This document shows positions 1 through 40,081 of a stretch of DNA of 40,081 bases, in pieces. Both the position numbers and the translations under genes were made by a program. The stretch spans positions 1-40,081 of the forward strand of contig KE560617.1 of NCBI GenBank assembly GCA_000442015.1. Reading direction: 5' to 3'. How positions within the stretch are numbered: position 1 is the first letter of the stretch; the number at the start of each line of letters is the position of its first letter. The notes under the pieces were generated by a model. The model saw only the letters and a list, made by a program, of their open reading frames with translations, had not been told where the DNA came from and made no database searches. Source of the stretch: Rozella allomycis CSF55. Taxonomy: Eukaryota.

Positions 1-3000
1 GATCGGTTATTGTTGTTTGCAGAGTTGTTTTGAAGAGTCGTTGTGTTAGAGCGTTGAATCTTTTGATGTCTTTGGAATCTAGTTTTGAGTAGACGTTGCT
101 TTTAATTGCATCTAAAAGGATTTGAGTGAAATTAACATCTGAAGATTTTGAAGTGTCTATTGATGTTTTATCATTTGACGTATTCATTGATGGTTTCACA
201 TCGTTCGTCTGTTCATCTCTTTCTCCACTTTTCTCTACCCCATCTCCATCTCCCAATCCAATAATCTTCAATCTATTCCCCGCACTCTCCAAAACAGGTT
301 TCAAACTTCTCAAACTCCAATCATAATGTTTCCTCCTTCCAACCAGCTTCATACAATAGTCAAATAATCTACACACACTCTCTGCCAACTCAACACTATT
401 TTTGTTTGTACTATTTGGAATGTCACTCTGCATGAACCCATTAGCAAACAGCAAAGTCTCTGAAATCTCCAGCTTATCAGGTACACTCATTGCAATTGGA
501 CGAAAGAGAACTTTTAAATTAAAGGGGATCTTTTGGCGGCCCTTATATGCACGGCCTACTGGATTTAGTGTGACAAAGATTGCAGAGTTGGGGTGCACTG
601 GGACTCTGTTGTTCATCAAGAGCACTATTGAAGTTATATAAGGTGGATTACCTGTAGATTTGTTGCTTTGTGAGACTTCACCAACATTCAACCCATTAAA
701 ATCATTATTCTCCCCACCATCACCTTCACTACTAGAAACAAGAACAGATTGAATTTCCTGAATCTGCTGACTAACAGCTGCCAAAACCACTGAATCCAAT
801 CGATTAAACTCATCAAAACAAACCCTATCAACTCAAAAAGTATAATTTACCAGCTGCCACATTTAACAATACCAGTGAATATTCTCTCCATTGATTCAAC
901 ATCCAGCCCTTCATCGCAATTAAACACCATAACCTGTATATGTGCAATTCAAATATTTTACTTGTCTTCCTAGTAGACAGCCTAGAGCTTTAACAGATTC
1001 AGTTTTTCCAGTAGCAGCTGGACCGAATGGATTGCCAGCGTAGCCTCTTAGTAGCGCTTGAGATAGATTAATGAAACATTTTGAGGTTAGTTCAGTGTAA
1101 ACTAGTCTTTGAAAGTTTCCCTATTTGAGAGAGATAGTTGGAGGTGTACTTGGTATTCAAATGAATGAATAAAGGAAGCATCACATATTTTGATTATACA
1201 ATCTTTAGAGTCTAAATCAACGTAGAATCTTAATTGTTTTTGCCATTCCCAATGATTTATATTTTGAACATTGTTTTTGATTAGAGATTTGATTATTTTA
1301 ATGTAATGAATAACATCCAATATTAAAGCATTGATTTTGTATTTCTCATGTTCTTTTGTTGGGGTTAAATTTGTTAATTTATTCAACATTGATTGATAAT
1401 CCACCAACAGAGATTCAAGGGTTTGGCTTGAACTATTAGAATTGACACTTTTATCTTCATTTATTAATTTATTTTTGTCTAGAACGAGAATGGATTCAAT
1501 GGAACAAGTGAATTGAATTGCATGACATAAACAAATAGTCTCTTGTGGGTAATCAGCCAATGGAATTTTATCATTTAAACAACTAATCATTAACAATTTC
1601 AAAGTATTTCTAATTTCAACATCCAACAAATTCATCCAATCTTCAATCTTTTCATTCATTTGAATTAAATTCTTCAACAGAATTACTTCCCCTTGTCTAC
1701 TAACAATTCCTTTAATGAAATTATCACTAAACAAACAATATTCAACTCCATTAAATATCTTTTTGAAATGTTGGTTCATTACTTCTCTTGTTCCATTGAA
1801 ACTAATTAATTCTAATAAACTTTCATCATTTAGAAAATAAAATTTAGGGAAATTGTTTCTTTTTGTTTCTAAAAATTCATTTAAATCTTTTTGGTAAATT
1901 TCAAATTCTGAAACTAGATTTTGTAAAATTTGAAATAAATTATTAAATGAAATGAAATTTATCAATCTGGAATCTTTCTTGATAAAATTTAATATATCTT
2001 TCATTTGATTATTCAACGAATTAAAATTTGATTTAGAACTATTAGAACTATTAGAAGACTTGAAACTATTAGAACCCTTAGAATCTAAACTTCTAGAATT
2101 TAAAGAATAGATGGGGTTTAAGTATAACCACTTTCTTTGGGCTACATTCAATAATTGAGTACAATTTGACATTAAATTTAATCTCTCTTGCCACAACTTT
2201 ATTTTATCTTTAAAATAGATTGAACAATCATTCTCTTTAATACTCTCTATCAATGATTGATTATCTCCTATCATTGTCAACACTTCCCTCCATTCTTTAA
2301 CAATAAAATAATCTCCTTCTTGCTTCATCACAAAACAACTCTTAATCCCCCAATCATCCAACTCTTCCAACGATTTCTTAATCACACTCTCTGAAACAAC
2401 CCTCTTATTCAACTCTCTAATTCTCTCTCTTTCTTTTTCAATCACTTCAATCTTCATTATCATTTCTCTAATACTCATTGGATACTTTATTTTAATCAAA
2501 TTACTCAATTCTATCCAATTCTCTCTTGTATATTCCTCCCCCTTTAACAAACTCTCATACTTTTGAAATTTATCAATCTTTCCTATTGTTTCTTTAATAA
2601 ATTCTATCCTGCTTTCTCTCCATTCTTTTTCTATTTCAATCTTTTTCTTCTTTTCAATTTCAACCTCCAATCTCTCTTTAATCTCACCACTAAATTTTAT
2701 TATCTCTTTCAATTCATTTATTCTACCCCTCAATTCTTCCATTCGAGAGAGTTCCAAAGACTGAAAAGGTTCAACTTTAATTAGGTTATTCCCATCACTA
2801 TTATCACTCTTCTCTACGTCTCTGTTCTCCCCTTCTCCCTTCAAGCTTAATATCTCAATTTGACCTTCAATTTCATAAAACTCCTTCACAAAAGCTTCAA
2901 CCTCTCCAACCTTCTCCTCAATCCCCTCTTCAAAATAATCTCTAGGCACTTCAAACACCCTCCACTTGCTCACAAACTCTTCAAACACTTTACAAAACTC

Positions 3001-5923
3001 ACTCAACTTGTCCTTGTACTTGTCCCTAATAACCATCACCTGCTCCTGCAAGAATATCTCATATCCATTCAACACAATCTCAAGCCTCTCCCACTTGCCA
3101 AACATCTCACTCAAATTCACAAAGCTTCCAACACTCTGCTTCAATATCTTATTCAACTGCTGGATCTCCTCAATCTCTATCAAACCCTCCATCCTCCGTC
3201 TCTTCAATTCAACAAACACACTCCGCGCCCTGCTAATCTCTTCAAAATTACTCGGCTTGATCGATATCTCCTTCAAACTAGCACCAACAAACTCTTCAAC
3301 AATCGCAATCTTCCCACCAATTCTATTCCTCAAACTCTTCAACACACTCTCATAATACACCTGCAAATTCCTCTCAATACAATTCTATTAAAATAATTCA
3401 ACCCCCTTACCTTAATCTCAACACACTCAACTTTAATCCCACTAAACTCAAAACTAAACTTCACACTCTCCAACTCCCTCCCCTTGTCCTTGACAAACTT
3501 CAACTGCTTCACAAAATCATCGCCAGTTTCCAACCTCAAATCAATCATCTTCATCAACTCTTCCTCCTCTGGCAAACTCAACACCCACTTCTTAAACCTC
3601 AACGGAACCATCAACACCTGGTTTATCACACTCTCAGCCCTCCGGTACACCTCACAAACCTCATAACTACACTCATCAACTATCCCGCCAAAATCATACT
3701 CATCACTCAGTCCCTTGAACTGGCTCGGTATCCCAACATACTTTTTCAACTCCCTATACATCCGCATCCGCACATCCTCAATCCCAGGCTTATACTGCAC
3801 AACCTTGTTCCGCACAACAACCTCAACCCTCACACTCTCAATACACTCCAAAACCTTCTCCATCCCGCTCTTATACTGGAACAATAGTATCTTATACAAC
3901 TGATTATCCAAAAACCTCAACCAGCCCCTCATACTCTCCCTCGAATACCCCTCACTACCAAGCTCGCCAACAACAACCCGCATCTCATTCAACACCTCCT
4001 TATACCTCCCACTCGCTCTCATCAAATCAACATCAACAAGCTGCACCATCAACCCCACTATCCTCTCATGCCGCTGCTTCAGTTTCACATTCTCACGCGT
4101 CAACTGCATCATCACCCGCTGCAACATCCCAACATACTCCTTCACCTGCCCCTCATCATGCCACTCAATCTCCCGCTTCATATACTTTCCTGGATACTTT
4201 ATCATATTCTCAAACTTCATCGCTTGCTCAACCAACATCCCTTGCTGCTCCTTCAACACCTGCACATCAAACGAATTATAAAACTCGGCAACCTGCTTCA
4301 ACACACTCACTGAACGCCCAATCCGTTGGAACTTTTCAGCTCGATCCAGAAACTTCTCAGGCACTTTATACCCGTGCGCTGCAAACTGACACACACTGCG
4401 CACAAACCGGTCAATCGATTCGTTAAACAACACACACAACTTGCCATCACTCATATTCATATTCATCAACCGACCATTCTTGTCCAACTGCAACTCTGAA
4501 TTCACATCACCCAAATCTCTCTCCATTTGCACCACCCACTGCTCAAACACCTCGTCGGCTTTCAAAATCAAATCATTGCTCAACTCTTCACACACTCTCT
4601 TTTGGCTGCCATTCAAGTTGCTCAAATGTTTCACCTGTCATTTAAATCTCCGATGTTTACCTGGTGGGAGCCATGCTTCAGAGCGACAATTTTAGTAACA
4701 ATCTCCGCATCACTTGTTTCTATTGGCTGGAGTTTTAGTGCCTCAAATTCCTTGATTTTCTTTTCCGTCTTGACAAAAATAAGCACATCCAGTTTGGTGG
4801 ATTTTATTATTCCAGTAGATAGAAAATCGACATATTGGTTATAGCTATTTTCGTCATTATTAATCTTGTTTAGAATATTTTCAGAAACAATATCACAAAT
4901 ATCTTCAAATTGCGCATTCTGATTGAGAATATAACAATCAATTACTGATTTTCCATTCAAAGTATCGAACAGCGACTTTACCAGAGCTTCTTTATTCATC
5001 GACTTCATCTTTGGTAGCTTCGTTGCAAAATCAAATAAGAATGCCATTCCTTTGGCCTATTCATCGTCAATTCACATTCTTACTCGCATCAGCATTTTAT
5101 CAATCTGTTCTAACTTTGCATAAACATCTTTATTCAATGACAATGTTACAATTCCTTGCTTAAAATTCTCAAAAATGCCTTTCACTTTTCCATATTTCTC
5201 AATCGCCTATATTCAGAAATCTCATTGAGTCTCATACCGCATACAATGACCATTCAAAGAGCAATGGAGACTGCACAAATGTCTCTTTCAAATACTCATC
5301 AATAATCTTCAACGCAACATCAACACCCATCTTCTTTCCTTGCTCACTACATGACCAACAACCAGCCTCATTACTCAACCATCTCCAATTCATTCAAAAC
5401 ATCATTCAAACTATCCTCACTTACACTCTTTGCCAAATTTGCCAAACAGTCCCTCAAATTCTTATCCTCCACTCTCTCCAACTCNTCCACTTTCTCCAAC
5501 TCTCCACTGTACTTTCCCAACTTGGCCTCCCTCACAAACCGCTCAATGGCCACTAGCTGCTGCACACACGCATCAATACTCATCCTATCACACACCACCC
5601 AACCCATTACGTCGCCGCCAACGGAATTGCAAATTTCTCTACAATCACCTCAATATCGCCAACCAGATCGTACGGCTTCAATGTCGCTACACTGATATCA
5701 TCACGCTGCTTCCTAAAACACAAGCATGTTGAAATCGCCGTTGGACTAGACGATTCACATACAATTTGGTTGGCCTGTCAGATATTGAAAATTGACTTAC
5801 CGATTCATGACAGAATAATGTGCCGTCGGCGGAATGTTTAAATGCGTTGATTTCATTCCTTGATGATGGAGTGATGTCCGAAACTTGGAAATACGCGCGG
5901 ATCACTTGCTCAATATCGATCAT
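1..5923 (-). CDS. DYNC2H1: Cytoplasmic dynein-2 (IFT dynein) heavy chain, N-terminal tail through AAA1; multi-exon, runs off the left edge
   Basis: Spliced translation gives [11 protein letters not shown]...[20 protein letters not shown]...[25 protein letters not shown]...VFNCDEGLD...CFDEFNRL...IFVTLNP...HYDWSLR. The GNP and ALGxLLGRQ context is the dynein-2 type. Introns read at 4635-4660, 3385-3410 and 1121-1149. The start at 5923 is tentative; gap at 5485. Confidence 0.9.
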
Positions 5924-6167
5924 GGAAATTTCGTCAATTTGAAAAGCGGTCCTTATTTAATGAATCTGTTTGATTTAAACTTTATTAGTTTTATTATTCT
6001 TTTATTTATTAATGAAATAGTAGTGTTTCACAAAATTAAAGAAAATAGCATCGTGGCGATGGCACTGTTTAATGACGTTACTTGATTTCATAAATGCTAA
6101 GGCATAAGATAATGTCTTTGAATGAATTCGTTTTGGTGCGAGGAGAGCCAAGCCACATAAAAGTTGC

Positions 6168-7181
6168 ATGAGAAATATTTTCACTATCACATCCCAAAGA
6201 GTTTCAGGAATACGTACTGGTAAAATCACACTTGGTGGAAAGACAATGACAACTCCCGCTATTATCAATGCAACCAGTCGAGGAGCTATCCCCCACGTCA
6301 CTCATGACTTGTTGGCTGATCTCGCAATCCCACCAGCGCGATTTCTGAACATGGGTGATTTTCTAGACACTAGTAAAATAATCCAAGAACATGGATCCGT
6401 TGAATCGTTTCTCGGAACTCAAGACATCTTGTTTGGTGGTTTAGGTCACATTAAGAGCGGTAGTAACAAGTCTGTCGAATACAAGAGCATGCTTCAGTCT
6501 CATGTAGGCTCCCGTCAAATGAAGATCACCGAGTACACTGAATTGTGCAAAGCTGTAAAAACTGACATATGTTTGCCATTGTATGATGTCCCACCAACTG
6601 AAGATATTGCAAAATCAAGAGCTTTTAAATCTATTCAGAGAACTGAAACTTATTTGAAAGAAATGATTGGCAATTTTGAAAATGTTTTCGGTGTCGTGAG
6701 TGCGTCTTCAAAGGATCTAGCGCAAAGTTTACTTGAAATGCTTGCAAAGTATCCAACATTGACAGGACTTGCTTTTAATGTTCCTATTTCTGTAATTCCA
6801 CAACTTAACATTCCAGATGAGTTTAAAGAAAAGCCATTAATGTATTTGAAGCCAATCAAAGGAACCGATTTGAAAGACCTGTTGAATTTAGGATTCGATC
6901 TCTTTATTGTGGATGTCCATAAAGAATACACAGAAAAGGGCATCGCTGTAGTTGGTAACTCAGAAGAAGAAAAAAGTATAAATCTCAACGACGAATGCCA
7001 TGTTGAAGATGCGAAACCTTTGGTGAATGATTGCAAATGCTACGCTTGCGAACATCATATAAGAGCGTATATCAACCATCTTTTGAAAACAAGAGAAATG
7101 CTTGGATTTGTTTTACTTCAAATCCATAATATTCATCACCTAAATCAATTGCTAGTCTCTTTAATAAATAAATCATCATAG
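6168..7181 (+). CDS. QTRT2: Queuine tRNA-ribosyltransferase family, probably the accessory subunit
   Basis: Intronless 337-aa ORF with TGT N-terminus (RTGKI..TPA...RGAIPHVTHD) and zinc site CKCYAC...RAYINHLLKTREML...IHN. The DSGG catalytic motif of QTRT1 is absent. Confidence 0.85.
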   Translation: MRNIFTITSQRVSGIRTGKITLGGKTMTTPAIINATSRGAIPHVTHDLLADLAIPPARFLNMGDFLDTSKIIQEHGSVESFLGTQDILFGGLGHIKSGSNKSVEYKSMLQSHVGSRQMKITEYTELCKAVKTDICLPLYDVPPTEDIAKSRAFKSIQRTETYLKEMIGNFENVFGVVSASSKDLAQSLLEMLAKYPTLTGLAFNVPISVIPQLNIPDEFKEKPLMYLKPIKGTDLKDLLNLGFDLFIVDVHKEYTEKGIAVVGNSEEEKSINLNDECHVEDAKPLVNDCKCYACEHHIRAYINHLLKTREMLGFVLLQIHNIHHLNQLLVSLINKSS

Positions 7182-7240
7182 ATGTCTCTAATAAATCTTT
7201 ATTAATGCATAATTTCCAAAAATTTTCAACTGTATTTTTG

Positions 7241-8245
7241 TCAAACCTCCTTGTCAGACTTAACAAACAATCTGCGACACAAAGTAACAAACCGCCTGTA
7301 ATTTATGTTATACCATTCTATTGCATATGAATTGAACATAATGAACATCACAAATAATGCAATACCATAAACTGAGGGCATGTATATTATCGCTAACGAC
7401 AGAAAATGCTGATTGGTGGAGCTTGACCTGGTTAAGCCCTTACTTGGTCGTAAAAACACATTGTATGTCCATCGAAATGAAGGAAGAATAGATAGAAAAG
7501 AAAAAACTGTGTATAAGAACCAAACATTGAATATCCTGAATATCATGCCAGTTGTGATTGTTGTTCTTAGAGTTTGATCATCATCTTCATATCTTTGAAC
7601 TTCTCTAGCATGTTTCAATGAATTCAGCCTTCGCTTAACTAAAGTAACAATCAAAATCATCCCCGCAAATATGCCTGGTATTAAGTGAACAATGAAAAAT
7701 GCTGTCGTCGTCACAACTATGTAAGTATGATGCGTTATGAAGCAATAGCTATATTCTCCGAGAATGTTAGTGCCAACAGGCGAAATTAATGGAAACTTTT
7801 GAGAATCAGACAGGAAAATAATGAAGCAAGGGCCAAGTAGTGAGAGCAAGGAAAGAGCATACGTTCTTGAAACAACACCCAATGGCAGCTTAAACCAATG
7901 ACGATACACATTAGATACTCCTGAAAACTGAAGCCTGACAAGGTATATCATGTATTCTTTGGCCAGACCATGCATCAAAATAAATAGCGTGTTCAAAGAG
8001 TAGCCTTGAAAAAGACAGTAACTAGAAGATGCAGATAGAATTTGTTCGTGACTAGGTTTGTGAATATTGAAAAACCGTCTTTCTGTAGGAAAATACCATC
8101 CAACCATTATTATGATAAGACTAATCAAAGCGGCCAAGTTTAGGTGTATGGGAATAGGATCTCGCATTTTGTTCTTAAACATGACATAAAAGAATAACAA
8201 AATCAATAGGACGGATATAACGCACAAAGTGGAGAACACATTCAT
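7241..8245 (-). CDS. Seven-transmembrane GPCR-like protein (N-terminus may extend upstream)
   Basis: About 7 hydrophobic segments, Cys at the top of TM3 (YCLFQG) and in extracellular loop 2 (YCFI). The frame is open a short way upstream (CIPSGNGPVSCATV), and a gap lies at 8367. Confidence 0.6.
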   Translation of the reverse strand: MNVFSTLCVISVLLILLFFYVMFKNKMRDPIPIHLNLAALISLIIIMVGWYFPTERRFFNIHKPSHEQILSASSSYCLFQGYSLNTLFILMHGLAKEYMIYLVRLQFSGVSNVYRHWFKLPLGVVSRTYALSLLSLLGPCFIIFLSDSQKFPLISPVGTNILGEYSYCFITHHTYIVVTTTAFFIVHLIPGIFAGMILIVTLVKRRLNSLKHAREVQRYEDDDQTLRTTITTGMIFRIFNVWFLYTVFSFLSILPSFRWTYNVFLRPSKGLTRSSSTNQHFLSLAIIYMPSVYGIALFVMFIMFNSYAIEWYNINYRRFVTLCRRLFVKSDKEV

Positions 8246-8367
8246 GACAGTGGCACAGCTGACAGGACCGTTACCCGATGGAATACATTAAAAGTAAATA
8301 CAGAACTAAAGATCTTGTTAATAATCGATTTTACAATAATTAATAGTACTCTAGTCATTTTCTTTCN

Positions 8368-9297
8368 TGTCTGGATAATGAAAGACAGTGGACAGATACA
8401 TCACTGACGTCTCAAGGTTCAATTCTACGCCATGACAAATCACTAAAGAATAGTTTTGATTATTAAGACATTGATCCAAAAGGCATGCGATGTTTTTTTC
8501 AACCTTTTTAACTCGATTAATTGATTTACCTTGGCGTTAGTCAATGGTGAAAAGGGCTCCTGAATTACTTTTCCATCTGGTAAATACAATCTAAACGGAA
8601 TGTTCTTAACATAATTTGTTCCATTTATTTTTCTATTAATTTCACAATATTCTTCAAAATTATCTATATCAAAATCTTGGTGGTTTAATTACGAGATTCA
8701 ATACTACTCCAAATTGAATTTTGGTCGGTAATAGATAAATTCATTATTTTTTGTACGTTTCCATATTTTAGATAGTTGGACTGCCAAAAAAATTTAGTGA
8801 CAAATATTACCTGCTTCAAAATTGACAATGCGTATTCAGATAGATCGTTAAATTTAAAATTGGTTTCCTTTATATCTAAATTAAGCACAAACTCTAATGG
8901 TTTCGCGTAATCCCAATAGATATCTGCAAGTAGCCCAACCGGGTAGTTCCTAAACGTTTCGTACTTGAGACAAGCATACCATTTCACAAGAGTATCAATT
9001 TTGGGTAATGTTATAAACAAACGACTTTGTATTTCATGGTAATCTACCCAATAAATATGATTTTCTTGGAATATCCTCTCTATCAAAACGGGTAGATAAG
9101 AACATCTGTACGCCATAGTCTAATTCATATACCAAGTTTGAAAATACGTGATATGGAAATATTTTCTCAAGTTTCAATAATAGCTGTACATCATTTGCAC
9201 CATTCCCATGAAAATGCAATGTCAGTGGAACTTTACTATACCAAACCTTTTTCTTAATGACATAATCCAATTCATCGGCTTCTGCTTCCTTATTCAT
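8368..9297 (-). CDS. ATG5: Autophagy protein 5; multi-exon, C-terminus cut by the gap at 8367
   Basis: Motifs VWYSKVPL, YRCSYLP, KW..YPVGLLAD, IMNLSITDQNSIW, NIPFRLY and CHGVELNLETSVMYLSTVFHYPD occur in ATG5 order. Confidence 0.85.
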
Positions 9298-9366
9298 ATT
9301 TTTCAATAGTTTGAAGCTTAAATTATTCATGAAAAGATTCACATCAGGAACCTCCTAGTCTAAGCC

Positions 9367-9947
9367 ATGGATGCACTTGTTTCTTCGTATCCGTTACCTC
9401 CATCGTATTATAATTTGTATACAGACGAAGCCCTACAAAATCAAACTGCCCCTTTACCACCAAAACCAATAGAATACGGAGAGACTTATACTGTTTTCGG
9501 GGCAGAATACAAAGTAAGTTGAACGCAACGAGAAAAAAGAATGATATCTGCTTTAACGTGAATTTAAAAGATCAAGGTGTAGAAATATTGTATGATGAAA
9601 ACGATCATCCAAAGGAAAGCATGAAATACTTGTTTCAACGCCTGCACTATCAACTAATTTCTTACTTGGATGACATACATATGAACGAAGAAAACTTATT
9701 AAAGAAAGTCGACGAAACTAGATTGATTCTTATCAATATGTACCATCTAATGAATTGCCATAGATTGGAACAGGTAATTCCAGTTACCATTTAATTTCAC
9801 AAGGCAAAACAAAAGGTATACGATATGATGCAATCTCAAATAAATATTATTAAGGAAGTAGAGATTAAGGAGGTCGAAAATTGGAAGAAAAGACTTGTAG
9901 ATGAGAAGGCCCAACTTATCCAGTCGTTAAGAGAAGTTTTGAATTAG
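9367..9947 (+). CDS. MED7: Mediator subunit 7; multi-exon
   Basis: N-terminal SSYPLPPSYYNLYT...PPKP...YTVFG, then LKDQGVEILY and ILINMYHLMNCHRLEQ|AKQ, matching the Med7 family. Confidence 0.85.
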
Positions 9948-10162
9948 CACTATAAAAATTAAAATTATTAATATATTTTTTGAAATATTTTTCGTTTGTA
10001 AAGATTTATAAACTCTTTTAACAATTTCAAGAGGCAAGTCTAGACTCTCGCTTTAATCTTTCATGTTAAAAAAGTCTTATTCATTGATCACAGATGATAG
10101 AATTAAGAGAAATGCTACCCGGTTTTCACCGTGTAGAAATAATTTGATTTAGCCACGAATTT

Positions 10163-10507
10163 ATGGACTGTGGTATACTTCTATTTTCATCAAGCAAATG
10201 TGTCACAAGTGAATCTATTTTGGAGAATAATAGCTCTTTAAACCCAAAAATTATTGTAGATAGTAACGTGCAAGAAAAACATGTCCAGAAAAGGGTTAAG
10301 TGCTTTAAGTTGCCATCAGATCTGCGAGGTGTAATAATGGACTACGATGAAATAATAAAGCAATCAATAAAGATAAATTCAAAGGCTCCAGATATTGTTC
10401 TGCCTCAAAAGATAAGAAAGAAATGTAGAAATAGGAGTAGGAAACAAAAAATGGATGCTAAACGTAAAAAAGAAACAATTCGAAGGAGTAGATTCAATAG
10501 CAGTTAG
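10163..10507 (+). CDS. Hypothetical basic protein
   Basis: 114-aa ATG-initiated ORF with a Lys/Arg-rich C-terminus; no family recognised. Confidence 0.3.
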   Translation: MDCGILLFSSSKCVTSESILENNSSLNPKIIVDSNVQEKHVQKRVKCFKLPSDLRGVIMDYDEIIKQSIKINSKAPDIVLPQKIRKKCRNRSRKQKMDAKRKKETIRRSRFNSS

Positions 10508-11065
10508 CACTTAATAAATTTATTTTAAAAGCATATACGATATAGATGCTTTGGTTTATTAAAATACAAGGAATAAAGACCGCATCTAAATCAAAAATTT
10601 ACTATTCAATGGCAATAAGGGCTTTTCTTCAATGCTATCAATTATCTTATGAAAATCTGTTTGTATTTTCTAAGGAACTTCATTAAATAAGTTTACTTTT
10701 AAGCTCCTTAAGGAGTTTTCGATGCACGAAGTATCAACATTTTTGTNAGCACTTAATAAATTTATTTTAAAAGCATATATGATATAGATGCTTTGTTTTA
10801 TTAAAATACAACGAATAAAGACCCCATCTAAATCAAAAATTTACTATTCAATGGCGAATGCCAATAAGGGCTTTTCTTCAATGCTATCAATTATCTCATG
10901 AAAATCTGGTTGTATTTTTTTAAGCTCCTTAAGGAGTTTTCGATGCACGAAGTATCAACATTTTTGTCCACGATATTTTTGGTTATTGTAGTAATGGATT
11001 AAAGAAGATTTTGGATTTCCAAATCTACTTGGAAAAGTCCTTCAACGTCCATTTATTTTGGATAT
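10505..11065. repeat. Fungalysin upstream region: two diverged copies either side of n10747, with a third at 14266-14586
   Basis: Block AGCACTTAATAAAT...GTATCAACATTTTTGT occurs at about 10506, 10748 and 14267 with SNPs and indels. Confidence 0.9.
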
Positions 11066-11114
11066 TTCAGGAATTTGGTGATATGAATGACCAATGTGGC
11101 TTAAACGCAATTTA

Positions 11115-11290
11115 ATGAACCGGTTACTTACGGCCGCCCTCTTCTGACTGGTCAAGGATTTTGTCATCGCCTGTCAGTCCCCCATTTTGCCCCTAAAGTC
11201 CTGCCCGCATTTGAAGAGCCCTGTCAACAAACTGTGGACGCGACCCTGTCCGAATTGCAATTGACATTGCCTCAAATTACCCTGAATCTG
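11115..11290 (+). pseudogene. Truncated 5' fragment of an M36 fungalysin gene
   Basis: MNRLLTAALF then TGA, followed by TTTGCCCCTAAAGTCCTGCCCGCATTTGAAGAGCCCTGTCAACAAAC, nearly identical to 14779-14826. Has an internal deletion and is truncated. Confidence 0.8.
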
Positions 11291-12130
11291 TTAATTACCA
11301 ATTCTGATCAGTGAAACGTGTCCAAGCCTTCGTTGATANTTTTCGACAGTCAAATTTTCGCTAGATGCTCCAGGTGAGATAGATTTGAAAGCGGTCATAA
11401 ACCAATTGAACCAGCGAAGAATTTCAGACAAGCCGGGGCTTGAGTTGTAAGTGCCGTCATCTCCAGCATCAAGGACTACGAGAGCAGAAGCATATACAGT
11501 CCCATCTACATCAATAGCAAAGAAGCGAAAGATATCTCCATTGGTTAGAACAGCAAATACAGGAGTATTCTTTCCAGCGTCCAACCGTTTCTTGAGCAAA
11601 CATCCAGCTTCACAAAGGACTTGATGAATTGAACTATCAGGCCATTCCCTTTTCGCTTCCATAACCAAAAGAAACGAGTCCATACTATGAACAGTTTTGT
11701 TTTCAGCGGACCCAAGCATATAGTCCGCAGGGCCTGTGTAGCCGAAGCCAGGCCCTTCCCAGTCATTTCTGACTTCACAAAATCCCCAAAGTTGAGGTTG
11801 AGCGCTTGTATCAGTATTTTTCCACAAAACTTCTGTAAGGATTGCGTCAATGACAATTCGACAGGCTTTTTCATTGTCCAATACCCAGACCTGGTCAATC
11901 TTCTGCAAAGTTTCACAGAGCCAGGGACTAGGAAATACTGTTTCAAAATCATCTGGGATGTGAAGTGAAGGAGTTTTGGGCTTAATATATTTAAGGGTTA
12001 ACGCTAGACCATCGGGTCTAACACAGTGGTCATAAGTGGCTTTAGAAAAACTAATAGATGGTTTTTTCTTATTTATGAATTGCTGGACTTGTTTCCTTTC
12101 TTCTTCTGTGAGTTCGTTTATAACCCTCAA
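11291..12130 (-). CDS. Crinkler-type PD-(D/E)XK restriction-endonuclease-fold domain; partial, between gaps
   Basis: NEKACRIVIDAIL...GPADYMLG...LLVMEAKR...HQVLCE...VFAVLTNGDIFRFF shows the D...EAK...Q...TNG pattern of HsdR_N-like/CR-REase domains. Both ends are affected by gaps n11339 and n12131. Confidence 0.7.
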   Translation of the reverse strand: MRVINELTEEERKQVQQFINKKKPSISFSKATYDHCVRPDGLALTLKYIKPKTPSLHIPDDFETVFPSPWLCETLQKIDQVWVLDNEKACRIVIDAILTEVLWKNTDTSAQPQLWGFCEVRNDWEGPGFGYTGPADYMLGSAENKTVHSMDSFLLVMEAKREWPDSSIHQVLCEAGCLLKKRLDAGKNTPVFAVLTNGDIFRFFAIDVDGTVYASALVVLDAGDDGTYNSSPGLSEILRWFNWFMTAFKSISPGASSENLTVEXYQRRLGHVSLIRIGN

Positions 12131-12249
12131 NTAGAAATAGGTGATTATTACCATTTTAAGTGCTGATGACTATAAAAAGCAAGAAATCTCTAAGCCTCAA
12201 AAAGAAAATGATCAATGGATTTTAATTGCCTGNAACTTCTTGATAGATT

Positions 12250-12410
12250 ATGGAGGAAAGGCGGGATCCTATGAATCCACTGGTTCTTGTCAATCCTGTG
12301 CAGCTGGAACACATTCTTCAACTGTAGCATCGTTGTATTGCCATTCTTGTCCCTCCGGCCAATACGCAAATGTACGTGCCGCTAGTTGCTCTTCTTGCCC
12401 CCGGCACTTG
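12250..12410 (+). other. Cys-rich GCC2/GCC3 (ephrin-receptor-like) repeat fragment
   Basis: CQSCAAGTHS....CHSCPSGQYA....CSSCP; no start or full gene visible. Confidence 0.5.
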
Positions 12411-13612
12411 AAATATGAGTTTGAAATGTGAGTTCCGCTAATATCTAGGTATTGAATTGAAAAACGCTATTATTCAGTCACTTATGACTACTTACGGTAT
12501 TTTTCAACTTCGCCGAGTTCTTTCTTGGCCATCTAGATGAAATTTGGATTATCCACAATGACGATAGTGATTTTATCGTGCCGAATATTTGAGTTGGTGA
12601 GTTCAAAAAAGANATTGCCTGGGAAAGCTAGCAATGGCCTAATGGAATATAGATTTTATTACATCTTTCATTGTCCCTCAGACTCCCTCTTTCTTTATCG
12701 TCTATTAATGAATTTAAGAATAATGTTTTCGGATTATCAATGAATAATGAATTTGATTATTTGGGATTCCCTTTCAAAGTTAATAATCATAACATCAGAA
12801 GTATTTATGAAACGAAGTTGAACAAACTACGTTAACAAANACGAACTCAACAACGGCGTCACTACACGCAATCTCACTATTATCTGCAAACTCTCTTCTC
12901 AGGTCAACTTTCACGTTTGGAAGACTCTTATCACTGTGTGTCTAAANAATCATTAAATTAAATAGTTATTTTAACTTATTAAAAAAATTGATATAGTTTC
13001 AGAGGAGAACACCTTCCAAAAAATTCCTTTAAATCTTAAGGTATGTTTCTATACATTTGAAAATATAATGGAAAAAATGAGAAGAATGAATTAAGTATAA
13101 TCTCTAGATTTAAAATTCATGAAACGTTAAGAAATAATCTATCTAGAGATTTCACCATGTCAATTTGTTAAGTTTTTTTCGACAAAAACTAAGATCGATG
13201 AAAACATTATGGACCGATTTAGATCTTGCTGTAATGTGGATCATATCCTGAAAGATTTTGAATGTCCTTGGAATATTTAGGAATTTAATGTTAATGAAGA
13301 ATTCAGGNTCAAATTCTCGGCAATTCTGAAAGACAGCTTTATTGAACTCATGAAACTTGAACGTGAACTCCAAACCGAAAGAATCTTTAACGTACCAGAA
13401 ACTGTCAAATATTCTTTGATAAGATTAAATTCATTTTTGATTTCATTAAACATGTTCATGATAGGGTCCAACATGTATCTTTCGTTTAATTGTCGGTCAA
13501 TGTACTCTATCCTTTNATCAAATGAGGAAGCTCTGCAACAATCTCTGACTTCACCCAACATTGCTCCTTTATCTTCATCTTATGCTGCTGTTGCCACTTC
13601 TCATCTGTGNAT

Positions 13613-13675
13613 GTGCCTCATTCCGCAATTTGAGTGCCTCATTCTGCAACTTGAGTGCCTCATTCCGCAATTTGA
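13613..13675. repeat. Three copies of a 21-bp tandem repeat encoding heptads (LKLRNEA) in a minus-strand coiled-coil fragment
   Basis: GTGCCTCATTC(C/T)GCAA(T/C)TTGA three times, truncated by n13610. Confidence 0.85.
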
Positions 13676-13998
13676 GTGTCTTCATAGCCTCATCTATCAA
13701 ATCCTTGTAGACTTGAACTAAAGTCGTAGCTGATTGGCCATCTTTCTCTAGTTTTTCCAATTTTTCAGCATATTTTATTTTTTTTTTTTTTATATTTTGT
13801 TTTATTTTATCAATTTCAACCTGTTTACGTTCACTCACTTGTCGGGCTTCCAGCAGCCCTAAAACGCTTGCCNTGTCCATGATTTTTTTCTCCACTGCTT
13901 TAAGTTCAATTTTGTCGTCATCCGTAATGTGGCTTGGTTACAACAAGGGTATCTATTTTTAACATTAAAATTTTCAACTTAAATTTTACATTTTAGAC

Positions 13999-14168
13999 TT
14001 TCCGGTGGTCTAGTGGCTAACCATGATGCTTCCGGACGTCTAGTAGGTGCATAGTTTCGATCCCCATCCATGTTTCCGAATTTAAGTTTCCGGTGGTCTT
14101 GTGGCTAACCATGATGCTTACGGACGTCTAGGTGCATAGTTTCGATCCCCATCCATGTTTCCGAATTT
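13999..14168 (+). repeat. Tandem pair of tRNA-derived (SINE-head-like) units
   Basis: Units 13999-14083 and 14087-14168 carry an A-box-like TGGTCT(A/T)GTGG and a B-box-like GTTTCGATCCC but no closing acceptor stem. Confidence 0.7.
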
Positions 14169-14587
14169 TCTGGACACATTTAAAAATCCACAACAGTTTG
14201 TCAATATCATTGATTCATTTTGGCGATTTTTTAAAGTAAAATGTAAAATTTAAGTTTCTTTTTTTTAGCACTTAATAAATCTTATTTTAAAAGCATATAC
14301 GATATTTTTGCTTTGGTTTATTAAAATACAAGGAATAAAGACCGCATCTAAATCAAAAATTTACTATTCAATGGCAATAAGGGCTTTTCTTCAATGCTAT
14401 CAATTATCTTATGAAAATCTGTTTGTATTTTCTAAGGAACTTCATTAAATAAGTTTACTTTTAAGCTCCTTAAGGAGTTTTCGATGCACGAAGTATCAAC
14501 ATTTTTGTCCACGATATTTTTAGTTATTGTAGTAGTGGATTCAAGAAGGTTTTGGATTTCCAAATCTACTTGGAAAAGTCCTTCAAC

Positions 14588-14772
14588 GTCCATTTATTTT
14601 GGATATNTTGGCGTCCTTTCACACTAGTGCACGCGACCCTGTCCAAATTGCAATCGACCTTGCCTCATATTACTTTGATTCTAATAACTTTATTTCATCA
14701 TTTGTTGTCAAGAATGCTTATATTGAAACAGCTTTACAAAGGAAGAGAAGTCATCAATGGAGATATGAATAT
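14588..14772 (+). pseudogene. Fungalysin propeptide fragment with a frameshifting deletion
   Basis: Matches 14828-15021 with SNPs but lacks 29 nt (CTAGTGACAACCAGGTGACCCACGTTTAC). Confidence 0.75.
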
Positions 14773-14773
14773 N

Positions 14774-15561
14774 ACCCCTTTTGCCCCCAAAGTCCTGCCC
14801 GCATTTGAAGAGCCCTGTCAACAAACATTGGCGTCCTTTCACACTAGCGCACGCGACCCTGTCCAAATTGCAACCGACTTTGCCTCATATTACCTTGATT
14901 CTAATGACTTTATTTCATCATTTGTTGTCAAGAATGCTTATACTAGTGACAACCAGGTGACCCACGTTTACTTGAAACAGCTTTACAAAGGAAGAGAAGT
15001 CATCAATGGAGATATGAATATCAATGTGCATGAAAAGGGTATTTTATCTTTTGGAAACTCCTTTTCACAGAAATCTGATATTGAAGCATCGGAAAACCGC
15101 CCACTGATAACACCAATCCAGGCCTTGGAACGTTTTCTTGAATTCGTGGGCGTTGAAGAGCGAGTAGATGATGTCAAATTCCACCATGATGACAATTTGA
15201 CCAACTTAAAGAGCATTGCGAAGAATGATATTGATACCAAATTGTCCTACATCATCACAGAAAATGGTTTGTTGAAATTGGTTTGGAATCTCAAGGTTGA
15301 TATGAAAGGTTCCGACAACTGGTTTGATACTGCAGTTTGTGCCTACTCAGGCAATGTACTTTCATTGATTGATTGGGTGGCTGATGCACTGTACAATGTT
15401 TATCCAATTGGAATTGCACATCCTCTTGATGGTAGAAGAGCTCTATTAGTAGATCCGTATCCTAAAAATGCATCGCCTCTTGGATGGCATCAAACAAAAT
15501 CTTGGAACAGCACTCAAACCAAAGGAAACAATGTGTATGCTCAAGAAAACGTTGACGGAGG
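14774..15561 (+). CDS. M36 fungalysin propeptide (FTP/PepSY) and start of the mature domain; partial, between gaps
   Basis: VTHVYLKQLYKGREVINGDMNINV, LVWNL, LIDWVADALYNVYP, SPLGWH, TKGNNVYAQEN. Confidence 0.85.
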
Positions 15562-15562
15562 N

Positions 15563-15880
15563 TGATGAAGAAGAACTTGCAGCTATCCCAGATACTTTGG
15601 CCCAACTCAAGGAAAGTGCTAAACGATGGTTTGAACTTGTGAAATAGCTATAAAGAAAGATGTTAAGATGGAGGAAGAAACTATTGCATTTACAGACGCT
15701 ACTCAGCAAGATATTCAATCAGTCAGAGTCAAGTTTCCAATCAAGCATTTGGCTGACTTCCCAATGTATGAGGACGTTTTACCATCTGCTGATTTTGTGG
15801 CTCAATATAACAAGAATCGACAAGTGTGGATCATGAATTCCGAGGCTAAAAGGAGGACTTACAAAACTTGGCTCCTGTGA
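15563..15880 (+). pseudogene. Fragment of a second CR-REase-like gene with an inverted duplication
   Basis: IAFTDATQ...VWIMNSEAKRRT aligns by eye with ISFSKATY...VWVLDNEKACRI of the 11291-12130 protein. Confidence 0.5.
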
Positions 15881-15982
15881 CTGATTGAATATCTTGCTGA
15901 GTAGCGTCTGTAAATGCAATAGTTTCTTCCTCCATCTTAACATCTTTCTTTATAGCTATTTTCACAAGTTCAAACCATCGTT
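15622..15982. repeat. Inverted repeat: arms 15622-15725 and 15878-15982, 152-bp spacer
   Basis: The arms are reverse complements apart from one 1-nt indel in an A run. Confidence 0.95.
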
Positions 15983-16341
15983 ACAACAGTTTGTCAATAT
16001 CATTGATTCATTTTAGCCCAAATTATTGCAAGAGACACTTATGTGCCTTCTTCAAGAGCAATTCTAGAAGATTCGGGAATGTCTAGAACTAAAGGAAACT
16101 ATGTAGTATTATCATCGCTATGATTAAGATAATTATTATGATTTTTATGATACAGACTCACGAGTCGCATACTGACACAGTGAGTGGTACTAGACGACTA
16201 TCATGCTAATAAAAAGTTGATTTCCCCTGGCTTTCAAAATTGATTTTAATTACGTTTTATGAAAAGGACGGTTATTTGCAAACTTACGCTTTGAATGTTT
16301 TCAAAGTCTATAAAATAGCTTTGTGACACCCTGGTAATAAN

Positions 16342-17782
16342 ATCCAATTCCACCATGATGGCAACTATATGTACGCTAACGAAGCATTTACGTTGACCAA
16401 CGTAAAGAGCATTGCGAAGAATGATATTGATGCCAAATTGTCCTACATCATCACAGAAAATGGTTTGTTGAAATTGGTTTGGAATCTCAAGGTTGATATG
16501 AAAGGTTCTGACAACTGGTTTGATACTGCAGTTTGTGCCTACTCAGGCAATGTACTTTCATTGATTGATTGGGTGGCTGATGCACTGTACAATGTTTATC
16601 CAATTGGAACTGCACACCCTCTTGATGGTAGAAGAGCTCTATTAGTAGATCCGTATCCTAAAAATGCATCGCCTCTTGGATGGCATCAAACAAAATCTTG
16701 GAACAGCACTCAAACCAAAGGAAACAATGTGTATGCTCAAGAAAACGTTGACGGAGGATATGATTGGGCTAACAACTACAGACCAGATGGTGGTCGTAGT
16801 TTAAAGTTTGATTTTCCCATTGATTTTAAGAAGAGTCCGAAAACATATCTTGACGCAGCTATTACCAATCTCTTCTTTTGGAATAATGTTATGCACGATC
16901 TTTTCTATCAGTATGGCTTCAATGAAGTTTCTGGAAACTTTCAGGAAGATAATTTTGGAAGAGGCGGTTTAGGAATGGATGGTGTTATTGCCAATGCGCA
17001 GGACGGATCTGGAACCAATAATGCCAATTTTGCAACTCCACCAGATGGACAAAGAGGAAGAATGAGAATGTATGTGTGGACCCAAACCAATCCGAACAGA
17101 GATGGAGATTTAGAGAATGGAATCATTATTCATGAATATGGTCACGGAATATCTACAAGATTAACAGGAGGACCTGCCAATTCAGGTTGTTTAGGATTTG
17201 GAGAAGCTGGAGGAATGGGTGAAGGATGGTCTGATGTGTTTGCAGTTCTTCTTCGTCAAAGACCATCTTATAACAGAACTATGAGATTTTCAATGGGTGA
17301 CTACTCAAACGGTGGTATCGGTATACGAAGATATGACTATACAACAAACATGAAAATAAGTATTTAAATCATTCAATATTCAATTAGATCCCGAAACTTA
17401 TGGATATATTAAAAAGTCTGGCTATTGGGGTGTCCATGCTAAAGGAGAAGTTTGGGCGGGAATACTTTTGGAAAGCTATTGGAATTTTGTTGACAAGTAT
17501 GGCTTTAATGAAAACTGGTACAATAAATTTGGTGGAAACTCAATGTTCCTTTCTCTTGTTGTTGATGGGTAAATTGAATCTACGCATTTGAATAGATTGA
17601 AATTACAACCTTGTCGTCCAACCTTTGTCGATGCACGAAATGCGATTCTTCAAGCAGATAAAGTCAAATTTAATGGAAAAAATTCATGCTTGTTGTGGAA
17701 GGGATTTGCTAAACGTGGACTTGGATTGAAGGCTTCTGCTGGAGGAAATGAAGATTTCTCAATGCCAACTGAATGTTCTTAA
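16342..17782 (+). CDS. Extracellular metalloprotease, M36 fungalysin; 5' part lost in the gap at 16341
   Basis: YGFNEVSGNFQ, NAQDGSGTNNANFATPPDG, zinc motif HEYGHGISTRLTGGP, GGMGEGWSD, HAKGEVWA, LQPCRPTFVDARNAI, WKGFAKRGLG. Introns 17360-17387 and 17569-17595. Confidence 0.95.
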
Positions 17783-17813
17783 AAAATTTAAACTGAATTT
17801 AAATAAATATAAT

Positions 17814-18937
17814 TTATTTCTCTTTAGCTGCCATCTTCATCACTCTTTTCATTGTTCCTTTGTTCATTATTTAATAAATAGCTTACTCTCAGAAAAATAA
17901 TTACGTAGACAAGAAGGCACTGATATAGACACTAGGTAAGCAATTGCATGTGGCCAATATGGTGTTGTAAATGAGGAAATTCCAATCTTTTTCATTGCAT
18001 GCTCAACATACTCTTTTGCACTAGGAGCCATGAATGATGGCTTTAATTTTGACATTTTAGTCGACACAAATGAAGTGTTCAATAATTCAACGTGAATGCC
18101 ATCTTTTGATACTTCTCTGTTCAAACTTAAACTCCACATCTTCAGAAAGGCTTTAGCCGCACCGTAGGTTTGTAAATATGGCATAGGAAATTCTCCCGCA
18201 AATGATCCAACGGTCAAAATGAATCCATTTTTCTGCGCAACAAAGATCGGTAAAATGGCTTTTGTCATTTCCAAAGTGCCAGTCACATTAATCTGGATTA
18301 ACTTTTCAATCATTTCCTCCTTTTCTTCATTGAACAATCTCGGCAAATCATTAGCTACGCCGACATTATTAACTTTTTTCAGTCATTCATATATGTTACT
18401 CAAAATATAACTTTTCACTTCACTAATTGCAGCTTTTAGTCTTGAAAACTCCCGTGTTTCTGCTGTAGAATAATCGATTGAATGAGTCCTAGTATCAACC
18501 TTGTACTTTTGGCCTTTGATATACTTTGATTAATGTTACGAATTTCTTTAGAGATATCATCTAACTTTGTTTGGCTTCGGGACACAAGGAAAATGTTGAA
18601 CCCTTTGGATGCAAATTGTTTAGCAAACTCCTTCCCAATCCCATCAGTGGCACCAGTGACAATCACCCATCCACCACTTCTTAAGCCATATTTTTCCCAC
18701 TAAGGTATAATATATACGTCAAATTACATTAACAGGTGAACGTAAAAATGTGACATATATGAATTTTAGTAGTTTGATGGCAATTGTCACCACGAAGAAC
18801 AGGCCAATTGCTGAAAACGCTTTGCACTCAAGAAATTTGTATGGACACAGATATCTCAACCCTAATTGCTATTAATTTATATCGCTATTACACTCTGAAT
18901 GCAACTCTCCAAATGGACAACTTCCTACCAACCACAT
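17814..18937 (-). CDS. Short-chain dehydrogenase, very-long-chain 3-ketoacyl-CoA reductase (IFA38/HSD17B12-like); multi-exon
   Basis: [26 protein letters not shown], catalytic YGAAK, VSTKMSK, TPYWPHA. Start codon tentative. Confidence 0.85.
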
Positions 18938-19222
18938 TTCCTAGAAACTGAAAAATTGAAATTTTTATGTCTAAAACAAAAATATATATATTCCTCTAAT
19001 CTCTATTTGTTATATCACCATTGGGTTAATTGAATTAAGTTGAGTAGAATCTTAATTGTGTCATCAAAAGGAATTAATTCATCGTATGCATATTTCATTA
19101 TTGTTAATCACAATAAAGATATATATTTCAAAATGAATAATGAATTTAAATATAGTCGACAAGTACATTATTACAAATCCGCGATTTGCCAAGCCACTAG
19201 AAAAATTCTTTCATTTTGAAAA

Positions 19223-20270
19223 ATGCTAGATGGATATTTCCAGGAAACTTTAAAAGGCAAACTTCCCAACGTAGAATTTAATGCTTCAGACGTACCATTT
19301 GATGTTCTTTCCACAGCTGCCCGGGAAGAATTAGGCGACACCAGCTTTCTTTCACAGTCATTACCAGCGTCAATGCATGTACCATTAGCGCCCAATTATT
19401 TAAAACGATTTCCGTCGCAAGGCCCTACCCCAATGATGCGCAACCCTAGTTATGACTCGCGATTTTCAGAAGCTGTCCATGAAGATGACATGATGTTTGA
19501 CTATAATCAACAACAATTTCAACAAACTCATAATACCGTTTATGGTTTCTATCCAGCGCAATCAATGCCAGTAAATGTTAATCCTGGTTTAAAATTGCAA
19601 ACCAGTCAACCTGTAATTACACCCCAGCAACACGCTTACTCGTTTGCCCAACAAATGCAAAGCCCAATGGCCTATTCACCAAGAGTTAATTCACCGATGC
19701 CAATGTCTTCTAGCGTTCCGGTTCGGCGCTGGTTAATGTCTAAAGGAGAAACACATGGTAACAGTCTTGCCGAACTTCAGCAAAAAGTGTAAATTTATTA
19801 TTGTTCATTAAATAGTGGACAGCAAGTAGAAGATCGTAAGAAGAAAAGACGCGAATCTCATAATATGGGTAATTATTATCACTTTATTTAAATAAGTGGA
19901 AAGACGAAGGCGAGATTACATTAATGAAGGTTTTTTTCAATTGCAAAAGTCGCTGCCGTCGTTTCTATTTGAAGAAAAAATGAATAGAGGATCAATATTA
20001 CACCGATCACTTGAACACATAAAGTTTTTGCAACAAGTTATTGAACAACAAACGGCAGAAATTAGAAAGCACTCCCCTGAATACAATCCACCATCATTTT
20101 TGAATACTAGAAAAGAATCACAAGCAAATAACTCTGCAATAAATGTTGATCAATCAGAAACTGCTACCCAAGCAAATGAAAAATCTCAGCCATCACGTCT
20201 GGAATCACCACTTGAAGAAGAGGAAGATTTCTTAATCTTGCCCGGTGGCGAAAATATGTTCGAAATTTAA
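19223..20270 (+). CDS. bHLH transcription factor, CACGTG-binding class
   Basis: Spliced KKRRESHNM|VERRRRDYINEGFFQLQKSLP...KMNRGSILHRSLEHIKFLQ, with a Q/P/S-rich N-terminus. A possible upstream exon starts at 19133. Confidence 0.85.
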
Positions 20271-20828
20271 TCAGCCGAGGAGCATGAGGAAAAATTAGAA
20301 TTCCAGCCTTTATGATGCGATAATTAAAAATAAATATAAATTATTTAGTGTGATATTTAATATGCCCTTGGGCCTTGATTCAAATTTCTTAATGTGAAAC
20401 GAGTTTTCAGAAATTAATGAAGACCGCCAAATCTCTAACCAGAAGTGACACGCTTAAAATAGGAAATGTCGTCAAAAACCAGCATCGGTTTCATAATGAT
20501 GATGTTTTTGAACAAGACCTTGGGAAAAACTGGGAAGACGTTATACGAGGAATTGCAACGAATAGAAAAAGCCATCTAGCTAGACTATAAATTGACTCCA
20601 TAGTGATCCTGATCAACTTTTTTGAATTTTAAGGTTTTGCAAGGATAATATCATACTATTGTATTTCAACCTCTCTGTCTCACGTGTTAGAATTGTTCAC
20701 TCACTCAAAGTAATTGACTTTGTATCGACTTAGGAATCTTGGAAGAATACAATTAGTTTATTTAACCTTTTTAAACCACATTCATCTTACAAATTGTTGG
20801 TAGAGAACATATTTTATTGATTAAACAT

Positions 20829-21284
20829 TTAAACTTGGTATTTAGTGCCAACTAATTCTTTAAACTCGCTGTAGCCACCAACAAACTTGGCCTTCTTTAA
20901 ATCACAGCCCTCAAGAATAAAAGGACTTGTTTTATGGTTCTTTCCATGCTTATAACTCTGATGAGAGCATCATTAATCAATTACTTGTTGCAAGTGCTTT
21001 AGTCTCTCCGGCCACTCGCTCCTTGGATAACCGTTCACTTCAACATGTACGCTTGCATCCCTTTCATTTAATTTCGACCCTAGTTTTGTAGCTTCCTGAA
21101 AGTATCCACATGAAAGGAACCCCTCAATATGGAAACAAGTTTTGGTGGATTCATTATTGCCAAATATTGATGGAAGAAGGGATTTCAAATAACCTGACAT
21201 GGGTCCATAAAAATATAGCAGGCATATTGCAAAGAGTAAAAATATACGCAGCAATAGATTTCTTTTTCTCATTGGGGCTTGCAT
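20829..21284 (-). CDS. Small membrane-anchored thioredoxin/glutaredoxin-like fold protein
   Basis: N-terminal TM segment, then FHIEGFLSCGYF...EW...; after intron 20958-20984, HKTSPFI...FVGGYSEF. Confidence 0.65.
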
Positions 21285-21423
21285 AATTTTTTTCTCATAC
21301 CATCCTAAAAGTGAAATATTAACCCCGCTTTGAACAATTTAGCACAATTAAACTAGATAAAGGAATAAAAACAAGAGAAATTTTCGAATTATTTTATAAA
21401 AATATAAACTTTTGTACTTTCAA

Positions 21424-21497
21424 GTTTTCATGGTGTAGTTGGTTATCACATCTGCTTATCACGCAGAAGGCCTCCAGTTCAAGTCTGGATGAAAACA
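21424..21497 (+). tRNA. tRNA with a Val-type body and anticodon ATC (formally Asp)
   Basis: Acceptor GTTTTCA/TGAAAAC, D arm GTG..CAC, anticodon arm TCTGC-TTATCAC-GCAGA, T arm TCCAG-TTCAAGT-CTGGA, discriminator A, followed by TTTT. Confidence 0.9.
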
Positions 21498-21630
21498 TTT
21501 TGCTATTTTTCTAATTCTTTTATTTTTATTTGCCAAAGCTGTGCAGTTTAATATGTAGAAGATTGTGTTACTGAGATTTTTACTTTATTAGACATCTTCA
21601 GGCCTTTTCCAATTTCCCAAATTTCGTAAA

Positions 21631-22830
21631 ATGCTGCAAAGTACATCGACAAATAACGGTATTTTTAATCTGGTTGGTATATTTAGATATTGAAATATCC
21701 ACACCTCTCAATGATACGGTGTCTGAGCTTTGCTTTTCGCCTGTAGCTGACTACCTTGCAGCATCATCGTGGGACGGGCAGGTAAAACAATACAATAACT
21801 ATTAATAGACACGAGTTTGGGAAGTACAAGCAAACGGACAAACGGTTGCACGTACCAGCATTCAACACGACCAACAAAATCCTGCATTATGTTGTACTTT
21901 TTCAAAGGATGGAACAAAAGTTGTCAGTGGAGGAACTGATAAGGCTGTAAGAATTTTAGATCTTAATTCCAACCAAACTATGGTTTTGCAAGGAGTAAAC
22001 AGGAAGCCCTATAATTCATTTAGCATGAAGGTCCAGTGAAATGTGTAAAATGGGCAGAAAGCATGTCCCCTATCGTAATTTCGGGCTCTTGGGATAAAAC
22101 TGTTAAAGTATGATATAGTTTATGATGTAATTAGTATTGGGACTTGAGAAGTCCAAACCCAGCTGCCTCCGTTACTCTTCCAGAAAGATGCTACACAATG
22201 GATGTACAATATCCCCATTTAGTGGTGGGAACAGCAGAAAGAAATATTTTGATATTTAACTTGTCGAATCAGTCGTTAGTCAAGGTACGTTTAATGAATG
22301 CATTTGATTCAGAATACCGTTTCACCATTGAAACATCAAACAAGAACTATTTCTTGCTTCCCTGATGGAAAAGGATATGCTGTAGGCTCTGTAGAAGGCA
22401 GAGTCGGTATCGAATATTTCGACGAAAAGAACTCAAAGTAATTACAAAACCTTACTTTAAACAGCAAATTTTCTTTCAGATGTCACCGTGAAGGAAACAA
22501 CATCTTTGCCGTTAACTCAATATCTTTTCATCCATTTTATGGAACATTTTCTACAGCTGGATCAGATGGAGCGTATGCTTACTGGGACAAAGACTCGAAA
22601 TCTCGTCTAAAAACACCAACAAGCGTCGGAAATCCAATTACTTCTACTGCGTTTAATAGAAATGGGACAATTTTTGCATATGCCACTGGATACGATTGGC
22701 ACAAAGTAATTTAATCTATATTGATGAATTTAAGGGACATGAGCATCACACACAAGGAACAAAAAATACAATCAGGTTACATGCTGTTACGGACTCTGAA
22801 ATTAAGCCTAAAGGATTCAAAAAACGTTAG
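21631..22830 (+). CDS. RAE1: mRNA export factor Rae1/Gle2 (WD40); multi-exon
   Basis: DTVSELCFSP..ASSWDGQ, SGSWDKTVKYWDLR, LPERCYTMD, SPLKHQTR, GSVEGRV, FSFRCHR, STAGSDG, WDKDSK, YATGYDWHKG. Introns include 21659-21686 and 21782-21808. Confidence 0.93.
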
Positions 22831-22856
22831 AATAAAAAGCATATTTTCCCGAGTTT

Positions 22857-24518
22857 TTATTTACGCTTAAATATTACTATTTTGTCCGATAATCGTACAA
22901 AAATTGGCAGTTTTTGGTCTAGCAAGCAACTAGACATACCTTCTTTAAAGCATTTGAATAGATTGCTTATAAGATTAACAGGATTTGAAATAATCGACTT
23001 TAACATTTCCTTGTCAAGCTGTAACCCATCAAAGCCGGTTACACGATGCCATACTTTAAATCCTATTCCTTCATAAGAAGTTACATTAACATTGCTTTCT
23101 CTTAATAGTAAATCAAAGGTTTTTAATTCATTTGGATTTAGAGTGGCCTCTGTTTTATTATAATTCCAGTGCGGACTTTGGTGAGAAAACAAGCTGATTC
23201 CTGTTTGCGCGGAATATACATCATAATGTAAAGATATATTCGAATGATAAAAATCATTATGGATCAACTTCATAGCCTCTCCTCCAGGGTAATTGTACTT
23301 GAATGCCACGAATACAATGGATGATAGTCCAAATGATACTGCGATTAACAAAAATAGAATTAAAAGTCCAATTCTCCGTAACCTAACAATTCTCAGTAGG
23401 CCAATTGTACTAACAACATTGAACACTGGGAAAACAGGAAGAATAAATCTTAATTCTTTGTGTGATAAATGAGAATACAAACCTTTGATTTAATAAATAT
23501 TTAGGGTACCGACAAAAGAAAGAGAAGGAATTAACATTCTCACAAGATAGGGATGTTTTATACTTTCAAACAATCCAATAACAAAAGGAATCATTGAGAC
23601 ATGCAAAACTTTAGGTATAGCTGTTATCCAATACCATTGATATGGCTCAGTCTATTTAATATCAAAATCTTCTTTTTCTTACACCATAATCGCTGCTTTT
23701 GTTCTTCACAATATTGAACATAATACCATCGAATTCAGGCCAGCTGAATTGTCGCCAATAAAATGAATCCACGATTACAGAACATCCTATAAACAATATG
23801 GAATATAGAATGGCAAGCCCTACAAGCCTTTTCTTTTGCCTCGTTTGGATAAACATCATAAATCCTAAAGGGATGGCGATTAAAACCATATCGAATCTAA
23901 CCACAAAAGAACTAAATATAAGAAACGGTAAACTCTTAAGGCTCTCCTTTCTCAGAAAATAGCTGTAAGCTAATATGACTTTAATGGACCACATCAATTG
24001 TTACTAAAAGGTAATGCAAATGTATTTGTAAACAGTCTTCCACTGTAAAATATGAAATGGATCTGCATCATTAATGCTAAATAATAAAAAACAATAAATT
24101 TTGGTTCAGAAAATCCCTTCATCTTCCTTTTCATTAAATAAGAAACACTGGAACAAAAATGATTAATGCATAAAATTATACTGATATATAATAAAGAGCG
24201 AGCCAAAATGACATACTAGTTAATTCTTTGACATGAACTTACATCAATTCGTTCCTTCAAAGCCTCTTTAATTCCAAACACAGTTCCAAATAGTCGAGTC
24301 ACTTTAGAAAGTATCAATGGCACAATAAATGAGCGTTTCACTACTCCAGGAAATGTAATATGGTCATAATTTTCAAGTGAACCAGTAAATAGTAAGTCGT
24401 ATATGGCTTGTGTCGCAAAAGACTCTTCAACTTTGTTAAATGGTATTGATGTTATTAGATAAACGCCATAAGCGATTGCAAAAGTTAGAGAAAAAAGACA
24501 AACGACCAATTTGAGCAT
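22857..24518 (-). CDS. ALG12: Dol-P-Man alpha-1,6-mannosyltransferase (GT22); multi-exon
   Basis: PFNKVEESFATQAIYD, YDHITFPGVVKRSF, FHxxFYSGRLFTNTFA-like segment, SHKELRFI, NYPGGEAM, AQTGISLF, YNKTE. Confidence 0.92.
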
Positions 24519-24737
24519 ATAAACCCTTGTCGTCAATCAGAAACTCAATCACATGTTTCAATCGCATTTTTTCTTTCGAAAATTAAAATAATAGTTATTT
24601 AATTTTTAATTTTAAATTTAAGAAATAATGTTGAGTCTTTTTAGAGGCGATTGAAACCAATTTTGTTATTAATCTGATTCTAGATCAAATAAATGATAAG
24701 ATAGTTTGTGTGTAAACAAAAACACAATTTTGCAACA

Positions 24738-25100
24738 ATGCGCTTTTCCTTCCCCTTGTATCTTCTATTGATATCTCTTGTCTTTGTTGCTCCTTTACAA
24801 GTTCTATATCCACCAAACAATGCAGTGTTTAAAAGAGGGCAGCTCGTAACATTCAAATACATAATTTACAACTCCTTGTCAGCAGGAACTGCCGATGTCC
24901 GTTTGTTCATTGAACCCGCGCATATACAGGTCCTTCACAAGTATAAGTTCCCTTCCATTGCCAACTCTTTCACTTACAGGATTCCGTACAATTTGAAACC
25001 TGGTGTTGTTTACACTTTTGTTTGGCTTGATGTGGTCTCTGCTGGTCCTCAGAGCATCAATAATGGCAACGTTTACAATTACTATTTTACTGTGAAATAA
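24738..25100 (+). CDS. Small secreted protein, probable Ig-like beta-sandwich
   Basis: Signal-peptide-like MRFSFPLYLLLISLVFVA, then LQVLYP....FKRGQLVTFKY...FTYRIP......Y...FTVK, reminiscent of Kre9/Knh1-N-type domains. Confidence 0.6.
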   Translation: MRFSFPLYLLLISLVFVAPLQVLYPPNNAVFKRGQLVTFKYIIYNSLSAGTADVRLFIEPAHIQVLHKYKFPSIANSFTYRIPYNLKPGVVYTFVWLDVVSAGPQSINNGNVYNYYFTVK

Positions 25101-25214
25101 AATAGGGTTTTGATAAAAATCTCATTCTTCAAAATTTATCAAGTTATAACTTTTGTGAACTAAATGTACATTTTTTAATTTGGCTTAAATTGTGGCAACC
25201 TGTAAAAATGGGAA

Positions 25215-26307
25215 ATGGGGATTATTAAGCGGAAGTCCATTCCCCGCCTACTTGGAAAACTCCCATACACAGTTAGAATAATATTATTGTTCTCTACGTT
25301 TCTGTTCTTTTTATCATCTGCGCTCTTCTTTACACATGAGGAGAATTACATGTCTTTTGAATCTCAAGAAAGGTAATTGACCAAATCGTAATCAACAAAG
25401 ACTGATAAATAGCGAGATTTTTGACGTATTATATAATCATTATTATAAAATGTGCGGAAGAAAATCAAAATCGGTTGTCTCCGAAGCGCTGAGTTTAATG
25501 ATCAGGTTCAAGATCGATGTGATTTTCGGATTAGAATACTGGCAACCAAGCTTCCTAAGAGAAATCCTTGCTATTAATGGCAAAAGAATTGAACCGGGAT
25601 TTCCATTAGCTGAATTTCATCCCTACGATATTTCGGATCCAATCCCGCTCGTAAAATACCCAATGATCTACGCGGCCGACAATCCATCGAATGCCGCTCT
25701 TGTCAAACGCATGGACAAGAGATTTAAATATGCCAACATTAGCTATGAAATGATAGATTTTGGAAATCTGGAAGACGTTCACACAAGAATGCCATGGATT
25801 AAGACACATGTGTCAAAGACTCCTTTTAACACAGATGAAGATTTATTCGACTTTCATCTGTTGGCTACTTTCACGGCCTATGAATTTATTTCTAAATTGG
25901 CGGAATCTACAGTGGAAGCTGCAATATATCTGGAAACAGACGCGGTTCCTGTCTATAATGCACATAAAAAGTTTTCTTTGTTTTATCACCAACTAAAGAG
26001 ACATATGCCGTACTACGACATTGCAATGCTTGGCTCGTGTTTACAAATGGAAAGAGGACATGGACCAATATATCTGGCTGATAACTTGGCAAAGTTTCCT
26101 GGGACAAGATGTTTTAATGCTGTTTTAATGACAAGAAAAGCTGCAAAAAAGATTATGGAACATGGAACCGCTAATACTCCACATATCGCCATTGACTTTA
26201 TAATCAACCAACTAATCCTAGAAATTCCTCTAGAAATTGCATGGGCACAAGAGCCTTTGTTTTATGAAGAGTCAAAAACTCCTCCTAGTTTTAGATTTCA
26301 GTGTTAA
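25215..26307 (+). CDS. Type II membrane glycosyltransferase, GT25-like
   Basis: Exon 1 has a TM helix; intron 25373-25400 joins in frame. AAIYLETDA, YDIAMLG, CFNAVLMTRKAAKKIM and AIDFII resemble GT25 motifs. Confidence 0.6.
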
Positions 26308-26382
26308 TAAATTTATCAGACAATATCATATGTGGCTTGGATACGTTAGTTTGTTTACAATCTCGAAATCCAACGAGATTTA

Positions 26383-27678
26383 ATGTCCGTTTCAGTTAGT
26401 AATTCAGAATTTCTTGTTGAAAACACATTGCCCACTGCCAAAATAACCGGCGTCCATGATTCTTTACTTCAAGAATCTGAAAAGGACATTTTATGGTTCC
26501 GGGATAATTTCATTTGTCAAGGTAGCAGGCACCATTAATTTCTATATTATTAGAGCATCAAACATATCTATGTACAGACTCCCCTCGTGGACCTATGGCT
26601 GTATCCCTCGTGCTTGACAAAGATACATATAAAATACTCGTTAGAACAGATCAGGTATAATGATTAAAAATAGTTCATAAGGGTAGTGAGCGTCTTAGTA
26701 TCGCATCGCGCAATATAAGAATACCATGGTACAAAAAAGTGCTTGGATTATTACCATCATTGGCTGATATAATGAGCTCGATTGACGAAAACTTTCCTTG
26801 CCAGACACTAAGACTATGTAAAGAAAATAGTATTGCAAAAGATCTACTGGCAATGGAAGAGCGACAAGTAAAAATTTTATTGTTACATGACATGGTTATA
26901 CGATCGTATAAATTTGGCCTCGTGTATGTAGGATCCAATCAAAGCACAGAGGAAGAGATGTTTCAAAATAGACTGGGTAATTATACAAAGTTGCGTTGTT
27001 AGAAAACACATCGGCCAAATTTCAAGAGTTTCTTACATTTATTGGCGAGAAAATAGAACTAAAGGGATGGAAGGGGTATAGAGCAGGCCTTGACGTCAAC
27101 GGTAATTAACATAATGATTAATTGATAGATAATCAAACGGGGCAACATTCGATCTATACAAAATGGCAAGGCTACGAAATCATGTTCCATGTCGCACCTC
27201 TGCTCCCATATTCCGCCACCGACAAGCAACAAGTAAGCTAAATATATAGCATACACGCAGCTTGAGAAAAAGCGACATATCGGAAACGACATTGTGGTGA
27301 TACTCTTCCAAGACTCGGACACGCCATTCAGAATCTCGACAATAACCAGTAAGCAAAACCACGTAATCTGTGTAATTAAACCCCAGGGTGAAGGATACAA
27401 GTAAAACAAATTCTCTGCCGTGTAACTAGAATGACGATTGTACACAAGAACGGTGTTCCAGCGTATACCCCGGAGCTCCCCGACCCGACATATTTTGAGC
27501 GTAACGCAGTTTCGCGTGATTTTCTTTTGCATAAGCGTATGAAATTCTTTAGTTTTTTTAAATAGTCGTCAATGGCGAAAGGGCGTGCTATAAAGCACCA
27601 TCTTTTGCACCCAAGATTTCACGAACTCGATCCGTATTGATCAAGGATGTGGTAGAAAAGGGACTTGCATCTCAATAA
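26383..27678 (+). CDS. Rap GTPase-activating protein (RapGAP domain); multi-exon
   Basis: YKFGLVY...EEEMF, FLTFIGEKIELKGWKGYRAGLD, EIMFHVAPLLP, EKKRHIGNDIVVILFQD (catalytic Asn), VNGERACYKAPSF. Confidence 0.92.
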
Positions 27679-27844
27679 ACTGGCATTTGATTTCTAAAGT
27701 AGTTTTCTCAACCTTTAAACATGGTAACGTGGAACTCGCTATGCTTCTACATCGTCAATAATAGCAATTAAAATATAAAATATTTCCCTTTACCATTAAA
27801 TCTAGTGTACAACTATTTCAGTTTGAAAATTCAACCCTTGTCGT

Positions 27845-30412
27845 ATGAGTGTATCTAAAGCGACACTTTTTATTCGTGGGATCCCCAAAGAGGCCACCAA
27901 GGAAGATTTAGCAGAGATATTAAGCGAAACGAAGCCTTCTAATTTTTTTCTTGTCCAGAAAAAAGGACAAGAGCAGCACAGTGGGATCGCGTATGTGCAC
28001 TAGTAAGAGTCGGTGTTAAGATAGAGTAGTATAAAAGAGGAGAATGCAGTCAAGGCTAAGAGTGTATTGGAAGATAAAAAGCTGCATGGAAGGAACATCC
28101 AAGTTGATTTTGCATTGAAGAAGAAGAGAGAAGAGGATATGAAACCAGGCAAGAGAACGTTGAAAAAGATGAATCCTAGTGAAAGAGAAAAGGTCAAGGA
28201 GGAAAAAAAGGAAAAGAGTGAGGAAGAGATTTTGGCGGAAAAGAAGGAGAAGAAGGAAAAGGTTAAGCAGGAGATGATTAAAAAGGCGCAGGAAGCGAAG
28301 CAAGCGGAAGAAGCCTCACCTGCATCGACGTTGGTATTAGTGAAGAATGTAGCAAAGGATGTAGATCAAAAACAGTTTTACAAACGCGTGAAGAAGCTTG
28401 GGGATGTTAGTATTGTTTCATTTGGAGACGGACAAGGTAAGCATTGCATGCTGGTCTTAAAATAGCAAGAATATGTTTTTCTAGTATAGGAGAGGCAAGA
28501 GAAGGATTTAAGAAGCTTGACCAGCATGTGTTTAAAGGGGAGACGATGAGTTGTGAGTATGTCTATGAAAACAGAAGATTGATTATAAGAAATTTAGATT
28601 TCGCAGTTGATGAGGAGTATTTGAAAGAAGAGTTTGGAAAGATTGGGTTGGTTACTGATGTGCAAATTCCCGTTAAAGAAGATGGACAAAAGCGAGGGTT
28701 TGCGTTTGTTGAAATGGGGACAGAAAAGTTGGCTAAAAAGATTATTAAAGAGTTTAATGGAAAAGAAATAAAGAAAAGGCCAGTTGCCATTGATTTTGCA
28801 TTTAATAAAGAAGAATTTGAAAAGAAAAAAGTTGAGATTGAAGAAAAGGAAGCGTTGATTGCAAAGAAGAGAGAAGAGGAAGAAAGATTAGTCTTTAATG
28901 AAGAAGATGATGAAGAATTTGATATGGAAATGAACCCAATTGAAGGTAACGAAGAAGTAGAAGAAGTAGAAGAGGTGGAAGAGAGTGAAAAGGAGAGTGA
29001 CAGTGATGATGATAGTGACAATGAGAATGATGATGAAGAAGAGAGTGAAGGTGAAATCAACGATGATAAGGCTGAACAACAAAATGAAACGGAAAGAAAG
29101 GATATTCAAAAGAAGAAAGAGAAGTCTTGGGATACAGAAGATGGGTGCACGGTTTTTATTAGAAATATTTTACTATCTGCTAGCTATGAATCAATTAAAG
29201 AAGCTTTGAAGCCATTTGGAGAAATAGTCTATGTTAAAATGGTTAAAGACAAAGAAACCGGTGAATTCAAGGGAACAGCGTTTGCAAGGTTTAAAACTAA
29301 AGAACAAGCGAACGATGCAATAGAAAAATCAAAATTAGGTTTAATTAATTCAAATTCTGCTCTTTCCGATAGAACCCTTGTTAAATCTTCATTGTTAGTA
29401 CAAGATGACCAGGGTGTCTACATTGAAGGAAAACCAGTTTCAATTTTCCCAGCGATTAAAGATGTTGATAATTTAATAAAGAAAAGAGACGAAGAAGGTT
29501 CCTCTGATGTCGATAAAAGGAATTATTTTCTGTTAAAGGAAGGAGGTAATTTCTGAAATTTCTTAAATAATATTAGTGATTTTTCCAGATTCTCCAGCTG
29601 CCAAAGATTTAACGCCATCTGAATTAAAAAGAAGAATGGAATCATTCGATGAAAGAAAAAGACAATTAAAGAATCCAAATTTTATTGTTTCGAAAACACG
29701 TCTTTCTGTTAGAAATTTGCCTTTAGATGTTGATGAAACTCAATTAAAACTATTGGCCAGAAATTCGGTCATGGAGAGAAAGAAATTAACAGAAGAAGAA
29801 AAGAAATTAGAAGGCTGGGATAAAAAACTAAAAATAGTTCAAGTGAAAATTGTTAAAAGCAAAGATCGAGTTGATTCAAATGGTAAATTCAGATCTAAAG
29901 GTTATGGATTCATTCAATTCTCTCAATTTTGTCACGCCATGATGGCTTTAAGGCACATGAACAATAATCCAAATCTTTTAAAGAAAAGACTAATCGTTGA
30001 ATTCGCTATTGAAAATCTAAACATTGTTAAAAAGAGAAATGAAAAATTAAAAGCCAAAGAACTCAAAGACAAAAATGATGAAAAGAAGGATAACGAAAGC
30101 AAGGAAGAGAAGGGTTCAAAGAAGGAAAAGAAAGTTAAGAAGCCTAAAGAAAATAAAGATTCTGAAATGTCAACAGAAAAAGTTAAATCCAAAACAGATC
30201 CTTCTAAGCCTAAAAAGAAAAAGAAACAACAAGAAAAAGTTGATCAGCCTCAACCAGTTGTAACAAATCAACTAAAAAGAAAAGTTGACGAATCTTTAAT
30301 AGACAAAAAGAAAAAGAAAAAGAAGAATATTGAAAAGGTTGATAATTTTGATGCAATCTTGTCTTCTTACAAGGATAAACTTTCAAATGAATTAAACACA
30401 TCGGCATTGTAA
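27845..30412 (+). CDS. NOP4: Nucleolar multi-RRM protein Nop4/RBM28; multi-exon
   Basis: Multiple RRMs (RLIIRNL/RGFAFV, TVFIRN/KGTAFARF, RLSVRNLP/SKGYGFIQF), an acidic tract, DKRNYFLLKEG|VIFPDSPAA and LIVEFAIEN. Confidence 0.92.
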
Positions 30413-31223
30413 ATTAAATAAATAATTTATTCATTCATATCCCTTTCTTATACGATGGCATTTTAACCATTTGACTTTGAAAGATTACACAAGCCCGCTT
30501 TCTTTTTTGAAAACGATAGTACGGACGTTAATGTCCTTATAAGGGTCCTACGATACAAGTGGTACAACCACTTTTCATTAAGATAATTACATCTTGCATC
30601 CTGTGAGTATCATACAGTCAAAACGTTAAACCATATGTAAATCATAATCATAGTTATTGACGCGGATGTAGGAAAATGTTTGTCGATAATTTCAGATGTT
30701 AATGTTTTAGGGAGTATTTTAGAGGAATACCCGTAAAAAAGCTGGATAGTGTCGTGTTTGTCCTTGTAGTGTCTTAATCCTCATAAATTATTTAAAAAGA
30801 TAATTGAGAAAACAGATGTCGATTGAGAATGGATTATCCTTTCTATTTGTTGAATATCTCTTTGAGCCTTTTATCTAAGGGCCGTAGTCGGTGTATCTTT
30901 GAGATCCACCGCGAATGGTTGTTATATTCATGTTAATGAATATTAATGGTACCGTATAAGCCTTATCTGGAGTTTGATATTCGTCCTTACTACAGGTGTC
31001 ATTCACAATATTCTGTGGCGTAATATCAGAAGTCACTACTCATGATATTTGCGGCTTTAAAGTACCTTGTGACGATATTCCATAACAGGCCCGATATTAG
31101 GGATTAAGGTTGTCTCTTCGATTTCAAGACGTGATTATACAAAACACATAATCAGCAGTGCTTAATCTCTGCCTCTTGTTTAACAAGAAACCAATACAAT
31201 CAATAGGAAAGTATTTATTTAAT

Positions 31224-33135
31224 CTACCGACTGCCATCAACCCTAGGATCTTCCAGCAAAAGTGCGGCAACGTTTTTTTTGGCAAAGCGAATAGCATAAT
31301 TATCATTGTCACTGGGATTTACCCTAGAGTCTTTCAGCAAAATTGTAACAATTTCTACATAACCGTAAAAGGCAGCGCTTCGAATAGCTTCATTGTCGTG
31401 AGCACCTGGATCTACTCTAGAATCTTTAAGCAAAATTTTAACAACTTCTACATGACCATTGGAGGCGGCGTGTCGAATACACGCATTGTCGTGAGCACCT
31501 GGATCTACTCTAGAATCTTTAAGCAATATTTTAACAACTTCTACATGACCATTGGAGGCGGCGTGTCGAATACACGCATTGTCGTGAGCACCTGGATCTA
31601 CTCTAGAATCTTTAAGCAATATTTTAACAACTTCTACATGACCATTGGAGGCGGCGTGTCGAATACACGCATTGTCGTGAGCACCTGGATCTACTCTAGA
31701 ATCTTTAAGCAATATTTTAACAACTTCTACATGACCATTGGAGGCGGCGTGTCGAATACACGCATTGTCGTGAGCACCTGGATCTACTCTAGAATCTTTA
31801 AGCAATATTTTAACAACTTCTACATGACCATTGGAGGCGGCGTGTCGAATACACGCATTGTCGTGAGCACCTGGATCTACTCTAGAATCTTTAAGCAATA
31901 TTTTAACAACTTCTACATGACCATTGGAGGCGGCGTGTCGAATACACGCATTGTCGTGAGCACCTGGATCTACTCTAGAATCTTTAAGCAATATTTTAAC
32001 AACTTCTACATGACCATTGGAGGCGGCGTGTCGAATACACGCATTGTCGTGAGCACCTGGATCTACTCTAGAATCTTTAAGCAATATTTTAACAACTTCT
32101 ACATGACCATTGGAGGCGGCGTGTCGAATACACGCATTGTCGTGAGCACCTGGATCTACTCTAGAATCTTTAAGCAATATTTTAACAACTTCGATATGAC
32201 CACGTCCTGCTGCATCTCTAATACACTAATTGTCGCAAGCACTTGGATCTACTCTAGAATCTTGTAGCAAAATTTTAACGACTTCTTCATAACCATAAAA
32301 GGCAGCGTGTCGAATAGCTTCATTGTCGTGAACACCTGGATCTACTCTAGAATCCGAAAGCAAAATTTTAACAACTTCTTCATAACCATAAAAGGCAGCG
32401 TGTCGAATAGCTTCATTGTCGTGNGATATGACCACGTCCTGCTGCATCTCTAATACACTAATTGTCGCAAGCACTTGGATCTACTCTAGAATCTTGTAGC
32501 AAAATTTTAACGACTTCTTCATAACCATAAAAGGCAGCGTGTCGAATAGCTTCATTGTCGTGAACACCTGGATCTACTCTAGAATCCGAAAGCAGAATTT
32601 TAACAACTTCGATATGACCATTATTGGCTACACCTCGAATATCACGGGCACTTGGATCTACTCTAGAATCTTGTAACAAAACATTGACAACGTCTGCACG
32701 CCCATTTATGCAGGCCCTCCAAAGAGGTTCATTGTTATTTAGACTTGGGTCCACTATAGAATCTCTCAACATACGTTTAACACATTCACGGAAACAATTC
32801 TGACATGCAAATAAAAATGCATTGTTAACAGTTTCCGGTGACAAACATTTTTCTTGGAAGACGCTTAGAAAATCAACCAGCCACTTATAATTTTTTAAGT
32901 TATTCAGGATTTTCGTGCACTCTTTTACAGTCAATAATTCACCGCACCTATTCTCAATTATCTTCTGGATAATGTATGGGCAACTCCACGAACAACATGT
33001 TTCTGGAGCTTGATGAAGGATAGAATAAGAGCAATATGAACGAAGCCAACGGGAAGTTTTTGAGATTTGTTTTATGTCATTTAGGCTTACATGCGACAAA
33101 ATTATGTGCCAAACCTCAAATGGGAACTGGATCAT
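31224..33135 (-). CDS. F-box plus ankyrin-repeat protein interrupted by an in-frame TAG
   Basis: N-terminal FPFEVWHIILSHVSLNDIKQISKTSRWLR is F-box-like, followed by 31-aa repeats DPxxxDNxxIRxAAxxGHxEVVKILLxDSRV. TAG at 32458-32460, repeated at 32226-32228 across gap n32424. Confidence 0.75.
31391..32192. repeat. 93-bp tandem repeat, 8 near-identical full units
   Basis: GGATCTACTC recurs at 31501, 31594 and onward; 8 identical 31-aa units in the minus-strand translation. Confidence 0.97.
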
Positions 33136-33426
33136 TCTTTGTGTGGCTAGCCTGAGGCTGAAATACATCATACACATGAACCTTAAATCTTAATAGTTAC
33201 TCTTCAACATAAATATGGAAGCTAAAAGTTCTCTAATAAGAGTGACTGAACATCATTGTCAAGAAATCCATTATTAATTTGATTTCTGGTACAAACAGCT
33301 AAGAAATATGGGTTATCCATTATGTTCAGGTTAAGGTATCATATTTTATATTAGTTTCCCATATAATTAAAACAAATCATTCAATCTATTTATTTAAATT
33401 TATGAATTTATGTAAGCTATACCACA

Positions 33427-34069
33427 TCAAGCGAGATGAAAATGTCTCGAATACAACCAAACTTCTGCAAACAAAACAATCATACCCACAATGAGCGCCA
33501 AAATAACTCTCTAAAATAAACAAAACCAATTCACCATACCGTCCCCACATCAGGGATCACGTTCCTAAATGCCCACATCACCGCTACAATACAGCCAACA
33601 AATGAAAACAGTATATTCAAAATTGCGGTCATTTGCCTTTTAACCAACTTTCCTTCATCAATTTCACCCGGCGATCTTATAGTCATCTCAGAATAACCGT
33701 GAAAGGAAGCGCTGCGTATCATACTCTCATATCTCTCTGTATCAACCTTCAATTGTGCCTTGTCAAGCATCTCCTGCAGAGATTTCGACTAAATTCTTGA
33801 TAAAAGCTTAATTACCCGTGAAACTTTTTGTTCAGGGAAATAGAAACTACTCGATTTACACAGCTCGTGCAGCCAGTACGGCGATCTTTCTAGTCACCCC
33901 CGAAATGTATATTTACCAATCTCTTCCTCCGTTTTAAACTTTCGTTCGTGCGATATGAGAAATTCTGACAGCTGTGAAAGCAGCGAGACACTGATGTAGT
34001 GTTCTAGGAAAACGATAGCGATTTCAATTACCTGTGTAATCTGCGCAAGTGGACTCGGGATGGGAGCAT
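33427..34069 (-). CDS. VMA12: V-ATPase assembly factor Vma12/TMEM199; multi-exon
   Basis: LHELCKSSSFYFP, ERYESMI, VKRQMTAILNILFSFVG and second TM RVILALIVGMIVLFAEVWLY. Confidence 0.8.
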
Positions 34070-34243
34070 AATAAAGAAAGATCGGATTTTAGAGTTGAGG
34101 GTATAGAATCTATTTGCACTGCAATATCTATCGCTTTTTGTAAGGGAGGCCCGATCTTTAGGAATAGTGGCATTTGTAAATTTCAAGATTGCCAAGAGTT
34201 CTCTTTTTGAATATAAAAGAAAGATATTAGTAACAAAAGTCTT

Positions 34244-37200
34244 TTATTCAAACGGTTGATGGCACAACGCACAAAACTCAAAACTAGACTCATTAGGCAT
34301 GAATCTTCCATGACAAGTAGTGCATTCAATGTATTCTTTCCCCAAAATATTTCCAGTTTCAATCGACAATGGAAAATTTAAATCACACTGAGAGCACTTG
34401 CATTCGTAATCGTACACAGTGTTTCTACAATTTGGACATTGGAAGGCGCTTATTGGAGGATCAATCGGGGGATGCCTTTTGAGTGGATTAAGAACTTGTT
34501 ACGATTTAAAAATATCGCGACCAAGATTATCTAATACGACGCATTCTTTTTCCTGGCTGATAGATTTCAACGCTGAGATTGACTTTTCGCAGTATTTGTA
34601 AAGTTTGNTACAAATATCGCGACAAAGATTATCTAACACGACGCATTCTTTTTCCTCGCTGATAGATTTCAACGCTGAGATTGACTTTTCGCAGTATTTG
34701 TAAAGTTTGGCTTTAAGAGATGCTAGAATGGCAAGCTTTAAAACTATTTTAGGATCAATGAAATCATCAAATTGTAGCAAATAAGCAGTCTATTTGAAAT
34801 ACAGAGTATAAACTATACGATTCTTAAAGAGGCCATGTATTTCTCTTTTTGATAAAGATTTTGAGCCAACAAAAAGAAATGATAAACTTTTGCACCTTTC
34901 CAAGAATAATCCAAGGGTTTTGAAGAAGAAATATTGAATTCTAAATCAACCGAGAATGAATTTTGATAATAAATATTACTTTGGATTTATCTTCACTAAT
35001 CACAACTTCATGTCTCTGTAAACAAAGCGAATATAAAACAAATGCCTTTTTCTTCTCCAGTAAATTACTAATTTTATCAATCGACTTTTAAGACGAATTA
35101 AAAAGGGTTACGTTGTTAATTAGAATAGCCGCTTTAGAATAAAACTTTCCATTGCATAATAATTGAATGGCTGTAAATATTTTATTCTCTTTTATTAAGA
35201 TTTGCCCATAAGTTGTAAATAAGTTTTGAACATCACATGAATGATTTCTTTGGGCTAAATCCAACGCAATATCCCACAATAGTTTAACTAGTCAATGATT
35301 GTTACTTGATTTTGTTCAATGCAAATATCAATGGCATCTTTAATTAGACCATTTCTCTCGAGGCATTTTACACCTTCCCTTGTGAATCCATGATTGACTA
35401 GGCGAAATCCAANTTAGTTAGTGATTGTTACTTGATTTTGTTCAATGCAAATATCAATGGAATCTTTAATTAGACCATTTCTCTCCAAGCATTTTACACC
35501 TTCCCTTGTGAATCCATGATTGACTAGGCGAAATCCAATTGTTGAAAGTAATGGATGTGAATCACTAATATTATCAGCACACTCAATTGCCAAGTCAAAA
35601 TCCTTGTCCAAGAAGCAACAATCCAAAAGTTTTTCATATTTATGGCATTGATGATAAAACCTAGCCGCAGAACCCCTGTAATAAATTCAACCTTAAATTA
35701 CCATTTTCGTCTATCAAAATAATAATCACCAACTTTTTCTAAAACATTCTCCAATTCCAAATCACTTTTATTATATCCACTATTAAATAACTCCAATAGT
35801 TTAAACCAATCACATATAGTGTAATACATGTCATAGACTAGATCTAATCTATCTATTCTTTTATAAATCTCTTCTGCCTTTTCAAATTCTCTTAAAAATC
35901 TAAATTTTTCGGCTTCCAATAAATCAAGATCCTTTATTGAATTCATTCTATTTGTTACAGAAATTGATTGAATTCTCTTAATAAAAGAAACAGAATAATA
36001 ATCTTTTGCTCTAACAAAAACTCTTAAAGCATTTTCAAAATCATTTCTCTTAATTGCTTCCATTCCAATCATCACCCAAAGATCTTTATGAGGAGTGGAT
36101 TGAACAAATTTTATACAATCTTCTAAATCTACACTTTTTAACATGACAATTTATTAATTAAATAATTTATTTTACTTTTTAAATCTCTAAATGGTTTTGA
36201 CTCGAAAATCTTCAAACAATCTTCCTTTGGATGAAATGGATCGCAAAGCAACAAATCAATCTTAATAACAGTCACATAAAGATCTGAAAAGTTTACAATG
36301 TCTTTAATGTAACCAAAAGAAACTCATTTTACTCCCTTGAAATTCAACAGGCTCTTCTGGTTGTTCATCATGGAAAATATACACTTTATTCTTCTCAGCC
36401 AAAGCAAATGAATTTTCTGATTCGTCTGACCAAACTATTCCCCAACAATCTCTTCGTTCAAAGGTTTCGTTAATCACAATTCTATTTCCTTCAATTGAAG
36501 CCAATCTCGCTTTCCCATCAACATCAATCATTGAAAATTTATTAGAAACACAATTCAAACAAACAGAAAGTACATGAATACCAGATTTTATGACTTCATT
36601 GTTCAAAGATGGAAGTTGAAGTGCAACAATCGAGCCTTTCTCTTCACAGACAATCAAATATTCATCACTACAACACATCGATGTTACATGAATGTCATCG
36701 TTCCTATTAATAAATATTTGATCTCCTTTTTACAATCCTTTGAAATTTTCTGAATTTTCAAGAAATTCTGGAATAACTTTGTTCTCTGAAAATAGACATT
36801 CCAGCGCTATCATTTTTATTCTAAACCTATTCTTAAATCTTGTTGCCCCTTCTTGCTCAATGGGCACCACAAACAGATACCCCCTCCCAACCAAAAACAC
36901 ATGTGTAGAGTTCATGCAATACTTTCGTGGACGAATTGGTATATCCCGTGTNCCTTGTTGCCCCTTCTTGCTCAATAGGCACCACAAACAGATACCCCCT
37001 CCCAACCAAAAACACTTGTGTAGAGTTCATGCAATACTTTCGTGGACGAATTGGTATATCCCGTGTAAAAAGTATAGTTCCAACACTATTTACTAATCCA
37101 AACATTCTCCATCAAATTATTTAAGAATTAATTACGGTTTATCTTCAGTATAGAGAATACCAAGTCTTGATTGGTAAGACATCAACTCTACCGTCGAATT

Positions 37201-38406
37201 CATGCGTCTGTTTCACTAATTCAACATAATTTACTTTATTCCAACATTATTTGATTTTGTGTTCCAAAACAGAATGTCTGATCCTTCCTTGGAAGGAACT
37301 GTGTAGATTAAATTTGAATCACAATAGCAAACAGAATTATGTGTAATCACCCTGCCAAAGTAAATGGTACTCTCAATAGCAAAAACAATATTCTGGGATG
37401 AATAATCCCATGAAAAGTTTATTGGCTCCCCAGGAAGCTTCAGTTTTCTAACAACTTTTCCATTTTTATGATAAAAACAACAATAAAAACTTCCCTCTGA
37501 TTCACCACAAACGGCTAACAAATCTTCCTTTGTTGACCAATGTGCAATCGCATTATTCAATTGCGTATTGATAATCACGGCTACCTTCAAATCTCTACTG
37601 CAATTTACGTTTTGCGTTTGAGCATTCAAATAAATAAATTTCTCCAGTATCACATCCAATAGTCAATCCTTTTCCTTGTCCAATGGGCCTTTGATTCCTC
37701 CACATCAACATTACCATTCAACACAAGTAACCACTTTTTCCGATGGAATCGATGCACTCGACAACACATTTCCATCAACATCGCAAAATAAAATACTGTT
37801 ATGCGAGGTCACAAACACAAGCTGATTATTCTTTGGCGACCACGCGATCCATCTCGGTAGATGACCCTTCAATTCTCTATTCCACAATCTTGCTCCATCA
37901 ACAGCTCCACACAACAAGTTCCCTTTTAAACATTCCTGCATCGCATACCATCTTCATACGCTATACATATCTTTCTCCCATCAGGCGACCAGCAACACGC
38001 AACCACTCGATTCTTCCCCTTGCTCGAATTAGTCATCTCCTCCGTCCACGCCCCATCCTTCAGCTGCCACACAATAACCTTGCCAGTCTCATCAGCAGTT
38101 GCAAGTCTCGCATACTCATTATTCCAAATCGCATGCGTAACAGGCGCTCTCTCATCATCTCCGAATCTTTACCATAATGACCCTCCAAAATCTGATCAAG
38201 CTTTTTTATCTTGCCGGATACATCGTTTGATCTCACCTCTTCGTCTAACTTGTACACCTTGACATTGTTGCTTTTGCTGCTGCCTCCAACCACTAGATAT
38301 CCATCCTTGTTGCACCAGCTGACAGCTTTCAGTGGTGATTCTATTCCAGTGGTAATCTATCCGATCATGGAATGACGATTACTTTTTTTGATATGAATGC
38401 AAACAT
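34244..38406 (-). CDS. WDR35: IFT-A subunit WDR35/IFT121; multi-exon, with three gap-flanking duplications
   Basis: MFAFISKK|IT...VSWCNKDGYLVVGG, LEGH, GAVDGARLWNREL, ERRDCWGIVWSD..FALAEKNK, PEEP, PHKDLW, EAEK...AEEIY..DRLDL, and C-terminal CxxC...CALCH. Confidence 0.92.
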
Positions 38407-39239
38407 TAATGTAATGTGTGGCTTGGCCGCTTGGGTAAGTATCTCTATTTAACGAGTTTTATGGGTTTGGTGTTTAACAATTTGAATCATAAAATGATTG
38501 AAGGTCTAAACAATGTAAAATTGGAATTTGGCAGTAGATGGAAAGCACTTTGTTGCAATGGAGTCGGAGAATCCAATAAATATTTCTTTTCTATAATTTT
38601 GTTTCTAGTGCTTAACGTTTGAACGCTTATAGCCATACATCATTATCTGGTGACAGATATTTAGCTAATGTTGTTGTGCATTAGGAATCATATAGCCGTA
38701 ATCATGAGCCTCATTACGACATCCCCTTCCCCGTGGGCGACCATGGGTCATAACATACAGGCTGCGGTGGGTTGTCGGTGGGTTTCGCATTCTTAGATTC
38801 ACTGCCATCATTATTCTATTAGTACATGAAGGTGAACTCCTCATTCAATGCAAGAAATAAATATATCAAATTCAAGAAAAATCTGGGATGGAATTTGGTA
38901 GAGCGAGTCCAATTCTTAAAAATTTATCATGGTACATTTAACTCATTAAAGATTCGCAAAGTTTAGTGATGTTTCTGCAATGTGTTCAAAATGTCATTAT
39001 GATGGATGAATATTGGCTGGGTGAGTATATTAAGGATGTTTTTGGCATGGAAACGAACGAAATTGATGACGTTGTTAGTCCCAAACTGCAAACGATGAAA
39101 AAAAATGAAGTCCAATTTTTTGAAAGCGCGCTGTACCGCAAATCCACGAGTTAGTTAAACAGAATGAGAAACAACAAACGGAGGATAAAATAGGTTCAAA
39201 CCACCCAGAAGTATTGAATGCATATATGAGGGATCAATA

Positions 39240-39860
39240 ATTTATGACGACCCCGAAAAGATTGTTGTGTGTATTAGAAGTTTCTTTTTGAACCCACAAA
39301 ATGACTAGGATGTAAAACGTAAAGTGAAGAAAGTTCTTGAAAACTTTCCCCCATCTATTCGATATTTGAGGAGATATTTGATGAGAAATTTGTACCCGCC
39401 AGAAAGGGGGCTGCGTAACAAGTGGCGTTGGCAGAAGCCAATATTAAAATTGGATATTATATATACTGCACAGATTCCGTTGAATGAATTTTTGCCTACC
39501 AATTTGTTTAAAGTGCGTAAATGTTACAACGAAATTGCAAAATTGATTGATGGAAAGATTGACAACACCAACGTGGCAGTTATTGGAGGTCCCGGTGTTG
39601 GCAAAAGTACCTTTCTGAGGGATATGTTTATCTGGTTTGATAATACGAAAGTGTTCTAGGCCATTGAGAGTGGACAATGGATATACAACAATGGCAGATC
39701 GTTTACATCTGGAAGAATTGAAAACTATGTATGGCAAAACGATTAAGTTTATCTCTTGATTGATGGAAGTACAAACAATAAATGTTTGAGTAAAATCAAG
39801 ACGGCTGTTATATTTTCGTCACCAGGCTTGAAGCACAAAAGGAAAGAGAAATAAAGACGC
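39240..39860 (+). pseudogene. Decayed Crinkler/RHS-type P-loop NTPase
   Basis: VRKCYNEI...VAVIGGPGVGKSTFL (Walker A). The same frame, read through TAG 39657-39659 and TAA 39744-39746, gives YLLIDG (Walker B) and AVIFSSP. Confidence 0.7.
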
Positions 39861-40081
39861 GCAAATTAAATGATGATAATGATGAACAAGATGTTGATAA
39901 TAATGATCAAGATGATGAGAACGTGATTGGTTATGAACACAGTCAAGAAGCAAGAAGACGAAGAAGAAACAGTTGAAATAGCAAAACATATATTTTGACA
40001 TGTTTAGAAAGCGTTGCGAATTGAAATTAGTGAAAGACAAAAGATTGTTGCTAGAAGGGTTAGACTTCTTTTTAGTCCAAC

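Follow-up and report, generated by a model that had tools for sequence, protein, structure and literature searches.

Locus and tRNA gene

The window analyzed here, a 40,081-nt stretch of Rozella allomycis DNA, carries intron-containing fungal genes (a dynein heavy chain, two M36 fungalysin open reading frames, RRM proteins, and ankyrin repeats) and a sole tRNA gene, which ARAGORN places at positions 21424 to 21497 of the forward strand and types as Asp with the anticodon atc. For membership in the tRNA family we asked for a score at or above the gathering score of Rfam RF00005 (29 bits) over the full length of the model. The RF00005 match has the same coordinates, scores 63 bits (E = 1.7e-11), and spans model positions 1 to 71 of 71, in agreement with ARAGORN. 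Together with a cloverleaf parse, these calls describe a nuclear, intronless gene of 74 nt that combines a valine-type body with the anticodon ATC.

Parsed position by position, the gene has 7 of 7 acceptor-stem pairs, a D stem of three pairs plus a U13.U22 mismatch, 5 of 5 T-stem pairs, a variable loop of 5 nt, and A at position 73 (21497). All 5 pairs of the anticodon arm TCTGC-TTATCAC-GCAGA (21451 to 21467) are Watson-Crick, and its 7-nt loop, TTATCAC (21456 to 21462), holds ATC as positions 34 to 36 (21458 to 21460), where the sequence, ARAGORN, and the parse all put it; this 17-nt arm has a single occurrence in the window, where chance predicts 0.02. A preliminary description of this DNA had claimed such a cloverleaf with this anticodon, and ARAGORN, the Rfam score, and the parse bear it out, with U13.U22 in the D stem. 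The MFE fold of the tRNA is likewise near cloverleaf; its z value of -1.4 (21 of 200 shuffled sequences fold equally well) is uninformative for an AU-rich, unmodified tRNA.

The promoter boxes and T-run terminator claimed in the same description are also recognizable. An A-box-like internal Pol III promoter element covers tRNA positions 8 to 19 (21431 to 21442), and a B-box-like element with G53, T54, T55, C56, A58, and C61 covers positions 52 to 62 (21476 to 21486); both were read from the sequence against what we take to be the consensus of these boxes. On the same strand, the runs TTTT (21498 to 21501) and TTTTT (21506 to 21510), with 4 bases between them, form a terminator-like stretch at which Pol III transcription would presumably end. 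The one RNA run among those listed contains next to no words of the sequence, a result that bears in neither direction on expression.

Valine body and its multicopy background

We aligned Logan contigs from four public DNA runs (X1, X2, X4, and X6) to positions 21000 to 22000 at a threshold of 85% likeness, chosen so that paralogues would appear. Summed depth in X1 is 183 to 280 in the flanks versus 4458 to 6730 inside the tRNA. Three X1 contigs tile the gene: those at 21420 to 21457 (depth 750) and 21463 to 21501 (depth 844) do not differ from the window, and the one at 21444 to 21491 (depth 1900) differs once, by T>A at 21459. That substitution, the sole difference of the X1 tiling across the gene, turns the anticodon into AAC (valine). 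Because the tiling contigs are 750 to 1900 deep and the flanks 183 to 280, the body is that of the common Val(AAC) gene except at one base. By its body sequence, as found in the X1 contigs, the gene thus belongs to the tRNA-Val(AAC) family of the organism; by its anticodon, ATC and not AAC in the window, it does not. The multicopy contigs therefore agree with the earlier claim of a valine body that differs only by A35>T and retains A73.

The same tRNA halves are joined in the contigs to at least five distinct upstream flanks and at least three distinct downstream flanks, which marks them as separate paralogous loci. In addition, a TAC-anticodon arm with a differing stem sits between identical 5' (to 21449) and 3' (from 21467) parts, as known from two overlapping contig loose ends, after 21449 and before 21467, in X1 and X2. 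The body therefore serves two valine isoacceptors, and the AAC and TAC paralogues of the organism itself point to Val as its isotype. Relative to flank depth, the depth at 21459 of contigs bearing A at this position is 7.6 to 11.6 in X1, 14.8 to 27.1 in X2, and 20.8 to 39.5 in X4. These rough figures indicate that intact Val(AAC) copies number on the order of ten or more, roughly 8 to 20 genome-equivalents.

Some paralogous copies share short upstream sequence with the locus. The last 3 to 5 bases before the gene (21419 to 21423) also precede paralogous copies, as seen in loose ends before 21419, 21420, and 21421, and a short motif ending in CAA may be conserved ahead of these genes. One paralogous contig (X2 record 15, X6 record 26) matches 21395 to 21446 with 7 differences in 52 bases; the match takes in about 29 bases of the upstream flank and may represent an older duplication of locus and flank. 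A SINE or retroelement origin of the repeated sequence was ruled out: the flanks of the locus have the depth of a single copy, and those of the paralogues, excepting those 3 to 5 shared bases and the one copy that shares about 29 upstream bases, are unrelated.

Relatives were also sought in metagenome contigs, from collections that are poor in fungal DNA and are thus weak evidence on relatives. A 41-nt pattern with position 35 left free had no match there, and the exact 19-nt ATC arm occurs at 13 loci, at none of which (0/13) ARAGORN finds a tRNA; these 13 are chance matches.

The base at position 35

The window has T at 21459 (position 35), and all six contigs that cover this base (two from X1, three from X2, and one from X4; X6 is without cover) read A. 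The window assembly is the one source of the T. The earlier observation of a valine body with an aspartate anticodon is thus exact for the window sequence, and its decisive base is read in 0/6 contigs, none of them anchored in the flanks. A check of the reads at 21459, run here on contigs, gives only A, from contigs that are not linked to the locus: none is joined to the flanks of the gene at 21424 to 21497, and those with listed continuations lead away into other flanks or are confined to the tRNA. Contigs with an anchor in the flanks, which are unique left of 21418 and right of 21503, end at 21446 to 21453 on the left and resume at 21473 to 21518 on the right. Logan contigs drop minority variants, and the T path of one locus, next to an A path of about ten times its depth, is such a case. 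Given contigs that are unlinked to the locus and a method that drops rare variants, the base T is neither confirmed nor refuted, and the 6/6 result means that A-bearing paralogues exist, not that T is absent.

The A-bearing contigs nevertheless raise the possibility that the T stems from an error of assembly or base calling, or from a variant that is very rare or somatic, and that the locus truly has A35 and is an ordinary tRNA-Val(AAC). No contig bears T, and assemblies are at their weakest in repeats such as the one that holds the gene, with about ten or more copies. The window is moreover unlike every run: the share of its words found in any run examined is at most 0.81, and none of the four runs agrees with it at six sites of the left flank. 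Against an artefact, the A-bearing contigs are unjoined to the flanks of the locus, a T path some ten-fold shallower than the A path is what contigs would lose, and mis-threading among paralogues cannot make a base that is absent from all of them. A random error that hits the middle anticodon base is also unlikely a priori, an argument weakened by the fact that the gene was selected as an oddity. We consider an artefact unlikely, while giving it real weight.

Sequence around the gene varies among the runs, with flank variants at 21386 to 21404 and at 21548 to 21601. Two haplotypes appear in the right flank: X1 is identical to the window (0 differences), and X4 has the same haplotype with three other single-base differences, whereas X2 and X6 carry four SNPs and an 11-base deletion at 21557. 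Elsewhere in the window, an ORF of the TGT family is 99% identical (334/337 residues, 3 differing) to a public protein that NCBI assigns to R. allomycis CSF55. R. allomycis is reported to be triploid, with heterozygous SNPs common to single cells (PMC6784888, as excerpted), and the left-flank, right-flank, and protein differences fit this heterozygosity. The window itself seems to be a haplotype or assembly that is under-represented in the contigs. Taken together, triploidy, the two flank haplotypes, and the differences of window from runs and of protein from protein make a heterozygous allele in a sheltered, redundant gene plausible.

Variant sites are denser near the tRNA. Within 110 nt of the gene (21314 to 21423 and 21498 to 21607) they number 10 in 220 nt versus 3 in 422 nt of the farther flank, which we defined as the stretch without an ORF of at least 80 aa (Fisher p = 0.002, from a small sample). 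A raised mutation rate around transcribed tRNA genes is cited in the excerpted text of PMC13010820, and clustering of variants around this gene would fit such a rate.

Predicted aminoacylation and decoding

Statements from the literature in this and the following sections refer to excerpts of the cited papers. The eukaryotic identity set for Val comprises A73 and A35, with A35 described as the strong element, and C36 is listed for Val in bacteria and archaea only; the eukaryotic set for Asp comprises G73, G10.U25, G34, U35, and C36 (Giege & Eriani 2023, PMC9976931). The rules quoted in the preliminary description mostly accord with these sets; the exception is C36, which is not a eukaryotic Val element in the excerpted review. 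Our parse gives the gene A73, A34, U35, C36, C38, and G10-C25. By these identity rules, which derive from yeast and other model systems and not from Rozella, it keeps one of the two eukaryotic ValRS determinants (A73), with A35 replaced by U at 21459, and has two of the five of the eukaryotic cytosolic AspRS set (U35 and C36), without G73, G34, and G10.U25. With A35 lost and three of five Asp determinants missing, charging by ValRS or AspRS is expected to be very poor; as judged from its sequence, the RNA would probably serve neither enzyme well.

Deamination of the wobble base could still occur. ADAT2/3 reads the shape of the tRNA, not the sequence of its loop, and tRNA-Val(AAC) is a natural substrate (PMC9643335). 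The gene at 21424 to 21497 presents A34 on a native Val(AAC) body; its U35 is found in none of the natural substrates listed in the excerpt of that paper. As the enzyme is independent of loop sequence and acts on Val(AAC), A34 could become inosine, and charged molecules with I34 would read GAU, GAC, and GAA. These codons make up 403 of the 3825 in the 11 long ORFs of the window (GAT 149, GAC 53, and GAA 201). When tRNAs with A-starting anticodons for two-codon boxes, including Asp-AUC, were overexpressed in Escherichia coli, they tended to reduce growth (bioRxiv 10.64898/2026.05.15.725136).

These properties bear on the idea of an active mistranslator, in which the RNA is expressed, is charged with a little valine by way of A73 and its valine-type body, and inserts valine at GAU and GAC and, with I34, also at GAA (Glu), the burden being tolerated because the gene is one among many Val copies. 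Intact structure and Pol III-like elements, the kept A73 as the other eukaryotic Val determinant, a plausible I34 on a natural ADAT2/3 substrate (PMC9643335), and the commonness of the target codons are all compatible with this, and the clustering of variants near the gene is a weak hint of transcription. However, A35 is called the strong valine element, so residual valylation should be very low (PMC9976931); wide mischarging is considered unlikely for isotype-switch alleles whose backbone depends on the anticodon (PMC13010820); and Asp-AUC is among the overexpressed tRNAs that tended to impair growth in E. coli, so selection should remove an active copy. An active mistranslator is, in our estimation, improbable.

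A captured aspartate decoder would follow instead if AspRS charged the RNA via U35, C36, and C38, all of which the parse finds; the gene would then be an extra tRNA-Asp that reads GAU by Watson-Crick pairing, with an alloacceptor shift under way. The identity elements that count most in the mitochondrial tRNA-Asp of humans are U35 and C36, and that tRNA tolerates A73 (PMC9976931); decoding of GAU has been proven for a tRNA-Asp-AUC from bacteria (PMC9262613); alloacceptor shifts persist in eukaryotes (PMC13010820, PMC3923123), and GAT outnumbers GAC in the window ORFs. Yet G73, G34, and G10.U25 of the eukaryotic cytosolic set are all absent, the body shows no changes toward Asp, inosine at position 34 would cause misreading of GAA, and the fungus-poor metagenome contigs yielded neither another copy of the arm nor a relative that carries it. 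We regard capture by AspRS as very unlikely.

Both of these readings need a T that is real and an RNA that is expressed and charged. A live valine-bodied AUC/IUC tRNA of that kind, either as a tolerated mistranslator or as a GAU decoder captured by AspRS, has in our view a low probability; if true, it would represent a eukaryotic alloacceptor shift caught at the outset, shielded by polyploidy and by redundant gene copies.

A probable young variant of a redundant gene

The explanation that we favor, and hold to be probable, is that one redundant locus of the multicopy nuclear tRNA-Val(AAC) family has undergone a single change from A to T at position 35 of the anticodon (A35>T), which left a young variant that is poorly charged and all but neutral. 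The change probably happened recently, and perhaps only one haplotype of this heterozygous organism, which is reported to be triploid, carries it. Transcription of the gene still seems feasible, as its promoter-like boxes and T-run terminator look intact, and its RNA would fold like a normal tRNA whose A34 could still be deaminated to inosine. Loss of the ValRS determinant A35, together with the absence of three of the five AspRS determinants, would leave it very poorly charged by both enzymes. It would then persist as a near-neutral loss-of-function copy amid roughly 8 to 20 genome-equivalents of intact Val(AAC).

Two features of the data suggest that the T, if real as we suppose, is both young and of little consequence. 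The gene is without other differences from the multicopy Val(AAC) sequence and no decay is seen, which fits a young change, and with ten or more intact Val(AAC) copies present, loss of one copy, or of one allele of three, should be near costless; the RNA is thus presumably harmless. An intact body and promoter-like elements are equally expected of a functional, selected gene. The preliminary description had offered three alternatives, of which its young anticodon-shift mutant is the best supported; the T itself is absent from the contigs.

Its proposal of a non-translational tRNA-like RNA found no such support. The gene might in principle serve as a source of tRNA fragments, as a chromatin or Pol III boundary, or as a decoy for synthetases or modification enzymes, and only the intactness of the gene and its probable poor charging speak for this. 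One base alone sets the gene apart from its paralogues, and a function of the gene body or of a boundary would be common to those paralogues and would not need the T. We consider a role outside translation extremely unlikely.

Comparison with known systems

The kind of oddity seen here is already recognized, and the Rozella gene is a further example even if the T is real. Asp-ATC is named by tRNAscan-SE 2.0 among eukaryotic "unexpected anticodons," and conflicts between anticodon and body are flagged by that program as "unusual and probably not functional" without automatically being called pseudogenes (PMC8450103). Like this class, the gene at 21424 to 21497 is high scoring, has the anticodon ATC, and shows a conflict between anticodon and body. 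The "unexpected anticodon" is an annotation category without a mechanism, and the 63 bits reported here come from Rfam, not from tRNAscan-SE.

Closer parallels exist among alloacceptor shifts, of which 31 were described in eukaryotic and bacterial clades, with position 35 the commonest site and none among Saccharomycetes (Rogers & Griffiths-Jones 2014, PMC3923123). The high-score class of that study takes at least 50 bits and a body of ancestral identity; here the score is 63 bits, on the Rfam model, and the body is that of the Val(AAC) paralogues. As in those shifts, a nuclear gene with the body of one amino-acid family has acquired a foreign anticodon by one substitution, at position 35. In nematodes, polymorphic isotype-switch alleles are mostly rare, 56 to 61% of them arise from anticodon mutation, and Caenorhabditis elegans V.trna22, present at high frequency, combines the anticodon CAT with a valine backbone (PMC13010820). 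The Rozella gene likewise joins a valine backbone to a foreign anticodon, and its T may be polymorphic in the manner of the rare nematode alleles. The alloacceptor shifts and nematode alleles are defined by syntenic orthologues or population data, whereas the change in Rozella is defined by the organism's own paralogues.

The anticodon itself has a bacterial precedent. Streptomyces tRNA-Asp-AUC decodes GAU efficiently with A34 unmodified; its anticodon stem-loop is unusual, its Cove score is 29, and it is kept in 32 streptomycete genomes (PMC9262613). It shares its anticodon with the Rozella gene and shows that AUC can work in translation; it differs in being bacterial and, in the excerpted text, is not described as derived from tRNA-Val. 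Because eukaryotic ADAT2/3 is not sequence selective, A34 in the Rozella gene would be more likely to be edited than A34 in Streptomyces. The gene also departs from usual eukaryotic tRNA sets in that it has an A-starting anticodon for a split codon box, a combination that is normally avoided.

Within the organism, the gene matches tRNA-Val(AAC), which is read as IAC after deamination of A34, in its whole body, A73, anticodon stem, and loop positions 32 to 34 and 36 to 38, and departs from it by U35 in place of A35, so that the valine anticodon and a ValRS determinant are gone. With eukaryotic tRNA-Asp(GUC) it has U35, C36, and C38 in common, and it differs from that tRNA in A34 (and hence lacks a queuosine site), A73, G10-C25, and the valine-type body.

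No Val-to-Asp(AUC) case was found in the excerpts of the alloacceptor-shift and isotype-switch literature examined. Asp-ATC isodecoders also had to be dealt with in a 2026 survey of yeast, which refers to them in its methods only. The tRNAscan-SE program was applied to R. allomycis in an eLife study of codon optimization (PMC5315462), in whose excerpted text and 12 of 13 supplementary files no per-anticodon tRNA table for this species was found. Among the matches listed in our literature search there was no paper on this gene or on the nuclear tRNA set of R. allomycis, which is not proof of absence.

The gene is mainly a caution and a small case study. Annotation by anticodon only would add a spurious Asp(AUC) tRNA to the decoding table of the genome, which could mislead screens for codon reassignment and calculations of tRNA adaptation. 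If the T is a true heterozygous allele, polyploidy and tRNA redundancy would shelter anticodon mutations in an early-diverging fungus, and such sheltered mutations are the raw material of alloacceptor shifts. A bearing on how far eukaryotes tolerate A-starting anticodons in split boxes would follow only if the RNA is charged and used.

Other features of the window

The TGT-family ORF mentioned above lies at 6168 to 7181 on the forward strand (Pfam PF01702), and its named relatives outside Rozella are annotated as queuine tRNA-ribosyltransferase or accessory subunit, at just 24 to 31% identity. Queuosine normally modifies G34 of tRNA-Asp(GUC); the occurrence of this ORF near a gene with an Asp anticodon is most likely a coincidence. 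Adjacent M36 fungalysin ORFs at 14714 to 15565 and 16369 to 17367, both on the forward strand, belong to a single gene as exons or form a tandem pair, and the first also has an FTP propeptide motif. The ORF at 3339 to 4526 on the reverse strand has no Pfam match.

An ankyrin-repeat ORF occupies 31224 to 32225 on the reverse strand (Pfam Ank_2, E = 1.8e-83), and a tandem repeat at 31315 to 32423 comprises 11.9 near-identical 93-bp ankyrin units of 31 residues each, with 93% matches. The next ORF upstream, at 32458 to 33189 on the reverse strand, encodes more ankyrin repeats and has a weak F-box match (E = 5.6e-4) that is under the Pfam cut-off. GC skew is strong, at -0.68 and -0.41 within positions 2001 to 6000 and +0.41 in positions 28001 to 30000.
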